Assembly: GCA_041645555.1 (NCBI GenBank)
Contig: JBAZPX010000001.1
Span: 204,731 to 268,730 of the forward strand
Length of the DNA stretch: 64,000 bases
DNA from: Patescibacteria group bacterium
GTDB taxonomy: Bacteria > Patescibacteriota > Patescibacteriia > Patescibacteriales > JAQTRU01
Direction: 5' to 3'
Part shown: positions 1 through 64,000 of the stretch, one piece after another
Layout: the number at the start of each line of letters is the position of its first letter
Position numbering within the stretch: position 1 is the stretch's first letter
The notes under the pieces: generated by a model
What the model saw: the letters and a program-made list of their open reading frames with translations, nothing else
What the model was told of the DNA's origin: nothing
The model's database searches: none
Position numbers and translations under genes: made by a program

Positions 1-669
1 ATAGTTTTGGGGGCGATCGCCTTTTTAATGCTGCTGCAGCCGGATATCGGGACTCTATCTATTATTGCCCTTGTCTCTTTAATTGTTTATTTTATCGGCG
101 GGGGAAAAATTTTTCATATTCTGGTTATGATAACCATCGGCGTTCTGGCTTTTGCCGTCATGGTCCATTATAAACCTTACCAGATGGATCGTTTCCGGTG
201 CTTGGCTGACCCGGGTTTCAGCAGCAATGATATTTGCTATCAGGTTAACCAGTCTTTAATTGCCGTTGGTTCCGGCGGATTTTGGGGCCGGGGGCTAGGA
301 GAGAGCCGGCAGAAATTTATGTATTTGCCGGAAGTGAGCGGCGACTCAATTTTTCCTATCATTGCCGAAGAAACCGGCTTAATCTTCAGCGGGCTGTTGG
401 TAATTTTATATATCTACGTTTTTTACCGCGGTTATTTAATCGCTAAATACGCGCCTGATATGTTCGGCCGGATTTTGGCCATAGGCATTGTAAGCTGGAT
501 TGTTATTCAGGCGATTTTTAATATTGGCGGCATGGTTAATCTTCTGCCCATGACCGGCGTGCCTTTGCCCTTTATTAGTTATGGCGGGACAGCCATAATT
601 TCGTCTTTGGCCGCGATTGGGATATTAATTAATATCAGCAAACATACGAAGATGGGGGTTAGGTGTTAA
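1..669 (+). CDS. ftsW: SEDS-family FtsW/RodA peptidoglycan polymerase/flippase, C-terminal part (5' end outside window)
   Basis: Frame 1 is open from base 1. SEDS hallmarks are present (GSGGFWGRGLGES, YLPE..DSIF, PLPFISYGG). It lies directly upstream of murG, as in dcw clusters. Confidence 0.85.
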   Translation: MVLGAIAFLMLLQPDIGTLSIIALVSLIVYFIGGGKIFHILVMITIGVLAFAVMVHYKPYQMDRFRCLADPGFSSNDICYQVNQSLIAVGSGGFWGRGLGESRQKFMYLPEVSGDSIFPIIAEETGLIFSGLLVILYIYVFYRGYLIAKYAPDMFGRILAIGIVSWIVIQAIFNIGGMVNLLPMTGVPLPFISYGGTAIISSLAAIGILINISKHTKMGVRC

Positions 670-683
670 TTATTTTTTCATTT

Positions 684-822
684 TTGTCATCTCGACGATC
701 TCGTACCGCCGAGGCGGGACGAGGGAGGAGAGATCTGTAATAGGATGTTAGCGGTGTTGATAATGTATTATAGATTTCTCCCCGCTCAATGCGCTACGCT
801 TATGAGCGGGTCGAAATGACAA
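684..822. mobile_element. MITE-like non-coding element, family 1 (termini ttgtcatctcga ... tcgaaatgacaa)
   Basis: It has terminal inverted repeats. A homologous copy at 30621-30742 shares gaRatctgtaata, tattatagatttctc and gggtcgaaatgacaa. There is no credible ORF. Confidence 0.7.
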
Positions 823-841
823 AATATATACTTTAAAAATT

Positions 842-874
842 AAAAAAAGACCTACTGTGTTGCTTAGTAGGTCT
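842..874 (-). terminator. Rho-independent terminator abutting the stop of the 61-aa ORF
   Basis: Stem agacctact (848-856) pairs with agtaggtct (866-874). The A-run at 842-848 gives a U-run on the minus strand. Confidence 0.7.
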
Positions 875-1060
875 TTAAGAAGAATCCTGGCAGACTGGGC
901 CTGTGCCCTTACCAGTTTTGGCGCAAATACAGACGCCGGAGTATAAGCCATTTTCATTCGCTTTCATCCATGGCAAATACTTTAAAAAATAACCGCATTT
1001 CATGCATTTTTCCGGATTCACTCCCGGATAGGCATTTTTAACAAGAGCAGTAGCGGCCAT
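875..1060 (-). CDS. Small cysteine-rich protein (61 aa), unknown function
   Basis: GGGAGGTG Shine-Dalgarno lies 7 nt upstream of the ATG, and a terminator hairpin follows the stop immediately. It has five Cys, including a CMKCG knuckle and CICAKTGKGTGPVC. Confidence 0.6.
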   Translation of the reverse strand: MAATALVKNAYPGVNPEKCMKCGYFLKYLPWMKANENGLYSGVCICAKTGKGTGPVCQDSS

Positions 1061-1110
1061 AATTGCACCTCCCTATGTAAAGTTCAATTATCTTTTAGCC
1101 AAACATAAAG

Positions 1111-2223
1111 ATGATACAGCAAAAAAATAAAAATGTCAAAGTACTTCTAACTGGCGGGGGAACCGGAGGCTCGGTTTCGCCGCTTTTGGCGGTGGCTTCC
1201 GGACTTCGGATGTCGGATGTCGGACTTCGGACATATGAATTTTTGTGGGTGGGGACAAAATTTGGTCCAGAGCGGGAAATGGTTGAGAAAGACGGTATTA
1301 AATTTATAGCTATACCGAGTGGAAAATTAAGGCGTTATTTTTCTTTAAATAATTTTTTAGATCCTTTTAAGATTATTGCCGGATTTTTTAAATCTTTTTT
1401 TATAATTTTAAAATTCAAGCCGGATTTAATAATGACGGCTGGCGCTTTCGTGAGTGTGCCGATAGTTTGGGCGGGTTGGGTTCTGCGCGTACCGATTTTG
1501 GTTCATCAGCAGGACGTGCGGCCCGGCTTGGCTAACAAATTAATGGCGTTGTTTGCCCGCGTGGTTACCGTAACTTTTGAAGAATCATTGGCTAGCTATG
1601 GGAAGAAAGCGGTTTGGACAGGAAATCCCGTCAGATTTCAGATTTCAGATTTCAGATTTCAGATTGACGAATTTTGTAAGAAATATGGATTAAAAAGGAA
1701 CTTGCCAATAGTCTTAGTGGTTGGAGGGGGAACCGGCGCAGAAGCAATTAATAAACTGGTTTGGGAGAGTTTGGATGAACTAGTAAAAATTTGTCAGATT
1801 ATCCATATAACGGGAAAGAAAAAGGGAATCAGGAATCAGGAATCAGGAATCAGGAATTATGTTTCTTATGATTTTCTTGAACATGAAAAAGTGATGGGGA
1901 TTATGCAAGCGGCGGATTTGGTGGTTTCGCGAGCTGGGCTGGGATTTTTGACGGAAATTTCCTATTTAGGAAAACCGGCAATTATAATTCCGATTCCGGA
2001 TTCGCACCAGGAAGATAATGCCCAAGTATTTGTTAAAGATGAAGCGGCGATAATTTTAGACCAGAAAAAATTGACAGCAAAGGATTTTGCTAATAAGATA
2101 GGAGAATTATTAAAAGATGAAACTTTACGCCGTAAGTTAAGTAACAATGTGGCCGAGGTTATGAAGAAGGGGGCGAATGAAGCGATTGCGAAAATCGTGG
2201 AACTGGTAGCACGCAACGCCTAA
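1111..2223 (+). CDS. murG: UDP-GlcNAc:lipid I N-acetylglucosaminyltransferase MurG
   Basis: N-terminal LLTGGGTGGSVSPLLAVA glycine loop and C-terminal GT28 motifs (VVSRAGLGFLTEISYLGKPAIIIP). dcw-cluster context. Confidence 0.9.
   Translation: MIQQKNKNVKVLLTGGGTGGSVSPLLAVASGLRMSDVGLRTYEFLWVGTKFGPEREMVEKDGIKFIAIPSGKLRRYFSLNNFLDPFKIIAGFFKSFFIILKFKPDLIMTAGAFVSVPIVWAGWVLRVPILVHQQDVRPGLANKLMALFARVVTVTFEESLASYGKKAVWTGNPVRFQISDFRFQIDEFCKKYGLKRNLPIVLVVGGGTGAEAINKLVWESLDELVKICQIIHITGKKKGIRNQESGIRNYVSYDFLEHEKVMGIMQAADLVVSRAGLGFLTEISYLGKPAIIIPIPDSHQEDNAQVFVKDEAAIILDQKKLTAKDFANKIGELLKDETLRRKLSNNVAEVMKKGANEAIAKIVELVARNA
1201..1235 (+). repeat. Period-7 array inside murG (ggacttc ggatgtc ggatgtc ggacttc ggacata)
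   Basis: Read directly from the sequence. It encodes GLRMSDVGLRT in a variable MurG loop. Confidence 0.85.
1631..1665 (+). repeat. Heptanucleotide tandem repeat (tcagatt x5) inside murG
   Basis: Five perfect 7-nt units. It encodes RFQISDFRFQI. Confidence 0.9.
1824..1857 (+). repeat. Heptanucleotide tandem repeat (ggaatca x4 + ggaatt) inside murG
   Basis: Perfect units encoding GIRNQESGIRN. The same array, in the same frame, occurs in murC at 6041-6067. Confidence 0.9.
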
Positions 2224-2239
2224 CGAGTTTTACGGAAAT

Positions 2240-2267
2240 AAAAAAACCGCCAGCGAAATTCCGGCAG
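2240..2267 (-). terminator. Rho-independent terminator of the 135-aa membrane protein gene
   Basis: On the minus strand, CUGCCGG pairs with CUGGCGG (with G-U pairs) and is followed by a U7 run. Confidence 0.55.
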
Positions 2268-2278
2268 TCTGTCTCCCC

Positions 2279-2686
2279 CTATAAGAGGAATTTTGTTATA
2301 TTAACGTATAAAGCGTAAAGCAGAGCTAATAGAGAAAACGCAAAGATGGCAATGTAATTCCACTGGGCCTTGCTTGACCGCAGGCTCTTGGCAATATAGA
2401 GCAGAACGTTGCGGTCGCCCTTATTAAGTGGCTTATCGTGGTATAATTTATAGATAATTTTCCGTTCAATGATTAATTTTTTCCGTTTGTGCTCTATGTT
2501 GTAGCGGTGGGCAAAGTACCAAACAAAACCGATAGTGCCGATGTACCAGGCAATTTCTACCCAAAGCGCCGAGTAAAAGTTTAAGACGACAATGATGCGG
2601 TAGGCAATCGTAGCGATAATGCCAACCCAAAATACAAGCAGGCGGTAGGATTTGTGCGAAGTTTTCATTTTCTTTTTTTCGGGCAT
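2279..2686 (-). CDS. Small integral membrane protein (about 3 TM helices), unknown function
   Basis: Hydrophobic helices are visible in the translation, and a terminator lies downstream. AT-rich accessory context. Confidence 0.55.
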   Translation of the reverse strand: MPEKKKMKTSHKSYRLLVFWVGIIATIAYRIIVVLNFYSALWVEIAWYIGTIGFVWYFAHRYNIEHKRKKLIIERKIIYKLYHDKPLNKGDRNVLLYIAKSLRSSKAQWNYIAIFAFSLLALLYALYVNITKFLL

Positions 2687-2812
2687 ATTTTAGCAATCAA
2701 TAAATATTAAAGAGTATTGATTATTTATTGCTTTATTTTACCATACTTTTCAATTATGAGAAAGAACGCATATTGCATAGTTAGGTAAAATATTAAAATT
2801 ACTTGTTTTAAA

Positions 2813-3499
2813 ATGAATAATACAACGGATTATAAAATAATTGTTCGCGCTCAAACTGCCGATGAAGAGTTTAACTATCTTATCAAAGTTCTCGGGAAAA
2901 TGTCGTTTTATAATGAGCATGGCTACAAGATACCGATTCCTGATCATCCATTTTTTCTAAAAATTTCCAATAATCTTGATTTGCTTAAATCGTTGGATAT
3001 GGAAGAAGCGAGAGATATATTTAAAAGAGAAGTATATGATTTAGATTATTTTAAAAATGGATTGAAGACCGTAATCAAAGGAATTAGTTTAGCTGAAAAA
3101 GCGATAAAAAGAATGGAAAAATGGAAAAGCTGGGGATTTAAACTTTTTCCAAAATATGAAATTAGGCTGACGGCCTATGGACCGGGAGGATCATATGATT
3201 TTGATGCGGGGGATATTATTATAAAAACAAAGAAAGACGGCATATTTAAGCGTCGCAATCCAATTCATACTATAGTCCATGAAATTGTCCACATCGGAAT
3301 TGAAGAGTGCATTATAAAAAAGTTTAAACTAACGCATATTGAAAAAGAGGGACTTGTGGACGCAATATGCGCAAATTATTTTAAAGATATTTTAATTGAT
3401 TATGCAATACAAGAACGCGGTGATAAAAATATCTTTAATATTATTTCTGAAAATAGTATAGAAAACCTGCCAAAAAAATTGAAGAATACAAAAAAATAA
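2813..3499 (+). CDS. Hypothetical protein with an HExxH motif (putative zinc metallopeptidase-like)
   Basis: 228-aa ORF containing TIVHEIVHIGIEE. I recognise no family. Confidence 0.55.
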   Translation: MNNTTDYKIIVRAQTADEEFNYLIKVLGKMSFYNEHGYKIPIPDHPFFLKISNNLDLLKSLDMEEARDIFKREVYDLDYFKNGLKTVIKGISLAEKAIKRMEKWKSWGFKLFPKYEIRLTAYGPGGSYDFDAGDIIIKTKKDGIFKRRNPIHTIVHEIVHIGIEECIIKKFKLTHIEKEGLVDAICANYFKDILIDYAIQERGDKNIFNIISENSIENLPKKLKNTKK

Positions 3500-3512
3500 A
3501 GATTTTATAAAT

Positions 3513-3986
3513 ATGGCTCAAATTTATCAGACAGAAAATTTTATTGTTGAGGCCGTCGAACAACCACACGTTACTCGCACCGATGGCGGTCATCTGAAAA
3601 TTTCCCCCAAAGTGAGACTTATTGACCGTACGCAACTTTCACCTAAATTGGCGATTGAGCTTATGCGATTGACTATGCTGGTTGGCAAAGCAATGACCAT
3701 CGGCCTAAACAATCGAGGAATTGATGTGGGCAGGATAAACTATCAAGACAATGGCAATTGGAGCGTCTTTAAGCCGGAAGGTCCATATTTGCATATTCAT
3801 TTGTATGGTCGAGCTAAGAGCGCTAAAATTCATAAGTGGGGCGACGCTTGTAATTTCCCACATCGTGAAACTGGATTTTATGATAAATTTGAGCCTTTAG
3901 ATAATAAAGATATTTTAGAAATACAAAAACAAATTGAGATTTTGTTACGGCAAGATAAATATCAAGCTTCGGAGTGGGGGCTTTAA
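3513..3986 (+). CDS. HIT (histidine triad)-like nucleotide hydrolase/transferase family protein
   Basis: Histidine-triad-like motif HLHIHLYGR near the expected position. The size (157 aa) is typical of the family. Confidence 0.55.
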   Translation: MAQIYQTENFIVEAVEQPHVTRTDGGHLKISPKVRLIDRTQLSPKLAIELMRLTMLVGKAMTIGLNNRGIDVGRINYQDNGNWSVFKPEGPYLHIHLYGRAKSAKIHKWGDACNFPHRETGFYDKFEPLDNKDILEIQKQIEILLRQDKYQASEWGL

Positions 3987-4027
3987 AAAATTAAACATCG
4001 CATAACGTGGAACGTATAACATTAAAC

Positions 4028-4140
4028 TGTCATTCCCGCGAAAGCGGGAATCCAGGAGTGAACCATACGAATTAGACTTTGCAGAAAAGAAGATTAAAAT
4101 CACGCAACCCTGGATTCCGGCTCGGAGGCCGGAATGACAA
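4028..4140. mobile_element. MITE-like element, family 2 (tgtcattcccgcgaaagcgggaatccagg ... cctggattccggctcggaggccggaatgaca)
   Basis: About 30-nt terminal inverted repeats, each itself a hairpin. The element is 113 bp with no ORF. Confidence 0.7.
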
Positions 4141-4213
4141 GGGGTGGGAATGGGAGATAGTACGGAATATCCGATTCGCGAGCTAAATAAAATTATTTTT
4201 TATAAAATATATA

Positions 4214-4471
4214 ATGGATAATCTTATGGAAATATTATCTTTAATTTTTTCACTGTTAGCTTTAATCGTTTCTTCTTTTATTGCAATCAAAGGTTGGATG
4301 AGAAATAGAACCATTTACAATCTTGAATTTCATGAATTTTTACCAGACAAGCTTAGAGATGTTGGCAATAAAACAATTCGTGAAAAACTTAATTCCGGTG
4401 ATTATACAATATTGCATGCAAATTATACAGGCGCACAATACAATGTGTTGCTAGGTAAATTAAAAAAATAA
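4214..4471 (+). CDS. Small single-pass membrane protein, unknown function
   Basis: 85-aa ORF with an N-terminal hydrophobic helix (ILSLIFSLLALIVSSFIAI). There is no homology signal. Confidence 0.4.
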   Translation: MDNLMEILSLIFSLLALIVSSFIAIKGWMRNRTIYNLEFHEFLPDKLRDVGNKTIREKLNSGDYTILHANYTGAQYNVLLGKLKK

Positions 4472-4780
4472 TTTTATTCTTAACGCTCACTCTCCCTAAT
4501 TCAGCCACTTTTTAATTATAATAATTATAAATTTATGGAATATTTTGATTGGCCATTTATTATTAATGTAGCAATCGGTATCATTATTGGTGGTATAGTT
4601 TTATATTTACTTAAGGTTGCAGAGGAGTTAATTGTGGAAAAGTTGATGGACAGATAAAAGTAGACAAACTTTAGATATGCCGAAACGTTAGGCGAAATAG
4701 TTATTAAGAAAGGAGAAAAAATGATTTAAAAATAGGGCATATACATAGTAGTGTTATGCGTTGCGCGTTATGCGAATAAT

Positions 4781-6205
4781 ATGGATTTATCCAAGATAAA
4801 AAACATATACATGATCGGCATCAAAGGCGTGGGCATGACTATGCTCGCGCAGTTTTTGGCTGGCAAGGGTTTTTCCGTAAGCGGATCTGATATAAAGGAA
4901 AAATTTATGACGGATGAAGTTTTAAAGGATGCCGGCATAAAAGTGATAGAAGGGTTTTCTAAAGATAATCTTCCGAATGACGTTGATTTAATTATTTATT
5001 CCACGGCCTATAACGGAGAAAACAATGCGGAAGTGGCTAAGGCGCTAGCTGGTAAAACCAAAATCTTAACTTATGCCGAGGCCTTAGCGGAATTTTTTAA
5101 TTCCCATTTTGGCATAGCGGTAATCGGCTCGCACGGTAAAACTACGACCACGGCCTGGCTTGGATTCGTGCTCTCGCAAGCTGGCCTAGAGCCGAACGTT
5201 TTAGTCGGTTCCCGCGTTCCCCAATTTAACGGCTCCAGTCTGGTTGGTAAATCAGATTATTTGGTAGCGGAAATTGATGAATACCAGAATAAGTTTAAAT
5301 ATTTCCAGCCCCGGGCCACAATTCTTACCAATATTGATTATGACCATCCGGATTTTTTCCCGACCAAGCAGGATTATGAAGACGCTTTTATAAAATTTAT
5401 TGAAAAGCTTCCGGCTCGCGGTTTCCTGGTCGCTAATTTTGACGACCCTGCCATACGCAAAACCGTTAATGTCAATTGCCGGGCTAAAGTAATAAGTTAT
5501 GCCTTAAACGAAGTGGCCGATTATGTCGCTTATGATATTAAACAGGGAGCGGGAAAGCAATTTTTTAAAGTTAAGTTCGGTCTGGATGAAGAGGAAGCGG
5601 AAGGAGAAAGAGACGACCTATTGGGAGATTTTTCTATTCAGCTTTCCGGAGCGCATAACGTTTCTAACGCTTTGGCCGTGATTGCGGCAGGGATTGAGCT
5701 GGACGTTCCTTTAAATCTTATCAGGACTTATCTTGAAGAGTTTTCCGGCACGGCCCGGCGCATGCAGGTTTTAGGAGAGTACCGGGGAGCGACGATTATT
5801 GACGATTACGCCCATCACCCCACGGAAATAAAAGCGACCTTGGCCGGCGCCAGGCAGATTTATCCGAATAAAAAAATAATTGTGGTTTTCCATCCTCACA
5901 CTTTTACCCGCACCAAAGCTTTGCTTGATGATTTTTCCAAAAGTTTCGGACAGGCGGATGAAGTGATAGTTTTGGATATTTACGGGTCGGCGAGGGAGAA
6001 ACAAGGCGGGGTTAGCAGTAAAGATGTAGTGGAGAAAATTGGAATCAGGAATCAGGAATCAGGAATTAAGCAAAAATTAAACTATATTTCAACTCTTAGC
6101 GAATGTGAGAAGTATTTGCGGGAGAAGGCGGAGAGGGGAGACGTTATAATTTTAATGGGAGCCGGAGACGTTTTCCGCATCGGGGAGAACTTGGTAAAGG
6201 GCTAA
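4781..6205 (+). CDS. murC: UDP-N-acetylmuramate--L-alanine ligase MurC
   Basis: Mur ligase motifs are present (GIKGVGMT, GSHGKTTTT, DDYAHHPTE). I place the start at the ATG at 4781 (MDLSKIKNIYMIGIKG) rather than the GTG at 4751. Confidence 0.9.
   Translation: MDLSKIKNIYMIGIKGVGMTMLAQFLAGKGFSVSGSDIKEKFMTDEVLKDAGIKVIEGFSKDNLPNDVDLIIYSTAYNGENNAEVAKALAGKTKILTYAEALAEFFNSHFGIAVIGSHGKTTTTAWLGFVLSQAGLEPNVLVGSRVPQFNGSSLVGKSDYLVAEIDEYQNKFKYFQPRATILTNIDYDHPDFFPTKQDYEDAFIKFIEKLPARGFLVANFDDPAIRKTVNVNCRAKVISYALNEVADYVAYDIKQGAGKQFFKVKFGLDEEEAEGERDDLLGDFSIQLSGAHNVSNALAVIAAGIELDVPLNLIRTYLEEFSGTARRMQVLGEYRGATIIDDYAHHPTEIKATLAGARQIYPNKKIIVVFHPHTFTRTKALLDDFSKSFGQADEVIVLDIYGSAREKQGGVSSKDVVEKIGIRNQESGIKQKLNYISTLSECEKYLREKAERGDVIILMGAGDVFRIGENLVKG
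6041..6067 (+). repeat. Heptanucleotide tandem repeat (ggaatca x3 + ggaatt) inside murC
   Basis: Encodes GIRNQESGI, the same unit and frame as murG 1824-1857. Confidence 0.9.
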
Positions 6206-6286
6206 GATTGAAACCTTTTTACTGATTTTACGTATATTTATAGAGGGAAAGAGAAATTCCTCTTATTTTTATTGGTTGTCATATTT

Positions 6287-8080
6287 ATGATTGAAAAAGA
6301 ATTAAATCTAAAACTGGACAGAAGGCCGATTAATATGCGCCAGTTTTGGCTAAGACTGTGGCGGTTAATCGCGCCGGCGCATAAGCAAATTATTTATTTG
6401 CTTGTTTTAACAATGTTTTTAGAAGGATCTAAATTCATCGGCCCATATTTAGTTAAAAGAATTATTGACTTAATTACCGACTTTAAAGTTGAGTATATAG
6501 AAAATATAATAATTTTGATTATTTTGATATTAATTTCCGATTTGTTAGTCAACCTCATAGATTATTTCGGGGATAAAAAAATATTTAGAATTATTGTCGG
6601 CGTGGAAAGGTATTTATCAATTAACGCCCAGAAGAAAATGGTAGAGCTGGGGCTGGCTTACCATGAAAAAGAAAATACCGGCAATAAAATTTTTAAGATT
6701 CATAGGGGTATTGATAAGATAACCGACCTGATAGGCAATTTTTTCTGGGAAGTCGGGCCGACGATTATCCAGGTGGTTATGACCGGAGTTATTTTATTTT
6801 TGGTTGACTGGCGTTTTGGCTTAATTTTTTCCCTTTTTACCCCGGTTTTTATTTATCTGACCGCGAAGCTGAATAAAAAAATTTCTCCCTTGCGCCGATT
6901 GAGGCATGATTTGTACGAAGAAGCCGCCGGCAAAATGACCCAGACAATAATAAATATTAATACCGTGAAATCATTCGTCCAGGAGGAGAGAGAGGTAAAC
7001 GAGTTTAAAAAGATAAAAGATAAAAGCAAGAAAGTCGCGCTGTTCGAATTTTTTAAGATGCTTAGCTATAATTATTCCCGCAGCGCGGTTATAACCGCCG
7101 GCCGGGTTTTAATAATACTTTTCGGCGTTTATTTGGTTTGGAACGGCGGCATTACTATCGGCAGTTTAGTCTTTATAATTACGATTTCGGAAAAGGCCCT
7201 TGTTTCCCTATTTAGAATTTCCCGGCTTTATGACCGGATTATGGATTCAAGCGAGGCGATTGACCGCCTTTATAAACTGGCTAATCAGGAACTTGATATT
7301 ATTAACCCGGCTAATGGCCTTAAAGTGAAAGACCTGCGGGGCCAGGTTGAGTTTAAAGGCGTAACTTTCATTTATAAAGACAGCCGAGTAAGGGCGCTTG
7401 ATAAAGTAGATTTTAAAATAAATTCCGGCTGCACCACGGCTTTAATCGGCCCGTCCGGCGGCGGAAAAACTACGGTCGCGCGCCTGATTTACCGGCATTA
7501 TGATCCGCAAAGCGGGACGGTATTTTTGGACGATAAGAATTTAAAAGACTATGATTTATATGAGTTTAGAAAATTTATAGCGATTGTGCCGCAGGAAGTA
7601 GAAGTTTTTAATACGAGCGTAAAAGATAATATTTCTTACGCCAACCCGGGCGCTAGCTTGGCGGAGATCAAGGCCGCGGCCAAAATTGCCAATGCCGACG
7701 AGTTTATTGACCAGTTATCGGATAAATATGAAACTTTGGTCGGGGAACGGGGGATTAAACTCTCCGGCGGGCAGAAGCAAAGAATCGGCATTGCCCGGGC
7801 GGTTTTGGCTAATCCGCGGATTTTGATTTTTGACGAAGCGACTTCTAATTTAGACAGCAAAAGCGAAAAATTAATTCAGGAAGCGATGGAAAAAATTAAA
7901 CGGGGCAGAACCGTAATAGTTATTGCCCATCGCTTAAGCACGATAAAGAAAGCGGATAAAATTATTGTTTTAGAAGACGGGAAAGTGTCTGAAGAGGGCA
8001 GCCACTATGAGTTAGCCAGTAGAAATGGCGGCTTGTACGCCGAACTGTTAAAGTTGCAGAGGATGGGGGACGTGGACTAG
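6287..8080 (+). CDS. ABC transporter, fused permease/ATPase (MsbA/ABCB-type exporter)
   Basis: Six-TM N-terminal domain, Walker A GPSGGGKTT, signature LSGGQKQRIGIARA and Walker B ILIFDEATS. The ATG at 6287 is preferred over the TTG at 6272. Confidence 0.85.
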   Translation: MIEKELNLKLDRRPINMRQFWLRLWRLIAPAHKQIIYLLVLTMFLEGSKFIGPYLVKRIIDLITDFKVEYIENIIILIILILISDLLVNLIDYFGDKKIFRIIVGVERYLSINAQKKMVELGLAYHEKENTGNKIFKIHRGIDKITDLIGNFFWEVGPTIIQVVMTGVILFLVDWRFGLIFSLFTPVFIYLTAKLNKKISPLRRLRHDLYEEAAGKMTQTIININTVKSFVQEEREVNEFKKIKDKSKKVALFEFFKMLSYNYSRSAVITAGRVLIILFGVYLVWNGGITIGSLVFIITISEKALVSLFRISRLYDRIMDSSEAIDRLYKLANQELDIINPANGLKVKDLRGQVEFKGVTFIYKDSRVRALDKVDFKINSGCTTALIGPSGGGKTTVARLIYRHYDPQSGTVFLDDKNLKDYDLYEFRKFIAIVPQEVEVFNTSVKDNISYANPGASLAEIKAAAKIANADEFIDQLSDKYETLVGERGIKLSGGQKQRIGIARAVLANPRILIFDEATSNLDSKSEKLIQEAMEKIKRGRTVIVIAHRLSTIKKADKIIVLEDGKVSEEGSHYELASRNGGLYAELLKLQRMGDVD

Positions 8081-8123
8081 CGATTTTAGAATTAAGATTT
8101 TAGAATTAAGATTTAAATAAAAA

Positions 8124-8151
8124 AACGCTCGGGTGCTGCCTGAGCGTTTTT
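8124..8151 (+). terminator. Rho-independent terminator after the ABC transporter gene
   Basis: Hairpin acgctc...gagcgt followed by ttttt. Confidence 0.65.
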
Positions 8152-8200
8152 GATGGGTCAAGGGCTGGATTTTTATCTGTTTTTTTGGTAAAATTTGTAG

Positions 8201-8235
8201 TAGGATTATTAAGATTTTTGGGATTCTTAGGATTT
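8201..8235. repeat. Intergenic word array (taggatt/aagattt words) upstream of murB
   Basis: taggattattaagatttttgggattcttaggattt. The same word set recurs downstream of murB at 9180-9222. Confidence 0.8.
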
Positions 8236-8237
8236 GT

Positions 8238-9176
8238 ATGGGAAATATTCAAAAAGACATACCTTTAGCCCAGTTTACCACTTTCCGGATTGGCGGGCCG
8301 GCTAAGTTTTTTATTGAAGTAAAAGAGAAAGATAATTTGCTGGAGGCGATAAAATGGGCTAAGGAGAGTAAAGAAAAATTTTATATTTTGGGCGGGGGCA
8401 GCAATATAATAATAAACGATAAGGGAGTTGACGGTTTAGTGATAAAAATGGCTAATGATAATATTACGGTTCATGGCGAAAGAATGGAGACCGGAGCCGG
8501 AGCGACTTTAGCCCGGGCTGTGCTCCTCGCCACTGGTGAAAATTTGTCCGGTTTGGAATGGGCGGCCGGCATTCCCAGAGCGACAATCGGCGGAGCGATT
8601 CGGGGAAATGCCGGCGCTTTTAGCTTGTCTATGGCTGAAGTAGCGGAGACGGTTGAAGTCTTTAATGTTAAAAAGGAAAAATTTGAATTATTCAGCCATA
8701 AAGACTGCCGGTTTGATTATCGCGAAAGTATTTTTAAGAAAGATAATAGTTATTTAATTTGGAACGTTGTTCTCAAACTGGAAAAGGGAAATAAAATCCA
8801 GATTCAATCCGCGGTAAATAAATTTTTAGAATCAAGGCAGAGCCGGCAGCCAAAACTTCCCAGCGCCGGTTCGGTTTTTAAAAATTTGCCGCTTGATTAT
8901 TTAAAAGAGAACAATGCGAACATAGCGGACTTAGCCAACAAGGCCGGCGTTGTTAAAGAAGGCAAAGTCGGAGCCGGCTGGCTGATAGAGCTGGCTGGGC
9001 TTAAGGGCAAAAAAATCGGGGGAGCAAAAGTGAGCTTAGAGCACGCTAATTTTATTGTTAACACCAGCCAAGCCACGGCCGAAGATATTGTGATGCTAAT
9101 TAGTTATATTAAGCAGCAAGTCAGGAACAGGTTTAATATCCAGTTGCAGGAAGAAGTACAGTATTTAGGGTTTTGA
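8238..9176 (+). CDS. murB: UDP-N-acetylenolpyruvoylglucosamine reductase MurB
   Basis: FAD-binding N-terminus (FTTFRIGGPAKFF, LGGGSNII) and C-terminal MurB motifs (PSAGSVFKNL, HANFIVN). Confidence 0.9.
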   Translation: MGNIQKDIPLAQFTTFRIGGPAKFFIEVKEKDNLLEAIKWAKESKEKFYILGGGSNIIINDKGVDGLVIKMANDNITVHGERMETGAGATLARAVLLATGENLSGLEWAAGIPRATIGGAIRGNAGAFSLSMAEVAETVEVFNVKKEKFELFSHKDCRFDYRESIFKKDNSYLIWNVVLKLEKGNKIQIQSAVNKFLESRQSRQPKLPSAGSVFKNLPLDYLKENNANIADLANKAGVVKEGKVGAGWLIELAGLKGKKIGGAKVSLEHANFIVNTSQATAEDIVMLISYIKQQVRNRFNIQLQEEVQYLGF

Positions 9177-9179
9177 GGC

Positions 9180-9222
9180 GGGATTCTTGAGATTATTAAG
9201 ATCTTTAGGATCCTTAGGATTT
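9180..9222. repeat. Intergenic word array (period about 9, gattcttRa / ctttaggat)
   Basis: gggattcttgagattattaagatctttaggatccttaggattt, read directly from the sequence. Confidence 0.8.
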
Positions 9223-9239
9223 AATTTTCTAAATTTTTG

Positions 9240-9263
9240 CAGGGCAGGATAGCCCTGTTTTTT
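9240..9263 (+). terminator. Rho-independent terminator after murB
   Basis: cagggc...gccctg hairpin followed by tttttt. Confidence 0.65.
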
Positions 9264-9349
9264 ATTATTTGCGGCGGAGAGTTATTTTATAGGAGATTTT
9301 GCCGAAGTATAAGTTTTGTTTTCTTGCTTTTTTGTTTTTTTGATACGCC

Positions 9350-9378
9350 TTGACACATATAAAAATTTATGCTATATT
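9350..9378 (+). promoter_or_regulatory. Sigma70-type promoter (TTGACA-17 nt-TATATT)
   Basis: Consensus -35 element, exact 17-nt spacer and near-consensus -10 element, about 110 nt upstream of the 9486 CDS. Confidence 0.6.
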
Positions 9379-9485
9379 ACCAACATAGTAGACAAGATAC
9401 TTAAGTTTATTAGGATATTTTTACTAATATTAGCTAAAATTATAAATCACTTTTTTATTTTAAAACCCCTTGCTTTTATAAATTT

Positions 9486-10721
9486 ATGGATAATATCTCA
9501 ATCTTGGACAAAATAATCAATAATCAGAAAGCCGAAGAAATAGCGAAATTAAATGCGGTGGAAATCGTAAATAATTTGCTGGGCGAACTGGCGGACAGGG
9601 AAAAAGACGTCCTTACCCGTCGTTTTGGTTTGCATGGCCAGGGCAAAGAAACCTTAGAAAAGGTGGGCCAGGCCCATAAGCTTACCAGGGAAAGAATAAG
9701 GCAGATTGAAGTTTCCGGCATAAAGAAACTGCGCCAGCTGGAAAAGCTCGGGAGTTATGTTGATATTTTAAAGAAAGTAACTTCGCAGCTTCTGGAAGAG
9801 CACGGCGGGCTTATGGAAAGGCAGTATCTGCTTAATGCTTTAGCTAAATTTTCCTTAAACGGCGACGGCCGGGAAAAAGACGAGGAGCTGATCCATAAAA
9901 GCCACCTTGATTTTCTTATTTCTAAATTATTGCCGGAAGAATTTGAAGAGGTAAGCGACTCCGAGTTATTTTTGGATTTTTATAAATTAAGATATCAAAC
10001 TCTTGATCATTTAGAAGAGTTATCCCTTGAATTGATTGAGAAGATAGAAAGCCTTAAAAAAATATTTAATACGGAAGAGATGATAGATATTTTCACTAAA
10101 CTGGAAGGCTATAATAAAAATCGTGAGAAATTTAATATTCCTTACAGCCTTGATATCTCAAGAATTTTAGGCAACAATTCTTTTGCGGAAAAATTTGAGG
10201 TCATAAACAGCCATAAAGTTTTATATTCCCTCCTGCGGGCTTTAAGGAAGGTTGAGCAGAATAAATTCGGCGATTGGGGAATTTATGACTGGCGGGAAAT
10301 AAAACCGAAGACCATAAACGATAAGATATACCTCGTCTTAAAAAACCATGGCAAGCCGATGCATTTTGCCGAGATTGCCGACCATATTAATCAGACCGGT
10401 TTTGACAGCAAAAAGGCCAATGCCGCCACGGTCCATAATGAGCTTATTCTCGACGAGAAATATGTTTTAGTCGGACGCGGCCTTTATGGCTTAAAAGAAT
10501 GGGGGTATAAAGAGGGTACGGTCGCTGACGTTATAAAGGATATTTTAACCCAAGCCGGCAAGCCCCTGACTCGCGACGAGATTATTGATAAGGTTTTAGA
10601 AAAACGTTTGGTAAAAAAGACGACTATAGTTTTAGCCCTAATGAACAGGGAAATGTTTGAGAAGGCCGGGAATAAATACCAGTTAATAGAAAGCTTAAAG
10701 ACGGCTGACGTAAACAAATAA
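9486..10721 (+). CDS. Sigma-70 region-4-like HTH protein with C-terminal HARE-HTH-like domains
   Basis: EKDVLTRRFGL...TLEKVGQAHKLTRERIRQIE resembles sigma region 4. The C-terminus has winged-helix segments (PMHFAEIADHI..., GKPLTRDEIIDKVL). Confidence 0.7.
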   Translation: MDNISILDKIINNQKAEEIAKLNAVEIVNNLLGELADREKDVLTRRFGLHGQGKETLEKVGQAHKLTRERIRQIEVSGIKKLRQLEKLGSYVDILKKVTSQLLEEHGGLMERQYLLNALAKFSLNGDGREKDEELIHKSHLDFLISKLLPEEFEEVSDSELFLDFYKLRYQTLDHLEELSLELIEKIESLKKIFNTEEMIDIFTKLEGYNKNREKFNIPYSLDISRILGNNSFAEKFEVINSHKVLYSLLRALRKVEQNKFGDWGIYDWREIKPKTINDKIYLVLKNHGKPMHFAEIADHINQTGFDSKKANAATVHNELILDEKYVLVGRGLYGLKEWGYKEGTVADVIKDILTQAGKPLTRDEIIDKVLEKRLVKKTTIVLALMNREMFEKAGNKYQLIESLKTADVNK

Positions 10722-10744
10722 AAGTTAAAATATATATAAAAAAA

Positions 10745-10776
10745 TCGTTCCCTCATCAGGGGAGCGGTTTTTTTGT
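10745..10776 (+). terminator. Rho-independent terminator
   Basis: cgttccc...ggggagcg hairpin followed by a T7 run. Confidence 0.65.
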
Positions 10777-10792
10777 TGGAAAGCGGCAATTA

Positions 10793-10801
10793 TGGTAGAA
10801 T
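10793..10801 (+). promoter_or_regulatory. Extended -10 promoter element (TGGTAGAAT)
   Basis: The string tatggtagaat is identical at 12946-12956. It lies after a terminator and before the 10857 ATG. Confidence 0.45.
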
Positions 10802-10856
10802 GATAAAAGAGGCGATTTTATTAATATTTTATATATTATTCAAATTTAAAAAAATT

Positions 10857-12857
10857 ATGCAAAAGCTAAAATTTAGAAAAATGTTTGCGGTTATGACATT
10901 TTTTATTGCAGTAGCCGTCGTTAGTATTTTAGCCATTCCACAAGCTAAGGCTGCCAGTTCTACCTCACCCTCCATCACCGTTTTGAGCCCGAATGGGGGA
11001 GAGCAGTGGGAAGCAGGAAAAAACTACACCGTTCGATGGAATTCAACCGGAATTTCTCAAGATGCAAGTATTAGTTTGAATCTTTTAAATAGAACGGCTA
11101 AAACTAATGTCGGGTCATGGATTACTATGGTTCCCCAGAATACTGGTTCGAGTGATTTCGTTGTTCCATCAAATGCGGAGCCAGGATCAAGCTATGAAAT
11201 GCTCATCTCTGTTTGTAGCTCCATTAATGGGCAAGATGTCTGCGCAGATGAACGGAACCAATATTCGGGCGTTGAAGATAGAAGCGACAACTATTTCAGT
11301 ATTATTGCGGCATCTACTGCCTGTACCGATTCCGGCAAAGAGTGCAGTTATCCGGAAACCTGCGGCGGAGGCGGAACTCCTAATGTTTGCGGTCAGGGTG
11401 ATTATAACTGGTATACGGGCAACTCAGGAGAGACATGCGACACAGTATGCAAAAACAAGGGATTAACCTGCCAGGCAGTTGACGATGACAAGAATTGTAC
11501 AATCGGTAAATATTTTGATCCCGGCAACAACTGCGTTTGCTCAAAAGATAACGCCGGTGGAGTTTATGGCTCTCCCTATTATGCCACTGGTTATAACAAT
11601 TGCCACTATTTAGATATTACTCCGTCATGCACTAAAGTTAATAATGTCTGCGCCACTTGCCATCCTATATGCGCTTGTGCGGGATCCAGCAACCAGACGA
11701 AGCCGGATTTAACCGTAACTAGCATTAAGTTTGAGTCGCCAAATAATCTAAAAGGCGAAGATGGTACACTCTCTGTTGTGGTTAAAAATTTGGGCAGTGA
11801 TTTGTCTGGAACAGCAGGATTATTGAGTTGGTACAATAATTTTTCAGCCCAAAATTTTGTATTTAATAGTGCTACGCCGTCTATCTTATCATTTAAAAAC
11901 GACAGGGATGTTTTAACCGCTTCAAAACCGTTAAATACAAATGAGTCAGTTACATTTTCCTGGCTGGGAAATTTCAATACGTCCGGAAATATTTATCTCC
12001 ATTTTACCGTGGATAATAGCAATGAATTGGATGAGTCGAATGAAAAAAACAATACCTTATCGACAGTGATTCAAATAAAAGAAAATTCGCAAGACACAAC
12101 GGAAGTTGTTAAGGATGAGCAGGTTGTAGAAATTGACTACAAGGCTAAGCTTTTGAATAAGGACGAATTCAGCACAATCCTCTCTGAACTTAGAGAGCTT
12201 CGTAATATAATTAAAGAACAGAATGCCAAAATTAAATATCTGGAAAAATTAACCAAGAATGTAGAAAAATTATCCACAAGAATGGAAAGCGCCATTAATA
12301 ATTTTATAACCTATGGCGTAGACGCTAACACTCAAAAACTCGGAGAAGGCGAGAGAGCGGCGGTTATATACTCATATAAAAGCGCTTTTAGTAAGCTTCC
12401 GGAAACCGAAGTCGAGCTAGCAGACGCGATTAAAATAGCCAATGGCCGGTGGCCGAGCATTACTAATGACGAGGCCGAGAAAAAAGCCAAAGAGCAGTTT
12501 CAAAAGATCTACCAAAGAATAGCCGACATGAACAACGCTAATGATAACGCCGCCGTAACCGTCATGGCCTACGGTCTTCGCCAAAAAGCGGAAAATAGGA
12601 ATTTAAATTCAGAAAAACAAGGGATAAAAATTTTTAAGAATATTTACGGCCGCGCTCCAAGCTCAACAGAAGATTGGAATATAATGCAGGCAATTACTTA
12701 TTCCGGTTCGGCCAGGGGAATTGATTCTGACGGAGATTTATTGACTGACGAGAGAGAGGCCGAGCTGGGGACTGATCCGAAAAAGAAAGATACGGACGGC
12801 GATGGGTTTATTGACGGGATTGAAGTAGCTAACGGGCACGATCCATTGAATAAGTAA
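10857..12857 (+). CDS. Secreted modular surface protein: beta-sandwich (PNGGE) domain, Cys-rich region, CARDB-like domain, coiled coil, C-terminal TSP3-like Ca-binding repeats
   Basis: Signal peptide MQKLKFRKMFAVMTFFIAVAVVSILAIPQAKA. Also KPDLTVTSIKF...VVVKNLGS (CARDB-like) and DSDGDLLTDERE..DTDGDGFIDGIE at the C-terminus. The start is moved from 10773 because that extension overlaps the terminator and promoter. Confidence 0.75.
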   Translation: MQKLKFRKMFAVMTFFIAVAVVSILAIPQAKAASSTSPSITVLSPNGGEQWEAGKNYTVRWNSTGISQDASISLNLLNRTAKTNVGSWITMVPQNTGSSDFVVPSNAEPGSSYEMLISVCSSINGQDVCADERNQYSGVEDRSDNYFSIIAASTACTDSGKECSYPETCGGGGTPNVCGQGDYNWYTGNSGETCDTVCKNKGLTCQAVDDDKNCTIGKYFDPGNNCVCSKDNAGGVYGSPYYATGYNNCHYLDITPSCTKVNNVCATCHPICACAGSSNQTKPDLTVTSIKFESPNNLKGEDGTLSVVVKNLGSDLSGTAGLLSWYNNFSAQNFVFNSATPSILSFKNDRDVLTASKPLNTNESVTFSWLGNFNTSGNIYLHFTVDNSNELDESNEKNNTLSTVIQIKENSQDTTEVVKDEQVVEIDYKAKLLNKDEFSTILSELRELRNIIKEQNAKIKYLEKLTKNVEKLSTRMESAINNFITYGVDANTQKLGEGERAAVIYSYKSAFSKLPETEVELADAIKIANGRWPSITNDEAEKKAKEQFQKIYQRIADMNNANDNAAVTVMAYGLRQKAENRNLNSEKQGIKIFKNIYGRAPSSTEDWNIMQAITYSGSARGIDSDGDLLTDEREAELGTDPKKKDTDGDGFIDGIEVANGHDPLNK

Positions 12858-12947
12858 TTTTAAAATTCAGGAAAATATAAGAAAAACCGCCTCCTTATCA
12901 AAGGGGCGGTTTTCGTTTGTCTAAAAATGGCAAAATATGGTAGAATA

Positions 12948-12956
12948 TAGTTAGCT
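12948..12956 (+). promoter_or_regulatory. Extended -10 promoter element (TGGTAGAAT)
   Basis: Follows the terminator hairpin accgcctcc...ggggcggt (12885-12912). Same 11-mer as at 10791. Confidence 0.45.
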
Positions 12957-13049
12957 ATAAATTTACGAATTTGCTAATTTTAGGGTTGGTATTTAGTGAT
13001 TAGCCGTGGGTTTATTATATAGATAACCTTTATTTTTGATATAATAATT

Positions 13050-13117
13050 TTTAATTTCCGAATTTTTAATTCCGGATTTTCGGAATTGAAAATTGTGAAT
13101 TGAAAATTGAAAATTGG
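13050..13117. repeat. Intergenic word array (aattccg/gaaaatt, period 7) with internal inverted repeats
   Basis: ttaatttccgaatttttaattccggattttcggaattgaaaattgtgaattgaaaattgaaaattgg. Confidence 0.8.
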
Positions 13118-13120
13118 TTG

Positions 13121-14584
13121 ATGGATATTGTCATAGATTTTTCATCTGTCTACAATTTTTTTAATACCAGCCCGGATTTACTGATGTGGCGGACTTTTTT
13201 ATTGTTCGGCTGGCTGCCGATTTCTTTGGCTTTCCTTTGGGGCGCTAAAGAAAGTTGGATTTTTTACATAAAGACTCAATGGGATAAGACAAATAAATAT
13301 GTTCTTTTAGCCGTTGATATCCCGCGCAATAACGAGCAGACGATTAAGGCGGTGGAAAATTTATTCACTTATATCGGCGGCGCCCACAAAACCCATACTT
13401 TAATTGAAAAATATTGGGAGGGACAATTTCAAATACCTTTCAGTTTTGAGATTATTAGCATAGAGGGTTACACCCAGTTTTTAATCCGCCCCCACGTGAA
13501 ATTCCGGGATATGGTGGAAGCCGCGGTTTATTCCCAATATCCGGATGCGGAAATTACCGAAGTTGATGATTACACCGAGGGCATGCCCGATAAATTTCCG
13601 GACGAAGTTTATGATATCTGGGGGTGCGAATTTATCCAGGCTAAAAATCCTATCTATCCGATTAAGACTTATGAAGAATTTGAGCAACAAATGGGGCCGC
13701 CCGAGGCCCAATATAAAGACACCATGGCAACTTTAATGGATTTATGCAGCAGTTTAAAAAAGGGCGAACAGTTTTGGTTCCAGATATTAATTAAGCCTAT
13801 GGGTTTTGACTGGCCGGAGGAAGGGGAAAAAGAAGTAAAGAGAATTTTGAAGGAAAAGCTGCCGGCTACTTTCGCCAATAATGTAATAGATGGAATTATT
13901 GGTTGGATGGGAAATATTAGCGAATCTATTTATAGTATTTGGGGGGATATTGAGGAAAAAGACGAAAAAGACGACGCTTTAAAAATGATGAATTTGAAGC
14001 CGAAAGAAAAAAAACAGGTAGAAGCTATTCAAAACAAGACCAGTAAATTAGGTTTTCAATTTAAATCAAGGTTTATTTATGTCGCCAAAAAAGAAATAAT
14101 GAACAAACCTAAGGTCAGGGAAGGATTTATCGGCTATATGAAGCAATTTATGGATTTAGACCTGAATAATTTAAAACCAGACATGGATTTAACGGCGACC
14201 TCTGCAGATTATTTTTTTACGGAGTACCGCGCCAATGTAAGAAAGAATAAAATTATGCGGGCTTATAAAGGCAGGAGCACTACCCGCGGAAGAAATATGG
14301 GCATAATGAATATAGAGGAGCTGGCCACTCTTTGGCATTTCCCAATAGAGTTCGTGGTTAAAGCGCCGATGATCCAAAAAGCGCCGGGAAGAAAATCCGG
14401 TCCGCCCATGCAACTGCCGATTGGCGAAGAAATAGTAAGCGAAGCTACGCTTGAACCGGAGTTTATGGAAGAGGGAAACAAAAATAAGAATGGAAAAAAA
14501 GAATTACGGGACGAAGTTATGACTAAAGAGGAGAATAATCCGAAAAAAAATGCTTCCCCGCCGGCTAACTTGCCGTTTGCCTAA
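13121..14584 (+). CDS. Membrane-anchored protein of unknown function (two N-terminal TM helices, large soluble domain, Lys/Glu-rich tail)
   Basis: Long uninterrupted ORF. The ATG at 13121 is preferred because the TTG at 13100 lies inside the word array. Confidence 0.7.
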   Translation: MDIVIDFSSVYNFFNTSPDLLMWRTFLLFGWLPISLAFLWGAKESWIFYIKTQWDKTNKYVLLAVDIPRNNEQTIKAVENLFTYIGGAHKTHTLIEKYWEGQFQIPFSFEIISIEGYTQFLIRPHVKFRDMVEAAVYSQYPDAEITEVDDYTEGMPDKFPDEVYDIWGCEFIQAKNPIYPIKTYEEFEQQMGPPEAQYKDTMATLMDLCSSLKKGEQFWFQILIKPMGFDWPEEGEKEVKRILKEKLPATFANNVIDGIIGWMGNISESIYSIWGDIEEKDEKDDALKMMNLKPKEKKQVEAIQNKTSKLGFQFKSRFIYVAKKEIMNKPKVREGFIGYMKQFMDLDLNNLKPDMDLTATSADYFFTEYRANVRKNKIMRAYKGRSTTRGRNMGIMNIEELATLWHFPIEFVVKAPMIQKAPGRKSGPPMQLPIGEEIVSEATLEPEFMEEGNKNKNGKKELRDEVMTKEENNPKKNASPPANLPFA

Positions 14585-14594
14585 AAAATTAACT

Positions 14595-14664
14595 GGGATT
14601 CTTGAGACTCTTAGGATTATTAGGATAGTGTTATTTTCAAAATCCTAATCCCGAGTACTCGGGA
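14595..14664. repeat. Intergenic word array plus 16-nt perfect palindrome tcccgagtactcggga
   Basis: gggattcttgagactcttaggattattaggat faces aaaatcctaatcc. The palindrome with its flank (tcccgagtactcgggactaa) is repeated at 23132-23151. Confidence 0.8.
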
Positions 14665-14688
14665 CTAAAGATCCCATAGTTTAACCTT

Positions 14689-15459
14689 ATGGATGTAATC
14701 CAAAGCATAATTTTAGGAATAGTTGAAGGCTTAACCGAGTTCTTGCCCATTTCTTCAACGGCCCATTTAATAATTACGGCCAAGCTTTTGGCTATCGGCC
14801 AAACCGAGTTCGCCAAGAATTTTGAGATCACCATCCAGCTGGGCGCGATTTTAGCTGTGGTATTTTTATACTGGCAGAGGTTCTTCAAAGATCTGGATTA
14901 TCTAAAAAAAATAATTATGGCTTTTCTGCCGACGGCCGTAGTCGGTTTTATCTTTTATCAAATTATAAAGAATTTTTTAATGGAAAGTCTTTCGGTTATT
15001 GCTTTGGCTCTGCTAATCGGAGGTATAATTATTATTGTTTTTGAAGCTGGCAAAGGCAAAAGAACGGCGGATAATGGCAGCGATGCAATTACTTACAAGC
15101 AAGCTTTTTTAATAGGACTGTGCCAGTCAGTGGCAGTAATCCCTGGAGTTTCCCGGGCCGCGGCTACGATTATCGGTGGCTTATCGTTAAAACTTTCCCG
15201 CCGGGCAATCGTGGAGTTTTCTTTTCTCTTGGCGGTGCCAACGATGATAGCGGCGACTGGTTACGACTTAATTAAAACCGGGTTTAGCTTTTCCGGCCAG
15301 GAATTAGGAGTTCTTCTGGTCGGTTTTATAATTTCCTTTTTTGCCGCTTTGGCCGGCGTAAAGTTTTTCCTGAAATTTATAACCAAATACAATTTTTTCT
15401 ACTTTGGGGTTTACCGAATAATTTTAGGGCTGGTAATTTTAGCCTGGCTTTGGGTTTAG
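14689..15459 (+). CDS. uppP: Undecaprenyl-diphosphate phosphatase UppP/BacA
   Basis: GLTEFLPISSTAHL motif and PGVSRAAATI motif in a polytopic membrane protein. Confidence 0.9.
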   Translation: MDVIQSIILGIVEGLTEFLPISSTAHLIITAKLLAIGQTEFAKNFEITIQLGAILAVVFLYWQRFFKDLDYLKKIIMAFLPTAVVGFIFYQIIKNFLMESLSVIALALLIGGIIIIVFEAGKGKRTADNGSDAITYKQAFLIGLCQSVAVIPGVSRAAATIIGGLSLKLSRRAIVEFSFLLAVPTMIAATGYDLIKTGFSFSGQELGVLLVGFIISFFAALAGVKFFLKFITKYNFFYFGVYRIILGLVILAWLWV

Positions 15460-15516
15460 CGGTTTTAAATGTAAGATATTGCGCTCAGGGCAGAGTATGC
15501 CCTGAGTTTTTAGTTA

Positions 15517-15545
15517 TTGACGACAACAAAGAAATATGCTAATAT
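15517..15545 (+). promoter_or_regulatory. Sigma70-type promoter (TTGACG-17 nt-TAATAT)
   Basis: Located after the terminator ctcagggca...tgccctgag-ttttt (15484-15511) and before the 15641 CDS. Confidence 0.55.
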
Positions 15546-15640
15546 TTTTTAATGCTCTTTTTAGATTGGAATATTAAGGCATTCATCAAAATAGAAAACA
15601 GAATCTCAAAAAACAAACTTTCAAAGAAGGGGGAAGTACC

Positions 15641-16183
15641 GTGAGAAATCTTCTGGCGGCATTAGCAATTATCTTTTTTCTGCTGCCGATAGCGGGTAAG
15701 GTTGCGGCGGAAGAGGATATCGTTATCATCGCCTCGGGTTGTGAATTAAACGAGGTTGATAAAAAAATCATTAAGTCGACAATAAGGACCGATAACAGGG
15801 GGTTGCCTGTAAAGGAAGTTATAATCTTGGTGGACTCGTACGATTTCAAGAGATCAGACGGGAGCCCGGAAAAAAGAAATTTTACAACCGTCACAGTAAA
15901 TGGCGAAGCCAGTAGTGATTCCTTCGAAGGAAAAGATCTCTTCTCTGGAACGGCTAAGTCAGTTAGTTCGATTAAAAGAGCGTTGAAATTTGCGCTCCAG
16001 AAAAGGAACGAAAAGCAGGCGGCTGGGAATAAGGCCGGCGATAAGGCGGTTAACTCCACCGGCTCTGATGCTCAGATGAAACCTGACCAGACGAAGAACC
16101 AGGGCCAGGAAAAATCCGACCTCGTGACTGCCCCAAAAGTAGAAAAATCAAAAGCAAAGTTCAAAATCATCAAAAAGCAATGA
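15641..16183 (+). CDS. Secreted protein of unknown function (signal peptide, Lys-rich tail)
   Basis: GTG start preceded by AAGGGGGAA. Signal-like N-terminus LLAALAIIFFLLPIAGKVAA. Terminator acctctataa...ttatagaggt-ttttttt at 16207-16247. Confidence 0.6.
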   Translation: MRNLLAALAIIFFLLPIAGKVAAEEDIVIIASGCELNEVDKKIIKSTIRTDNRGLPVKEVIILVDSYDFKRSDGSPEKRNFTTVTVNGEASSDSFEGKDLFSGTAKSVSSIKRALKFALQKRNEKQAAGNKAGDKAVNSTGSDAQMKPDQTKNQGQEKSDLVTAPKVEKSKAKFKIIKKQ

Positions 16184-16373
16184 CCTTTCCCGTCCTTGCC
16201 CATACAACCTCTATAACTTCAGCCGAAGCATTATAGAGGTTTTTTTATTTGCCAATCTGTTTATAGCCTGGAGCCAACAAAAGCATTGAGCTTATCCAAC
16301 AATAATGGTAAAATAAATTCAGATAACCAAAACAGTTTTTCTGTCTGTTTTTTGGTATAGGGAATTTCTAAAT

Positions 16374-17132
16374 ATGAATAATTTAGTTAAAAAAATAGCT
16401 AATTTCCTGGATCTAAAAGAATTAGGCAAAAGAGCCGCTACGGTTATTGTTTTAACTCTGACCGCAATTATTACGGTTTGGGTTTACGCGGCGTTTGTTG
16501 AGCCTTCAGTTGGCCCCAATTCTTCCGACCAGGATTTCGCCCAGAATATTTTAGGCAATAATGACGCTAATAACGATTTTAGCTCTTCTAATGTCGCTTC
16601 TAACGCCGACGGCAGTATTATTGAAAGAGAAGAGTATATCCAGACAGGAATCGGCACCAATGCGAGCGCGACTACGACACCCTCCGCAGCTTCCTCGCTT
16701 TGGAGCGGGTTGAAGTATATAGAAGGTAATATGTTGAACAAAAAAAAGTATTATTTGACTTCGGCCACGATGGAGGGCGGTGGGCCTTTGACCGCCTGCG
16801 CCTCTGGGTACCACTTCGCTTCATTATGGGAATTAATTGATCTTAATCAACACACTTACAACTCATCTCTTGGGATGTATTTGGATGATTCCGGGTTGTA
16901 TGGTCCTCCAGTCGGCACACTCGGGTGGATCAGGACCGGTGGTGTCTCTAATACCACAGTTACTGTAGGTACGGGAAATTGCGCCGCCTGGACATCAACT
17001 AGCGGAGCTCATTATGGAACTATGGCAAGGATAACAACATCATGGGCAGGGGGCGCCACAACCATCTCTCCTTGGGAAGGCGACATAGACTTTTGCAACA
17101 CACAGCACAGAGCGTGGTGCATGCAAAATTAA
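16374..17132 (+). CDS. Membrane-anchored surface protein: conserved N-terminal module plus Cys-containing C-terminal domain
   Basis: The N-terminal ~110 aa are homologous to the 44261 CDS (AAFVEP..GPNSSDQDFAQNILGNNDANNDFSSSNVASNADGSIIEREEY). Terminator ccgcagtc...gactgcgg-tttt at 17208-17237. Confidence 0.75.
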   Translation: MNNLVKKIANFLDLKELGKRAATVIVLTLTAIITVWVYAAFVEPSVGPNSSDQDFAQNILGNNDANNDFSSSNVASNADGSIIEREEYIQTGIGTNASATTTPSAASSLWSGLKYIEGNMLNKKKYYLTSATMEGGGPLTACASGYHFASLWELIDLNQHTYNSSLGMYLDDSGLYGPPVGTLGWIRTGGVSNTTVTVGTGNCAAWTSTSGAHYGTMARITTSWAGGATTISPWEGDIDFCNTQHRAWCMQN

Positions 17133-17332
17133 TAGGATACCCTTAGTAGATAGAGGATTAATACTTGCTTAACGGTTTACCTTTGGTATTAATTGTTAAA
17201 TTATTTCCGCAGTCTTTTCACGGGGACTGCGGTTTTGTTATAATTGAGATTAAAATTATCTCATTTGCCAACACTGTCCTTCTTAGGTATGATAATAGAT
17301 GAAATAAAGGTTATTAATTAACGCCCGATAAC

Positions 17333-20300
17333 ATGAAATTTGTCCATCTCCATACCCATAGCCATTATTCTTTGCTTGACGGCTTAACTAAAATAGACGA
17401 ACTCGTAGCCGCGGCTAAAGAAGACGGAGTTCCCGCTCTGGCTTTGACTGACCACGGGGTTATGTATGGCGCGATTGAGTTTTATCAGAAATGCAAAAAA
17501 GCCGGGATAAAGCCGATTATCGGGGTTGAAGCATATCTCGCGCCAAAATCCCGTTTTGACAAAAATTCCAGGGCGGATGAAAATTATTACCATCTGATTC
17601 TCTTGGCGAAAAATAATGAAGGTTATAAAAATTTAATAAAACTCACGACGATCGCCCATCTCGAAGGGTTTTATTATAAGCCGAGAATAGACTGGGAAGT
17701 TTTAGAAAAATATCATGACGGCTTGATCGCCTCTACCGCCTGTTTAGGCGGGGAAATACCCCACCTCATTTTATCGGGCAAACTGGAAAAAGCTCGGCAA
17801 AGGATCATTGAATATAATAATCTTTTTGGCCAGGATAATTTTTATTTGGAATTGCAGGACCATCCCACCCTAGATGGTCAAGGCGAAGTTAATAAGAAAT
17901 TGATTGAGTTTTCCCGGGAATTGGGGGTCCCTTTAATTGCCACCAATGATATCCATTATTTAAAGAAAGAGGACGACGAAGCGCAGGATATCCTTCTTTG
18001 CCTGCAGAATAAAAAAAAGAAAGAAGATAGCGACCGAATGAACATGACCGGGGTTGATTATTCAATGCGCCCGGGCCGGGAAATAGCCGAAGCTTTCCGC
18101 GACGTGCCGGAGGCAATCGCCAATACGGAAAAGGTCGCTCTAGCCTGCGAAGTAAATATTGAATTAGGCAATATTACTCTGCCTTTTTTTGAGGTGCCGG
18201 AGGGCTATAATGAAATAAATTATTTAGGGGAACTATGCCGGCAGGGCCTGGATAAAAGATATGGAAAAAATTACGAAAAAGTTGGCAAGGAGATAAGAGA
18301 AAGAATGGATTATGAATTGTCCGTGATTGAGAAAGTGGGCTTTTCTTCTTACTTCTTGATTGTGGCGGATTTCGTTAATTGGGCGAAAGACAACGGGATT
18401 GTCGTTGGTCCGGGCCGAGGTTCGGCGGCCGGCTCTTTAGTCTGTTTTTTAACCGGCATAACGAACCTGGATCCCTTAAAATACGATTTGCTTTTTGAGC
18501 GTTTCTTAAATCCCGACCGTATCTCCATGCCGGATATAGATATGGACTTTGCCGATACCGGGCGGGATGAGGTAATCCGTTATGTGGAAGAGAAATACGG
18601 GAAAGACCATGTTTCCCAGATTATTACTTTTGGGACGATGGCGGCCAGAGCCGCTGTTCGCGACGTCGGCCGGGTTCTAGATTATCCCTATGACTACTGC
18701 GATAAATTAGCCAAGATGATCCCGATGTTTTTAAAAATTGACGAGGCTTTGAAAAATGTTAATGAGTTAAAAGAGATATATAAGAACGAAGAAGCGGCCC
18801 GGCGGATTATTAATTATGCCAAACGCTTGGAAGGCGTGGCGCGGCACGCTTCCACCCATGCTTGCGGAGTTCTTATCACTAAAGAGCCACTCACTGATTA
18901 TGTACCTTTGCAGTACGCTTCTTCGTCCGACCGCAGCATAGTTTCCCAATACAGCCTGCATCCGATCGAGGATCTGGGCCTCTTAAAGATGGATTTTTTG
19001 GGGCTTAAAAATTTAACGATCATTGAGTCGGCCATTAAGATTATAAAAAATACCCGCGGTTTTGAGATTGATATTAATGATATTCCTTTGACTGATAAAA
19101 AGACTTACGATTTATTCCAGGCCGGAGAGACGACCGGGGTATTCCAGTTTGAATCATCCGGCATGAAGCGGTATCTCAAGGAACTTAAACCCACGGAGTT
19201 TGAGGATATTGTCGCCATGGTGGCCCTGTACCGGCCCGGTCCGATGGAATGGATAGAAGATTATATCAACGGGAAACATAACCGAAAAAAAGTTTCTTAT
19301 CTTCACCCCAAACTCGAACCAATCCTTTCCAAAACTTACGGCGTGGCGATTTATCAGGAGCAGGTTATGGAAATCGCTAAAAGTTTAGCCGGGTTTTCCA
19401 TGGCCGAGGCGGATGTTTTAAGAAAAGCCGTTGGGAAAAAGATTTTGGAACTTTTAGCCAAACAAAGAGAAAAATTTGTTGACGGCTGCGTGAAGAACGG
19501 CATTGCCAAGGAGCAGGCGGAAAAGATTTTTTCTTTTATTGAACCGTTCGCCGGTTATGGCTTTAATCGAAGCCACGCCGCCTGCTATGCTTTAATCGGC
19601 TACCAGACCGCTTATTTAAAAGCCCATTGGCCGGCGGAATTTATGGCCGCGTTGCTCACTTCCGACCAGCAGAATACGGACAGGATTACTATCGAAATCG
19701 AAGAGTGCCGGAAAATGGGGATTAACATAATGCCGCCCGATATAAATGAATCTTTCGCTTCTTTTACCGTCGTGACGAGCGGCACAAAAGCCAACCAGGC
19801 GGTCGGGGAAGCCGAGGAAGTTAAGACTATCCGTTTCGGTTTAAGGGCCGTAAAGAATGTCGGCGAGAATATTGTGGGGGTAATTATAAAAGAGAGAAAG
19901 ACGGAAGGGCCTTATAAAAATATTTTTGATTTTTTGGCCAGGGTGACTGATAAGGATTTAAATAAAAAGTCTTTGGAAAGCCTGATAAAAAGCGGCGGTT
20001 TAGACCAATTTGGCGAGCGCGGGCAGATGCTTGCCAATATTGACGGCTTGCTTAGCTTTAATAAAGAGGTGAGCAAAGCCAAGGGGAGCAAACAAAACAG
20101 TTTGTTTATTGACGCTCCCAGTTTAAATAAGGGAAATGAAATAAAGCTGGCCCCAGCTCCGCCGGCCGGAAACCGGGAAAAGCTTGATTGGGAAAAAGAA
20201 TTATTGGGTTTTTATATTACCGAGCATCCGTTTTCAAGCTATGAGAAATATTTGCTAGATATAATTGTTCCTTTAGCCGAACTGCAATCAGCTTTATTGG

Positions 20301-20989
20301 AGGACCCGAGTTCATCCGGCATTTTTCCGGGGAAAGCGAATTTTTCTTCCGGCCAAAACGGAAACGGCGAGCTGATTAATATTTCCGGAATAATTACCAG
20401 CATAAAAAAAATAACTACCCGCACGAATGAATCAATGTTTTTTGTTAAAATAGAAGATGCCATAAGCAATGTGGAAGTTTTGGTATTTCCCCGTTTGCTA
20501 AAAGAAACTGCTTATATCTGGCAGGAAGGGAAAGCGATTATCTGCCAGGGAAAAATTTCCACTAAAGACCGGGAAATAAAATTATTGGCCAATAAGGCCG
20601 AAGAGCTAATTTTAGAAACTATTGAAAATTCCATAAGTAATTTTAGGAAAAAGTCGGCTAGTAACGGTTTTACTAAGAGAGGAAACGGGAATGGTTTAGA
20701 TAGCCGCAGGGAAAAATTCGCAGATAAAGCAGCGCCCCTTCTTCCTCCTAAAGCTGCCAGCCGGCCCTTGGGGTTAATGTTTAAAAAGGGTTTGGATCCG
20801 GAAGAGCTTGAAGAGCTTAAGGGTATATTTTTAAGAAATAAGGGAGAGGATAAGGTTTATTTTATAATCAGAGATGGCCAGGGAAAAAGCGTAATGGAAA
20901 CAGGTTTCCGCGTAAACAATAGTAATTATTTAAGGGAAGAAATAACCGGTTTGTTTGGCGGCAGCTTAGAGGTTGTAGACAAAAAATAA
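17333..20989 (+). CDS. dnaE: DNA polymerase III alpha subunit DnaE
   Basis: PHP domain (FVHLHTHSHYSLLDG), polymerase core (PDIDMDF, GLLKMDFLGL, RPGPM) and OB-fold region. 1218 aa. Confidence 0.95.
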   Translation: MKFVHLHTHSHYSLLDGLTKIDELVAAAKEDGVPALALTDHGVMYGAIEFYQKCKKAGIKPIIGVEAYLAPKSRFDKNSRADENYYHLILLAKNNEGYKNLIKLTTIAHLEGFYYKPRIDWEVLEKYHDGLIASTACLGGEIPHLILSGKLEKARQRIIEYNNLFGQDNFYLELQDHPTLDGQGEVNKKLIEFSRELGVPLIATNDIHYLKKEDDEAQDILLCLQNKKKKEDSDRMNMTGVDYSMRPGREIAEAFRDVPEAIANTEKVALACEVNIELGNITLPFFEVPEGYNEINYLGELCRQGLDKRYGKNYEKVGKEIRERMDYELSVIEKVGFSSYFLIVADFVNWAKDNGIVVGPGRGSAAGSLVCFLTGITNLDPLKYDLLFERFLNPDRISMPDIDMDFADTGRDEVIRYVEEKYGKDHVSQIITFGTMAARAAVRDVGRVLDYPYDYCDKLAKMIPMFLKIDEALKNVNELKEIYKNEEAARRIINYAKRLEGVARHASTHACGVLITKEPLTDYVPLQYASSSDRSIVSQYSLHPIEDLGLLKMDFLGLKNLTIIESAIKIIKNTRGFEIDINDIPLTDKKTYDLFQAGETTGVFQFESSGMKRYLKELKPTEFEDIVAMVALYRPGPMEWIEDYINGKHNRKKVSYLHPKLEPILSKTYGVAIYQEQVMEIAKSLAGFSMAEADVLRKAVGKKILELLAKQREKFVDGCVKNGIAKEQAEKIFSFIEPFAGYGFNRSHAACYALIGYQTAYLKAHWPAEFMAALLTSDQQNTDRITIEIEECRKMGINIMPPDINESFASFTVVTSGTKANQAVGEAEEVKTIRFGLRAVKNVGENIVGVIIKERKTEGPYKNIFDFLARVTDKDLNKKSLESLIKSGGLDQFGERGQMLANIDGLLSFNKEVSKAKGSKQNSLFIDAPSLNKGNEIKLAPAPPAGNREKLDWEKELLGFYITEHPFSSYEKYLLDIIVPLAELQSALLEDPSSSGIFPGKANFSSGQNGNGELINISGIITSIKKITTRTNESMFFVKIEDAISNVEVLVFPRLLKETAYIWQEGKAIICQGKISTKDREIKLLANKAEELILETIENSISNFRKKSASNGFTKRGNGNGLDSRREKFADKAAPLLPPKAASRPLGLMFKKGLDPEELEELKGIFLRNKGEDKVYFIIRDGQGKSVMETGFRVNNSNYLREEITGLFGGSLEVVDKK

Positions 20990-21012
20990 AAAGTTTGTTA
21001 TATTATTAGTGT

Positions 21013-21155
21013 AACTACGAATTATCACCGCCTAGGCGGGATCCCGCTAGCAATAAATAATAAGGAGCGGGACAAATCCGCTACGAATTTACGAATTTTG
21101 GCAGAAAAAGTTCATTCAGTATTCGTAAATTTGTAATAAATTTGTAATTCGTAGG
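21013..21155. repeat. Intergenic word array (ctacgaatt / aattcgtag words) with embedded GC hairpins
   Basis: ctacgaatt...ctacgaatttacgaatttt faces tattcgtaaatttgtaataaatttgtaattcgtag. Internal hairpins ccgcctaggcgg and atcccgct...agcggga. Confidence 0.75.
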
Positions 21156-21249
21156 GAAGTAAACATCTATAAACCGCGTTAACTTGAAAATCAGTCGAGA
21201 GTATAATACTGCTTAAGTCGTGTTAATAATATTAAAATAAGGAGGAATT

Positions 21250-22674
21250 ATGCCAAAAATAAAAGGAAAAATAGAGAAATCTTCCCTTTCAAAAAAAAAC
21301 AATAAAGAAGCCGCTCCTTTAGTTGTTGAAGAGGAGGCCAAGTTTCCCCTAAAAATAGGCCAAGTTTACCAACCGTCTTCTTCTGTGGATAATGCCAGTC
21401 CTGGCCCTAAAAAGCAGAATAAAAATCCTAAAAAATTAGAATCAAGCCCGCTTCGGCCGCTTAAGCGACCCCGCTTAGGGGGAGAGGCTGGCTCAGCCTC
21501 GTTAAGTCTAAGCGAGCCAGCCGAAAAAGAGGCAAAAAAAAATATGAATCCTCCAAAAATAAATTTATACCGCAAAATAGCCCTGAGTTTTATTGTTTTA
21601 ACGGTTATTTTACTGGGTGTTATTTTTTATTTTTCTTTCGTTAAGTTAAATATCGTTTTGATACCGGCGCAGGAAAGGTTAAGCGACAGTTTATCCATAG
21701 ATATTTATGGGAGCGGCAGCGAGCCGGCCGTATTAGAGAAATCTCTGGCTGGCATTGTGGAGCAAACAAGCATTGAGGAGAAAAATACCTATTCCGCCAG
21801 CGGATCAGAAAAGATCGGCGAAGAAGTGACAGGCAAGGTTACGGTTATAAATAATTACAATAAAAGTCAGCCGTTGGTGGCGACCACCAGATTGCTGTCT
21901 TCGGATAATAAATTGTTCCGGATAAAAAATACAATCAATGTGCCGGCAGGAGGATCGCAGGAAGTAGAAATATATGCTGATCTAGTCAATGAAGATATGG
22001 CTATCGGCCCGACAAAATTTACGATTCCTGGCTTATGGGCCGGGCTGCAGGATAAAATTTATGCTGAAAGCAAGGAAAAATTTGTTTATGGGCAGCAGGC
22101 AAAAAAATATATTCAGCAGTCAGATATTGACCAGGCGACTAAGGATTTAAAAAGAAGCCTATTGGAAAAAGCAAAGAACGAAATAGGCGAGAACTATAAA
22201 GGTTATAATGAAGTTATTTATAGTGTTGATGAAAATACGATCAGCACCGAGGTCGGCGGGAAAGTGGGCGAAGAGAAGGATAAATTTGATGTAAGCATGA
22301 AGGCGATGGTAACGATTGTCGCTTTTTCGGGCGACGAGGCGGGGAAAATGGGAAAGGAAAAATTAGCGGAAGTGGTGCCGGATAATAAGGAACTCATAGA
22401 ATTTAAGCCGGAAGAGGCAAGTTACAGTTTAAACAGTTTTGATGTGGCGGCGGGCCGGGCAACGGTTAACGCTACTTTTGAAGGCAAGATGAGCTTAAAA
22501 AGCGAAGCGGATATTATTGACCGGCAGAAAATCGTTAATTTAACGCGCGAGCAACTAGAAGATTATTTAAGCGGCTTTAAGGAAATTGCCGGTTATGAAA
22601 TTAATTTCTTCCCGTCTTTTATAGACAAGGTGCCGAATTTAGCAGACAGGATAAATATAGAAGTTAGGGAGTAA
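21250..22674 (+). CDS. Membrane-anchored protein of unknown function (disordered N-terminus, one TM helix, large extracytoplasmic domain)
   Basis: AGGAGG RBS before the ATG and a TM segment IALSFIVLTVILLGVIFYFSF. I recognise no family. Confidence 0.75.
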   Translation: MPKIKGKIEKSSLSKKNNKEAAPLVVEEEAKFPLKIGQVYQPSSSVDNASPGPKKQNKNPKKLESSPLRPLKRPRLGGEAGSASLSLSEPAEKEAKKNMNPPKINLYRKIALSFIVLTVILLGVIFYFSFVKLNIVLIPAQERLSDSLSIDIYGSGSEPAVLEKSLAGIVEQTSIEEKNTYSASGSEKIGEEVTGKVTVINNYNKSQPLVATTRLLSSDNKLFRIKNTINVPAGGSQEVEIYADLVNEDMAIGPTKFTIPGLWAGLQDKIYAESKEKFVYGQQAKKYIQQSDIDQATKDLKRSLLEKAKNEIGENYKGYNEVIYSVDENTISTEVGGKVGEEKDKFDVSMKAMVTIVAFSGDEAGKMGKEKLAEVVPDNKELIEFKPEEASYSLNSFDVAAGRATVNATFEGKMSLKSEADIIDRQKIVNLTREQLEDYLSGFKEIAGYEINFFPSFIDKVPNLADRINIEVRE

Positions 22675-22703
22675 AGAGCTTATTATAAATTAAAGTAAAA
22701 TAT

Positions 22704-23057
22704 ATGCTGAGAGAAAAAGGGCCGGATATGCCTTCCGGCAAAGAAGAATGGAGGAGAGAGTTAGAATTAAGACGCCAAGGTTTAGATCAAGCAGATCAGG
22801 AGTTATTAAAGAATAGCAGTCCGGCCAATTCAGAAGTTCATAATAAACATTGGAAGACGTTTAACAGGGTAATAACTATTGATACTTTTTTGGAGCCGGG
22901 CAATAGTGGGTTAAGCCGGGACGAACTAATGGAAAAAGTTCATAGTAATATGGGCACCGCGTTTATTAAAAGTGTGTTTGAAGAAGAGATGGATGAAATA
23001 GAGAAAGTGTCAGGGATGGAGAAGGATGAAATAGAGAAAATAAGAGACGTCGCTTAA
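22704..23057 (+). CDS. Hypothetical acidic protein (117 aa)
   Basis: ORF only; no motif recognised. Confidence 0.45.
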   Translation: MLREKGPDMPSGKEEWRRELELRRQGLDQADQELLKNSSPANSEVHNKHWKTFNRVITIDTFLEPGNSGLSRDELMEKVHSNMGTAFIKSVFEEEMDEIEKVSGMEKDEIEKIRDVA

Positions 23058-23079
23058 TAAAATTTATTATAATTTATCC

Positions 23080-23270
23080 AAGAGGCGATTGCCGTGGTTA
23101 CCAGCCATGGTGTTACGTAAGCTACGTAATATCCCGAGTACTCGGGACTAAGCCAAGAGGGTAAAGAAAGAGTGGTCTTGTTTCTAGCGAGACAATCTGG
23201 GTGGAACCGCGGAATTAAAAACTCCGTCCCGGTGTGTTAAATTATTTTAATACATTGAGGCGGGGTTTTT
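23080..23270 (+). promoter_or_regulatory. T-box riboswitch-like leader (antiterminator/terminator switch) upstream of GNAT-thrS
   Basis: T-box core GGGTGGAACCGCGG at 23199-23212. Canonical antiterminator: helix A1 cuggg/cccgg, 7-nt bulge UGGAACC, helix A2 gcgg/ccgu. Competing terminator cuccguccc (23222-23230) with gaggcgggg (23257-23265) plus U5. Stem-III-like hairpin gtcttg/cgagac just 5' of the core. TATAAT at 23068-23073. The Stem I region is atypical. Confidence 0.7.
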
Positions 23271-23306
23271 AAAATGAATAATTAATAATGAAAAATAAAT
23301 AATTAT

Positions 23307-23846
23307 ATGATCGGGTCGATTTTAAAAGGTGAAAAAGTGATATTGAGGCCGATAAAAGTCAGTGAAGCTGAGAATTTTTTGCGTTGGTTTAAAGATTCTA
23401 AAGTTACTAGGTTCCTTAGGATAGAAGGAGGGGATTTAAATTTAAAAAAGGAAAGGGATATTATCAAAAATATTAGAAAAAATAAAAATAAAATGGTGTG
23501 GTCTATTTATACTAAGGAGGGTAAACATATTGGCGACTCGGGGCTGCATGAGTTAGATTTAAAAAGAAATAAAAAAGCTACGTGGGGAATTGTAATCGGC
23601 GAAAAAAATTATTGGGGCCAAGGATATGGCACCGATACTTTGAGGACCATTTTGAAATTTTGTTTTACTAAATTAAAACTAAACAGGGTAGAATTGTCTG
23701 TTTATCCTCCGAATATAGCCGGTTTTAAATTATATACTAAATGCGGTTTTAAAAAGGAAGGGATAAAAAGAAGATCTATTATGAAGAGGGGAAAATATTT
23801 AGATGAGATAATTATGGGGATATTAAAAAAAGAATTTAAAAATTAA
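23307..23846 (+). CDS. GNAT N-acetyltransferase (RimJ/RimL-like)
   Basis: Acetyl-CoA-binding motif region WGQGYGTDTLRTILKFCF. Typical length and LRPI..SEAENF N-terminus. Confidence 0.8.
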   Translation: MIGSILKGEKVILRPIKVSEAENFLRWFKDSKVTRFLRIEGGDLNLKKERDIIKNIRKNKNKMVWSIYTKEGKHIGDSGLHELDLKRNKKATWGIVIGEKNYWGQGYGTDTLRTILKFCFTKLKLNRVELSVYPPNIAGFKLYTKCGFKKEGIKRRSIMKRGKYLDEIIMGILKKEFKN

Positions 23847-23856
23847 CTATAAAAAT

Positions 23857-25641
23857 ATGGATAAAGAAAAAAATTTAGAGATTATTCGGCATAGCTTAAG
23901 CCATGTTATGGCCGCGGCGGTTAAGGAGTTTTGGCCAAATGTGAAGTTCGCTATCGGGCCGGCGTTAGAAAACGGCTTTTATTATGATTTTGATTTTGGC
24001 AAAGAAAAAGTAAGCGAGGAAGATTTAGCCAAGATTGAGAAAAAAATGGAGGAGATTATAAAAAAAGACCTGAAATTTGAAAGGTCAGAAGTAAAAATTA
24101 ATGAAGCGATTGCCAGAGAAAAAAAATCCGAGCAGATTTATAAGGGAGAACTGATAAAAGATTTAAAAAAAGACCCAGCCTTCGCTAAAGCCTCGGCGGG
24201 CAAGGGGGGGGAAGTTAGTTATTATAAACTTGGCGAATTTGAAGATTTATGCCGCGGACCGCACGTGGCTTCAAGCGGAAAGCTGAATAATGCCGGCTTT
24301 AAACTGACTAAACTGGCCGGAGCCTATTGGCGGGGAGATGAAAAAAACGCTATGCTTACCCGGATTTACGCCGTGGCCTTCGCGAATAAAAAAGAGCTGG
24401 GAGATTATTTAAAGATGATGGAAGAGGCAGAAAAAAGAGACCATCGTAAATTAGGGAAAGAATTGGATTTGTTTGTGTTTTCCGATTTAGTCGGACCAGG
24501 TTTACCGTTATACACTTTTAAAGGCACGATTATTCGCCGTGAAATTATTAATTTTTCTAATGAGCTCCAGCGTGAAATTGGCTACCAGGAAGTGCATACG
24601 CCGAACATGAACAAAGCGGAACTTTTTAAAGTATCAGGCCATTATGATAAATACAAAGAAGATATGTTCCGAGTTGTTTCCAATTATACTGATGAAGAAT
24701 ATTTTCTCAAGCCCATGAATTGCCCGCAACACACGCAGATTTACGCCTCAGAAATGAGAAGCTATCGCGATTTGCCTATTAGGATAGCGGATTTTGCGAA
24801 TCTTTATCGTGACGAAAAGCCCGGCGAGCTTTCCGGCTTGATTCGCCTGCGCTCATTCTGCCAGGACGATGGCCATTGTTTTTGCCGGCCGGATCAGATT
24901 AAAAAAGAATTTCAATCTGTCCTTGGCGCCATTAAAAAAGCCTTGGCTGTTTACAAAATGGATTATCATATTCGTCTATCCCTCTGGGACCCAAGCCAAC
25001 CGGATAAATATTTAGGCGAACCGGCAGTGTGGGAAAAATCTCAAGCGATATTAAAAGATATTTTGGAAGAAAATAAATTAACTTATATCACCAGTATCGG
25101 CGAGGCGGCCATTTATGGCCCAAAAATGGACATTCTAACCAAGGATTCGCTCGGTCGTGAATGGCAAATATCCACTATTCAGCTTGATTTCATTATGCCG
25201 CAAAGATTCGGCTTGTCTTATATTGACGAGAATGGCAAGCAAAAGACGCCGGTTATGATCCATCGGGCGATTGTGGGCTCGCCAGAAAGATTTTTAGGCA
25301 TTTTAATCGAGCACTATGCCGGCGCGTTTCCGGTCTGGCTTTCGCCCGTTCAGGTAAAGATTATTTCTGTCGGAGAAGGCCATATTGAATTTTGCCAAAA
25401 GTTGGCCGGGGATTTTAGAGAAGAAAAAATAAGGGTAGAAGTGGATGGAGACAATGAAACCGTCGGCAATAAAATCAGGAAAGCGGTTGGCGAAAAAACA
25501 CCTTATGTTTTAGTAGTCGGGGACAAAGAAATGGAGTCTAAAAAATTAGCGGTGCGCGACCGGGGGTCTAGAGAAACCAGAGAAATAGAGAAAGATAAAT
25601 TTATTGCTGAAGTGAAAGAAAAGATTAAAAACAGGAAATAA
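23857..25641 (+). CDS. thrS: Threonine--tRNA ligase (no N-terminal TGS domain)
   Basis: Editing-domain RHSLSHVMAAAV, class II core motifs (DHRKLGKELDLF, FRDEKPGELSGLIRLRSF, HRAIVGSPERF) and the anticodon-binding domain. Confidence 0.95.
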   Translation: MDKEKNLEIIRHSLSHVMAAAVKEFWPNVKFAIGPALENGFYYDFDFGKEKVSEEDLAKIEKKMEEIIKKDLKFERSEVKINEAIAREKKSEQIYKGELIKDLKKDPAFAKASAGKGGEVSYYKLGEFEDLCRGPHVASSGKLNNAGFKLTKLAGAYWRGDEKNAMLTRIYAVAFANKKELGDYLKMMEEAEKRDHRKLGKELDLFVFSDLVGPGLPLYTFKGTIIRREIINFSNELQREIGYQEVHTPNMNKAELFKVSGHYDKYKEDMFRVVSNYTDEEYFLKPMNCPQHTQIYASEMRSYRDLPIRIADFANLYRDEKPGELSGLIRLRSFCQDDGHCFCRPDQIKKEFQSVLGAIKKALAVYKMDYHIRLSLWDPSQPDKYLGEPAVWEKSQAILKDILEENKLTYITSIGEAAIYGPKMDILTKDSLGREWQISTIQLDFIMPQRFGLSYIDENGKQKTPVMIHRAIVGSPERFLGILIEHYAGAFPVWLSPVQVKIISVGEGHIEFCQKLAGDFREEKIRVEVDGDNETVGNKIRKAVGEKTPYVLVVGDKEMESKKLAVRDRGSRETREIEKDKFIAEVKEKIKNRK

Positions 25642-25660
25642 AAAATTTTGAAAATAAAAA

Positions 25661-25691
25661 AAGCCCACCGGTTAAAAACGGGTGGGCTTTT
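25661..25691. terminator. Bidirectional rho-independent terminator between convergent thrS and aspartokinase
   Basis: agcccaccg...cgggtgggct hairpin flanked by an A-run and a T-run. Confidence 0.75.
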
Positions 25692-25704
25692 GTATTGATT
25701 TGCA

Positions 25705-26937
25705 TCAAGATGACAAAAGGTCAAACTCTTCCGCCAAAACCGAAGCGGCTTTGCCCAGGTTTTGGGCAGAAATCGCCACGGTGATACTGATCTGGCTGGT
25801 GGAGATAAATTCAATGTTTATGCCATTTTCCCCCAGGACCCTGAATAGGCGATAGGCGAAACCTGATGTTTCTTTCATATCCATATCAATAAGAGAAATG
25901 GCGACGAGCCCTTGGCGTAAAACAGTTTCCGTCCCTCCGGTTTTTTCCATGGTCGGGGCAACTCTTTCCGCCGCCGTTGTTTCCAGAAGAATGGAAATTT
26001 GGGTAGTTTCGCCCCCCTGGCCTTGAGCGATGTCAATTACGTTTATTTCTCCAAAAACGGAGAAGACTTCCGCGGCCTTCCCCGGCTCATTGGGAATGCC
26101 AGAAATAAGGAAGCAGCTGATCTCCTTTTTTATAGCTATTCCGCTTTGGCTGGCGGTTTTTTCCAGATCGGCGATATCACCGCTGGTAGCGGTGACCAAA
26201 GTTCCGCCAGTGCTTTCCCCGATACTAGGAGAAAGTAGAACTCTGATATTCACGCCATACATCTTGGCCAACATAACAGACCTGTCCCTTAGCACTCCGG
26301 CTCCGGCCACAGACATAGCGATCATCTGCTCATAGCTTATGGTATAAAAACGGCGGGCGTTAGGGACTAGACGCGGGTCAATGGTATAAACGCCATCAAC
26401 GTCTGTGTAGATTTCACAGACGTCAGCCTTTAAGACAGCGGCCAAAGCCACGGCCGTAGTATCAGACCCGCCCCGGCCTAAAGTAATTATATCCAGGCCG
26501 TTTTCGAAGATGCCCTGAAAGCCGGTGACAACAACTACTTTTCCTTCTTTCAGCAGTTTTTTTATGGGAGACCCTTTTTTTAAGGCCTTTATCCTTCCTT
26601 CTCCGAATTCGCCAGTAGCCACAAGACCGACTTGGCCTGCCGTCAGGCTTTCTGCCGGCACGCCAATATCTTCCAGGGCGATGGCGAGCAAAGACGCGGA
26701 TTGCACTTCCCCGGTCTGAACAAATTGATCTGTTTCTCGCTTTTTAGGATCACGACTTATTTCTTTGACTAAAGCGAGAAGCCTGTCGGTTTCATCTCCC
26801 ATAGCAGAGACGACGACAACAATACCGCATCCATCTTTTCGGCAGCGTTTTATATGGGCTGCCACCTTTTTGATTTTCCCCGCGTCGGCCAGCGAGCTGC
26901 CGCCGAATTTCATTACTGTAATCGGCATACGAGGCAT
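25705..26937 (-). CDS. lysC: Aspartate kinase with C-terminal ACT domains
   Basis: VMKFGGSSLADAGKIKKVA, VVVVSAMGDETDRLL and GRGGSDTTAVALAA motifs. Confidence 0.9.
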   Translation of the reverse strand: MPRMPITVMKFGGSSLADAGKIKKVAAHIKRCRKDGCGIVVVVSAMGDETDRLLALVKEISRDPKKRETDQFVQTGEVQSASLLAIALEDIGVPAESLTAGQVGLVATGEFGEGRIKALKKGSPIKKLLKEGKVVVVTGFQGIFENGLDIITLGRGGSDTTAVALAAVLKADVCEIYTDVDGVYTIDPRLVPNARRFYTISYEQMIAMSVAGAGVLRDRSVMLAKMYGVNIRVLLSPSIGESTGGTLVTATSGDIADLEKTASQSGIAIKKEISCFLISGIPNEPGKAAEVFSVFGEINVIDIAQGQGGETTQISILLETTAAERVAPTMEKTGGTETVLRQGLVAISLIDMDMKETSGFAYRLFRVLGENGINIEFISTSQISITVAISAQNLGKAASVLAEEFDLLSS

Positions 26938-26984
26938 AAGCCCCTCCTATTTTTAAGGGTTTTTTGTCGAATGAGCGTTATAAG

Positions 26985-27013
26985 ATATTATCATCTAAAT
27001 ATTCAAGCGTCAA
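26985..27013 (-). promoter_or_regulatory. Sigma70-type promoter (TTGACG-17 nt-TAATAT) for aspartokinase
   Basis: Read on the minus strand. AGGAGGGG RBS precedes the ATG. Confidence 0.55.
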
Positions 27014-27073
27014 TTGTGTTATTATCTAATATGCTTTATAATATAATCATCTCTAAAATTAATTAACATCTAC

Positions 27074-28126
27074 ATGGAAATAAACAAAAGGCCAATTAAT
27101 ATTAATATTTCCACCGTCACCATTTTAAAAACCATTCTTATTATATTAGCGCTTTATTTTTTTTATCTGGTAAGAGATATTTTGGTCATTATTTTCATTT
27201 CTTTAATACTGTCCAGCGCTCTTGAGCCGTGGATTAATTGGATGCATAAGAAAAAAATACCCCGCGGGATAGGCATTATTATCATTTATTTTTCTTTATT
27301 TATCATTGTCAGCTCCGCTTTTTATCTTATTATTCCGCCGATTGTGGCTCAAGTTAAAGAATTATCGGTAACTTTTCCCTACTACCTAGAAAAAGTAATT
27401 TCCGGGGTTTCCGCTTTAAAAGAGTATGCTAGCCAGCATGGCGTTTTAGACAATCTCAAAGGCAGTTTAGACGCTTTCGCCGCTAACTTAGAGGGAGCGG
27501 CCGGCGGAGTTTTTTCTACCGTTTCCGGAATCGTGGGCGGTGTTCTTTCTTTTTTTCTGATTTTAGTCATGACTTTTTACATGGTGGTTGAGGAAAGCGC
27601 GATGAAAAAAATTATCTGGTCAGTGGCGCCGGAAGAGTATCAGCCTTATATTATGCAGCTTATCAGCCGGATGCAAGGGAAAATCGGCTTGTGGCTCCGC
27701 GGCCAGTTAATTCTTTCCTTGATAATATTCACTTTAACATTTCTAGGGCTTTCTATCTTAGGGGTAAATTACGCTTTGACTTTAGCTTTAATCGCCGGGC
27801 TGACCGAATTTATCCCTTACTTGGGGCCGATCTTGGCGTCTATCCCGGCCATATTTTTGGCTTTTACCCAGTCGCCTATGCTCGCTTTATTTACTTTAGG
27901 CCTTTATTATATTATTCAAATGATGGAGAACCACATTATTGTGCCGAAATTAATGCAAAAAGTGGTGGGTTTGAACCCGATTGTGAGCATTGTGGTTTTA
28001 TTGGTAGGGTTTAAAGTCGGCGGTATTGTCGGAGCGATTCTGTCCCTGCCAGTCGCCACCGCTATCGGCGTTTTTTTGAAGGATTTATTTGAAGGGAAAG
28101 GAGTGAGGGAGGATGTCGCAAAATAA
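27074..28126 (+). CDS. AI-2E family transporter (PerM/UPF0118)
   Basis: Polytopic membrane protein with the family motif LTEFIPYLGPILASIPAIFLA. Confidence 0.8.
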   Translation: MEINKRPININISTVTILKTILIILALYFFYLVRDILVIIFISLILSSALEPWINWMHKKKIPRGIGIIIIYFSLFIIVSSAFYLIIPPIVAQVKELSVTFPYYLEKVISGVSALKEYASQHGVLDNLKGSLDAFAANLEGAAGGVFSTVSGIVGGVLSFFLILVMTFYMVVEESAMKKIIWSVAPEEYQPYIMQLISRMQGKIGLWLRGQLILSLIIFTLTFLGLSILGVNYALTLALIAGLTEFIPYLGPILASIPAIFLAFTQSPMLALFTLGLYYIIQMMENHIIVPKLMQKVVGLNPIVSIVVLLVGFKVGGIVGAILSLPVATAIGVFLKDLFEGKGVREDVAK

Positions 28127-28270
28127 AATTCCTAATTCACCTAATTCACCTAATATCTAATTTCTAATAAAATTCCTAATTCAAAAATTTCTAATGCCAA
28201 AAAATTTTTAATTTAAGAATTAGGCATTAAAATTTTTATTAGGAATTAGGTGAATTAGAAATTAGGAATT
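28127..28270. repeat. Long imperfect palindrome built from cctaatt/aattagg words
   Basis: The left arm aattcctaattcacctaattcacctaat... mirrors the right arm ...attaggaattaggtgaattagaaattaggaatt. The centre is near 28210. Confidence 0.85.
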
Positions 28271-28286
28271 AAAATTTTTTAAGAAT

Positions 28287-30575
28287 ATGTCCAATCGTTT
28301 TTCCGTCATTTTAGATAATTTAATCGTTTATTTAGTTAAGGGCTTGGTTTTCCTCCTGCCTTTATTTTTTTTACCCTGGACGCTTGAGTTTTTTGAATTT
28401 AACAAGCAGGTCTTGCTTTGGCTGGTAGCGATCCTTTTGGCTGTTTTGTGGCTTGTAAAGATGGTTTACCCTGTTATAAATTTTAACGAGAGTATCATTT
28501 CTAACGGGGCGAGGTTTGAAAAGCAAATAATCTTAAAGCGCACGCCTCTTGATATTCCGATTCTGACTTTTTTAATCATCACCATGCTGGCCGGTATTTT
28601 CAGCCAGGACCGATTTTCTTCCTTTTTTGGTTATTTCGGCGCCGCCGGCAATGCCTGGTTTGGCCTTTTGGCTTTAGCTATTTTCTATTTTTTAATCGTC
28701 AACCTGGCCGGTACGGACAGGCGTCTAGCTCCTATTTCTTTATTAAAACTGCTGTTCTATTCTTATGGCTTAATTCTTCTTTCCGCCTTTCTTTCTCTTT
28801 TCGGATTATGGGATAAGCTGCTTCAGAAAACAAATACTTTTTATTCCTCGGGCTTTAATTTTCTCGGCGGCTCTTTGGAGATGCTAGCTCTTTACAGCGT
28901 CGTGATGATGGCCGTACTATCGGGAGTAATATTTTGTTGCCGTCAGGACGGAGCAAACAAAGCAAGCATTTGGCTGTTTAAAATAATTTTATTCTTTTCT
29001 TTAGTTTTTTTGGTAATAGTGAATTTTTCTTTGGCCTGGCAGGGATTGGCAATCGTCGGCTTTCTGTTTATTTTTTTAGAATTCAGAAACGCTGGTTTTA
29101 AGATTGGCGGGTTAAATAAAAGAAGGGTTTTATTTTTCTCTCTTCTTGTTATTCTGGCCGCTATCTTCTTGATTTTTCCCGCCCGTTTAAATGGGGAGGC
29201 GCAGTTTTTAACCGGCCAGGACCTGTCTCCGGAAGTAAATATTGGCTTTAAAAATACCGCTTCCGTTACTTTTGCGGCTTTAAAAGAGAATATAGTATTG
29301 GGCAGCGGACCCGGGACATTTTCCTATATTTTTTCCCTATATCGCCCGAATAGTTTAAATAGCACAGACCTTTGGCAATTCAGGTTTGACCATGGCGTTT
29401 CCTATATTCTGGAGATGCTCGGAACTACTGGAATTCTGGGAATTTTAAGTTATCTCTTGATTCTATCCTCCCTTTTTTATTTATTCTATATCTTTTTAAA
29501 AAGAGGGAATGGGGGAGAGGGGAACGGCTTAGTTTCCTCCCTCTTAGTAGCGCTATCAGTTTTAATTTTTTTCCAGTTTTCCTATTATACCAGCACTTCC
29601 ATTTTGTTTTTATTTTGGCTGATGCTCGCTCTTTTAATGGTTTCCTGGCGAGCCTATCCGGGCTGGCTGATATTCAAGGAATTAAAATTAGACAAAGGCG
29701 GAAATTCTTTTAAGATATTGGAGCTGGCAGTGTTTTTTCTTTTTTCCGCCTGGCTGATTTTAGCCGGTTTTACCGTTCGGTATTGGCTAGCTGATTTTTA
29801 TGCCCGAGCCGGAGGCGAAACCAATTTAATCAAAGCCGCCCGGTTAAATCCTTATTGCCCCGATTATGATATTCGCTTAACTAAAACTTATTTAAATGAA
29901 ATAAGAAACGAGGCTTTAAAACCGGCTGATTTCAGGGATGACGAATTGATTCAGAAGTCGATTAACAGCAGTGTGGCCTGGGCCAAGGAAGCTGCCAGAG
30001 TCTGCCCTAATTGTGTAGCGTCCTGGGAAACTTTGGGAATGGTTTACCGCGATATTGGATCTTTTACCCAAGGCAGCGAAGCCTGGGCGGCTAAAGCTTT
30101 TAGCCAGGCTTCTTCCTTAGAGCCTTCCAACCCGGTAATTATAACCGAGTTAGGCAAGGCCTATTTGGACGATAACAAGTTAGCCGAAGCTGAGCAATCC
30201 CTAAAGAAAGCTCTGGAATTGAAAAGCAATTATCACGAAGCGGATTTTGCCTTAGCCCGGCTTTATGGCCAGCAGGGCAAAACCGACGAGGCCTTAGGAA
30301 TCTTAGACGAACTAAGTAAGATTTATAAAGACGAGCGGATTTACTATGAACAGGGCCGGCTTTATTATAACCGCGGGGAGACTGACGAAGCTTTAGACAG
30401 ATTTTTAAAAGTAATAGAAATTAATCCAATTCATTCTAATGCGCTCTATAGCATTGGCTTGGCTTTGGAATTAAAGGGAGAAAATAAACTGGCTTTAGAA
30501 TATTTTAAAAAAGTTTTAGAGCTTAACCCGAACAATTCAGAGATTAAGAAAAAGGTGGAGGAGATGGAGAAGTAG
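28287..30575 (+). CDS. Polytopic membrane protein (O-antigen ligase/Wzy-like) with C-terminal TPR repeats
   Basis: More than 10 hydrophobic helices, then TPR-like repeats (AEQSLKKALELKSNYHEA..., ALEYFKKVLELNPNN). Paralog of the 55448 CDS. Confidence 0.7.
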   Translation: MSNRFSVILDNLIVYLVKGLVFLLPLFFLPWTLEFFEFNKQVLLWLVAILLAVLWLVKMVYPVINFNESIISNGARFEKQIILKRTPLDIPILTFLIITMLAGIFSQDRFSSFFGYFGAAGNAWFGLLALAIFYFLIVNLAGTDRRLAPISLLKLLFYSYGLILLSAFLSLFGLWDKLLQKTNTFYSSGFNFLGGSLEMLALYSVVMMAVLSGVIFCCRQDGANKASIWLFKIILFFSLVFLVIVNFSLAWQGLAIVGFLFIFLEFRNAGFKIGGLNKRRVLFFSLLVILAAIFLIFPARLNGEAQFLTGQDLSPEVNIGFKNTASVTFAALKENIVLGSGPGTFSYIFSLYRPNSLNSTDLWQFRFDHGVSYILEMLGTTGILGILSYLLILSSLFYLFYIFLKRGNGGEGNGLVSSLLVALSVLIFFQFSYYTSTSILFLFWLMLALLMVSWRAYPGWLIFKELKLDKGGNSFKILELAVFFLFSAWLILAGFTVRYWLADFYARAGGETNLIKAARLNPYCPDYDIRLTKTYLNEIRNEALKPADFRDDELIQKSINSSVAWAKEAARVCPNCVASWETLGMVYRDIGSFTQGSEAWAAKAFSQASSLEPSNPVIITELGKAYLDDNKLAEAEQSLKKALELKSNYHEADFALARLYGQQGKTDEALGILDELSKIYKDERIYYEQGRLYYNRGETDEALDRFLKVIEINPIHSNALYSIGLALELKGENKLALEYFKKVLELNPNNSEIKKKVEEMEK

Positions 30576-30620
30576 GGACTAGTTAATTAGGTATTAGGTT
30601 TTAGGTGTTAGTTTATTTTT

Positions 30621-30742
30621 TTGTCATCTCGAGCGTAGCGAGAAATCTGTAATATCCTGCGAACGATAAGGACAAAGTGTTATTGCCGTTATTCGCGTAT
30701 TATAGATTTCTCTCCCGAGTGCTCTCGGGATCGAAATGACAA
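30621..30742. mobile_element. MITE-like non-coding element, family 1 (second copy)
   Basis: Same termini and internal blocks as 684-822. Confidence 0.7.
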
Positions 30743-30788
30743 GGGGTAGCGGCGATGTACTGAAATAGAGACTAAAAAATTTACAAAT

Positions 30789-30831
30789 AAAAAAAGAGCA
30801 CCGGTTCCGTTGTTTGGACTCGGTGCTTTTT
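30789..30831. terminator. Bidirectional rho-independent terminator
   Basis: agagcaccg...cggtgct hairpin flanked by A7 and T5 runs. Confidence 0.7.
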
Positions 30832-30862
30832 ATTACCGTTTTTGACGGTTAGCGGGTGAATG

Positions 30863-32134
30863 TTAAAATAGCTGTGAGATTACCTCTCTCAAGTCCGTTT
30901 CGACCCTTTCGTGCCAGGGACGCAAATCCGGTTCGAAACGCTGTTGCAAGAGGTGCTGGATACCCATGATATAGCGGATTGCGATAGCTGCGCGCTGCTC
31001 GTCAGAGTATCCCTCTTTCCCCTTTGACATGTCGCGGGCGAACTCTTTGGAAAAAGACTTCGGGACTATTATGACCCGGCTATTCACGACATAGTCTTTT
31101 TCCGTGATTCCTGGTTGTGTCCTTTGAAGATACTCAACCAGTCCGCTTTCATCACCGGCGAGGAAAAGTTTTTCCTGGGCGAGGTAATCTACGAGATCCC
31201 AGTAGCGAGCCGAATTCATGGTATAAAGCTCATCCTTCGAACAGAGCACGCCCAAATAATTATAGCCGTGTTCGGTTTTAACATCGACGAGAATGATCCC
31301 GCGCTCGAGAAGATAGGCCATCACCGCGCCGAACGCAGCAAGTGATTTATTCCTGAGTCTGAAGTAGGCCACGGGGGTGCAGATCTTCATTTTGAACAAA
31401 TATCCTGGTTCCACCGTAACATCATGGGATGCACTCTTCGTCGAGGGCGTGTCATAAATGGACGGCGTAGGCCCGTTCGGATACAAGTCGTCTGGAAGAT
31501 CATAGCCGGCGAACTTCCTCAGCTTTTGATTCATGTAAGCGTGATAAAGCGAAGTTTCGGTCGTAGTTTTTGCCATGAATGCGCGAAGAACGTTTTCGAA
31601 ATCCATACCCGTAACCTGTTCGGACGCGATGACCACGGAACCGGGCGGTAAACCCAGCTCAAACTGCGAACTGGGGAAAAAGGGAGTGACCAGACGACGC
31701 ATGTGATCATGGTTCAGCGCCAAAACTTGGTCATTGAACGGAATACGGCCTCGGCCAATATCATGAGTTGAAAGGCGGTTAGACCGCAACATGATATAAC
31801 CGGGGATTTTTTCAGCTCTTGTGAGCAGTGGCGGGTTTTTGAAGGAAACTCGGACTTTGGGCTTGTTATCGTCCGCCGTATCAGTGAAAGCGGTAAATTC
31901 AACCGGAAGACCTCTGAGTTGGTCCAGATAGTAAGGTTCTTTGTCGGCCGGAATAATGAATTCGCCCTCGCCACCGTTAATACAGTCGGAAACTTTACCA
32001 GGTTTTACAACGAAGCCGTTGAGGATAGGGAAAACACCAGCATTCAAAATGTCTTGTGCGGTAACGGGTTCCCCCTCTTTTGCCATGTAGGCGCGAACAA
32101 GTTCACGCGCCTCTTCTTCGGAAAGATATTGCAT
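30863..32134 (-). CDS. purC: SAICAR synthetase (PurC)-like ligase with an extra ~110-aa N-terminal region
   Basis: PurC-family blocks are present but divergent: NRLSTHD (cf DRISAFD), ENVLRAFMAKTT, ILVDVKTEHG, DELYTMNSARYW. AAAGGAG RBS upstream. Confidence 0.65.
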   Translation of the reverse strand: MQYLSEEEARELVRAYMAKEGEPVTAQDILNAGVFPILNGFVVKPGKVSDCINGGEGEFIIPADKEPYYLDQLRGLPVEFTAFTDTADDNKPKVRVSFKNPPLLTRAEKIPGYIMLRSNRLSTHDIGRGRIPFNDQVLALNHDHMRRLVTPFFPSSQFELGLPPGSVVIASEQVTGMDFENVLRAFMAKTTTETSLYHAYMNQKLRKFAGYDLPDDLYPNGPTPSIYDTPSTKSASHDVTVEPGYLFKMKICTPVAYFRLRNKSLAAFGAVMAYLLERGIILVDVKTEHGYNYLGVLCSKDELYTMNSARYWDLVDYLAQEKLFLAGDESGLVEYLQRTQPGITEKDYVVNSRVIIVPKSFSKEFARDMSKGKEGYSDEQRAAIAIRYIMGIQHLLQQRFEPDLRPWHERVETDLREVISQLF

Positions 32135-32163
32135 GCGTTTCTCCTTTCATGTCGCAGGAATGT

Positions 32164-32685
32164 TTACTCCTGATCAGACGAGGTTTCAACGTGAATTTTC
32201 GGTGGGGGATTGAATTCCTTCAGATATTGGTCCAGCACATGTCTTACAGCGGCATCATTGATACCGAACATTTGAGCCACGATAAACGCGGCATTTGTCA
32301 AGCCGTTTTTACCGATACCAGCCCACAACACTGTGCTTCCTTCAGGTCTTGCAACTGCGCATGCGATAGTGACATAAGCGGGAATAGTCGATGAATTCAG
32401 AGCAATACCGATGACCGGAACTGTGCGGGTAATCGCGGCAATAGCTCCGGGGAGAGCGGGATTTAATCCGGCAGCTGCGATGAAAACTTTTGCGCCATTT
32501 TCGGCTGCCGATACGCAGTATTTTTCCAATTCCTCCGGATTCCGGTCGGCGGAAATATACGAAAGATCCCATTCAAATCCCATTTTTCCCAGAGCTTGCA
32601 ACAATTTTGATTCATCAAGAACCGGTCGATCATGCGGACTTCCAAGCACAATTTGAACATCCTTAAATGTGGTGTTCTGATCCAT
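32164..32685 (-). CDS. purE: PurE (AIR carboxylase/N5-CAIR mutase)-fold protein, divergent active site
   Basis: Aligns along its length with PurE (VLGSPHD, ISADRNPEEL, FIAAAGLNPALPG, VPVIGIAL). SADR replaces the conserved SAHR. The ATG at 32685 is preferred over the TTG at 32724. Confidence 0.65.
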   Translation of the reverse strand: MDQNTTFKDVQIVLGSPHDRPVLDESKLLQALGKMGFEWDLSYISADRNPEELEKYCVSAAENGAKVFIAAAGLNPALPGAIAAITRTVPVIGIALNSSTIPAYVTIACAVARPEGSTVLWAGIGKNGLTNAAFIVAQMFGINDAAVRHVLDQYLKEFNPPPKIHVETSSDQE

Positions 32686-32865
32686 CAGATTGCCTCGCTT
32701 TCGGTTAAAGTAAAGTTTGTGCAAGGTACGTTGACTGCTTTATAGGTGAATTGAATTATTAAGTTCTAATGAGCGTTAAAACAAAAAAGCCGACCCTCCT
32801 TGGTTAGGCTTATTTCTAGTTTTTTCTTATTTCACTTTAACAGACTTCTTATAAAAAATCAACTA

Positions 32866-32962
32866 CCTCACCCTCCACCTCGGCGAGCCTTCGGCCCGCT
32901 TCGCCAAAGCTCCAGCGAGGCGAGCGAGACGGGCCGCCCCTCTCCTAAGTAGGAGAGGGGAT
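32866..32962. repeat. GC-rich palindromic element, family 3 (tacctcaccc...; hairpin cccctctcctaagtaggagagggg)
   Basis: Shares the tacctcaccc end and the ctctcctaRktaggagagggg hairpin with the in-frame element in mnmA (58810-58887). Confidence 0.65.
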
Positions 32963-33029
32963 TGTTTAGGAAATAAAAAAACGGCGCCTGGCTTATAGCC
33001 TGGCACCGCTTGGAACAAAAAGAGACTTC

Positions 33030-34625
33030 TTAGGTGGCAGGAATTATTCGACTTAATTCCCGCCGATATTTTCGATAGTCTCTCCTTAACAATTGCATTT
33101 CCTGGCGTACGAGTTTATGAACCGGGGCGACCAAATTCTTCGGTTCAAGGAGAGCGTCCAATTCTTCCATTTGCTCTTCCGGAAGGGAAAGATTTTCCAT
33201 CGCCGCATCAAGACCTTGACGAAATTCTTCAGCATTCGCATAGCTTCCGTCCGGATTAATCGCGATTTCCTGGATGGTTCTGTATGCGTCTCCGGAAATC
33301 CCCATTCTTTTTAGCACGGTTTGTAGACTGCTGCCGGCCATGCCAGGGTATTCGCGGAAGAATGCGCCAATCTTCCTTTGATTCGGGTGATAGTTTTTTA
33401 GCTCGGTCCGAATTCGGCTGAAGGCGATAAAAATCGGCATAAAATATCCGCCGATATTTCTGAATAGGTAAGATCTTTTCATGTCGCCCTGATGCGGATA
33501 TTTCGGCAGTTGTTTCGCGAGAAGGTGAAGATTGCTTATGGCCTCTTCAAGCATGCTGATGCCGCCTTCCATACCCCACGCATTGCTTTTGCCTGGCATC
33601 AGGGAAGAACCTTTTCCGCCCTTCTTTTTTTCTTTCACGAAGAATTGGGAAGGACAGCTTGCCAAACTTACAAAGTCCGCCGTGAATTTAATCACTTGTT
33701 CAAGAATATTCGCAATTGTGGAAAAGATTTGCGCTTCCCGAACATAGGAAACGGATTGATTCTGCATGCGATCATAATGAAGGCCGAAACTTCCAACATA
33801 ACTTTCCGCGAATCGCTGCCAATCAATGTCGGGGTATGCTGCGTAATGGCAAGTTAAGTTTCCGGTCGCCCCGCCAAAATTGCCGGTAAACCGTTTAAAA
33901 CCGTGGCCATCTCTCAATTCCCTTGTAAGAGAATTTATGGCATATAAAACGGTTACTACTTTTTTGCCGAGAGTCCCGGGCTCTGCCGCCTGCTGGTGGG
34001 TAAAATCCCCAAGAATCAAGGGCTTACGAAAAGTTTCATACAGATTGATGTATTTCAGCAAGTCATCGCAGAATTCAAGAAGTGCGGGAATGAAATGGCC
34101 GTACACGAGCCTGTTCCCGATGATTCCGAAAACGTTGCCCATTACCATTTCTGACGTGTTAGCGAAGTGAACGCCATCAATATGGCTCTCAAGCCGAGGA
34201 AACATTCTCGCAATGAGGATCTTCAGGTAATCGGTGGCTGCGGCTGTATCGTGCTCCGTGAACTTTTCCATAAACTCCGCACGAAATACGTCTTCGGCCG
34301 TGTTGCCCAAATTCCGAATGCCATTAGTTTCCTCCTCGGTCAGTCCGGGGATGACTTTTCGATGGCTGAATATTCCTTGGTAGGAACGCAATTCTTCGCT
34401 CAAGGCAATAAAATATTCAGCCGCGACCCGGAATCTCAAAGTTCCGACCGCCCTCCCCGAAGTGATGTCATGAAGAAATATTGCATTCTTCAGATATCGT
34501 CCTAAACCGGGGATCGGAGATTCCAGCCTCAAACGCTCCGCCTCGTCCGGCACTTTCAAGAATAGATCTTCCAGAGTCGGAAATTTCGGGCCGTATCCCT
34601 TAATCATTTCATCAACCAAGCTCAT
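33030..34625 (-). CDS. purB: Adenylosuccinate lyase (PurB, E. coli-type), extended
   Basis: Blocks match PurB: HFANTSE, FTHQQAAEPGTLGKK, GNFGGATGNLTCHYAAYPDIDWQRF, and the signature loop GSSLMPGKSN. Confidence 0.8.
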   Translation of the reverse strand: MSLVDEMIKGYGPKFPTLEDLFLKVPDEAERLRLESPIPGLGRYLKNAIFLHDITSGRAVGTLRFRVAAEYFIALSEELRSYQGIFSHRKVIPGLTEEETNGIRNLGNTAEDVFRAEFMEKFTEHDTAAATDYLKILIARMFPRLESHIDGVHFANTSEMVMGNVFGIIGNRLVYGHFIPALLEFCDDLLKYINLYETFRKPLILGDFTHQQAAEPGTLGKKVVTVLYAINSLTRELRDGHGFKRFTGNFGGATGNLTCHYAAYPDIDWQRFAESYVGSFGLHYDRMQNQSVSYVREAQIFSTIANILEQVIKFTADFVSLASCPSQFFVKEKKKGGKGSSLMPGKSNAWGMEGGISMLEEAISNLHLLAKQLPKYPHQGDMKRSYLFRNIGGYFMPIFIAFSRIRTELKNYHPNQRKIGAFFREYPGMAGSSLQTVLKRMGISGDAYRTIQEIAINPDGSYANAEEFRQGLDAAMENLSLPEEQMEELDALLEPKNLVAPVHKLVRQEMQLLRRDYRKYRRELSRIIPAT

Positions 34626-34757
34626 ATTAATCTCGCTTTCAAATAGAGTGAATGTGAATGTACAAAAAAGCCAAAATCCCTCTTTAGTTTGGCTTTGTTA
34701 GATTTTTAACTTTATTCTGAATTCTGCATTCTTAAATCTGAATTCTGCATTCCGATG

Positions 34758-34841
34758 TGCCCAGGGAGAGAATCGAACTCTCATGGACTTGCGTCCACAC
34801 GATTTTGAGTCGTGCGCGTCTACCAGTTCCGCCACCAGGGC
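34758..34841 (-). tRNA. tRNA-Leu (anticodon CAA), class II with long variable arm; CCA not encoded
   Basis: Minus strand reads GCCCTGGTGGCGGAACTGGTAGACGCGCACGACTCAAAATCGTGTGGACGCAAGTCCATGAGAGTTCGATTCTCTCCCTGGGCA. T-arm GAGAG-TTCGATT-CTCTC, anticodon loop CTCAAAA, one U-U mismatch in the acceptor stem. Confidence 0.85.
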
Positions 34842-35037
34842 CTTTTGATTTTAGATTTTAGATTTTAGGATTACTCCTCTTTTTAAGCCATTGGAGATGT
34901 GAATAAAAATGGGCTTTAAGCCCTTTCACAATAGTTTGGCTGTTTTCAGTATAATAAAATTAGATTAAATTGTCAAAACGGTGCGGATAAGTTATAATAA
35001 TGGGGTAATACCAAAAAGTTCAAATGGCAAAATCAAA

Positions 35038-35427
35038 ATGACAAATCAAATCCAAATGGCAAATGATAGAATAAATAATAGGATATATGATTTAGAAGAG
35101 AGGACAGCGAGAGTTGGAGAGGATTTGATAGAATTTGCAAAAAAATTAGAAAAGAATTCGATTAATAATCCATTAATTAGCCAAGTAGTCAGATCGGGCA
35201 CGAGTATGGGAGCTAATTATATGGAGGCTGATTGCGCAGATTCTAAGAAAGATTTCATTTATAAAATTTCTTTGTGTAAGAAAGAATCTAAAGAGACTTG
35301 CCATTGGTTAAGGATGATTGCTAAAGCGAATCCAGAATGCCTTAATCAATGTCGGAAATTATGGCAAGAATCCCATGAATTAACTTTAATTTTTTCTAAA
35401 ATAATATTATCCAGTAAAAGTAAATGA
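35038..35427 (+). CDS. Four-helix-bundle protein (23S rRNA intervening-sequence protein family)
   Basis: Family motifs RSGTSMGANYMEA and KDFIYKISLCKKESKETCHWLRMI. The start is uncertain (35038 or 35056) because the 5' end lies in a word array. Confidence 0.75.
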   Translation: MTNQIQMANDRINNRIYDLEERTARVGEDLIEFAKKLEKNSINNPLISQVVRSGTSMGANYMEADCADSKKDFIYKISLCKKESKETCHWLRMIAKANPECLNQCRKLWQESHELTLIFSKIILSSKSK

Positions 35428-35485
35428 TTTTTTAATTTTTTGATTTGGCATTGATTTGACATTAGGATTTTGACATTAATTAAGT

Positions 35486-36250
35486 ATGGGAAAAATTATC
35501 TCTATTGTTAACCAGAAAGGCGGGGTAGGAAAAACTACGACGGCTGTAAATCTGGGCGCTTACTTAGCTTCTTTGGGCAAGCAGGTTTTATTAGTGGATA
35601 TTGACCCGCAGGCCAACGCCACTTCCGGTCTGGGAATTGACCATAAAAATTTAGAAAGCGGAATTTATGAAGCGATTATCGGGGATAAACCAATATTTGA
35701 AATTATAAAAAGAACTTTGCAGGAGGGGTATAAAATCGCGCCTTCAACTCTGGCTTTGGCCGGAGCCGGCGTGGAGCTGGTTAATATGGAAAATCGGGAA
35801 TACCGGCTATCAAGAATTTTGGAACACATAAAGGATGAATATGATTATATTATAATTGACGGACCGCCTTCTTTAGGACTGCTCACTATAAATAGTTTAG
35901 TGGCGGCGGATGAAATTTTAATTCCGATTCAGAGCGAATATTACGCCTTAGAAGGCGTGGGGCAACTGCTGGAAACCATTGGCTTAGTCCAAAATAACCT
36001 AAAGCCGGAGCTGGGGATTATGGGAGCGGTAATTACTATGTATGACGGAAGAAACCGTTTGTCTTCTTCGGTTATGCATGAATTATACCAATATTTTCCT
36101 AACCGCGTTTTCCGCTCGGTAATTCCCCGAAGCGTGAAATTAGCCGAAGCTCCAAGCTATGGCCGTTCAATCCTTCATTACGACTCGGGGTCGCGGGGCG
36201 GGAAAGCGTATGAGAGACTGGCTAGGGAAGTAATAGACCTGGAAAGATAA
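35486..36250 (+). CDS. parA: Chromosome partitioning ATPase ParA/Soj
   Basis: Deviant Walker A NQKGGVGKTTTAVNLG. Followed by parB. Confidence 0.9.
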   Translation: MGKIISIVNQKGGVGKTTTAVNLGAYLASLGKQVLLVDIDPQANATSGLGIDHKNLESGIYEAIIGDKPIFEIIKRTLQEGYKIAPSTLALAGAGVELVNMENREYRLSRILEHIKDEYDYIIIDGPPSLGLLTINSLVAADEILIPIQSEYYALEGVGQLLETIGLVQNNLKPELGIMGAVITMYDGRNRLSSSVMHELYQYFPNRVFRSVIPRSVKLAEAPSYGRSILHYDSGSRGGKAYERLAREVIDLER

Positions 36251-36262
36251 AATGTAGTATTT

Positions 36263-36340
36263 GGGATTTTTAGGATTTTTACGATTCTTGAGATTCTTAA
36301 GATCCTAATAATCCCAAGAATCCTAAGAATCACAATAATC
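36263..36340. repeat. Intergenic period-9 word palindrome (gattcttRa / aatcctaag)
   Basis: gggatttttaggatttttacgattcttgagattcttaagatcc faces aatcccaagaatcctaagaatcacaataatc. Confidence 0.85.
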
Positions 36341-36360
36341 TTATTTTAACATTTTAAATT

Positions 36361-37242
36361 ATGTCTAACGGACTTGGTCGGGGGCTTGGCTCCCTTATAC
36401 CGCAGAAAATAAAAAAGATAGACGCTTTGCCCGAAGAGGGCTTAAGCGTGGTTGATGTTACTTCCGAAGACGACCGGGGAAAGGTGCTGGAGGTGGAGCC
36501 GGATAAAATTAAAGTTAATCCCATGCAGCCGCGGAGCCAATTCAGCGATTTTAATATGGATGAATTAGTTGAATCAATAAAAGAATACGGAATTATCCAG
36601 CCTTTAATAGTTACCAGAGCTGGCGGCGATAGCTACGAACTGATTGCCGGGGAAAGGCGTTTGCGGGCGGCCAAACAGGTGGGTTTAAAAAAAGTTCCGG
36701 TGATTGTCCGCGATGCTAATAGTCAGAGAAAATTAGAAATGGCTTTAGTAGAAAATTTGCAGAGAGAAGATTTAAATCCGATTGAAGCGGCTTTGGCTTA
36801 TAAAAAATTAGCGGATGAATTTAACCTGACGCAGGAAGAAGTAGCCAAAAGAGTAGGCAAGTCCAGGTCGGCCATAAGCAATTGCCTGCGTTTTCTTAAT
36901 TTGCCGGAAGAAATTCAACAGGCCTTAGTTGAGGGGAGAATTAGCGAGGGACATGCTAAATATTTAATCGGCCTTGACTCCGAAGCTAAGCAGATGGCTT
37001 TGTTTAAGAAAATTCTTCGCCATAACCTTACCGTGAGCGATACGGACAAAGAAGCTAAAAGAATGGGTGGGACTAAGCAGGCCCGGGTTAAAATTGATTA
37101 TGCGGATAAAGACAGGGAATTTTCTTTGCGGGAGTTTTTCGGCGCAAAGGCGGAGATTAAGCGCAAAGGAAAGGGCGGGCTGGTCGTTGTTAGTTTTTTT
37201 AGCGATGAGGAGCTAGAGAATATAATGGGAAAAATAAAATAA
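36361..37242 (+). CDS. parB: Chromosome partitioning protein ParB/Spo0J
   Basis: ParB box GERRLRAAK and HTH LTQEEVAKRVGKSRSAISNCLR. Confidence 0.9.
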   Translation: MSNGLGRGLGSLIPQKIKKIDALPEEGLSVVDVTSEDDRGKVLEVEPDKIKVNPMQPRSQFSDFNMDELVESIKEYGIIQPLIVTRAGGDSYELIAGERRLRAAKQVGLKKVPVIVRDANSQRKLEMALVENLQREDLNPIEAALAYKKLADEFNLTQEEVAKRVGKSRSAISNCLRFLNLPEEIQQALVEGRISEGHAKYLIGLDSEAKQMALFKKILRHNLTVSDTDKEAKRMGGTKQARVKIDYADKDREFSLREFFGAKAEIKRKGKGGLVVVSFFSDEELENIMGKIK

Positions 37243-37332
37243 TATAAAAACAAAATAATAAGATAATATAAAAAGAGCCGTCTGTTAAGGCGGTTTTCTT
37301 TTAGGAAGTTAAAAGTTTATAAAGTTAAATTG

Positions 37333-37418
37333 TGGGATCTTTAGGATTCTTACGATTTTTGGGATTCTTGGGATTTTTTAAAAACTCTATCTTAAGAATC
37401 CTAAGAATCTCAAGAATC
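37333..37418. repeat. Intergenic period-9 word palindrome (same word family as 36263-36340)
   Basis: gggatctttaggattcttacgatttttgggattcttgggatt faces cttaagaatcctaagaatctcaagaatcc. Confidence 0.85.
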
Positions 37419-37476
37419 CATAGGGAGAAAAGCGTTAGGTGTTATACGTTATGCGAAGGTATGTTATAATATAGGC

Positions 37477-38643
37477 ATGCAAAAAAATAAAGAAAAAACA
37501 AAGCGCATCGGCATTGACGCCCGCTTTTATGGTCCGATTGGCAAAGGTTTAGGCCGGTATACTAAAGAAGTTGTGGATAAGGTAGTGGCTTTAGACAGAG
37601 AGAATGAATATGTAATTTTTTTAAGCAATGAAAATTTTAGTGAGTTTGTTTCTGGCAATCCGAAAGTGAAAAAGGTTTTGGCCGATGTGCATTGGTATAC
37701 TTTAGCCGAGCAAATCATTATGCCTTATTTAATTTGGCGGGCGCATTTGGATTTAATGCATTTTCCCCATTTTAACGTGCCGGTCCTGACGCCGGTTAAA
37801 TTTGTCGTTACTATCCATGATTTAATTTTAACGAAATTTCCCACCGTTCGGGCTACGACTTTAAGCCCGCTTTTTTATAAAATAAAAAACCGGATTTATC
37901 GGATGGTTATTTGGCTGGCAATAAAGAGAGCTAAAACCGTCATTGCCGTATCGCAATTTACTAAAGATGATATTGCCGGGCAGTTTAAGATCAAGCCGGA
38001 AAAAGTGGTTGTTACCCACGAAGGAGTTTCCAGTTTGCTTAATAGAAAGTCAGATGATTTTCCCCATGACAAAGAAACGCCTTTAGGTTATAATATAGGC
38101 AGCCCCTTCTTACTTTACGTGGGCAATGCTTATCCTCATAAGAATTTAGAAGGGTTGGTTAAGGTTTTTTCTGTTATCCATGGGAAAAGGTCTGATTTGA
38201 GTTTAATTTTAGTCGGCAGACAGGATTATTTTTATAAGCGGGTCAAAGAGTTTACGGAAAAATATTGGGGTGAAAAAAGTCCGGTGGTTTTTCCCGGCTT
38301 TGTGCCTGATAGGAATCTGAAGCTTTTATATGGCCAGGCCTTGGCTTATGTGTTTCCTTCGTTTTATGAAGGTTTTGGCCTGCCACCCTTAGAAGCGATG
38401 GCTTGCGGCTGCCCGGTGGCAAGCTCTAATAAATCCAGCTTGCCGGAAATTTTAGGAGAAGCGGCAATTTATTTTAATCCGGAAGATGAGAAAGAAATGA
38501 CGAGGCAGATTGAGAAGATTGTAGGGGATGAAAATCTGCGGCAGGAATTGACAAAAAAAGGTTATGAACAAGTAAAAAAATATAGCTGGGAGAAATGCGC
38601 GAAGGAGACTTTAGAAGTTTATAGAGAAGTTTTTAAGAAGTGA
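37477..38643 (+). CDS. Glycosyltransferase family 4 (GT-B, GT1 clan)
   Basis: EGFGLPPLEAMACGCPV motif. TGTTATAAT extended -10 ends only 6 nt before the ATG. Confidence 0.85.
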   Translation: MQKNKEKTKRIGIDARFYGPIGKGLGRYTKEVVDKVVALDRENEYVIFLSNENFSEFVSGNPKVKKVLADVHWYTLAEQIIMPYLIWRAHLDLMHFPHFNVPVLTPVKFVVTIHDLILTKFPTVRATTLSPLFYKIKNRIYRMVIWLAIKRAKTVIAVSQFTKDDIAGQFKIKPEKVVVTHEGVSSLLNRKSDDFPHDKETPLGYNIGSPFLLYVGNAYPHKNLEGLVKVFSVIHGKRSDLSLILVGRQDYFYKRVKEFTEKYWGEKSPVVFPGFVPDRNLKLLYGQALAYVFPSFYEGFGLPPLEAMACGCPVASSNKSSLPEILGEAAIYFNPEDEKEMTRQIEKIVGDENLRQELTKKGYEQVKKYSWEKCAKETLEVYREVFKK

Positions 38644-38722
38644 GAGCAAGGCCCTTGATGAAATTTTTGCCGGAAGCATTTGCCGCCATGAGGGAAGCGG
38701 CGAAAACTTTAATCATTTTATT

Positions 38723-40126
38723 ATGAATACTCAAGAAGCTTGGGGAAAACAGCAAGAGATAATTGAATATTACAAAAAAAATGACCCAGGGATTCTTGAG
38801 CGCAAAAAAGGCTGGTTAGAAGATAAAATATTTAGCGAGATAGGTATAGAAAATATGCCAGACAATAGACCGGCTGGTTATTTACGACTTTTTCTCCAGG
38901 ATTTTATTGTTGAGGAAAAAATAAAGGATAAAATAATCAGAATTAATGAGCTTAATAGTATAAATAGTAAGCAAACAGTTACTGAAAAAGAAAAAACTTT
39001 ATATGCTCATTTAGTTAAAATAGGTATTCCGACCAATGTGGCCGTAGAAAGAATTTCGGAATCTTTAAATTATGAAAAGAAAAAAATTGGATTTGCGGGC
39101 CTAAAAGATGCGGATGCTATTACCGCTCAGCTAATAGCCATGCCGAGAATTAAAATGTCCGTTAATGAGATCGAGAAGATTAAAATCCAGAATGTTTTAC
39201 TGACTAATTTCCATTATGCTCCCGGCTCATTAAACCCCGGTGATTTAGACAGGAATGTTTTTACCATAACTATTCGGGCTAAAGAGAAAATAGATGAACA
39301 AAATTTTAGTATAAAATTGAAAAATATTGAAAAGTATGGAATCTTAAATTATTTTCAATCACAGAGATTCGGAGGTTTAAGATTAATTAGCCACAAGCTT
39401 GGCAAATTGATTTTACAAGGTAATTATGAGTCGGCAGTTAAATATTTTCTTTTAAAATCCAATGAATATGACATACCCTTGGTGGCTGAATTAAGAAAGA
39501 GCGCGGAGGAAAAATACCCGGGTTGGGGGAAGATGATGGAAATATACGAAAAATTTCCTTATTCATTTTTTAACGAGTTGAAGGCATTAGAATATTTAAA
39601 AAATAATCCTAATAATTTTATCGGCGCCTTGATTGAAATAAATGACCAGACGAAGTTATGGGTTTTTGCTTATTCAAGCTGGCTTTTTAACAAGTTTCTT
39701 TCTGATTATTCAAAAATTAACGGCTGCGTTAAGGAAGAGTTTCCCATATTATTTAGCAGTAATCCGGAGGACTATAAGAGCTTTAAGAAATATCTAATTG
39801 AAGATGGAACATTAGATTTTGCAAAAAATTTATATCCGTTTAAGTTTATTCAGTTAAAGAAACGTTTAATATCAGGGAGAATATTCCCCGAGGATATAAA
39901 CTACAAAATATTTAATGGCGGAGCAGTAATAAATTTTTCTTTGCCAAAAGCCTGCTACGCCACTACGTTTCTGTCTAATTTATTTGAGCTTACGGTCGGA
40001 TTGCCTATCCCGGAATGGGTTAATACCGAAGAAATAGACCCAAAGGAAATAATCGGGCAGGGGAGTATTGCGGAAGTAAAAGAAAAGTTTAAGGATTGTT
40101 GGTATTCGAAATTAGACCAATTATAA
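38723..40126 (+). CDS. truD: tRNA pseudouridine(13) synthase TruD
   Basis: Catalytic motif FAGLKDADAITAQ, plus NYFQSQRFG and C-terminal FSLPKACYATTFL blocks that align with E. coli TruD. Confidence 0.85.
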   Translation: MNTQEAWGKQQEIIEYYKKNDPGILERKKGWLEDKIFSEIGIENMPDNRPAGYLRLFLQDFIVEEKIKDKIIRINELNSINSKQTVTEKEKTLYAHLVKIGIPTNVAVERISESLNYEKKKIGFAGLKDADAITAQLIAMPRIKMSVNEIEKIKIQNVLLTNFHYAPGSLNPGDLDRNVFTITIRAKEKIDEQNFSIKLKNIEKYGILNYFQSQRFGGLRLISHKLGKLILQGNYESAVKYFLLKSNEYDIPLVAELRKSAEEKYPGWGKMMEIYEKFPYSFFNELKALEYLKNNPNNFIGALIEINDQTKLWVFAYSSWLFNKFLSDYSKINGCVKEEFPILFSSNPEDYKSFKKYLIEDGTLDFAKNLYPFKFIQLKKRLISGRIFPEDINYKIFNGGAVINFSLPKACYATTFLSNLFELTVGLPIPEWVNTEEIDPKEIIGQGSIAEVKEKFKDCWYSKLDQL

Positions 40127-40228
40127 TAATATTCTAATATAATAATATTATAAAAAAAGAACACCCCGGGGTAGACTTTTAGCATGTAGTTTCCACGCTA
40201 TTGTCCGCCCAGGGGTGTGTGGTCGGTT

Positions 40229-40810
40229 TTAAACTAACCGATATGTATTCCCGTCGATGCCGAGTTCCGCCGTTGTCTTCGTCGGTTTCGGCTGGTACGG
40301 CCCGGTGAGATTCACCGTATCAAGCCGGAACTGGCCCGGTCCGTCTTGCTTGTAACGCAGATTGCACCAGACCGAACAGTCTGCGAAACAGTAGTTGGCG
40401 AGAAGGTCTTTCACGGCCGGAGGGATGGGAAGCGCGTCGCCTTCCGCGCTGAACTGGAAAGTTTGAACCGGCTTGCTCTTGCCCTCCATTTTTTGGTAAA
40501 AACAGCCGGTGTATTTCAGTCCGAGTGCCTGCAACTCGGCGACCAGGTTGGTGATCCGTACGCCGGTTTTTTTCTGAAACAGGCAATAACCGGTGTCTGC
40601 CTTCCGCCGGTAGGCACCCGGGTTGAGACCCCTTCTGGTTGCTTCAGCGGTGTGGGCTGTTTCAATCCTGGTATCATCACGTTTTTTCTCTTCCACTCCG
40701 AGGACCGGGCCAATGCCCAGTACCTTGACCAGGACGATTGTCCGTGGTTTGGTGAAAACCGGCTGACGTTTCTTGGCTTCCCCTGTCGGTGCTTTAATTT
40801 CTTCTCTCAT
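40229..40810 (-). CDS. Hypothetical protein (193 aa), GC-rich, unknown function
   Basis: GGAGGAAG RBS 3 nt before the ATG. The codon composition differs clearly from neighbouring genes. No motif recognised. Confidence 0.6.
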   Translation of the reverse strand: MREEIKAPTGEAKKRQPVFTKPRTIVLVKVLGIGPVLGVEEKKRDDTRIETAHTAEATRRGLNPGAYRRKADTGYCLFQKKTGVRITNLVAELQALGLKYTGCFYQKMEGKSKPVQTFQFSAEGDALPIPPAVKDLLANYCFADCSVWCNLRYKQDGPGQFRLDTVNLTGPYQPKPTKTTAELGIDGNTYRLV

Positions 40811-40982
40811 GACTTCCTCCGATGTGTGTGGTGTTGCGGTTTGGAACGAGGATTATTTATGTGTCTCAGATAATGTTTCCAATCCATGAAAAGAACGTAA
40901 CATTACATAATATCACATTTTATAATTATTGTCAATAGTTTTATATAAAAAGTAGTATTTTTAGCTAATATTGGGTAAATTA

Positions 40983-43835
40983 ATGAAGAGTGATGATAAA
41001 AAACTAAATATTTTGTCAGTCAGAAAGGAAGAAAGGTCTTCTCGTTTTGTCATTGATTTAAAAAAGGCGGCAGAAGAGGAAGAGGCGGGGAATAAAAAGA
41101 AAGCTGATAATTATGGCCGAGGCGATTTTTTTGACAGACTGGCGGAGTTTGATTTTAAAGAATTCTTCTCAAGAGGCGGTAGCCTGAAAAAAGAATTTTC
41201 TGAATTTTTTAAAAATTATCGCGGGGATAAAACCAATATTGCCAAAGGAGCCGTTAAATTATTAGCCGCCAGCAAAGTACCGCTGGGAGCGAAAGAACCT
41301 TTTATCTTCGGCTCGAAACTGGCGATTGAATGGCTTGATATTTATAGCGGGAAACTAAAAGATCTGGCTTTTTTCAGCTTAATTAAATTTGTCTTCGTTA
41401 TTTTCTTTAAGATAGCCGGCTGGCTTTATAAATTTTGCTATAGAGTCGGCTGGCTGGCTTTATTTCTAATTCGGTTTTTATGGTTAGTTCTTTATGAACT
41501 TATCGGTTTGGTTTTTTCAGCTATCTACAAATTTTATTCAGGAGTTAAATTTATCAGCCAATTTTTGTATGTGAATTTTAGGGATTTTATCCAGGAGATT
41601 TTTGGGATAATAAAAAGATTTATTTTTTTATTGTCAAAAGAATTAAAAATAGGATGGGGTCAATCGTCGGTGAAGGCTAAAAATGTAGTGGAAACCATAA
41701 AGAGAGAAAAAGCGGCAATTAGCCAGCGGCTAGAAGATAGTTATGAGGAGAAGAAGGCAGAGATATTAGTAAACCCCGTTAGAAAAATACAATTTTCTAA
41801 CGGGGTAAAACCAAGGTTGACTTGGCGGCGTTCGGTTTTGGGTTTTGCTTTGGTTTTATTGATCTTAGTTTTGCCTTTTAAAATTTTTGCTTATTATAAA
41901 TCACTTGATTTAGAAAAATTGAAAGGCAAGATACTCGGCGCGTCTGAAGCCGCCCTGGGCGACTTGTCCACGGCTTCGCAATCAGCCACCCGACTTAATT
42001 TCGGCGAGGCGAGCGATAATTTCTCCAAAGCTGGTGAAAATTTTTTAGAGGCGCAAAAGCAGGTATCGGAAATAAATGATGTATTTTTTTCCTTAGCTTC
42101 CCTGGCGCCCGGAGGGGAAATAAAACTGGCGGGAGAGGGCAAGAAAATTTTAGCTGCCGGACAGGTCGCCTCAAGTTTGGGTGAAAATTTAAGTTTGGCG
42201 ATGCAAAGTTTATTTGAAAATAATGGTAGGGATATCCCAGAGATGATAAACAGCTTTACTCAGTATGGGAAAATAACCGCCGGCGAAGCCGCTGATTTAA
42301 ATAATAAATTGGAAGAAATTGATATTAATGCCTTGCCTGACGAATATAAAGATAAGTTTTTATTTTTGCAGGAAAAAACAGAAGTTTTAGAAAAGGGATT
42401 GGCTGAGTTTATTGGTTTAATGGACAAGTTGGGAACCTTTTTGGGGACTAATCAGGATAAGCGGTATTTATTGGTTTTCCAGAATAATGCGGAAATGAGG
42501 GCGAGCGGAGGATTTATCGGCAGTTTTGCTTTAGTAGACATGGCCGGCGGGAAAATAAAAAATATAGAAGCGCCGGGCGGAGGGAGTTATGATACCGAGG
42601 GGGGCTTAAGGGAATTAGTGGCGGCGCCTGAACCTTTGCATTTAGTTAATCCTTTGTGGCATTTTTGGGACGCTAATTGGTGGCCGGATTGGCCGACTTC
42701 GGCTAAAAAGTTAATGTGGTTTTACGAAAGAAGCGACGGGCCGACGGTAGACGGAGTTATCAGCTTTACCCCGACGGTTTTAGAAAAACTTCTGGCCATA
42801 ACCGGCCCGATTGATATGACCAAGGATTACGGCGTGACTTTAACCGCGGAAAATTTTTGGCTAACTACGCAAAAGATCGTTGAAGAAAAACCTAACCCCG
42901 AGGAAGCCGATAAGCCGAAAAAAATTATCGGGGATTTGCTGGATAAAATCATTGAAGATCTGCCGGCGAAATTAGATAAAGAAAAATTAATTAAGATTTT
43001 GGCTCTTGCCGAAGAAAGTTTAAGCGAAAAGCAAATTTTATTTTATTTTACTGACGAAGAGCTGCAAAAAGAAATAGAGAAGCGGGGCTGGGACGGAAAA
43101 ATAAGGGAGGCGGGCAGGGATTATCTGTCAGTGGTTAATACTAATATTGCCGGCGGTAAAAGCGACAAACGAATAAAAGAGAAGATAAATTTGGTGTCAG
43201 AAGTTATGCCCAATGGCTCTGTCATCAATACTTTAAAAATAGAAAGGAGCCATGAAGGAATAAAGAATGAGCCGTTTGCCGGCGTGAGAAATGTGGATTG
43301 GCTAAGAGTTTATGTGCCTTCGGGGAGCGAACTTCTGGAGGCGCAAGGATTCAACCAGCCGGATGAAATTTATTTTGAAGAACCGGAAGATGGATGGACA
43401 AAAGACCCCCTAGTTTATCAAGAAGAAACAACCGCCAAAGTTCATGAAGCGAGCAAGACAAAAATATATAATGAAAGCGACAAGACCGTTTTTGCCAACT
43501 GGTCAATGGTTGACCCGGGGAAAACCGCGACAATTTATTTAAAATACAAACTACCCTTTACTTTAAAAGAGGAAGAAAAGGGAGATGGTTTTATTGATAA
43601 AATAAAAGTGCTTCTTAATCCTGACCAGAAAGAGCTTATGCCCTATACTTTGTTCGCGCAAAAACAAGCCGGCTCTTTAGGAAGTGAAATTAACACCAGT
43701 TTAAAACTGCCTGATAATTTTAAAATAGTCTGGAAATATCCGGCCGGCTTGTCTTTAGCGCCTGGCGGCTGGCAGATAAGTGATAAATTAAATACGGATA
43801 AATATTGGGCGGTGATGTTAGAAAAACAGGACTAG
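40983..43835 (+). CDS. DUF4012 domain-containing membrane protein
   Basis: Diagnostic block RYLLVFQNNAEMRASGGFIGSFALVD, with N-terminal TM helices. The ATG at 40983 is preferred over the TTG at 40971. Confidence 0.8.
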   Translation: MKSDDKKLNILSVRKEERSSRFVIDLKKAAEEEEAGNKKKADNYGRGDFFDRLAEFDFKEFFSRGGSLKKEFSEFFKNYRGDKTNIAKGAVKLLAASKVPLGAKEPFIFGSKLAIEWLDIYSGKLKDLAFFSLIKFVFVIFFKIAGWLYKFCYRVGWLALFLIRFLWLVLYELIGLVFSAIYKFYSGVKFISQFLYVNFRDFIQEIFGIIKRFIFLLSKELKIGWGQSSVKAKNVVETIKREKAAISQRLEDSYEEKKAEILVNPVRKIQFSNGVKPRLTWRRSVLGFALVLLILVLPFKIFAYYKSLDLEKLKGKILGASEAALGDLSTASQSATRLNFGEASDNFSKAGENFLEAQKQVSEINDVFFSLASLAPGGEIKLAGEGKKILAAGQVASSLGENLSLAMQSLFENNGRDIPEMINSFTQYGKITAGEAADLNNKLEEIDINALPDEYKDKFLFLQEKTEVLEKGLAEFIGLMDKLGTFLGTNQDKRYLLVFQNNAEMRASGGFIGSFALVDMAGGKIKNIEAPGGGSYDTEGGLRELVAAPEPLHLVNPLWHFWDANWWPDWPTSAKKLMWFYERSDGPTVDGVISFTPTVLEKLLAITGPIDMTKDYGVTLTAENFWLTTQKIVEEKPNPEEADKPKKIIGDLLDKIIEDLPAKLDKEKLIKILALAEESLSEKQILFYFTDEELQKEIEKRGWDGKIREAGRDYLSVVNTNIAGGKSDKRIKEKINLVSEVMPNGSVINTLKIERSHEGIKNEPFAGVRNVDWLRVYVPSGSELLEAQGFNQPDEIYFEEPEDGWTKDPLVYQEETTAKVHEASKTKIYNESDKTVFANWSMVDPGKTATIYLKYKLPFTLKEEEKGDGFIDKIKVLLNPDQKELMPYTLFAQKQAGSLGSEINTSLKLPDNFKIVWKYPAGLSLAPGGWQISDKLNTDKYWAVMLEKQD

Positions 43836-43848
43836 AAAATTTTTTTCT

Positions 43849-44250
43849 GTCATTGCGAGTCCCGAAGCCTCGGGACGAAGCAATCTCTGGTTAAATAGAA
43901 AAACATGTTAAACGAACGATACTATTTTGTTTATATAAACACCAATAAAACCCACAACGTTTTTTATACCGGAGTGACCAATAATTTATTAAATAGGAAT
44001 TACCAGCATAAGAGCAAAGAGAATAAATTAAATTTCACAGCCAAATATAAGGTAAATAAATTAGTCTATTGCGAGACGTTTTCCGATATCCGTGATGCCA
44101 TTGCCAGAGAAAAGCAAATCAAAGGTGGTTCCAGAAAAGATAAAATCAACCTTATAATTAAATTAAACCCGGAGTGGAAAGATTTAAGCTTGGATATGTA
44201 AAACCAGAGATTGCTTCGTCTCCCGCCTCGGCGGGATCCTCGCAATGACA
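43849..44250 (+). mobile_element. IR-bounded element carrying a GIY-YIG nuclease gene
   Basis: The left arm tgtcattgcgag...cgaagcaatctctggtt is the reverse complement of the right arm aaccagagattgcttcg...ctcgcaatgaca. The ORF stop abuts the right arm. Confidence 0.75.
43905..44201 (+). CDS. GIY-YIG nuclease family protein (98 aa)
   Basis: YFVYINTNKTHNVFYTGVTNNLLNRNYQHK matches the GIY-(X)n-YIG pattern, with REKQIKGGSRKDK at the C-terminus. Confidence 0.85.
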   Translation: MLNERYYFVYINTNKTHNVFYTGVTNNLLNRNYQHKSKENKLNFTAKYKVNKLVYCETFSDIRDAIAREKQIKGGSRKDKINLIIKLNPEWKDLSLDM

Positions 44251-44260
44251 AGGGAAAATA

Positions 44261-45277
44261 ATGGATAAGCAAACCCTGAAAACTAAAATTAAAGCCCAAG
44301 CCAAGAAAATCGCTTGGCGGGCAATCACCACGGTTATTTTAACTCTAACCGCGGTTATTACGGTTTGGGCTTATGCCGCGTTTGTTGAACCCTTAGTCGG
44401 ACCGAATTCCTCTGACCAGGATTTTGCCCAGAATATTTTAGGCAATAACGACGCTAACAATGATTTTAGTTCTTCTAACGTCGCTTCTAACGCTGACGGC
44501 AGTATTATCGAAAGAGAAGAATATTTGCAAACCCAAATCGGCACTTATGCTGACGCCACGACTACGCCGAGTGCGGCAAGTTCGGTGTTCGCGGCGTTGA
44601 AGGGATTGGATTCTTCGTATCAGGAATACACTAGCGGAAGTGGGAACTGGACGGCTCCGGCTGGTGTCTATTTGATTAATGTGCTCCTTGTCGCCGGAGG
44701 CGGAGGTGGCGGTTCTACAGTGGCAAATTCAGGAGCAAGTGGCGGAGGCGGAGGTGGTGAAACTTTTTCTATGATGAATTATAAAGTTGTGCCCGGAACT
44801 GCTTATGCATATGCAGTAGGCGCTGGAGGTTCCGGAGCAACAGGAAACGACGCGGATGGTTCAAATGGCTCAACCTCCACCTTCATGGGTTATTCTGTTG
44901 CGGCTGGTTATGGTGGGAAGAGGGGAACGGTTATGACCGCCGGAAATGGTGGCGGGGTGGGTGGCGGAACAGCCGGCGGTACTCCAGGAAGTGGTACGAC
45001 GATGGGAGGAGCACTTTTTTCGAGGACTGGCGGAGGAGCAGGGAGCAATGGCAATAGCGCCTCCGCCGCTGGAAGCAGTATCGGTTCTGGCGGTGGACTA
45101 ACGGCTCCGGGCGGCGCAAGCTATCGTTCATCTCCGGATGGTCCTTATACGAATGGGGTTGGAATAAATGCACCTGCCAATAGTGGTGCCGGCGGCAGCG
45201 GAGCAACTAATTCGAACGCAGGCGGGATTTTGCCTGGAGGAAATGGTGGTTCTGGTTATATTTTAATAACTTGGTGA
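44261..45277 (+). CDS. Membrane-anchored surface protein: conserved N-terminal module plus glycine-rich C-terminal domain
   Basis: The N-terminus is homologous to the 16374 CDS. The C-terminus has GGGGGGS.../GGNGGSGYILITW glycine-rich repeats. Confidence 0.8.
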   Translation: MDKQTLKTKIKAQAKKIAWRAITTVILTLTAVITVWAYAAFVEPLVGPNSSDQDFAQNILGNNDANNDFSSSNVASNADGSIIEREEYLQTQIGTYADATTTPSAASSVFAALKGLDSSYQEYTSGSGNWTAPAGVYLINVLLVAGGGGGGSTVANSGASGGGGGGETFSMMNYKVVPGTAYAYAVGAGGSGATGNDADGSNGSTSTFMGYSVAAGYGGKRGTVMTAGNGGGVGGGTAGGTPGSGTTMGGALFSRTGGGAGSNGNSASAAGSSIGSGGGLTAPGGASYRSSPDGPYTNGVGINAPANSGAGGSGATNSNAGGILPGGNGGSGYILITW

Positions 45278-45313
45278 GTAATAATAAGTGCAAAAATTAA
45301 AAGAGCTTCCTTT

Positions 45314-45514
45314 TGTCATTGCGAGGAAGGAGTTCCACAGAATTGCGGGACGACTGACGAAGCAATCTAAGGTTAGCTGGAAGTAACAAGAAAATTAAAA
45401 AACATCATTTTATCCGAATAAATACTAATGATAGACATTTAACAGAATCAGACTTTATACCTTTAAACCAGAGATTGCTTCGGCTCCCGCCTCGGCGGGA
45501 TCCTCGCAATGACA
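45314..45514 (+). mobile_element. ORF-less derivative of the GIY-YIG element
   Basis: The right arm at 45466-45514 differs at 1 of 49 nt from 44202-44250. The left arm starts tgtcattgcgag...gaagcaatctaaggtt. The interior is only ~90 nt. Confidence 0.7.
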
Positions 45515-45557
45515 GGAAGTATTATTTTTGAGATTTACATTTTAAATTTTATATTTT

Positions 45558-47561
45558 ATGCCAAACACAAATAAAAATAATAATGATGATTATGAAGGAA
45601 AAATAAAGGTGAGAAACGGCAATTCCGGCTTGTCTGAATTTGTAAAACGCCCCTTGCCGACTGATGATGAAATTAAAGAGTTCGAGGAGGTTATTGGAGA
45701 AGAGGCGCGGGAAGGCGAAATTGACGAGAGTTTGTCGGAAATTTATCAGGATGAAAAGGGCGATATGGTGGATGTCATGAAGCTTAACATAAAAAAGAAA
45801 CGGGGATTTTTCTTTAAGATGCTTAATCTTATTTTTTTTCTGGCGATTTTAGCCGGCGTGGGCTACGGGTTTTATTATTATATTTTCCGCGGCGGCTCTG
45901 ACGCTACGGCTTTGGATTTATCTATTTCGGCTCCGGAAAAAGTTATCGCCGGAGAAGAATTTTTTTCCGTTCTTTCCTACAAGAATTTAAGCCGGGCTGA
46001 CGCCAGCCAGGTAAGGATTGAGGTCACCTATCCGGATAATTTTATATTTTTAGACAGCCAGCCGAAAGCGGCAGAAAAAGATTCGGTTTGGCAATTTGAA
46101 AAACTGGCGACCGGGGAAAACGGCGAAATAAAAATAAAAGGTAAAATAGTTAACGGGAAAGAGACAAATAATATAATTTTAGCCAAAATAACCTATACGC
46201 CGGCGAACTTTTCTTCCGAATTTAAAAAAGAAGCCTCCCAAACTATTTTAGTTGAGGATATCGGGATTGATATAAATTTTGATTATCCTTCCGCCGTGCT
46301 GGTCGGGCAGGAGAACGAAATCGCCGTCAAAGTTAGGCTTAAGGAGAATAATTTCCTGCCTCAGTTCAAACTGACCATTGACCCTTTAGAAAATATGGAA
46401 ATTATTTCCGCGGCCGTAACGGAGGCGGAAGAGAAGAAAGAAGGCCAGAATTTAAAAATAGAGAAGGTGAGAGCCGGCGTTTATAACGTGAGCGAAATAG
46501 GTGCGAGCGAGCAGGAATTTAAAATAAAATACAAACTAAGCAAAAAGATGGCCGATGAGCAGGAAATTGTCATGCGCTTTGCCAATTTAGCCGAAGACGA
46601 TAAAACCCGCTCTTTCCTGGAAAAGAAAATAAAAATCGAAGTGATGAAAAGCGATTTAAATCTGACCTTAATCATAAACGGCTCAAAAAATGACCAGGCG
46701 GTAAATTTTGGCGACCAGCTTAACTATTCCCTTGTCTATAACAATAAAGGCGAAACCAGCATGAAAGACGTGGTGTTGATGGCGGTTTTAGAAAGTGATT
46801 TTCTTAATTGGAAAACCTTAAAAGAAGAAAATAACGGGCGGGAGAAAGGCAATTCTCTTACCTGGACAAAAGAAGAAATTCCGGCTCTGGCCGAGTTAGA
46901 GCCGAACAAAGAAGGAATAATAGATTTTTCTATTGATATTGTTTCTTTGGAAGAAACGCAAGCTATGGCTAGCCGGAGTTTCCAGATAAAAAGCTATGTC
47001 CAATTTAGCATTGGCAATAGCGAAGAATTTAAAGAAAATCTTGATAACCGCAGCAATACGATTATCAATAAAATTAATAGCGACTTATCTTTAAAAGAAG
47101 AAGTAAGATATTTCAGCGCCGACAATGTGCCGGTAGGCAACGGGCCTTTACCGCCTAAGGTCGGGGAAACAACGAGTTTTAAAGTTTATTGGACTTTAGG
47201 CAATAATTTGCATGAGTTGAACGACGCGAAAGTGGAAGTTAGCCTGCCGGAAGATGTAAGCTGGAATAATAAAAACCGGACTTCGGTCGGCGCTATTAAC
47301 TATGACAGCGATTCCCGCAAGGTTACCTGGCAGATAGGCCGGTTGCCGGTTACGGTTTATCGGGCCGATGCCGAATTTAATATAAGTATCACACCGGCAG
47401 ATTCTGACAAAAACAAAATTATGGTCCTGTTGCCCGAGGCTCGCGTTACGGCGATTGACAGCGAAACGGGAGGGGCTATTACCAGCACGACTAAAGCCAA
47501 AACCACAAAGCTGGAAGATGACGAAATCGCGGGGATGAGCAGCGATGGACGGGTGGAATAA
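45558..47561 (+). CDS. Large membrane-anchored surface protein with repeated beta-sandwich (DUF11/CARDB-like) modules
   Basis: One TM helix (FFFKMLNLIFFLAILAGVGYGFYYYIF) followed by repeated ~110-aa segments of similar pattern. The family assignment is tentative. Confidence 0.7.
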   Translation: MPNTNKNNNDDYEGKIKVRNGNSGLSEFVKRPLPTDDEIKEFEEVIGEEAREGEIDESLSEIYQDEKGDMVDVMKLNIKKKRGFFFKMLNLIFFLAILAGVGYGFYYYIFRGGSDATALDLSISAPEKVIAGEEFFSVLSYKNLSRADASQVRIEVTYPDNFIFLDSQPKAAEKDSVWQFEKLATGENGEIKIKGKIVNGKETNNIILAKITYTPANFSSEFKKEASQTILVEDIGIDINFDYPSAVLVGQENEIAVKVRLKENNFLPQFKLTIDPLENMEIISAAVTEAEEKKEGQNLKIEKVRAGVYNVSEIGASEQEFKIKYKLSKKMADEQEIVMRFANLAEDDKTRSFLEKKIKIEVMKSDLNLTLIINGSKNDQAVNFGDQLNYSLVYNNKGETSMKDVVLMAVLESDFLNWKTLKEENNGREKGNSLTWTKEEIPALAELEPNKEGIIDFSIDIVSLEETQAMASRSFQIKSYVQFSIGNSEEFKENLDNRSNTIINKINSDLSLKEEVRYFSADNVPVGNGPLPPKVGETTSFKVYWTLGNNLHELNDAKVEVSLPEDVSWNNKNRTSVGAINYDSDSRKVTWQIGRLPVTVYRADAEFNISITPADSDKNKIMVLLPEARVTAIDSETGGAITSTTKAKTTKLEDDEIAGMSSDGRVE

Positions 47562-47633
47562 AGAATTTTTAATTTTATAATTTTCAATTTTTAAACAATT
47601 TTCAATGGTTTAATTTTTAATTTTTAATTCTCT

Positions 47634-48719
47634 ATGGTTATGAGATTGGGGAAAATTATAAGAACGCCGCATGGGAGTATCATAACTCCTTTTTTTATGC
47701 CGGATGCGACGCGGGGTTTTGTTAAATTAACTGATGGCGAAGAACTGGAAAAAGCCGGAGTTAAAGCCTTGGTGATAAATACTTTGCATCTTTATCTGCA
47801 GCCCGGGATGGAAATTATAAAAAAAGCCGGTAATATTCACAAATTTATAAATTGGAACGGGCCGATTTTGTCTGACAGCGGCGGATTCCAGGTTTTTTCC
47901 TTAATCCATAAAAATCCGGTGATGGGAAAAATTACTGATAAGGGGGCGGTATTTAAGTCTCCTTTAGACGGCTCCCAACATATTTTAACGCCGGAGAAAT
48001 CAATTCAGATTCAGTTTGATTTAGGGGTTGATATGATGGTTTGTCTGGATGATTGCCCGCCGAATGATTTTAGTCGTCCCGATTTAGAGAAATCAGTAGA
48101 GCGGACAATTAGCTGGGCGAAAAGGTGCCGGGCCGAATATGACGGGCAAGTTAAGAAGAGAAAAATGAAAGCAGGAGAGAGGCCATTATTGTTTAGCGTT
48201 ATCCAGGGCGGAGCCGAATTGGATTTAAGGAAATATTGCGCGGAAGAATTGGTTAAAATTGGTTTTGACGGATATGGCTTTGGCGCCCGGCCGGTTGATA
48301 AAGACGGGAAGTTTCTAGGCAAAGTTCTACAATTCACGGCTGATTTAATTCCGAAAAATTCTATTCGTTTCGGCTTGGGCATAGGATTGCCGGAAGATAT
48401 TGTTCGCTCCGCGGCTATGGGTTGGGATATTTTTGATTGCGTAATTCCGACGCGCGAGGGCCGGCACGGTAAGCTTTTCCTTTGGAAAGAAAATCGCGTA
48501 TCAAAGAGCAATTTTTATAGAACGATAAATATTATCAATGCGAAATTTGCAAAAGATTTTTCGGCGATTAATAAAGATAGCAAATTGCCGGAACTGCGGC
48601 AATACACTAAAGCGTATTTGCATCATTTATTTAAATTAAAGGAGCCTTTGGGAGCCAAGCTGGCGAGTTTGAATAATTTGGAATTTTACATGGAGTTAAT
48701 GGATAAAATAAGAAAATAG
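47634..48719 (+). CDS. tgt: tRNA-guanine transglycosylase (Tgt) family protein lacking the zinc-site ligands
   Basis: LSDSGGFQVFSL, LFSVIQGG and GLGIGLPEDIV motifs are present. The CxCxxC...H zinc site is replaced (DSKLPEL...N). Confidence 0.8.
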   Translation: MVMRLGKIIRTPHGSIITPFFMPDATRGFVKLTDGEELEKAGVKALVINTLHLYLQPGMEIIKKAGNIHKFINWNGPILSDSGGFQVFSLIHKNPVMGKITDKGAVFKSPLDGSQHILTPEKSIQIQFDLGVDMMVCLDDCPPNDFSRPDLEKSVERTISWAKRCRAEYDGQVKKRKMKAGERPLLFSVIQGGAELDLRKYCAEELVKIGFDGYGFGARPVDKDGKFLGKVLQFTADLIPKNSIRFGLGIGLPEDIVRSAAMGWDIFDCVIPTREGRHGKLFLWKENRVSKSNFYRTINIINAKFAKDFSAINKDSKLPELRQYTKAYLHHLFKLKEPLGAKLASLNNLEFYMELMDKIRK

Positions 48720-48782
48720 AGAAAAAAAATTTAAAATAAAAAAATTCCCCCTCCCGCGTATTTCTTGCGAGAGGAGGAATAT

Positions 48783-49553
48783 TTATGCCAACACTCCAAT
48801 CCTTTTAGAATGATGGCTTTTGATTATCGCGCAGATTTTTTCTGCGAGATATTGATCATGCAACGGATAGTGGGGGAGCTCAGGAAGGAACTCCGGGGTA
48901 GTTCCCAAGCCTAAGGCTATAGCCCTAGACACACGTGGTGTCACCATTCTGTCTTTACCGCAATATATCATGTTTATGTCGCAAGTAAGGCCATGGACAG
49001 AAGTGATGGGGTCTTTTTCCATCAATTGCGATAACATACTGCCCGAAGCCCAACGAGCACCAGAAACGATTCTATTCTTAATGTCTGGCGGCAAGTTGTG
49101 CCCGATAGCGCGTATGGTCTGCCTTGGTGTACGCCTGATGGGTTTATTTTCCCAGCCTGGCCTCAAAATGATTGGCAGATAGTTTAGCAGAGCGGACCAG
49201 CTAAAACCATTCACGCCGAACTGCGGTGCCGGGTTGATGAGAATTATTCGCTCGATTTTTTGGTTCTTTGAAGCGAGAATTTCACCGATAAGGGCGCCTA
49301 GAGAATGGCCGATGATGATTATTTGCCCATCAATCTTTTCGATAAATTCGTGCTGCAGATGAGCAATCGCATCTTCAATTCTGAATGGACCAAGATGGTC
49401 ATCTGGCTCTTCGTCTATACTCGTTTCATGATAAGGCAAGGTGGGGCAGATGATATCCGCATTTGGGAATTTTTCACTAATATTGTCAGCCAAGAATTTA
49501 AAGCACCTTCCCCACGAAAACATGCCGTGCAAGAAAAGAATTGTCAAATCCAT
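48783..49553 (-). CDS. Alpha/beta-fold hydrolase
   Basis: Nucleophile elbow GHSLGA and an N-terminal LHG oxyanion region. GC-rich relative to its surroundings. Confidence 0.75.
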   Translation of the reverse strand: MDLTILFLHGMFSWGRCFKFLADNISEKFPNADIICPTLPYHETSIDEEPDDHLGPFRIEDAIAHLQHEFIEKIDGQIIIIGHSLGALIGEILASKNQKIERIILINPAPQFGVNGFSWSALLNYLPIILRPGWENKPIRRTPRQTIRAIGHNLPPDIKNRIVSGARWASGSMLSQLMEKDPITSVHGLTCDINMIYCGKDRMVTPRVSRAIALGLGTTPEFLPELPHYPLHDQYLAEKICAIIKSHHSKRIGVLA

Positions 49554-49717
49554 GACAGTCTCCCTTAGTGACAGTTGTTATTTGTTGGAAAATATTTTTT
49601 TGTTCCAAGAAAGGAAAGAGCAATGTTTTGTGTTAATATATTAATACATTTTTTTGGTATTGTCAAGTTTTCTGAAAAAAAACGGCGGAGTTGGTTAGAA
49701 GTCTCCGCCGTGTGTTT

Positions 49718-50764
49718 TTAGCCGAGAATAAGGCCGCGATTACGCATTTCCTGGAGGATAAATCTTTCCTGGATATGAGCAGCCTGGTTGAACAGCAGGG
49801 GGTTACAATACTTGGGGTTCTCGCCTTTTTTGAGCCTGGAGATGAGTTGGTCAAGACCCCAGGCCTCCGGAGTATACCAAATTCTTCCATCCCCAGGTTT
49901 TACCGAGAAAAATTGACCGGCTTTTGTTGCTTGCCGCCAGTTATTAACCCGTTCATTCAGCGAGCCTTCTCTAGAAATAAGCTCTTTAACTGTCGGGGCC
50001 AATTCATCCCAGGCCTGGCATTTGCTTCCCTGATCCCCATAGGCAGGGCTGGCGTTAAGCACACGAATTAAAAATTCATATGCTTTGAAAGCTGCTTCAA
50101 GAAAGTCTTCAATATTGTCTCTGACAACCGGCCGCCTATCCTCGGTCTCATATTTAAGGCGTAAATAAGGGATATCTGCCAGCGTGCCCAGAGCACAGTG
50201 ACCCACGGGGATGGTTTCAGCAATTGATCCCTGAAGTTTTTCCCGAAAATCTCTGAAAACATTCAGGAATTGTTCCGCAACTGATTTAGACCGCCCCTCG
50301 ATTTTAAGCGAGCCGTTTCTGATTTTGTTGCTTTCATGGCTCAACCCGATGAAATCCCAATGCGAATAGGAATCGCATAAGGCATGAAGGGCAATCCCGA
50401 CAAGATGAAGGAAAAACGGTTCGCTCTTATAAAGAAGGACATTGTCGAGCAGCAAGGGGATTAAGATCCCGTCTTTCTGGCACCTCATTCTTTTGAAGGG
50501 GTCACCAGATTCTTTGCCGTTCGGCAGAAAATGAAATTCTGTCCAAGGCCTTGACCTTCTTTGGGTCTTGAATATTTTCAGGTCAAGCGGCTTGTGGGAC
50601 GTGCCAATCATGTTAACAAGAAAATTGCCGGCACGTACCAAATCGTTGCACTCCGCAAAATCAACATTCTGCGAGGAGTGAGCGATTAATCTGGCTGCCC
50701 AAGGGTAACATCCGATTGCTCTGGCCAGAAAATATATTTCGGAAAAATGCATATCGGTCTGCAT
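49718..50764 (-). CDS. Hypothetical protein with His/Asp-rich motifs (possible metal-dependent hydrolase)
   Basis: 348-aa ORF with MHFSEIYFLARA at the N-terminus and HALCDSYSHWDF. The family is not confidently recognised. Confidence 0.6.
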   Translation of the reverse strand: MQTDMHFSEIYFLARAIGCYPWAARLIAHSSQNVDFAECNDLVRAGNFLVNMIGTSHKPLDLKIFKTQRRSRPWTEFHFLPNGKESGDPFKRMRCQKDGILIPLLLDNVLLYKSEPFFLHLVGIALHALCDSYSHWDFIGLSHESNKIRNGSLKIEGRSKSVAEQFLNVFRDFREKLQGSIAETIPVGHCALGTLADIPYLRLKYETEDRRPVVRDNIEDFLEAAFKAYEFLIRVLNASPAYGDQGSKCQAWDELAPTVKELISREGSLNERVNNWRQATKAGQFFSVKPGDGRIWYTPEAWGLDQLISRLKKGENPKYCNPLLFNQAAHIQERFILQEMRNRGLILG

Positions 50765-50931
50765 GGCTAAACTCCTCGTATCTGAATTTCGTTGTTTTTC
50801 TCGGTTTTTAAAGGTACATGTTTAACATTCCTTTATATCATATAATTTATAATTTGTCAATACTTTTTAATTTGTTTATTTTTAATAATTTTGGCTAAAA
50901 TTAAATATAATATAGCAAATTTGTTGACTTT

Positions 50932-50960
50932 TAAGTTGTCCAGTGCTATGTTATTTGTAT
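50932..50960 (+). promoter_or_regulatory. Sigma70-type promoter (TTGACT-17 nt-TATGTT) for rnpB
   Basis: Exact 17-nt spacer, about 20 nt upstream of the start of the extended P1 helix. Confidence 0.55.
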
Positions 50961-50980
50961 AATTAGCCCTTTAAATTCCA

Positions 50981-51450
50981 ATAATATCAGGGTAAGCGAA
51001 TAGTCGATCGCTTGAGAAAACTTGAGCGGTAGGAAAGTCCGGACTCCCGCCTACGCTAAAGCTTCGGCGGGCAAGTCGTAAAGATTTTGCCTGCTAAGTG
51101 ATTTAGTTAGGTGCCATGGCAGCGGGTAACGCCCGCCAGAAGTAATTCTAGGGAAAGTGCCACAGAGACTATACTAATCAATGCGAAGCATTGGTCAAAC
51201 GTGAAAAGTTCTAGGGTGTGTAAATTGATCTCGGATATCCGTTTAATTTACGCTACTTGGATCGTCCTCTGGCAACAGAGTGACGTGGTAAACCCTGCCT
51301 GAAGCAAGAGCAAACCCCGCTCAGAATGTTAAAGCATTTGAGCGGGATGAAAAGTGGCTCGCTTGATCCCGAGAGCGATTTCGGGACTAGATAGATGACT
51401 ATTTAAAACAAAATCCGGCTTACAGCTTGCCCTGATATTAGTGGAATTTA
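50981..51450 (+). ncRNA. rnpB: RNase P RNA (bacterial type A-like), enlarged
   Basis: GGAAAGTCCGGAC (P4 5' strand), GGTGCC...GGGTAACGCCC, AGTGCCACAGAGAC, and AGATAGATGACTAT...ACAAAATCCGGCTTAC (P4 3' strand). P1 pairs aaattccaataatatcagggtaagc with gcttgccctgatattagtggaattt. P2 pairs aatagtc with gactatt. The ends are approximate. Confidence 0.85.
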
Positions 51451-51539
51451 TTTTCGCAAACGCTAGAACGCATAACACATAACGTTTTATAATTAGAACG
51501 TTATTTATGTTATGTTTTAGGCGTTAGGCGCTAAATATT

Positions 51540-52979
51540 ATGAAACGCAGTGAATTAATTTTTACTTTTTTGCTGGTGCCTCTGGATTTTTTAATGATAG
51601 TTTTGGCCGGCGTTTCCGCTTACTATATCCGTTTTTCCGAATTTACCACGGGGATAAGACCGGTTATTTTTAATTTACCTTTTTCTTCTTATTTTAAAGT
51701 CGTCCTGTTGATTTCTCTTTTGTGGATAATTATTTTTGCTTTGTCGGGGCTTTATAATATAAAAGATGCCCGGAAATTTATAAAAGAATTTTACCGAGTC
51801 GTGTTGGCTTGTTCTACCGGTTTGATGTTAATAGTAATTTTAATTTTTGTCAGGCGGGAATTATTTGATTCCCGTTTTATTGTTTTAGCCGGCTGGATAT
51901 TGGCTATTTTTTACGTAAGTTTTTCCCGCGCCCTAATCAGGGGTTTGCAAAGAACTCTTTTCTCTTTTGGTATTGGCGTCCATAAAATTGTTTTAGTCGG
52001 CAACAGCCAGACGACAGACACTTTAGTCCGGGAATCTTTCCGCAATAAAAAGTCCGGCTATGAAATTGTAAAGCGTTTGCGTAATTTTAATATTGAAGCG
52101 GTTGAAGAGCTGGCTGAATTTTTAAAAACTTTTCGTCAGGGGGGCCAAGATATAGATGAAATAATCCAAAGCGACCCCAATTTAACTAAGGGGGAGATTT
52201 TGCGTTTATTTGATTTTGCCGATGAGCACCATATTACTTTTAAATACGCGGCCGACCTTTTAGGCACAAAAGTTTTAAAGACCGAGGTGGCGGAAATTGC
52301 CGGCATCCCAATTGTGGAAGTGAAAAAGACGCCGCTGGAAGGCTGGGGCCGGATTATTAAAAGAATTTTTGATGTTGTTTTTTCTCTTTTTTTCATTATC
52401 CTTTTCAGCCCGATTTTGATTATTACGGCCTTAGCCATAAAATTAGAATCAAGAGGGCCGATAATTTATAAAAATGAAAGAGTGAGCAAAAATGGAGTCT
52501 TTAAGGTTTTTAAATTCAGGTCAATGTCAATCCAGTATTGCGTCGGCGAAGATTATGTTAATAGCGAAAGGGCCGTTAAGTTTGAAAAAGAGCTGATCGA
52601 AAAACAGAACACCAAAGAAGGCCCGGTTTATAAAATTGCGGCGGATCCGAGGATAACGAAGGTGGGAAGATTTATAAGGCGCTGGAGCCTTGATGAATTG
52701 CCGCAGTTTTTTAATGTTCTATTCGGCAATATGAGCTTAATCGGCCCCCGGCCGCATCAGCCGCGGGAAGTGGCTAAATATGAGCGCCACCACAAAAAAG
52801 TTTTAACCATTAAGCCTGGCCTTACCGGATTGGCGCAGATTTCCGGCCGGAGCGACCTGGGCTTTGAGGACGAAGTAAAGTTGGACACCTATTATATTGA
52901 AAATTGGTCTCTTCTCTTTGATCTGGGAATATTGTTGCGGACGCCGTTGGCGATTTTGCGGCCGAGGAAGGCGGAGTAG
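51540..52979 (+). CDS. Polyprenyl-phosphate glycosyl-1-phosphate transferase (WbaP/bacterial sugar transferase family)
   Basis: N-terminal TM helices and a C-terminal catalytic domain (KFRSM, DELPQFFNVLFGNMSLIGPRP, TGLAQISGR). Confidence 0.85.
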   Translation: MKRSELIFTFLLVPLDFLMIVLAGVSAYYIRFSEFTTGIRPVIFNLPFSSYFKVVLLISLLWIIIFALSGLYNIKDARKFIKEFYRVVLACSTGLMLIVILIFVRRELFDSRFIVLAGWILAIFYVSFSRALIRGLQRTLFSFGIGVHKIVLVGNSQTTDTLVRESFRNKKSGYEIVKRLRNFNIEAVEELAEFLKTFRQGGQDIDEIIQSDPNLTKGEILRLFDFADEHHITFKYAADLLGTKVLKTEVAEIAGIPIVEVKKTPLEGWGRIIKRIFDVVFSLFFIILFSPILIITALAIKLESRGPIIYKNERVSKNGVFKVFKFRSMSIQYCVGEDYVNSERAVKFEKELIEKQNTKEGPVYKIAADPRITKVGRFIRRWSLDELPQFFNVLFGNMSLIGPRPHQPREVAKYERHHKKVLTIKPGLTGLAQISGRSDLGFEDEVKLDTYYIENWSLLFDLGILLRTPLAILRPRKAE

Positions 52980-52982
52980 CGG

Positions 52983-53074
52983 AAGATTTAAGAATTATGA
53001 ATTATGAATAAAGTGAAAATAGAATCAAAAAAATTAACTTATCATTCTTAAATCTTAATTCTAAATTCTTAATT
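52983..53074. repeat. Intergenic word palindrome (aagaatt/aattctt words)
   Basis: aagatttaagaattatgaattatgaata faces tatcattcttaaatcttaattctaaattcttaa. Confidence 0.8.
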
Positions 53075-53075
53075 T

Positions 53076-54182
53076 ATGCGCGTAGCTTTAATTCATGACC
53101 ATCTAGCCCAAGACGGGGGCGCGGAAAAAGTTTTAAAAGTCCTGACGGAAATGTTTCCCGAGGCGCCGATTTATACCCTGCTTTACGAGAAGAAAAACGC
53201 CGACAAATATTTTAAGAACCGGCAGATAGAAACTTCTATTATTCAAAAGCTTCCGGGCGGGATAAAGCATTACCAGTGGTATATGCCGTTTATGCCTATG
53301 GCCGTAGAATTTTTTGATCTGCGGGAATATGATTTGGTGATTTCCGACACCAGCTCTTTTGCTAAAGGCGTCATTACTTCAACTGATACTCTTCATATTT
53401 GTTATTGCCATACTCCGACCCGTTATCTTTGGGATTATACCCATCAATACATAAACGAACTTAAATACAATAAATATTTAAAAAAAATAATTTCTCTGAT
53501 TTTAAATTACATCCGGGTGTGGGATAGAGAGGCGGCGGATCGGGTGGATACTTATGTTGCCAATTCCGAGACCATAAAAAAAAGAATTAAAAAATATTAC
53601 CGGCGGGAGGCAGCCGTAATTTATCCGCCGGTAGAGATTGAAAATTTTCATATTTCCGAAAGCCAGAAAGATTATTTTTTAATTGGCGGCCGGCTAGCCC
53701 CCTATAAACGGGTGGATATTGTGGTGGAAGCTTTTAAAAATTCAGGTAAAAAACTTAAAATTTTTGGGGACGGGGTTGATTTAGAAAGACTAAAAGAAAT
53801 AGCCGCTGGCAGTAAAAATATCGAATTTTTAGGCCGGGTCAATGATAAAGCTAAAGCGGAGTTATATAGCAATTGCCAGGCATTCTTAAATCCGCAGGAG
53901 GAAGATTTCGGCATTACCGTTGTCGAAGCCATGGCTTCCGGCCGGCCCATAATCGCTTTTCGCAAAGGCGGGGCCACTGAAACCGTGATTGAAGGAAAAA
54001 CCGGCATATTTTTTGACGAGCAGACGCCGGCGGCGGTCGCCGAAGCTGTGGAAAATTTTAGCGCTAAAGAGTGGCAGCCGGCTGAAATCCGCAGCCAAGC
54101 CGAGCGGTTTTCCGTGGAAAAATTTAAAAGAGAACTGGGAAGTTTTATCGAGGAGGAATACAGGAAGTTTAAAGAGAAATAG
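53076..54182 (+). CDS. Glycosyltransferase family 4
   Basis: EDFGITVVEAMASGRPIIAF motif. Located in the glycosylation gene block. Confidence 0.85.
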   Translation: MRVALIHDHLAQDGGAEKVLKVLTEMFPEAPIYTLLYEKKNADKYFKNRQIETSIIQKLPGGIKHYQWYMPFMPMAVEFFDLREYDLVISDTSSFAKGVITSTDTLHICYCHTPTRYLWDYTHQYINELKYNKYLKKIISLILNYIRVWDREAADRVDTYVANSETIKKRIKKYYRREAAVIYPPVEIENFHISESQKDYFLIGGRLAPYKRVDIVVEAFKNSGKKLKIFGDGVDLERLKEIAAGSKNIEFLGRVNDKAKAELYSNCQAFLNPQEEDFGITVVEAMASGRPIIAFRKGGATETVIEGKTGIFFDEQTPAAVAEAVENFSAKEWQPAEIRSQAERFSVEKFKRELGSFIEEEYRKFKEK

Positions 54183-54201
54183 GAAGGAGGCCCCTAAAAA
54201 T

Positions 54202-55356
54202 ATGAAAATCGGCATTGATATAAGAACTTTAATGGAAAAGGAATATAGCGGCGTGTCAGAGTACACGCTTAATTTAGTTAAGGCGATTTTAGAGCAAGAC
54301 AGGGAAAACGAATATAAATTATTTTATAATTCCGGCCGGAATATAAGCGGGAGAATGCCCGAATTCAAATATAAGAATGCGCAAGTAGTTAGTACTCACT
54401 ATCCCAATAAGATATTCAATTATTTAATGCAGAAAACTTTGCGGCAGCCGAAGGTTGACCAGCTGCTTGGCGTGGACGTTTTTTGGCTGCCAAACCTTAA
54501 TTTTATTTCCCTGTCCCCTAAAGCGAAAAAAATACTAACTGTGCACGACTTGTCTTTTCTCCGTTATCCCGATTTTTTTAGCTTGCGGAGAAATTTGTGG
54601 CATTATATAATTGACATTAAGAAACTGATAAGAGAGTCTGATGAGATTATAGCGGTTTCAGAAAATACAAAAAATGATATAATAGAGCTGGGAGAAATCA
54701 GCGAAAAGAAAGTGAAAACCATTTATTCCGGTGTCGCCGAAGAATTCGGGGTTATTGATAAAAATAACGAGGCCCTCCGGGAGGTTAAGGAAAAATATAA
54801 TTTGGCGGATAAATTTATTTTATTTTTGGGGACGCAAGAGCCGCGCAAGAATATTATCGGTTTGATAAAAGCTTATAATGAATTTAGGAAGAATCGGGCC
54901 GGCGGGAAGGAGGAGGTAGAATTGGTAATAGTCGGCGGTAAGGGCTGGAAAGAAAAGGGAGTCGTGAATGAGTGGAAGAAATCAAAATACCAAGGGGATA
55001 TAAAATTTTTAAATTATATTCCCCGCCAAGACAAAGTTTATCTTTATAATTTAGCCACAGTTTTCGTTTACCCCTCGTTTTATGAAGGATTTGGCTTGCC
55101 GCCCTTAGAAGCTATGGCCTGCGGGCTGCCGACCATAGTCGGTTTTTCTTCCAGTCTGCCGGAAGTGGCCGGCGGTGCGTCTTTGTTGGTTGATCCGTAT
55201 AAACCTCAAGAGATCGCTCAGGCGATAGAGAAAATTTTGTCAGACGGCAATCTTAAAAATAATTTAATAGAAAAGGGCAAGGCGAAAGCTTCAGAATTCA
55301 GCTGGCAGAAAGCGGCAGGGGAATATCTTGATGTTTTTAGAGAATTTTCAAAATAA
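54202..55356 (+). CDS. Glycosyltransferase family 4
   Basis: EGFGLPPLEAMACGLPTIV motif. The ATG at 54202 is preceded by AGGAAGGAGG. The upstream extension from 53989 overlaps the previous gene. Confidence 0.85.
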   Translation: MKIGIDIRTLMEKEYSGVSEYTLNLVKAILEQDRENEYKLFYNSGRNISGRMPEFKYKNAQVVSTHYPNKIFNYLMQKTLRQPKVDQLLGVDVFWLPNLNFISLSPKAKKILTVHDLSFLRYPDFFSLRRNLWHYIIDIKKLIRESDEIIAVSENTKNDIIELGEISEKKVKTIYSGVAEEFGVIDKNNEALREVKEKYNLADKFILFLGTQEPRKNIIGLIKAYNEFRKNRAGGKEEVELVIVGGKGWKEKGVVNEWKKSKYQGDIKFLNYIPRQDKVYLYNLATVFVYPSFYEGFGLPPLEAMACGLPTIVGFSSSLPEVAGGASLLVDPYKPQEIAQAIEKILSDGNLKNNLIEKGKAKASEFSWQKAAGEYLDVFREFSK

Positions 55357-55441
55357 TAAAATAACAAAATAATAAAATAATATAAAAAGTAGTAGAAGGT
55401 ATTCCCACTGAATTTTTAAATTATTTTATTATCTTATTTTT
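55354..55441. repeat. Intergenic word palindrome (aataaaataa words)
   Basis: aataaaataacaaaataataaaataatataaaaag faces tttttaaattattttattatcttattttt. A related string lies at 37243-37275. Confidence 0.75.
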
Positions 55442-55447
55442 AAAGTT

Positions 55448-57904
55448 ATGACCGGACTAAAAAATTTGATATCGCTAGGGCGGGCGGGCAAGAAGACGGA
55501 AGGAAAACCGGCAACTAGATTTCTGGATTTTATTATTATCAGTTTAATTGTCCTGACGTTTTTCCTCTGCCCCTTATTTTTCTCCGGCCAGGCGCTGTCG
55601 GGCTTGGGTTTTGAGAAAATAATGTTATTTTATTTTCTTGTTCTCATCGCTATTGTTGCCTGGGTAACGAAGGGGGTTTTAGACGGGGAGTTAGAGCTAA
55701 AAAGGACGCCGCTTGACTGGCCGATTTTACTTCTAGTGGGGGTTTTTATCATAGCCACAATCCTTTCTATAAGCCCGAAAGACAGTTTAATAGGCACTTA
55801 TACAAATTTAACAAAGGGGCTGGCGGCAGTAATTATTTTTTCCTTGTTCTATTATTTAGTCTCAAATAATATCAGTCCAAAGAGGATAAAGGTAATATTT
55901 TGGTCGTTAATCATTTCTTCCTCTCTTGTGACTTTTTATTCTCTGTTTCAGCTACTGGGGTTTTTTGTCCTGTCCCTGCCTTTCACGCAGACGATCAATT
56001 TTAATCCCCTTGGCTCTTCGTCTGGTCTGACAATGTTTCTCGTTTCGTGCCTTCCTTTTTTCATCATAATAGCTTGCCAGATAAGGGAGATTCATCCTCG
56101 CCTGAATAAGGCAGCCGCGGCCTTCATAAAAATCCTGATTATTTTAACGGCCCTGGCGAATTTAACTATTTTAGTCCTTCTTAACGGGTTTACTTTCTGG
56201 CCGGCCGCTTTAGTGGGGGTAGTAATTATTTTGATGTTTTTTTTGGCCAAAATCATATCTGTGGCAAGCAGTAACTTAATTATCCCCCTGGCCGCTTTTC
56301 TCCTTATTATTATTTTTTTAGTTTTAGGCAATTTTAATGTAAAGAGTCTGGATCTGCCGGCAGAAGTGAGCCTTTCCCGCAGCGCTTCCTGGGATATTGC
56401 CAAGAATAGCTTAAAGGCAAACCCGATATTCGGTTCCGGGCCAGCCACTTTTTATTATAGTTTTTCCAAGTTTAAGGGAATTGATTTTAACGCTTCGCCT
56501 TTGTGGAATGCCCGTTTTAATAGCGGCAGTGGAATCATTTTCGAATTGCTGGCTGGTATTGGTGTAGTCGGGGCTTTGGTTTTCATAGTGGTCGGCTTAA
56601 TAGCGCTGTCTATTTGTTTTCTTACGCTCCTCAAAATGACCGACAAAGAGCTCCAACCCATCATTCTAGCTCTATTCTCCAGTTTTATAGTAATAATTAT
56701 TTTTGCCCTGCTTTTTTCCTTAAATAGCAGCCTGATATTATGGTCGGTTCTGGTTTCCTGTCTGATGGTCTCTTCCGCTATTCGGCTCTATCCGGAAAAA
56801 TTTAAGTCCCTGAAACTTTCCTTCCGGTCTTCGCCTAAGTACGCCTTAGCTTTAGCGGCTATATTTTTATGCGTAAGCGCTGGCGTGGTTGTTCTTTTTA
56901 CTATGGGAATGAAAATGTATTTGGCTGATGCCCATGCCAAGAAATCTTTGGCGATTGAAGATGCTAACGGCAAAATTGTCGAGCTAAGAAAGGCGGTAAC
57001 TTTATTCCCTTATGAAGATAGTTATTATATGGAATTAGCCAGTAATTATATGATCTTGGCCAACCAAGAGGTTAGCGGCGGCGGGGACCAGGTAAAAATT
57101 GAAAATAACTTAAGCCAGGCGATTGAGATGGGCAAAAAAGCCGTTGAGATTTCTCCTAATAAGGCGGCCGCCAATGAATCTTTGGCCCTGATATATGAAA
57201 ATGCCAGTTTTTATACAAGAGGCGCTTTAGAATGGGCGGAAAACCTTTATAACAAGGTGCAGGAACTGGAACCGGATAATCCAACGCCATTTTTGCGCCT
57301 GGCTTTGATAAACATGGCCCGGTCTAACGCCCTAGAGGATAAAACTGAAAAAGAGTATTATATTAATGAAGCTATAAAAAAATATGATGAGGCCATAGGA
57401 AAGAAAAGCGATTTAGCTCCGGCTTATTACGGTAAAGCTGTTGCTTATGAGAAATTAGGCGATAACGATGAGGCGATTGAACAGCTTAAGAAAGCCGTAA
57501 TTTTAGTCAAAGACAACATAGATTATCGTTTTGAATTAGGCAGATTATATTTTAACCGCGGCGTTTCCCAACTTGACCTATCGCAAAGCGCCACTAAAGA
57601 ATTAACCGAAGAAGAAATAACTAGTGGCGAGGAGGGGGGCGAGGAATTGAGCGTGGAGTCAAGCCAGCCAGCCGGAGCAGTTATTAGCCCCAATGATGAT
57701 TTGATTTTGGCTGAGCAAATTTTTTACAGCGTCTATCAATTAAATCCGAAACATGCCAATGCCCTGTATAGTCTAGCTCTTCTTTATCAGAAATTAGGCG
57801 AGAACGATAAAGCCAGGACGGCGGTCGGGGCTTTACTCCCCGTAATAGCCGATGATACCAAAGCTGTCCAAGCGGTCCAGCAGCAATTTCCGGGGCTATA
57901 TTAA
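55448..57904 (+). CDS. Polytopic membrane protein (O-antigen ligase/Wzy-like) with C-terminal TPR repeats
   Basis: Paralog of the 28287 CDS (shared KRTPLD.PIL block, many TM helices, TPR tail). Confidence 0.7.
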   Translation: MTGLKNLISLGRAGKKTEGKPATRFLDFIIISLIVLTFFLCPLFFSGQALSGLGFEKIMLFYFLVLIAIVAWVTKGVLDGELELKRTPLDWPILLLVGVFIIATILSISPKDSLIGTYTNLTKGLAAVIIFSLFYYLVSNNISPKRIKVIFWSLIISSSLVTFYSLFQLLGFFVLSLPFTQTINFNPLGSSSGLTMFLVSCLPFFIIIACQIREIHPRLNKAAAAFIKILIILTALANLTILVLLNGFTFWPAALVGVVIILMFFLAKIISVASSNLIIPLAAFLLIIIFLVLGNFNVKSLDLPAEVSLSRSASWDIAKNSLKANPIFGSGPATFYYSFSKFKGIDFNASPLWNARFNSGSGIIFELLAGIGVVGALVFIVVGLIALSICFLTLLKMTDKELQPIILALFSSFIVIIIFALLFSLNSSLILWSVLVSCLMVSSAIRLYPEKFKSLKLSFRSSPKYALALAAIFLCVSAGVVVLFTMGMKMYLADAHAKKSLAIEDANGKIVELRKAVTLFPYEDSYYMELASNYMILANQEVSGGGDQVKIENNLSQAIEMGKKAVEISPNKAAANESLALIYENASFYTRGALEWAENLYNKVQELEPDNPTPFLRLALINMARSNALEDKTEKEYYINEAIKKYDEAIGKKSDLAPAYYGKAVAYEKLGDNDEAIEQLKKAVILVKDNIDYRFELGRLYFNRGVSQLDLSQSATKELTEEEITSGEEGGEELSVESSQPAGAVISPNDDLILAEQIFYSVYQLNPKHANALYSLALLYQKLGENDKARTAVGALLPVIADDTKAVQAVQQQFPGLY

Positions 57905-58024
57905 GTGATAGATTTTAGTAATTAGGTTTTAGATATTAGTCAATAATAAAAGGCGTTTTAATTATAAAGAACGTCTTTTATTATTGGAGTTGATGAAAGA
58001 GATAAATACGGATATAATTCAATT

Positions 58025-59278
58025 ATGGCTGAAACAAAAAACAAAAAAATTATTATGGCGATGTCCCCGCGCAAATCCCTTCGGGATTCTGCGGGGCAAG
58101 CTGGCGGCAATAAAAAAAAGCACATAATTATAGCGATGTCGGGCGGAGTTGATTCTTCGGTGGCTGCAAAATTATTAAAGGACCAGGGGCATGACCTTTT
58201 GGGAATCTTTTTGCATTTCTGGAAGGATGAAAATAATCCCCCTAACCCCCTTTATCAAGGGGGTGCGGCAGAGAATAAATGCTGTTCGCTTGAAGCTTTA
58301 ATGGACGCCAGACGGGTTTGCTCCAATATCGGCATACCTTTCTATACCCTGAATTTCAGCAGTATTTTTAAAAAAGAGGTGGTCGATGACTTTCTTGATG
58401 AATATAAAAAGGGCAATACTCCTAATCCCTGTATCCGTTGCAACAAATTGGTTAAGCTGGGTTTGCTTGTCGAGCGAGCGAAAAAATTAGGGTTTGACTA
58501 TGTGGCCAGCGGCCACTATGTGAAAAACCAAAAACCAAAAACCAAAAACCAAAAATATAAATTATATAGAGCGAAAGATAAGAACAAAGACCAATCATAT
58601 TTTTTATACACTCTGACGCAAGAGCAATTGGAACATCTGCTTTTCCCTTTGGGGAATTATATAAAAGAGGGGGTGAGAAAAATAGCCGGAGCTTCCGGTC
58701 TGCCGGTGGCAGCGAAAAAAGAAAGCCAGGAAATTTGTTTTATTTCCGGCAAAAGCCACAATGATTTTTTAAAAAGATATCTTAAATTAAAACCGGGGCC
58801 AATAAAACTATTACCTCACCCTGGCCCTCTCCTAATTAGGAGAGGGGAGGAGCTCCGCCAGCCGGCGGAGCGAAGGGGTGAGGTAATTGGTAAGCACCAG
58901 GGTCTGCCTCTTTATACCATCGGCCAAAGGAAGGGAGTGGAGATCGGAGGTGTCGGCCCGTTTTATGTAGCTAAATGCGATTATAAAAGCAATACTTTGT
59001 ATGTGGTGAAGGACGGCGATGACCCGGCTCTGTATGATAGTAAACTAATAGCCGGCAATGTCAACTGGATAGCCGGGCAAGAGCCAAAAATACCTCTTAC
59101 CTGCGAAGCGGTAATCAGATATAGGCACAAACCCACGAAGTGTAAAGTTACAAAGTCAAAAGTTAAAAGTAGTTATATAGTAAAATTTAAAAAGCCGCAG
59201 AGGGCGATTACGCCTGGGCAAAGCGTAGTTTTTTATAAGAAAGATGAGGTTTTGGGCGGCGGGGTTATTAGTCCTTAG
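58025..59278 (+). CDS. mnmA: tRNA 2-thiouridine(34) synthase MnmA, carrying several in-frame insertions
   Basis: PP-loop AMSGGVDSS, NPCIRCN, SGHYV, KDQSYFLY, QEICF, HQGLPLYTIGQRKG and C-terminal ITPGQSVVFY all align with E. coli MnmA. Confidence 0.9.
   Translation: MAETKNKKIIMAMSPRKSLRDSAGQAGGNKKKHIIIAMSGGVDSSVAAKLLKDQGHDLLGIFLHFWKDENNPPNPLYQGGAAENKCCSLEALMDARRVCSNIGIPFYTLNFSSIFKKEVVDDFLDEYKKGNTPNPCIRCNKLVKLGLLVERAKKLGFDYVASGHYVKNQKPKTKNQKYKLYRAKDKNKDQSYFLYTLTQEQLEHLLFPLGNYIKEGVRKIAGASGLPVAAKKESQEICFISGKSHNDFLKRYLKLKPGPIKLLPHPGPLLIRRGEELRQPAERRGEVIGKHQGLPLYTIGQRKGVEIGGVGPFYVAKCDYKSNTLYVVKDGDDPALYDSKLIAGNVNWIAGQEPKIPLTCEAVIRYRHKPTKCKVTKSKVKSSYIVKFKKPQRAITPGQSVVFYKKDEVLGGGVISP
58810..58887 (+). 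repeat. 78-nt element bounded by perfect 12-nt inverted repeats, in frame inside mnmA
   Basis: attacctcaccc ... gggtgaggtaat, with internal hairpin gccctctcctaattaggagagggg. It replaces ~5 residues of the E. coli alignment with 26 residues. Confidence 0.75.
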
Positions 59279-59344
59279 GTGTTAGCTTTTAGCTTCTAGA
59301 GCGGTATTTTGTATCTCTATTGTTTTATGGTATAATATTATTAT

Positions 59345-59442
59345 TAAGATTCTTAAGACTCTTGGGATATTTATGATTTTTGAGAAACTCGGAACTTTGA
59401 AATCCTAAGAATCTTAAGAATCGCGATAATCCTAAAAATCTC
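59345..59442. repeat. Period-9 word palindrome between an extended -10 element (59327-59335) and the first Cys-rich paralog
   Basis: aagattcttaagactcttgggat ... aaatcctaagaatcttaagaatcgcgataatcc. TGGTATAAT lies just upstream, so the palindrome is probably in the 5' UTR. Confidence 0.8.
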
Positions 59443-59457
59443 AAATAAAAATTCCCC

Positions 59458-61008
59458 ATGCTTCCAAAAAAATTCTCTCTACTTCTAATCTTCTCTATTA
59501 TCCTAACCCTAGGCCTATCCATATCCCTGGGTTCTCTTTTGGCGGCCTGGACGGCCCCGGCTTCTAGTCCTCCGGAAGGTAATATTGCCGCCCCGATTAA
59601 TACGGGCGCGACTTTACAAGCAAAACAAGTCGGTTTGTGGCTTAACTATTTACCATTGGATGAGGGTGGTAGCGCCAACGGTTTACTTGTCCAATATGGC
59701 AATGTCGGCATTGGCACAACCACCCCCCAAGCTAAATTAGAAGTGGTAGGCAATATTATTGCTGATGCCCCAACGGCCAGTAATGAAGTAGCGACAAAAG
59801 GATATGTGGACGCATCGGGAGGCAGCGCCGGTCTTGATCAATATTATGAATCCTGGTGCGCGGCTCACCAAGGCCAGAAATGCGCGCGAAGCGGAACTAT
59901 GGATTATAAATGTATGGGTGATTTCTGCACTAAAGCCGGTATTTCCAATGATATGGATGAAGATGGAGTTACGGGAGCGACTGATTGCAATGACAGTCCT
60001 GGGAGTGGCTCGACCATCGGCGCGGCGGCTGACGGCACTTGCGATGGTGACGCGGATGGCAAAATTGACGTATCCGCCTATCTCACTACTCCCAAGCCGG
60101 CCGAGGCTGATTGTTACGACAGTAATCCGGCCAAATATTCTTGTTTGAGCAATGGCACGACTTGCAGCAGCGGAATTTATTGCGCTTCCACTTATTGCGT
60201 AGATGGATATTGTTGCGAGAGCACCTGCACCGGCCAGACTTGTCAGACTTGCGGAATCTATTCCAGCGCCGGAGCTGGTAAGTGCGGTTATGTAAATAAT
60301 TCTTTGCAAGATCCGCATAATAACTGCAGCCAAGGCTCAACGGCCAGTGATGGGTGCAGTTCTAATAATTGCAGCGGTACTGGCTATTCTTGCGGCACGC
60401 CGCAAACTTCAGGATATGGCGGTTGCCCAACATGTGGATATTGTAATGGCGCGAGCATTGCTTGCACGGCTTATATTAATGGTTTTTATGACTCCAGGTT
60501 GCAGGGATGCAAAACCTGTAATGGAACCATAGGAGGTTTTAATACTATGCCCGATACTAATTGGGGCGCTAACCAATATAACTGTGCTGGTTCCTCTTCC
60601 CGTTGCGTTTCCGGAAATTGCCGGGCTTGTGACGGTTATCTTTATAGCGATGGTTGCAATGGTTGTGCGGGCCAGGGCGGACAAGCCTGTTGGCGCGCTA
60701 TAATGCAAGGATCATGCGATGATAGTTGTAATAACTATGGCGGCTGTATCGCGGGAGGATGGAATGATGATGCTAGCTGTTCAGTTTGCAAGCACATAGA
60801 ACCCGCTGCTACAGAATGTATAACTCATCAGTATGATTTTTTCCCTGCCAATTATTATTATAATTTTAGTTACGGTTCCAGCACTAAATACTGCTATCGA
60901 AGGGATACTGCCCAGACTCCCAATATTAATTGTAGTCTTTCCGTAAGCCCTTATTGTTCCGGAGCGGGGTGCAGTGGATACATAAGGTTATGTGTGTGTA
61001 AGTGGTAA
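59458..61008 (+). CDS. Membrane-anchored cysteine-rich surface protein, paralog 1
   Basis: Signal anchor LLLIFSIILTLGLSISLGSLLAAW, then the conserved block TAPASSPPEGNIAAPIN...GNVGIGTTTPQAKLEVVGN, then a Cys-rich C-terminus. Confidence 0.85.
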   Translation: MLPKKFSLLLIFSIILTLGLSISLGSLLAAWTAPASSPPEGNIAAPINTGATLQAKQVGLWLNYLPLDEGGSANGLLVQYGNVGIGTTTPQAKLEVVGNIIADAPTASNEVATKGYVDASGGSAGLDQYYESWCAAHQGQKCARSGTMDYKCMGDFCTKAGISNDMDEDGVTGATDCNDSPGSGSTIGAAADGTCDGDADGKIDVSAYLTTPKPAEADCYDSNPAKYSCLSNGTTCSSGIYCASTYCVDGYCCESTCTGQTCQTCGIYSSAGAGKCGYVNNSLQDPHNNCSQGSTASDGCSSNNCSGTGYSCGTPQTSGYGGCPTCGYCNGASIACTAYINGFYDSRLQGCKTCNGTIGGFNTMPDTNWGANQYNCAGSSSRCVSGNCRACDGYLYSDGCNGCAGQGGQACWRAIMQGSCDDSCNNYGGCIAGGWNDDASCSVCKHIEPAATECITHQYDFFPANYYYNFSYGSSTKYCYRRDTAQTPNINCSLSVSPYCSGAGCSGYIRLCVCKW

Positions 61009-61032
61009 GTTTATTATAAATATTACATAAAA

Positions 61033-62619
61033 ATGCTTCCAAAAAAATTCTCTCTACTTCTAATATTCTCCATTATTCTCACTCTGGGATTATCCATATC
61101 TCTAGGTTCTCTTCTAGCGGCCTGGACCGCTCCGGCTTCTAGTCCTCCGGAAGGTAATATTGCCGCTCCGATAAACACGGGTGCGACTTTACAAGCGAAA
61201 CAAGTCGGTTTATGGCTTAACTATTTACCATTAGATGAGGGTGGTAGCGCCAACGGTTTACTTGTCCAATATGGCAATGTCGGCATTGGCACAACCACCC
61301 CCCAAGCAAAATTAGAAGTAGTAGGCAATATTATTGCTGATGCTCCGACGGCCGGCAACCACTTAGCGACTAAGGCTTATGTGGATGCGGCCGGAGGCGC
61401 TGGAGGTGAATATGTGCAGGGAAATGCGGTTTATTTTACTTCTGGCGGTAATAATTATTATTGCTCCCAACGTTCCGTAAGTTCAAGCGGGGTGGTTACC
61501 ATAAGCAACGTAAACGAGGGGCAGCCTTGTGATATCAATAAGGTGTGTAATTCTGGGCGATGCTCATCTCTCGGTGAATTCGCTACGGCCTGCACTACCA
61601 GTTCCCAATGTTCTTCCGGTTATTGTGTGGATGGATATTGTTGCGATAGCGCTTGCAGCAGCGTTTGCCGGGCCTGTAATGTTTTTGGCAGTTCCGGCAT
61701 TTGTACCAGTATCCCGGTTGGCACAGATCCGGCTAGTGAATGTTCTTTGGTTACCTGTACTAATTATATATATGGCGGGACAAACCCTTCATGCTATAAA
61801 TATGCTAGTGCCAACTCTAACAATGGTATGTGCAACGGAGCTGGTGCTTGTTATACTTCATCGGCTGATTCCTGCACCGGTCAAGGGGGAGCGACTATAA
61901 CTTGCGGTAACACTGGCTGCTGGAAAGCCTGTGTGGCTGATGCCTTAGCGACTTCTTTTGATAATTATAGTGAAGTTTGCCATACCTCCGGTACTCAAAA
62001 TTGCACTAGCGGTCTTGTCTGCGATGCTACTGGCGCCTGTAAATCAGGGGCCGGAGCGGTTTGCACAGCTGATAGCCAGTGTGGTAGTGGCTATTTATGC
62101 GGTGTTGATGCCGATGGCGATAGATATTTAACTAGTGCCACAACCGGTACTTGTGTTTTGGGGACAGCCCATATTGATTGCTGCGACTCCGATTCCGGAG
62201 TACATCCGGGTACTGGGATTAGAAGCACTGCAAGTGCATGCGGTGGATGGGACTTAGATTGCAATGGATCAGTGCAAAAAGATTCTTCGTGTAAGACATG
62301 TACGTCTTGTTCCTTGTGTGGCACCTCTCGTTCGGCTTCATCTGTAGGACAATCCTGTGTGAGTTGCACGGGAGCATCTACTGTTTATGATGGGTGGTCT
62401 CATACTTGCGGCGTTTCAGCCAATTGCGGACAAACTTTCACTCAAAGGGGTTGCAGGCCCAAGGCCGTGAGTTGCCCCACTTGTTATAGTGATTGGCAAC
62501 CTTGGGGTTGTTATCTTCATGATGCAACCGGTTGTGATGTTTGGGGGCCAACCTTTGGAATTTATTTTTGGCAAAATGATTTATGCGATATTGGAGCTCA
62601 AACTTGCGGATGTAATTAG
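61033..62619 (+). CDS. Membrane-anchored cysteine-rich surface protein, paralog 2
   Basis: The first ~112 aa are identical to paralog 1. The Cys-rich C-terminus is different. Confidence 0.85.
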   Translation: MLPKKFSLLLIFSIILTLGLSISLGSLLAAWTAPASSPPEGNIAAPINTGATLQAKQVGLWLNYLPLDEGGSANGLLVQYGNVGIGTTTPQAKLEVVGNIIADAPTAGNHLATKAYVDAAGGAGGEYVQGNAVYFTSGGNNYYCSQRSVSSSGVVTISNVNEGQPCDINKVCNSGRCSSLGEFATACTTSSQCSSGYCVDGYCCDSACSSVCRACNVFGSSGICTSIPVGTDPASECSLVTCTNYIYGGTNPSCYKYASANSNNGMCNGAGACYTSSADSCTGQGGATITCGNTGCWKACVADALATSFDNYSEVCHTSGTQNCTSGLVCDATGACKSGAGAVCTADSQCGSGYLCGVDADGDRYLTSATTGTCVLGTAHIDCCDSDSGVHPGTGIRSTASACGGWDLDCNGSVQKDSSCKTCTSCSLCGTSRSASSVGQSCVSCTGASTVYDGWSHTCGVSANCGQTFTQRGCRPKAVSCPTCYSDWQPWGCYLHDATGCDVWGPTFGIYFWQNDLCDIGAQTCGCN

Positions 62620-62683
62620 CATTTATTTTTTAAAGGGCAGAGTATTTAGGGTATGATAAGTTTATTATAAATATTACATAAAA

Positions 62684-64000
62684 ATGCTTCCAAAAAAATT
62701 CTCTCTACTTCTAATATTCTCCATTATCCTTACCCTAGGATTATCCATATCTCTAGGTTCTCTTCTAGCGGCCTGGACCGCTCCGGCTTCTACTCCTCCG
62801 GAAGGTAATATTGCCGCTCCGATTAACGCCGGCTATACTGCCCAAGCTAAAAAAGGCGGTTTAATCTTAAACACTGGCGAAGGCGGCGAAGCTATGCTTA
62901 ACGGCTTGATAGTTCAATTTGGCAATGTCGGCATTGGCACGACCAGCCCCCAAGCTAAATTAGAAGTAGTAGGCAATATTATTGCCGATGCTCCGACGGC
63001 CGGCAACCACTTAACTACCAAAGAATATGTTGATGCCATAGGCGGCGGTAGCTGTCTAGACCAATATCAGCATTCTTGGTGTACCGATCATCAAGGAGAA
63101 AAATGCGCTCGGAGCGGCACTATGGACTACAAATGCGTAGGCGATTTTTGCACTAAAGCCGGAATCTCCAATGATATGGACGGCGACGGGATAAGTGGCG
63201 CAACCGATTGTAATGATAATGACCCGACCATTGTCGCGGCCACTGACGGCACTTGCGACGGAGATGCGGACGGGAAAATTGACCAAACCGCCTATCTTGC
63301 TACCCCCAAACTAGCCGCGGCCGATTGTTATGACAGTAATCCCGCTAAATATTCTTGTTTAAGCAATGGTACAGTTTGCAGTAGTGGAATTTATTGCGCT
63401 TCCACTTATTGCGTAGATGGGTACTGTTGCAATAACGCTTGTACAGGAAGTACCTGCCAGACTTGCGGGATTTATTCAAGCAACGGAGTCGGCGCCTGCG
63501 GTTATATAAATAATTCTTCGCAAGATCCTGATAGCGAATGCAGTCAAGGTTCAGCCACTGGCGATGGCTGCCGTTCTAATTATTGTAGCGGCAATAGTTA
63601 TGCCTGCGGGATTCAAACCAGCGGAAATGGCGGATGCCCGGCTTGCCAGACATGCGCTGACTCCGATATTGCTTGCGAATATGAGACCGTCAGCACCGAT
63701 CCTGGTGATCGATGTCCGGCCATAACCTGTATGAATTATATTTATGGCTGGTCCGGAAATAGTTGTTTAAAATATTCTTCAAATACAGCCAACAACGGGT
63801 TATGCGACGGAGCTGGATCCTGTTATGGCGTAGCTAGTTCCTGTTCAGGCGCCGGGCTAATTTCTGCTTCTTGCGGGAACTCCCAATGCAATAAAGCCTG
63901 CGTCGCTAATTCCTTAGCCACTAGTTATGACACTGCGGCCGAAATATGTTATGTGAATAATGAGCCAGCTTCTTGCTCTACTGGTTATTCCTGCAGCCCA
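62684..64000 (+). CDS. Membrane-anchored cysteine-rich surface protein, paralog 3 (3' end outside window)
   Basis: Absent from the ORF track because no stop lies in the window. The ATG at 62684 is preceded by the same gtttattataaatattacataaaa leader as paralog 2. The frame is open to base 64000. Confidence 0.85.
   Translation, partial: MLPKKFSLLLIFSIILTLGLSISLGSLLAAWTAPASTPPEGNIAAPINAGYTAQAKKGGLILNTGEGGEAMLNGLIVQFGNVGIGTTSPQAKLEVVGNIIADAPTAGNHLTTKEYVDAIGGGSCLDQYQHSWCTDHQGEKCARSGTMDYKCVGDFCTKAGISNDMDGDGISGATDCNDNDPTIVAATDGTCDGDADGKIDQTAYLATPKLAAADCYDSNPAKYSCLSNGTVCSSGIYCASTYCVDGYCCNNACTGSTCQTCGIYSSNGVGACGYINNSSQDPDSECSQGSATGDGCRSNYCSGNSYACGIQTSGNGGCPACQTCADSDIACEYETVSTDPGDRCPAITCMNYIYGWSGNSCLKYSSNTANNGLCDGAGSCYGVASSCSGAGLISASCGNSQCNKACVANSLATSYDTAAEICYVNNEPASCSTGYSCSP

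Follow-up and report, generated by a model that had tools for sequence, protein, structure and literature searches.

Inverted two-tier hairpins around an Ssn-family GIY-YIG nuclease gene, and a gene-less pair of them, beside a glycine-rich surface-protein gene in a Patescibacteria genome

In the window, by which we mean the whole 64-kb stretch of Patescibacteria DNA analysed here, two units with the same inverted arms lie on either side of a gene for a glycine-rich protein, unit A carrying a small nuclease gene and unit B no open reading frame (ORF). This layout had been put forward in the original prediction and was borne out in all its structural statements (unit A, unit B and the gene between them). 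The features, with positions in the window, are as follows:

43848-44250: unit A, a 98-aa GIY-YIG gene inside two inverted 45-49-nt arms
43848..43892, + strand: left arm of unit A, a two-tier SRM-type hairpin; homology to L205, a second locus, starts exactly at T43848
43905..44201, + strand: ssn gene, encoding an Ssn-family GIY-YIG nuclease (98 aa, one domain; PF01541, E=1.3e-14)
44202..44250, - strand: right arm of unit A, an inverted copy of the same boxes; homology to L205 stops exactly at A44250
44261..45277, + strand: Gly-rich gene, 338 aa, N-terminal TM segment and PF21722 Gly_rich_2 (E=1.8e-15)
45314-45514: unit B, with the same arms as unit A and without ORF
45314..45374, + strand: left arm of unit B, outer boxes as in unit A, inner hairpin longer and unrelated
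45375..45465, no strand: interior of unit B, without ORF; possible relic of ssn codons 3-17 at 45394-45438
45466..45514, - strand: right arm of unit B, near-identical to that of unit A

The left arm of unit A is composed of TGTCATTGCGAG, the hairpin TCCCGAAGCCTCGGGA and CGAAGCAATCTCTGGTT, and can be read as a TGTC head, an outer ATTGC/GCAAT stem, a GA/GAA internal loop, an inner hairpin (TCCCGA-AGCC-TCGGGA) and the tail CTCTGGTT. The right arm has CCCGCC-GAGG-CGGG(A) as its inner hairpin, and in both arms the head faces outward. As had been described, the stop codon of the nuclease gene (TAA, 44199-44201) abuts the right arm at 44202-44250, every arm is a hairpin (and folds on either strand), and the right arms of the two units are nearly the same; 45465-45514 and 44201-44250 differ at one of 50 positions and form a 50-nt direct repeat, with one copy to the left and one to the right of the Gly-rich gene. 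Exact copies of the 11-mer GTCATTGCGAG number four in the 64-kb window, and all of them sit at the two-unit locus; with one mismatch allowed, it gives five matches in the window against 0.6 expected, a number reached in none of 100 shuffles. A search of the literature for this box returned chance primer matches only. An assembly artefact or chance can be ruled out, because L121, L122 and L207, which come from metagenome assemblies made independently of one another, share the identical layout; these contigs, which belong to one population, are identical, and therefore give no evidence of present activity.

The Ssn/SRM system was described for SsnA of Neisseria meningitidis (Chenal et al., Nat Commun 2025, PMC11893778), and membership in the Ssn family was set there by SsnA homology at E<1e-10. 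In the window protein, PF01541 spans residues 6-82 and is the sole domain; Ssn relatives measure 91-135 aa. BLASTP against the SsnA orthologue of N. gonorrhoeae (L203 1189-1473; 94 aa, with Y6, Y17 and E64 as in PMC11893778 and with canonical NTS repeats flanking it) yields E=1e-19 and 38% identity over 90 aa, and hhalign places the two proteins together with a probability of 99.2%, their homology being full-length. Y10, Y21 and E69 of the window protein align with the gonococcal Y6, Y17 and E64 and are conserved along with R31 and H35, the catalytic residues being kept in 28 relatives; the catalytic residues, whose loss had been named as evidence against the original prediction, are intact. 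A tblastn search with Ssn against a 7.3-Gb plasmid collection gave E=1e-10; NCBIfam returned no match for the window Ssn, nor did the PDB sequences when searched with the profile of the family, and the literature under COG2827, UPF0213 and YhbQ held nothing useful. Its homology to SsnA, its catalytic Tyr/Tyr/Glu set and its single domain of the ~90-100 aa usual in the family indicate that the nuclease is of the ssDNA-specific Ssn type.

The arms belong to a class of two-tier hairpins, TGTCATTGCGAG-variable hairpin-CGAAGCAATC, which occurs in many phyla, a genome scan recovering at least 120 loci. Of 112 pairs of adjacent arms, 89 are arranged +/-, and spacers are mostly 8-33 nt long, so that a heads-outward inverted pair is the dominant arrangement of this class across bacteria. 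In 139 of 151 copies (92%) GTC is preceded by a pyrimidine (C or T), and the mean length of the inner helices is 2.57 bp, compared with 1.34 bp after shuffling, none of 200 shuffles exceeding 1.55; moreover, inner hairpins differ between copies by compensatory T-A to C-G changes. The degenerate SRM pattern published for the system, HGTCWYN(0-2)YYVSBRHN(0-5)WNVSBRGN(0-2)RNCYNB, matches none of the four arms, whereas a positive control and a window site at 4028 do match. Because the four arms miss this pattern, we only infer their recognition by the window's Ssn clade. They nonetheless retain the GTC-ATT...AAT-C frame that SsnA needs, that is, a GTC immediately 5' of the palindrome, a palindrome starting with ATT and a C immediately 3' of it. 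The window also holds four further SRM-type pairs, and the pair at 4028-4139 has the stem, loop and tail of the CGTC-tagged REPs (an 8-9-bp continuous stem, a 4-5-nt loop and CCA). The hairpins at 4028-4139 are assigned to class I, and others at 685-821 to class III.

The coupling of arms to ssn genes extends well beyond the window, since in 44 of 80 metagenome relatives arm modules lie no more than 200 nt from the gene on each of its sides, the + arm usually ending ~20 nt before the ATG and the - arm beginning 4-30 nt past the stop; arms were undetectable in 12 of the 80 when up to two mismatches per box were allowed. The same cassette layout is found in L045, a member of the Planctomycetota, and distant homologues in Aeromonas, Sphingobium and Novosphingobium likewise sit in heads-outward pairs. 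At the gonococcal ssnA locus, however, the nearest arms face inward, and the Ssn family therefore has no single arm orientation. The window gene has inverted hairpin repeats at its 5' and 3' sides, and such repeats are scattered elsewhere in the genome as well.

That unit A is a discrete element with sharp ends is supported by comparison with a 93%-identical copy lying amid unrelated genes (L205/L206), the limits of homology being exactly the arm termini. With L214 as the third, the cassette is present in at least three unrelated gene contexts, and homology breaks exactly at TGTCA/TGACA. At the site of the L214 context, L213 retains TGTCATTGCGAGGAGCGT and L212 retains TGTCATTGCAATGACA; the remnants seen in related genomes at one cassette site are a truncated arm or a 16-nt palindrome of joined termini, and such joined-termini sites number 2 in 1.39 Mb against ~0.005 expected. 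ORF-less derivatives and footprints of such cassettes, which had been anticipated, thus exist. For unit A itself, neither a target-site duplication nor a clean empty site was found, and the flanking genes of the L205 context are missing from the window and all other loci. Altogether, these genomes carry clear comparative traces of movement of the cassette and of its decay into truncated arms and joined-termini palindromes.

The interior of unit B had been read as the remnant of a nuclease gene, a proposal that is weakly supported: its nucleotide alignment with the ssn gene scores 32 against a null mean of 32.8, not above shuffles, and the frame 45394-45438 (IKKHHFIRINTNDRH) fits positions 3-17 of the Ssn N-terminal profile with 5.3 bits, a value reached by 3 of 300 shuffles, at an offset from the left arm equal to that of the ssn gene. 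Unit B is probably a decayed or recombined derivative of the cassette, and, as a gene-less inverted hairpin pair, is comparable to a REPIN or a MITE.

The likeness to the Ssn/NTS-SRM system is extensive. It comprises a single-domain GIY-YIG protein of ~94-98 aa with full-length homology and aligned Y/Y/E, inverted hairpin repeats on both sides of its gene, a (C/T)GTC head, an ATT-initial palindrome, a trailing C and a pyrimidine-rich tail, many ORF-less repeat copies mostly in inverted pairs, and the adjacency of repeats to a membrane or surface-protein gene. There are also differences. The window hairpin has two tiers, with a stem of 5 bp (ATTGC/GCAAT), a GA/GAA loop and an inner hairpin that is hypervariable, and measures 37-53 nt, whereas NTS has an 8-bp stem and a 4-nt loop, and the window arms escape the published search pattern; the arms nearest ssn face outward instead of inward as at the gonococcal locus; the host belongs to the Patescibacteria (CPR), a group unmentioned in PMC11893778; and mobility, which is a hypothesis only in that paper, is accompanied here by three documented insertion contexts and decay footprints. 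The arms can likewise be set against the CGTC-tagged REP superfamily, for which no dedicated enzyme was found in its description (Di Nocera et al. 2013, PMC3733652). Both have an unpaired CGTC/TGTC tag at one end, a stem starting with A-T pairs (ATT in the window arms) and a short unpaired tail, and both occur mainly as intergenic inverted dimers in many phyla. Yet those REPs have a continuous 8-9-bp stem, a 4-5-nt loop and the tail CCA, while the window arms have an interrupted stem, a nested hairpin and the tail CTC. Finally, REP/REPIN-RAYT and IS200/IS605 systems also associate one nuclease gene with flanking inverted hairpins that spread gene-less as pairs, and their enzyme also reads folded ssDNA hairpins and cuts beside a short tag. 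In these systems the enzyme is an HUH/Y1 transposase and the tag GTAG, whereas Ssn is a hydrolytic GIY-YIG enzyme with the tag GTC and would therefore form no covalent intermediate and have no intrinsic strand-transfer chemistry; the (C/T)GTC tag and the GIY-YIG enzyme rule out membership in REPIN-RAYT.

On this basis, we consider it highly probable that unit A is an SRM-ssn-SRM cassette, made of an ssDNA-specific Ssn nuclease and its putative hairpins, and that unit B is a gene-less pair of these hairpins. How such units may act can be outlined from published enzymology. Ssn acts on ssDNA only and strand-specifically, cutting a few nt upstream of the hairpin, and in the SsnA target GTC and the trailing C are critical, the loop being replaceable or extendable (PMC11893778). 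When the DNA becomes single-stranded, during replication, repair or DNA uptake, each arm would fold, and Ssn would bind it on the forward-motif strand and hydrolyse the backbone a few nt 5' of the GTC head. Since the heads point outward, the predicted cuts would fall just beyond both ends of a unit, on opposite strands; and because the heads at 44250 and 45314 face the Gly-rich gene, cuts would be expected ~10-35 nt from both ends of its coding sequence. The gene between the units would then have the 'NTS-gene-NTS' configuration, which in N. meningitidis reduces homologous replacement by transforming DNA (PMC11893778), and, by analogy with Neisseria, the repeats may affect recombination at the surface-protein gene. 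More speculatively, the units would probably spread through host recombination or repair at nicks, as a GIY-YIG hydrolase alone cannot perform strand transfer. It is conceivable, though in our judgement unlikely, that the cassette would be mobile and autonomous, representing a new mechanistic class of element, in which GIY-YIG nicks outside the hairpin ends would be completed into copy-in by host replication and recombination, seeding (C/T)GTC-tagged repeats across phyla, and that pairs of units would form a recombination-insulated or cassette-exchange module diversifying the heads of CPR surface proteins.

The relation between the units and the gene that they bracket bears on the composite-transposon-like arrangement of the original prediction, in which both units would move or replace the Gly-rich gene as a 1.67-kb block (43848-45514). 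The gene does lie exactly between units whose right arms agree at 49 of 50 positions, and its head is variable, as had been claimed (identity to the L214 orthologue drops from 87% over residues 1-117 to 37% over residues 118-338). The polymorphism sought across related genomes was also found: the entire block, with both units and the Gly-rich gene, is missing from four close relatives, where DUF4012 is directly followed by a DUF11-like gene, and the Gly-rich gene is absent from L208-L213. However, the predicted excision junction did not materialize in the relatives lacking the block, whose spacers hold unrelated small palindromes where the outer ends of the block would be, so that no precise empty-site junction can be defined. 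In L214, a fifth relative, the orthologue moreover occupies the same slot, but the SRM pair upstream of it is a different one, ORF-less and of the canonical class, and on the downstream side, where the next gene is 26 nt away, there is no element; this speaks against joint transport of the gene by both units. Nor do arms lie near the paralogue at 16374-17132, which shares the N-terminal module; and neither Gly-rich homologues beside other Ssn or arm loci nor a second context for the gene or block turned up among loci L001-L202. We hence regard movement as a composite as very improbable. The Gly-rich gene, whose product is membrane-anchored, is a neighbour of the units and outside the SRM-ssn-SRM cassette, and its bracketing most likely means that units have settled more than once in an intergenic slot that is permissive and hypervariable.

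Roles of this kind having been proposed for REP families (PMC3733652), one may ask whether the arms act mainly at the RNA or structural level, as mRNA stabilisers, terminators or supercoiling sites, with the nuclease merely lying among them; the arms are indeed intergenic, within an apparently co-oriented gene array, and have stable RNA folds. Still, SsnA does not bind RNA (PMC11893778), an Rfam search at gathering thresholds and permissive E-values found no family at the arms, and a terminator scan made no call there, a T-tract of the terminator type being absent. The box sequence is also conserved in both orientations relative to transcription, and arms and an ssDNA nuclease gene occur in tight association in different phyla, all of which makes such a role very improbable as their main one. 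Homing endonucleases of the I-TevI/Seg type join a nuclease domain to a DNA-binding domain and target dsDNA in the element-less allele. The homing-type nuclease of the original prediction, if taken as free-standing and copied in by repair of a dsDNA break in gene-less alleles, would agree with the GIY-YIG catalytic domain, intergenic position and patchy distribution of ssn, but can be set aside as extremely improbable for a 98-aa, one-domain Ssn-family protein with no DNA-binding module, whose closest characterised relative is inactive on dsDNA (PMC11893778) and whose element ends in structured inverted hairpins massively multiplied without ORF, which is atypical of homing-endonuclease genes.

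With the SRM-ssn-SRM cassette as the preferred reading, the kind of system has been known since 2025, and what is new here is the hairpin shape, the Patescibacteria host and the comparative evidence of movement and decay, drawn from the exact cassette ends in three contexts, from a truncated arm and from footprints of joined termini. The second, pan-bacterial hairpin architecture escapes the published search motif, and existing SRM censuses are therefore underestimates; it also suggests that Ssn may tolerate, or read, an internal loop and a nested hairpin, and the enzyme-hairpin pair may serve as a new specificity for ssDNA tools. At this one locus, the repeats adjoin a variable surface-protein gene, a possible CPR parallel to Neisseria. 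Lastly, Ssn becomes a candidate enzyme for the CGTC-tagged REP superfamily, an orphan when it was described in 2013.

At the locus under study, a unit carrying a 98-aa GIY-YIG gene (ssn; PF01541, E=1.3e-14) and an ORF-less unit flank a gene for a glycine-rich protein (44261-45277), with a DUF4012 protein encoded upstream and a DUF11-like protein downstream; the latter has an exact match in a protein of a Patescibacteria MAG, on a 301-kb contig. The description given in the original prediction (both units, their arms, the ORF, and the enclosed gene) was confirmed, and the same layout is found, identical, in three independent metagenome contigs. Overall, the window holds five units of the SRM type, the hairpin repeats of the Ssn single-strand-DNA nuclease family, which fall into three classes and include one ssn gene only:

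43848-44250 (T43848 to A44250): unit A, arm, ORF, and inverted arm
45 nt from 43848: unit A left arm, TGTCATTGCGAG, hairpin TCCCGA-AGCC-TCGGGA, then CGAAGCAATCTCTGGTT
43905-44201: ssn ORF, 98 aa, TAA stop
44202-44250: unit A right arm, inverted, directly after the TAA stop of ssn
45314-45514: unit B, outer boxes those of unit A
4028-4055 (+) and 4110-4139 (-): ORF-less SRM pair, canonical type of the Neisseria repeat (NTS), heads outward, TGTCATTCCCGCGAAAGCGGGAATCCAG and reverse complement of TGTCATTCCGGCCTCCGAGCCGGAATCCAG
685-821 and 30622-30741: two ORF-less heads-outward pairs, third hairpin class, TGTCATYTCGA, variable hairpin, then GAGARATCTRTAATA

The repeat at 4028-4055 fits the SRM pattern as published and, despite its Patescibacteria host, is near-identical to the Neisseria NTS consensus. 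As for units A and B, the 11-mer GTCATTGCGAG has four exact copies in the 64-kb window, every one at this locus, and five matches when one mismatch is allowed (0.6 expected; five reached in 0/100 shuffles). On either strand, an arm folds into an outer stem (ATTGC/GCAAT), a GA/GAA internal loop, and an inner G+C-rich hairpin on top; no Rfam family matches the arms. Across the whole window, Rfam at gathering thresholds returned only an RNase P RNA class A (50988-51438, 174.8 bits) and a tRNA (34758-34841). The left arm of unit B has an inner hairpin longer than, and unrelated to, that of unit A, and its right-arm region (45465-45514) equals 44201-44250 at 49/50 positions. Because the right arm of unit A is thereby nearer to that of unit B than to that of a 93%-identical cassette copy, the comparison points to local exchange between arms.

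Two published studies account for the element. CGTC/TGTC-tagged REPs, defined by stems starting with A-T pairs and by short tails, occur in many phyla, mostly as inverted dimers, "apparently lacking a dedicated transposase" (Di Nocera et al. 2013, PMC3733652). Ssn proteins are single-domain GIY-YIG proteins of ~94 aa (CDD cd10448) whose genes have hairpin repeats on their flanks, termed NTS (CGTCATTCCCGCGMAVGCGGGAATCYRG) or, generalized, SRM; the enzymes bind the folded repeat as ssDNA only, on one strand only, and their cut falls a few nucleotides upstream. Cleavage depends critically on the GTC ahead of the palindrome and binding on the C behind it, and the loop is amenable to removal or extension (Chenal et al. 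2025, PMC11893778). The same study likened the NTS-ssnA-NTS unit to an IS and reported that NTS clusters adjoin membrane-protein genes and that NTS-gene-NTS lowers transformation. Our reference was a 94-aa SsnA orthologue from a chromosome-sized Neisseria gonorrhoeae record filed as a plasmid (NZ_CP119140.1; this record, NZ_AP026896.1, and CP090106.1, of 2.2-4.9 Mb, are mislabelled in the plasmid collection). It has canonical NTS on both sides and the residues mutated in PMC11893778 (Y6, Y17, and E64), matched by Y10, Y21, and E69 in the window Ssn over 90 aligned residues (38% identity, E=1e-19; hhalign probability 99.2%). The catalytic motifs are also preserved across 28 aligned relatives. 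On this sequence evidence, the element most probably belongs to the recently recognized Ssn nucleases with SRM repeats.

The GIY-YIG protein family is very large (all but two of 8000 scored candidates at E<=0.001), with many candidates on short contigs. Among 80 metagenome loci encoding relatives of 52-77% identity, arm modules lie within 200 nt on both sides of the gene in 44 and on a single side in 18 for which both flanks were available, and 12 have no module. As in the window, the + arm typically stops ~20 nt short of the ATG and the - arm starts 4-30 nt downstream of the stop codon; some loci have up to 18 arms. When one genome per species was scanned with GTCATTGCGAG-N6-36-CGAAGCAATC, at least 120 loci were recovered, those listed including Alpha- and Gammaproteobacteria, Chloroflexota, Patescibacteria, Cyanobacteria, Bacteroidota, Planctomycetota, Zixibacteria, Helicobacter, Sporomusa, and others; the sole close Ssn homologue among them, in Planctomycetota, has the window's layout. 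Among the matches listed, the sequence between the boxes differs widely from copy to copy (123 distinct versions), C or T precedes GTC in 92% of arm copies, and adjacent arms are inverted with GTC heads outward in 89/112 pairs, mostly with spacers of 8-33 nt. The variable stretch nonetheless pairs, with a mean of 2.57 consecutive Watson-Crick pairs versus 1.34 when shuffled (0/200 shuffles above 1.55). These distributions indicate that the arms travel with the GIY-YIG gene and that the window arm belongs to a very widely spread family of hairpins.

The arms have GTC, ATT...AAT, and the trailing C in common with Neisseria NTS/SRM, but do not match the degenerate SRM pattern of PMC11893778, which does match the positive control. 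Since the frame is kept while the pattern is unmatched, they form a distinct two-tier SRM class, in effect a short NTS-like stem in which an internal loop plus a second hairpin that varies freely takes the place of the loop. This is consistent with the tolerance of loop extension found in that study, which mentions neither Patescibacteria nor two-tier architecture. Two-tier GAG...CGAAG hairpins are found with the window Ssn clade and Planktothrix (58% identity), and simple hairpins with Aeromonas (48%), Sphingobium (37%), Novosphingobium (38%), and Neisseria (38%), so that hairpin class tracks protein clade. The Planktothrix agardhii homologue (plasmid p1; 1192-1476 of locus L204), with tandemly reiterated two-tier arms, sits in a defence island between an MmeI-type restriction-modification gene and DISARM drmA.

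Comparison of cassette copies offers direct evidence for what looks like a discrete, mobile, and decaying unit. In the same sample, the 93%-identical ssn copy lies between an unknown ORF and a VanZ/QueH gene, unrelated to the window's neighbors; homology to unit A runs from exactly TGTCATTGCGAG to exactly CTCGCAATGACA, with unrelated flanks and no target-site duplication. The left inner hairpin shows a compensatory T-A to C-G change, and the right one is replaced wholesale. A third context is found in L214, a relative syntenic with the window, between a GT4 glycosyltransferase gene and a 146-aa ORF. At that site, all that L213 keeps is 18 nt from the start of the left arm, and L212 has a 16-nt perfect palindrome, TGTCATTGCAATGACA, equal to both termini joined across a GC microhomology (two such junctions in 1.39 Mb of fetched DNA, ~0.005 expected). 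L214 also has, at 10434-10694, a second, unrelated 86-aa GIY-YIG gene (MYYVYILFSQKDRKLYIGYTNNL...). The inverted repeat that flanks it (CACCCGCCCAAATTTTTGGAT / ATCCAAAAATTTGGGCGGG) is its own and not SRM-like, and gene and repeat together may form another small cassette of nuclease and repeats.

Such remnants imply that ORF-less derivatives and footprints of ssn cassettes do arise. For unit B itself, descent from a unit with ssn is no more than suggested: at 105 nt, its spacer falls in the long tail of spacer lengths between adjacent arms, and a reading frame placed at the correct offset matches the N-terminus of Ssn with a score that 3/300 shuffles reach. At the nucleotide level, its interior shows no similarity to ssn.

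The glycine-rich product (338 aa) combines a membrane segment at its N-terminus with a Gly_rich_2 domain (PF21722), and is 87% identical to its L214 orthologue over residues 1-117 and 37% across the glycine-rich remainder. A window paralogue (16374-17132, 252 aa), with no arms or SRM nearby, has its first ~117 residues in common (70% identity) and an unrelated C-terminus containing cysteine and tryptophan, which points to a family of surface proteins whose anchor module is shared and whose heads are exchangeable. In loci collected through orthologues of the downstream gene (81-89% identity), only 160-400 nt separate the DUF4012 and DUF11-like genes of L208/L209, L210-L212, and L213, without ssn, glycine-rich gene, or SRM. 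Except in L213, which has no obvious palindromic element, these spacers hold other small palindromic repeats in variable copy number. Those in L210 (4670-4920), L211 (3945-4240), and L212 (4925-5225) are TCTCCCGCCAC...GTGGCGGGAGA units with GGCGGGATCCCGCC cores (two modules in L210, three in L211/L212); the core is similar to the inner hairpin found in the right arms of the window (CCCGCCTCGGCGGGATCC), a hint of exchange among repeat families. In L214, the glycine-rich orthologue occupies the slot as in the window. The composite-transposon-like reading of the original prediction, in which units A and B could mobilize this gene, is disfavored: the L214 gene is preceded by a different, ORF-less canonical-class SRM pair, ending 10 nt before the ATG with the window's spacing, and is followed after 26 nt by the next gene, and none of the other Ssn/arm loci (L001-L202) has a glycine-rich homologue nearby. 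On the basis of the syntenic loci, the paralogue, and this absence, the slot is a hot spot of hypervariability between genes, the gene encodes a variable-head surface protein, and the units do not behave as a composite carrying it. The original interpretation is supported in part, for a discrete unit, for the existence of ORF-less derivatives, and for a variable surface gene.

Ssn membership, the recognition frame kept in the arms, and the discreteness, multiplicity, and decay of the cassette can be read directly from these comparisons. By extension from SsnA enzymology, each arm in ssDNA would fold and be cut a few nucleotides 5' of its GTC head, on the forward-motif strand. As heads point outward, cuts would fall just outside both ends of a unit, on opposite strands: just left of 43848 and of 45314 in top-strand ssDNA, and just right of 44250 and of 45514 on the bottom strand. 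The glycine-rich coding sequence would thus be closely bracketed by cleavage sites, a configuration resembling the NTS-gene-NTS studied in Neisseria. Given that a GIY-YIG hydrolase cannot transfer strands, new insertions would require host repair or recombination. Readings of the arms as RNA-level REP-like elements, or of the GIY-YIG gene as a homing endonuclease, are disfavored relative to this Ssn/SRM interpretation.

Three aspects are new: a two-tier hairpin that the published motif fails to pick up, the CPR host in which it occurs, and direct evidence, from comparing loci, that the cassette moves and decays. The finding is of moderate interest and would not surprise a specialist aware of PMC11893778; it can serve to widen SRM detection, to link Ssn to the orphan CGTC-REP superfamily, and to test whether SRM-flanked surface genes recombine differently.

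Follow-up and report, generated by a model that had tools for sequence, protein, structure and literature searches.

In-frame hairpin and heptamer-repeat inserts at loop positions of the mnmA gene in a Patescibacteria genome

The mnmA coding sequence (tRNA 2-thiouridine(34) synthase; 58025–59278, + strand, 417 aa, intact ORF) in the 64-kb stretch of Patescibacteria DNA analysed here, which we call the window, contains at least five hairpin-forming or heptamer-repeat stretches that lie in frame and at loop positions. Our preferred interpretation, which we consider probable but not secure, is that these represent intergenic-type repeat DNA of which selection has kept only what preserves the frame and falls in a loop, with the N-terminal stretch (insert 1) forming a separate, conserved and translated module. 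An earlier note on this DNA had listed four such features, all of which were found within the intact 58025–59278 frame, and its reading of the segments as in-frame insertions relative to other MnmAs was borne out by ortholog alignment. From the selection apparent on frame and codons, we infer that the inserts are translated.

All three MnmA Pfam domains were matched (PF03054, E 4.5e-77; PF20259, E 1.5e-16; PF20258, E 4.1e-22), the HUP/PP-loop domain, central PRC-barrel and C-terminal beta-barrel were all found in the 417-aa ORF, and solved MnmA structures matched at E about 1e-75 (PDB 9hln, 2der). The PP-loop SGGVDS (S39–S44) and C136, C139 and C238 were invariant among 102 aligned orthologs and aligned with the E. 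coli motifs (for the catalytic residues, D99/C102 and C199). An AlphaFold model of the protein (mean pLDDT 88) found its best Foldseek matches in the PDB among solved MnmA structures, 2hma, 2det and 2deu (TM-score 0.90–0.92, target-normalised). Its pLDDT exceeds 92 outside the inserts, drops to 53–78 within inserts 2 and 4 and lies under 50 over residues 1–28. In the model the MnmA fold is normal apart from the inserts, which appear as loops of low confidence; the earlier note had expected them in surface loops. Upstream, a promoter-like site (TTGATG-17 nt-TATAAT, 57990–58018, + strand; a consensus match only) ends 6 nt 5' of the ATG, and the TATAAT-N6-ATG layout was kept 5' of mnmA in L081, L082 and L083; the position of this putative promoter suggests that the mRNA is leaderless or nearly so. 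The host genome has a GC content of ~41%. No Rfam family was assigned to any insert, whether the gathering thresholds were applied or hits with E up to 5 were allowed, and none of the mnmA hairpins is followed on the + strand by the T-run of a sense-strand intragenic terminator.

Alignment with 21 orthologs and with the 120 closest MnmAs (the latter 57–75% identical to the window protein, all named ones being Patescibacteria) revealed that the insert sites are hot spots, located at the N-terminus, in the loop before helix 2 and in three beta-hairpin turns, each occupied in 10–50% of orthologs; sites 2–4, which are that loop and two of the turns, are each filled in 40–50%. Of the 120 orthologs, 48 had an insert of at least 4 aa at site 2, 62 had one at site 3 and 58 at site 4; at least 26 had one at site 5, and 12 had insert 1. 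A scan of genome contigs gave mostly mnmA loci that were distant and lay outside the Patescibacteria. At sites 2–5 the inserts varied among orthologs in sequence, length, frame and orientation, and related alleles (L081, L090, L094, L099) exhibited nesting as well as presence or absence of inserts, whole inserts being gained or missing even among near-identical alleles; all surviving versions kept the frame and were free of stops. The listed MnmAs that are 57–75% identical to that of the window vary in length between 346 and 505 aa. Measured against orthologs, the net insertion in the window is largest at site 4 (~20 aa), followed by site 2 (~8 aa) and site 3 (~3 aa), so that the units drawn in the earlier note are real but exceed in size what was actually gained. 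Its further suggestion, an insertion mechanism with intrinsic in-frame bias, found no evidence, selection being sufficient to account for the frames.

Insert 4 (58810–58887, + strand) is a 78-nt, Y-shaped composite in which an outer 12-nt inverted repeat (58810–58821 and 58876–58887, 12/12 matching) encloses two inner hairpins, A (58825–58846) and B (58852–58871), and the 86-nt region 58806–58891 folds at -55.7 kcal/mol (z = -8.0). The right arm coincides with host-type codons, G-E-V-I, which fit the pattern G-x-x-[IV]-G also seen in insert-free orthologs, and the flanks (..aaact and ..tggta) carry no target-site duplication. At site 4 of L081 the outer arms and hairpin A are common with the window, an extra hairpin is nested in the loop of A, and B is missing; the near-identical allele L099 lacks insert 4 entirely. 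These related alleles show growth of the unit by the nested addition of hairpins. A search of 1.84 billion cluster representatives with the 31-aa peptide of insert 4 gave nothing at E up to 0.001, and we therefore take insert 4 to be a local composite rather than a dispersed 78-nt mobile unit; of the earlier description of insert 4, the inverted repeat stands, and the picture of a single bounded unit is qualified by the host-type right arm and the nested growth. The intergenic relative that had been proposed was located at 32862–32960 (+ strand), 26 kb from mnmA, where the 11-nt left end TACCTCACCCT and the 24-nt hairpin CCCCTCTCCTAAGTAGGAGAGGGG of insert 4 recur with ~60 nt of further hairpin sequence between them. 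Among viral contigs there was one match to hairpin A.

Insert 2 (58234–58264, + strand; encoding NPPNPLYQGG) combines a CCCCCT repeat with the hairpin ACCCCCTT-TATC-AAGGGGGT (58245–58264, 8-bp stem) and has a folding z of -2.2; the hairpin reported earlier is present, although its extent had been drawn too short, since the real unit covers ~58234–58264 and a CCCCCT copy precedes the hairpin. It represents the reverse orientation of a family of the form CCCCCTT..AAGGGGG-N3-4-GGGGGAT, and on the minus strand it has a terminator-like score. The forward element, CCCCCTTTAATAAAGGGGG-nn-AGGGGGAT (roughly 30 nt), occupies both site 2 and site 4 of the L086 mnmA in two different frames, and a peptide tally across orthologs placed the family at sites 2, 4 and 5 and in each of the three frames; both orientations occur.

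Insert 3 (58523–58555, + strand), in a beta-hairpin turn, is a 100% perfect array, (AAAAACC) x4.7, encoding KNQKPKTKNQK, and a fifth feature (59146–59192, + strand), in the site-5 hairpin of the C-terminal barrel, is a degenerate AAAGTCA-like heptamer array encoding KVTKSKVKSS. Orthologs carry arrays at both sites: other heptamer arrays, some with nested GC hairpins, at site 3, and at site 5 a cleaner (AAAGTCA)n array in P0002 and (AAAACAC)n arrays of 18–38 extra residues in P0003, P0004 and P0006. The orthologous arrays differ in length and are all in frame, having been ascertained as intact proteins. Perfect heptanucleotide arrays, of which insert 3 is one, are in excess across the window, with six perfect period-7 arrays in the 64 kb against none in shuffles and none for periods 6 and 8–12. 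Four of the six lie within genes and their units differ (AAAAACC, TCAGATT, GGAATCA and others); two of those in the MurG-like gene coincide with 5-aa gaps relative to solved MurG. The threonyl-tRNA synthetase (ThrRS) has an 11-aa GC-rich insert.

Perfect GC-rich hairpins were also in excess, with 16 in the window (0–7 in shuffles), three of them in the 1.25-kb mnmA. Over 12 loci their density per kb was 0.91 in mnmA, 0.13 in other CDS and 1.24 in intergenic DNA (binomial p = 7e-7), in a set that includes loci chosen for insert 1 in mnmA and in which the imperfect insert 1 hairpin is uncounted. Hairpin density in mnmA is therefore about 7-fold above that of neighbouring genes and near the intergenic level. 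A view of the inserts as passengers leaves this richness over the neighbouring genes unaccounted for. Within the 64-kb window no hairpin unit was multi-copy: inserts 1 and 2 each occur once, and insert 4 has a single relative, which is partial.

In the interpretation we prefer, the loops of mnmA would have been colonised by the low-complexity DNA that otherwise fills intergenic spacers in these Patescibacteria genomes, and this DNA would be of two kinds, short GC-rich REP- or terminator-like hairpin modules and heptanucleotide microsatellites. Modules may have been copied in from the intergenic pool, or made locally by template switching and slippage, in either case with no target-site duplication; neither a terminal repeat with duplication nor any other insertion signature was identified for the mnmA inserts. 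Composite inserts grow, as the alleles compared show, by hairpin-in-hairpin nesting and by change in heptamer arrays. Selection would then purge insertions that are out of frame, contain stops or fall outside permissive loops, leaving those that can be translated as flexible loops rich in Pro, Gly, Arg and Lys, with the PP-loop and catalytic cysteines presumably untouched.

A purely local origin, in which hairpins arise by template-switch errors that copy neighbouring sequence in inverted form and arrays arise by slippage from A-rich codons, without any insertion, is a rival that we place well short of an even chance. The host-type GEVI codons of the insert 4 right arm would allow its left arm to be an inverted copy of host sequence; the native codons at site 3, aaa aaa ac(t), where many orthologs carry IKKTKKQKNK-type arrays, could seed (AAAAAAC)n and (AAAAACC)n arrays; and the lack of visible target-site duplications, like the uniqueness of the whole insert 4 peptide in the cluster search, would be as expected. 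However, the left end and hairpin A of insert 4 occur together again in intergenic DNA, a single gene carries the roughly 30-nt element twice, each time in another frame, and the window has it reversed, and the insert 1 hairpin is found in two intergenic places of another contig. These recurrences indicate that copies have, at least sometimes, been moved or copied.

Insert 1 differs from the other inserts in its conservation. Its upstream arm, copy 1 (58037–58065, + strand), contains the N-terminal basic stretch and the codons of strand beta-1 (KNKKIIMAMS); it is followed by a hairpin (58065–58096, + strand) with a 7-bp outer stem, an internal loop, a 6-bp inner stem and a UUC triloop, encoding (S)PRKSLRDSAG, and then (58097–58140, + strand) by the tail QAGG, an A-rich linker and a second set of beta-1 codons, copy 2 (KKKHIIIAMS), which abuts the PP-loop and corresponds to beta-1 of the AlphaFold model (residues 33–38). 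The direct repeat (58037–58065 and 58112–58140) is 29 nt long with 79% identity and a spacing of 75 nt, its final 14 nt matching at 13 of 14 positions; the hairpin is imperfect (13-bp interrupted stem), and the 89-nt region folds with z = -1.0. Over 12 lineages, copies 1 and 2 differed at 37 codons synonymously and at 7 non-synonymously, the copy 1 peptide being kept in all 12 as synonymous sites diverged from copy 2, and copy 1 co-varied with each lineage's own beta-1 (IIVAMS, VIVAMS, IAVAMS, VVVAMS). Since the copies have diverged at most synonymous sites and kept the same peptide, the repeat is no fresh target-site duplication, and the earlier suggestion that it looks like one is not supported. 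The event is not private either, because the element lies at the same site in MnmAs only 52–54% identical to that of the window. Repeat spacings in the 12 lineages (72, 75, 78, 96 and 171 nt) were in every case a multiple of three, in a set that includes loci found by DNA pattern and not via an ORF, in agreement with the claim that preservation of frame is enforced.

Nucleotide conservation extends to the hairpin of insert 1. In the 10 lineages detected through protein homology, with 9 paired third-codon positions in each, only 1 of the 90 had changed, while unpaired third positions, and those of the GCN and GGN codons of the tail, were free to vary; the few stem substitutions (L083, L086, L087, L102) were none of them compensatory. 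Conservation of the 23-nt core in L087–L099 was imposed by the search pattern, so that the argument rests on the 10 protein-homology lineages. A metagenome scan for the hairpin gave 13 matches, 11 at the same mnmA site; the hairpin also lies at two intergenic places on a single other contig, where the copies (L093, L095) sit within hairpin clusters just 3' of genes. The module thus appears to be old and almost specific to mnmA, and the substitution pattern points to purifying selection on all of its parts, namely the peptide of both copies, the tail peptide and the nucleotides of the hairpin. Such selection would mean that insert 1 is translated as an N-terminal extension, and it very probably has a function of its own. 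Insertion directly 3' of ...AMS would part beta-1 from the PP-loop, so that only a version duplicating beta-1 would be viable. Copy 1 is predicted to lie disordered outside the fold; under mere tolerance it would be expected to decay, yet it is preserved.

Several candidate explanations for insert 1 were discarded. A UUCG tetraloop or a mimic of the tRNA-Glu anticodon loop does not fit the pairing register, which gives a 3-nt loop whose middle base varies (UUC, UAC, UGC, CGC); A-specific mutagenesis of the diversity-generating-retroelement type does not fit differences between the copies that are not limited to adenines; and a CRISPR-adaptation-type duplication of the 29-nt repeat does not fit a 'spacer' of identical sequence in all lineages. 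An internal start ahead of copy 2 (AGAAGG + GTG) was seen by eye in L081 and L082 only, being absent from the window and the other lineages. A hidden out-of-frame insert in P0060 and P0083, which are annotated to start at MSGGVDSS, was rejected because the upstream DNA is in frame to a normal start, the annotated starts being mis-called.

The inserts, or at least insert 1, could be functional as mRNA structure governing how stable or how well translated a leaderless mnmA transcript is, as new loops or as an N-terminal regulatory arm, one form of which may be a switch that lets copies 1 and 2 vie for the place of beta-1 in the fold; this broader reading we hold only tentatively, and rather doubt. 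It draws on insert 1, where hairpin nucleotides are conserved beyond coding need, the tail and both beta-1 copies are conserved as peptide, copy 1 follows the beta-1 of its lineage, the module is nearly confined to mnmA and a promoter-like -10 box lies directly 5' of the ATG. Inserts 2–5, however, vary in sequence, length, frame, orientation and presence, even among near-identical alleles, which fits passengers, and for insert 1 itself residues 1–28 are unstructured in the AlphaFold model, Rfam gives no match and the stem substitutions are not compensatory.

A bolder proposal, to which we attach a small probability, would make the N-terminal module an mnmA-specific recoding device (an ATG-to-ATG hop giving two isoforms) or an 'alternate-frame folding' switch in which copy 1 turns the PP-loop off; if true, it would account for a lineage-specific beta-1 peptide kept through near-saturated synonymous sites by a segment that is predicted to lack order and to be dispensable. 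Programmed translational bypassing in particular, from the ATG of copy 1 to that of copy 2 and yielding a short MnmA alongside or instead of the read-through form, seems very unlikely. The module does resemble T4 gene 60 and the mitochondrial 'byp' elements (bioRxiv 10.1101/2022.08.31.505936) in being a hairpin insert at an invariant motif and fixed codon position of an essential-type enzyme, with matched flanking codons and an AU-rich 3' part. In 12 of 12 lineages the gap lies between matched ATG codons, the stem-loop starts at the next codon ahead of the A-rich 3' part, six of seven gaps lack an internal ATG (by eye), and a hop would account for copy 1 both keeping the beta-1 peptide and co-varying with copy 2. 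In gene 60 cassettes, however, a stop or rare codon follows the take-off site, the frame is often shifted and the gap is untranslatable (bioRxiv 10.1101/2022.08.31.505936), whereas the insert 1 gap is open, in frame and stop-free in 12 of 12 lineages, with a tail under apparent peptide-level selection. Its loop is a UNC triloop and not the gene 60 UUCG tetraloop, both copies, 2 as well as 1, are conserved, no consistent SD-like motif or mini-SD was seen by eye before the landing codon, a bypass signal peptide is not evident, and the neighbourhood holds no mobile endonuclease gene. That the inserts reflect a chimeric assembly, or the decay of a pseudogene gathering junk, is scarcely credible, for although the source is a metagenome-assembled genome and repeats can mislead assemblers, a 3,254-nt stretch around mnmA is identical in a second public assembly record (both may stem from the same reads), the ORF is intact with invariant catalytic motifs, inserts occupy the same sites in dozens of independent orthologs from other samples and the fold prediction is confident.

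Set against known systems, intergenic-type repeat DNA held in frame by selection comes nearest to the Rickettsia palindromic elements (RPEs), which, as summarised in the MITE review PMC10969869 (after Ogata et al. 2000 Science and 2002 Genome Res), are palindromic repeats found in frame in unrelated housekeeping genes as well as intergenically, translated and compatible with the fold. The mnmA inserts likewise form hairpins, keep the frame and fold, and occur in a host with a small genome. In contrast to RPEs, described in that review (PMC10969869) as about 100–150 bp in length, in ten families each with a conserved peptide and with tens of copies per genome, the mnmA units are 20–80 nt, GC-rich, nested, highly variable and concentrated at the hot spots of one gene, and their peptides vary with frame and orientation, insert 1 alone having a conserved one. 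RPE-like dispersal amounts to one element at two sites of one gene in relatives, the insert 1 hairpin at two intergenic places of one contig there and, in the 64 kb of the window, the single partial insert 4 relative. REP/BIME and SPRITE elements (PMC10969869) are similar in being short, GC-rich, imperfect hairpins clustered 3' of genes, as in L093 and L095, without target-site duplication; REPs are extragenic by definition, as are the relatives in L093, L095 and 32862–32960, whereas the mnmA units lie inside a CDS and in frame. In terms of MITEs, insert 4 has a 12/12 inverted repeat whose right arm coincides with host-type GEVI codons, of a pattern also seen in insert-free orthologs; a flanking target-site duplication is lacking at insert 4, and the direct repeat of insert 1 is an old, selected coding duplication and not a fresh one. 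PARCELs (palindromic amphipathic repeat coding elements) are described, in the abstract of PMC2996958, as palindromic repeat coding sequence in genes, horizontally distributed among diverse microbes, with a tandem-repeat pattern inside the genes of repeat proteins to which surface phenotypes are due; by contrast, the enzyme that carries the mnmA inserts is cytoplasmic, and its loops contain hairpins that stand singly or nested.

For the arrays, Geobacter metallireducens has multicopy four- to five-unit heptanucleotide arrays of one GC-rich consensus, proposed as regulatory sites (PMC2700814). The window resembles it in having perfect arrays of 4–5 heptamers in and between genes, sometimes several per gene, and differs in that the units change from array to array. 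As at simple-sequence contingency loci, the heptamer is not a multiple of three and a one-unit slip shifts the frame, and insert 3, a perfect tandem unit of this kind within a CDS, bears one mark of such a locus.

Targeted searching of full-text literature found no description of such inserts in Patescibacteria, which is weak evidence of absence. To our knowledge, textbook cases of in-frame 'selfish' palindromes in housekeeping genes come almost only from Rickettsia. The present data point to a comparable and more dynamic process in the Patescibacteria (CPR), a very large radiation of uncultured bacteria whose genomes are tiny, where the insert hot spots of one enzyme are common to half of its orthologs and heptamer arrays lie in cell-wall and tRNA genes. 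Such a process would bear on how proteins of reduced genomes acquire loops and on the annotation and length variation of CPR proteins, and it raises the question of intergenic hairpins as a source of new coding sequence. Insert 1, with a duplicated core beta-strand and a nucleotide-conserved hairpin within an ORF, presents a testable puzzle.

The ORF at 58025-59278 (forward strand) encodes a 417-aa MnmA, the tRNA 2-thiouridine(34) synthase, with matches to all three Pfam domains and E values of about 1e-75 against solved MnmA structures; an identical protein from a Patescibacteria MAG (301-kb contig) is annotated as MnmA at NCBI. Neither the PP-loop nor Cys136, Cys139 or Cys238 varies among the MnmA homologs, and the AlphaFold model (mean pLDDT 88) has MnmA structures as its best PDB matches (TM-score to target 0.90–0.92). 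The same 3,254 nt occur with zero differences in a second public assembly record, and an assembly artefact is a very unlikely source of the inserts found in this gene. A TATAAT box lies 6 nt 5' of the ATG (57990-58024) and is conserved in front of mnmA in three relatives (L081, L082, L083); because of this spacing, the mnmA mRNA may be leaderless, or nearly so, in this clade.

Every DNA feature that the earlier note had listed within mnmA was found at the coordinates given there: a 29-nt direct repeat (spacing 75 nt, last 14 nt matching at 13/14 positions) around an interrupted 13-bp hairpin (insert 1); an 8-bp hairpin at 58245-58264 (insert 2); a perfect (AAAAACC) x4.7 array (insert 3); and a 78-nt unit that is bounded by a 12/12 inverted repeat and holds two hairpins within (insert 4), around which 86 nt fold into a predicted three-way junction (-55.7 kcal/mol, z = -8). 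To these we add a fifth: heptamers of AAAGTCA type form a degenerate array at 59146-59192.

The inserts occupy hot spots common to the family. When the 120 closest homologs (57–75% identical; every one that has a source name is from Patescibacteria) were aligned with E. coli MnmA, additional stretches of 4 or more residues appeared at the positions of the window's inserts: before the CC motif (site 2) in 48 homologs, after SGHY (site 3) in 62, after KPGPIK (site 4) in 58 and in the C-terminal barrel (site 5) in at least 26, while 5 had a sixth site filled and 12 carried the N-terminal insert 1 element. The homologs listed span 346–505 aa, and on a neighbour-joining tree built from 343 core columns every site shows a patchy pattern of presence and absence. 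In the AlphaFold model, site 2 is the loop joining strand 2 to helix 2 and sites 3–5 fall between paired β-strands; pLDDT is 53–78 in inserts 2 and 4 and >92 elsewhere, but residues 1–28 are modelled as unstructured.

The material inserted in mnmA is repeat DNA of the intergenic type. Perfect GC-rich hairpins reached a density of 1.24 per kb in spacers and 0.91 per kb in mnmA, against 0.13 per kb in other genes (p = 7e-7), across 12 Patescibacteria loci, some of which were picked because their mnmA has insert 1. In one relative (L086) the element CCCCCTTTAATAAAGGGGG-nn-AGGGGGAT lies at both site 2 and site 4, read as PPLIKGDKGD and APFNKGGEGDL, respectively, and by peptide tally sites 2, 4 and 5 all host the family, which appears in either orientation and in three frames. 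Insert 2 of the window belongs to this family in reverse orientation, which puts its true extent at about 58234-58264. The outer arms and first hairpin of insert 4 recur in L081, where an extra hairpin is nested in the first hairpin's loop and the window's second hairpin is missing; site 4 is empty in L099, a near-identical population allele, and in L094 and L099 different GC hairpins are nested within the site 5 heptamer array. L081, L090, L094 and L099 are groundwater metagenome alleles of one mnmA, 99–100% identical over the first ~700 nt and with many synonymous differences in their 3' halves, a mosaic structure that indicates frequent homologous recombination in the population.

Such modules may be imported or made locally by template switching, with evidence both ways: insert 4 has a right arm that falls on host-type codons, as local template switching would have it, whereas its left end and hairpin occur together again 26 kb away, in an intergenic relative at 32862-32960.

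Insert 1 requires a separate explanation. A query of its hairpin core against 241 million metagenome records gave 13 matches, 11 at exactly the same mnmA site, including two in MnmAs just 52–54% identical to the window protein; the other two were in hairpin clusters directly 3' of genes on one other contig. In these clusters (L093 325-460 and L095 2470-2600, contig Ga0209542_10000665), three or four different GC-rich hairpins, among them that of insert 1, are stacked right after stop codons, and a longer composite repeat (CTCATTCTCGCTCGTCCGTCAGCTGACGGACTCGCTCCGAGG...) is common to both clusters. Across the DNA of 12 lineages, 10 found through protein similarity alone, the distance from the ATG of the first repeat arm (copy 1) to that of the second (copy 2, abutting the PP-loop) took values of 72, 75, 78, 96 and 171 nt, each divisible by 3, and no stop codon interrupted the gap. 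To the earlier note the repeat looked like a target-site duplication. Comparison of the six-codon cores of both copies gave 37 synonymous codon differences and only 7 non-synonymous ones, so the duplication is old, not one left by a fresh insertion, and peptide-level selection holds both copies. Copy 1 tracks each lineage's own β1 (IIVAMS, VIVAMS, IAVAMS, VVVAMS), and in the AlphaFold model β1 is formed by copy 2. Of 90 paired third-codon positions in the hairpin, just 1 has changed, while unpaired third positions and the GCN/GGN codons of the tail vary freely with amino acids kept; the constraint is therefore on the nucleic acid in the stem and on the peptide in the tail. An insertion right after AMS would split β1 from the PP-loop, so that only a version with duplicated β1 codons would survive, but this does not explain the lasting conservation of copy 1. 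Gene 60-type bypassing would account for that conservation but is improbable, since the gap is an open, selected frame, at odds with a bypass. Insert 1 is best regarded as a conserved, presumably translated N-terminal module with no assigned role.

Heptamer arrays are a window-wide feature. Six perfect arrays of at least three units have period 7, four of them inside genes, against none of periods 6 or 8–12 and none in shuffles. The MurG-like gene (1111-2223) carries two of these, TCAGATT x5 (1631-1665) and GGAATCA x4.7 (1825-1857), besides a shorter TCGGATG x2.7 array (1206-1224), and the next gene GGAATCA x3.7 (6041-6066); these arrays sit in cell-wall genes, and those of TCAGATT and TCGGATG fall at 5-residue gaps relative to solved MurG (3s2u). 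Comparable four- to five-unit heptanucleotide arrays, both intra- and intergenic, are described in Geobacter metallireducens (PMC2700814). The ThrRS gene (23857-25641) has an 11-residue GC-rich in-frame insert, AFAKASAGKGG (24172-24219), which is not in S. aureus ThrRS (1nyq); the peptide is similar to AKAS.GK-type inserts at sites 2, 3 and 5 of mnmA orthologs. GC-rich sequence containing a 7-bp hairpin (21443-21501), in the low-complexity N-terminal region (SSPLRPLKRPRLGGEAGSASLS) of gene 21250-22674 (474 aa, no assigned function), may be a further in-frame hairpin insert.

Among intergenic repeats, 9-nt-period arrays (TTAGGATTC, complement ATCCTAAGA) form inverted blocks at 36260-36340, 37336-37419 and, directly 3' of mnmA, 59340-59440, and GCTTCG..CTCCCGCCTCGGCGGGATCCTCGCAATGAC occurs at 44212-44249 and 45468-45516, on either side of gene 44249-45277 and adjoining the small gene 43899-44201. 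Three tandem paralogs follow mnmA (59458-61008, 61033-62619, 62684-64000), with nearly identical N-termini (MLPKKFSLLLIFSIILTLGLSISLGSLLAAWTAPAS...) and, in the first, a very high Cys content; they resemble a family of secreted or surface proteins. An Rfam search of the window matched bacterial class A RNase P RNA (50988-51438, 174.8 bits) and one minus-strand tRNA gene (34758-34841), and nothing else.

A targeted literature search returned no account of such inserts in Patescibacteria, which is weak evidence of absence. The same logic is known from the Rickettsia palindromic elements (PMC10969869), although the mnmA units are smaller, nested, more variable and strikingly concentrated in one gene. 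The best-supported reading of inserts 2–5 is that they are spacer-type repeats filtered by selection for frame, freedom from stops and permissive loops: hairpin modules and heptamer arrays would enter, or arise in, mnmA, and after selection only those that keep the frame, lack stops and occupy permissive loops would be left, to be translated as flexible loops of the enzyme.
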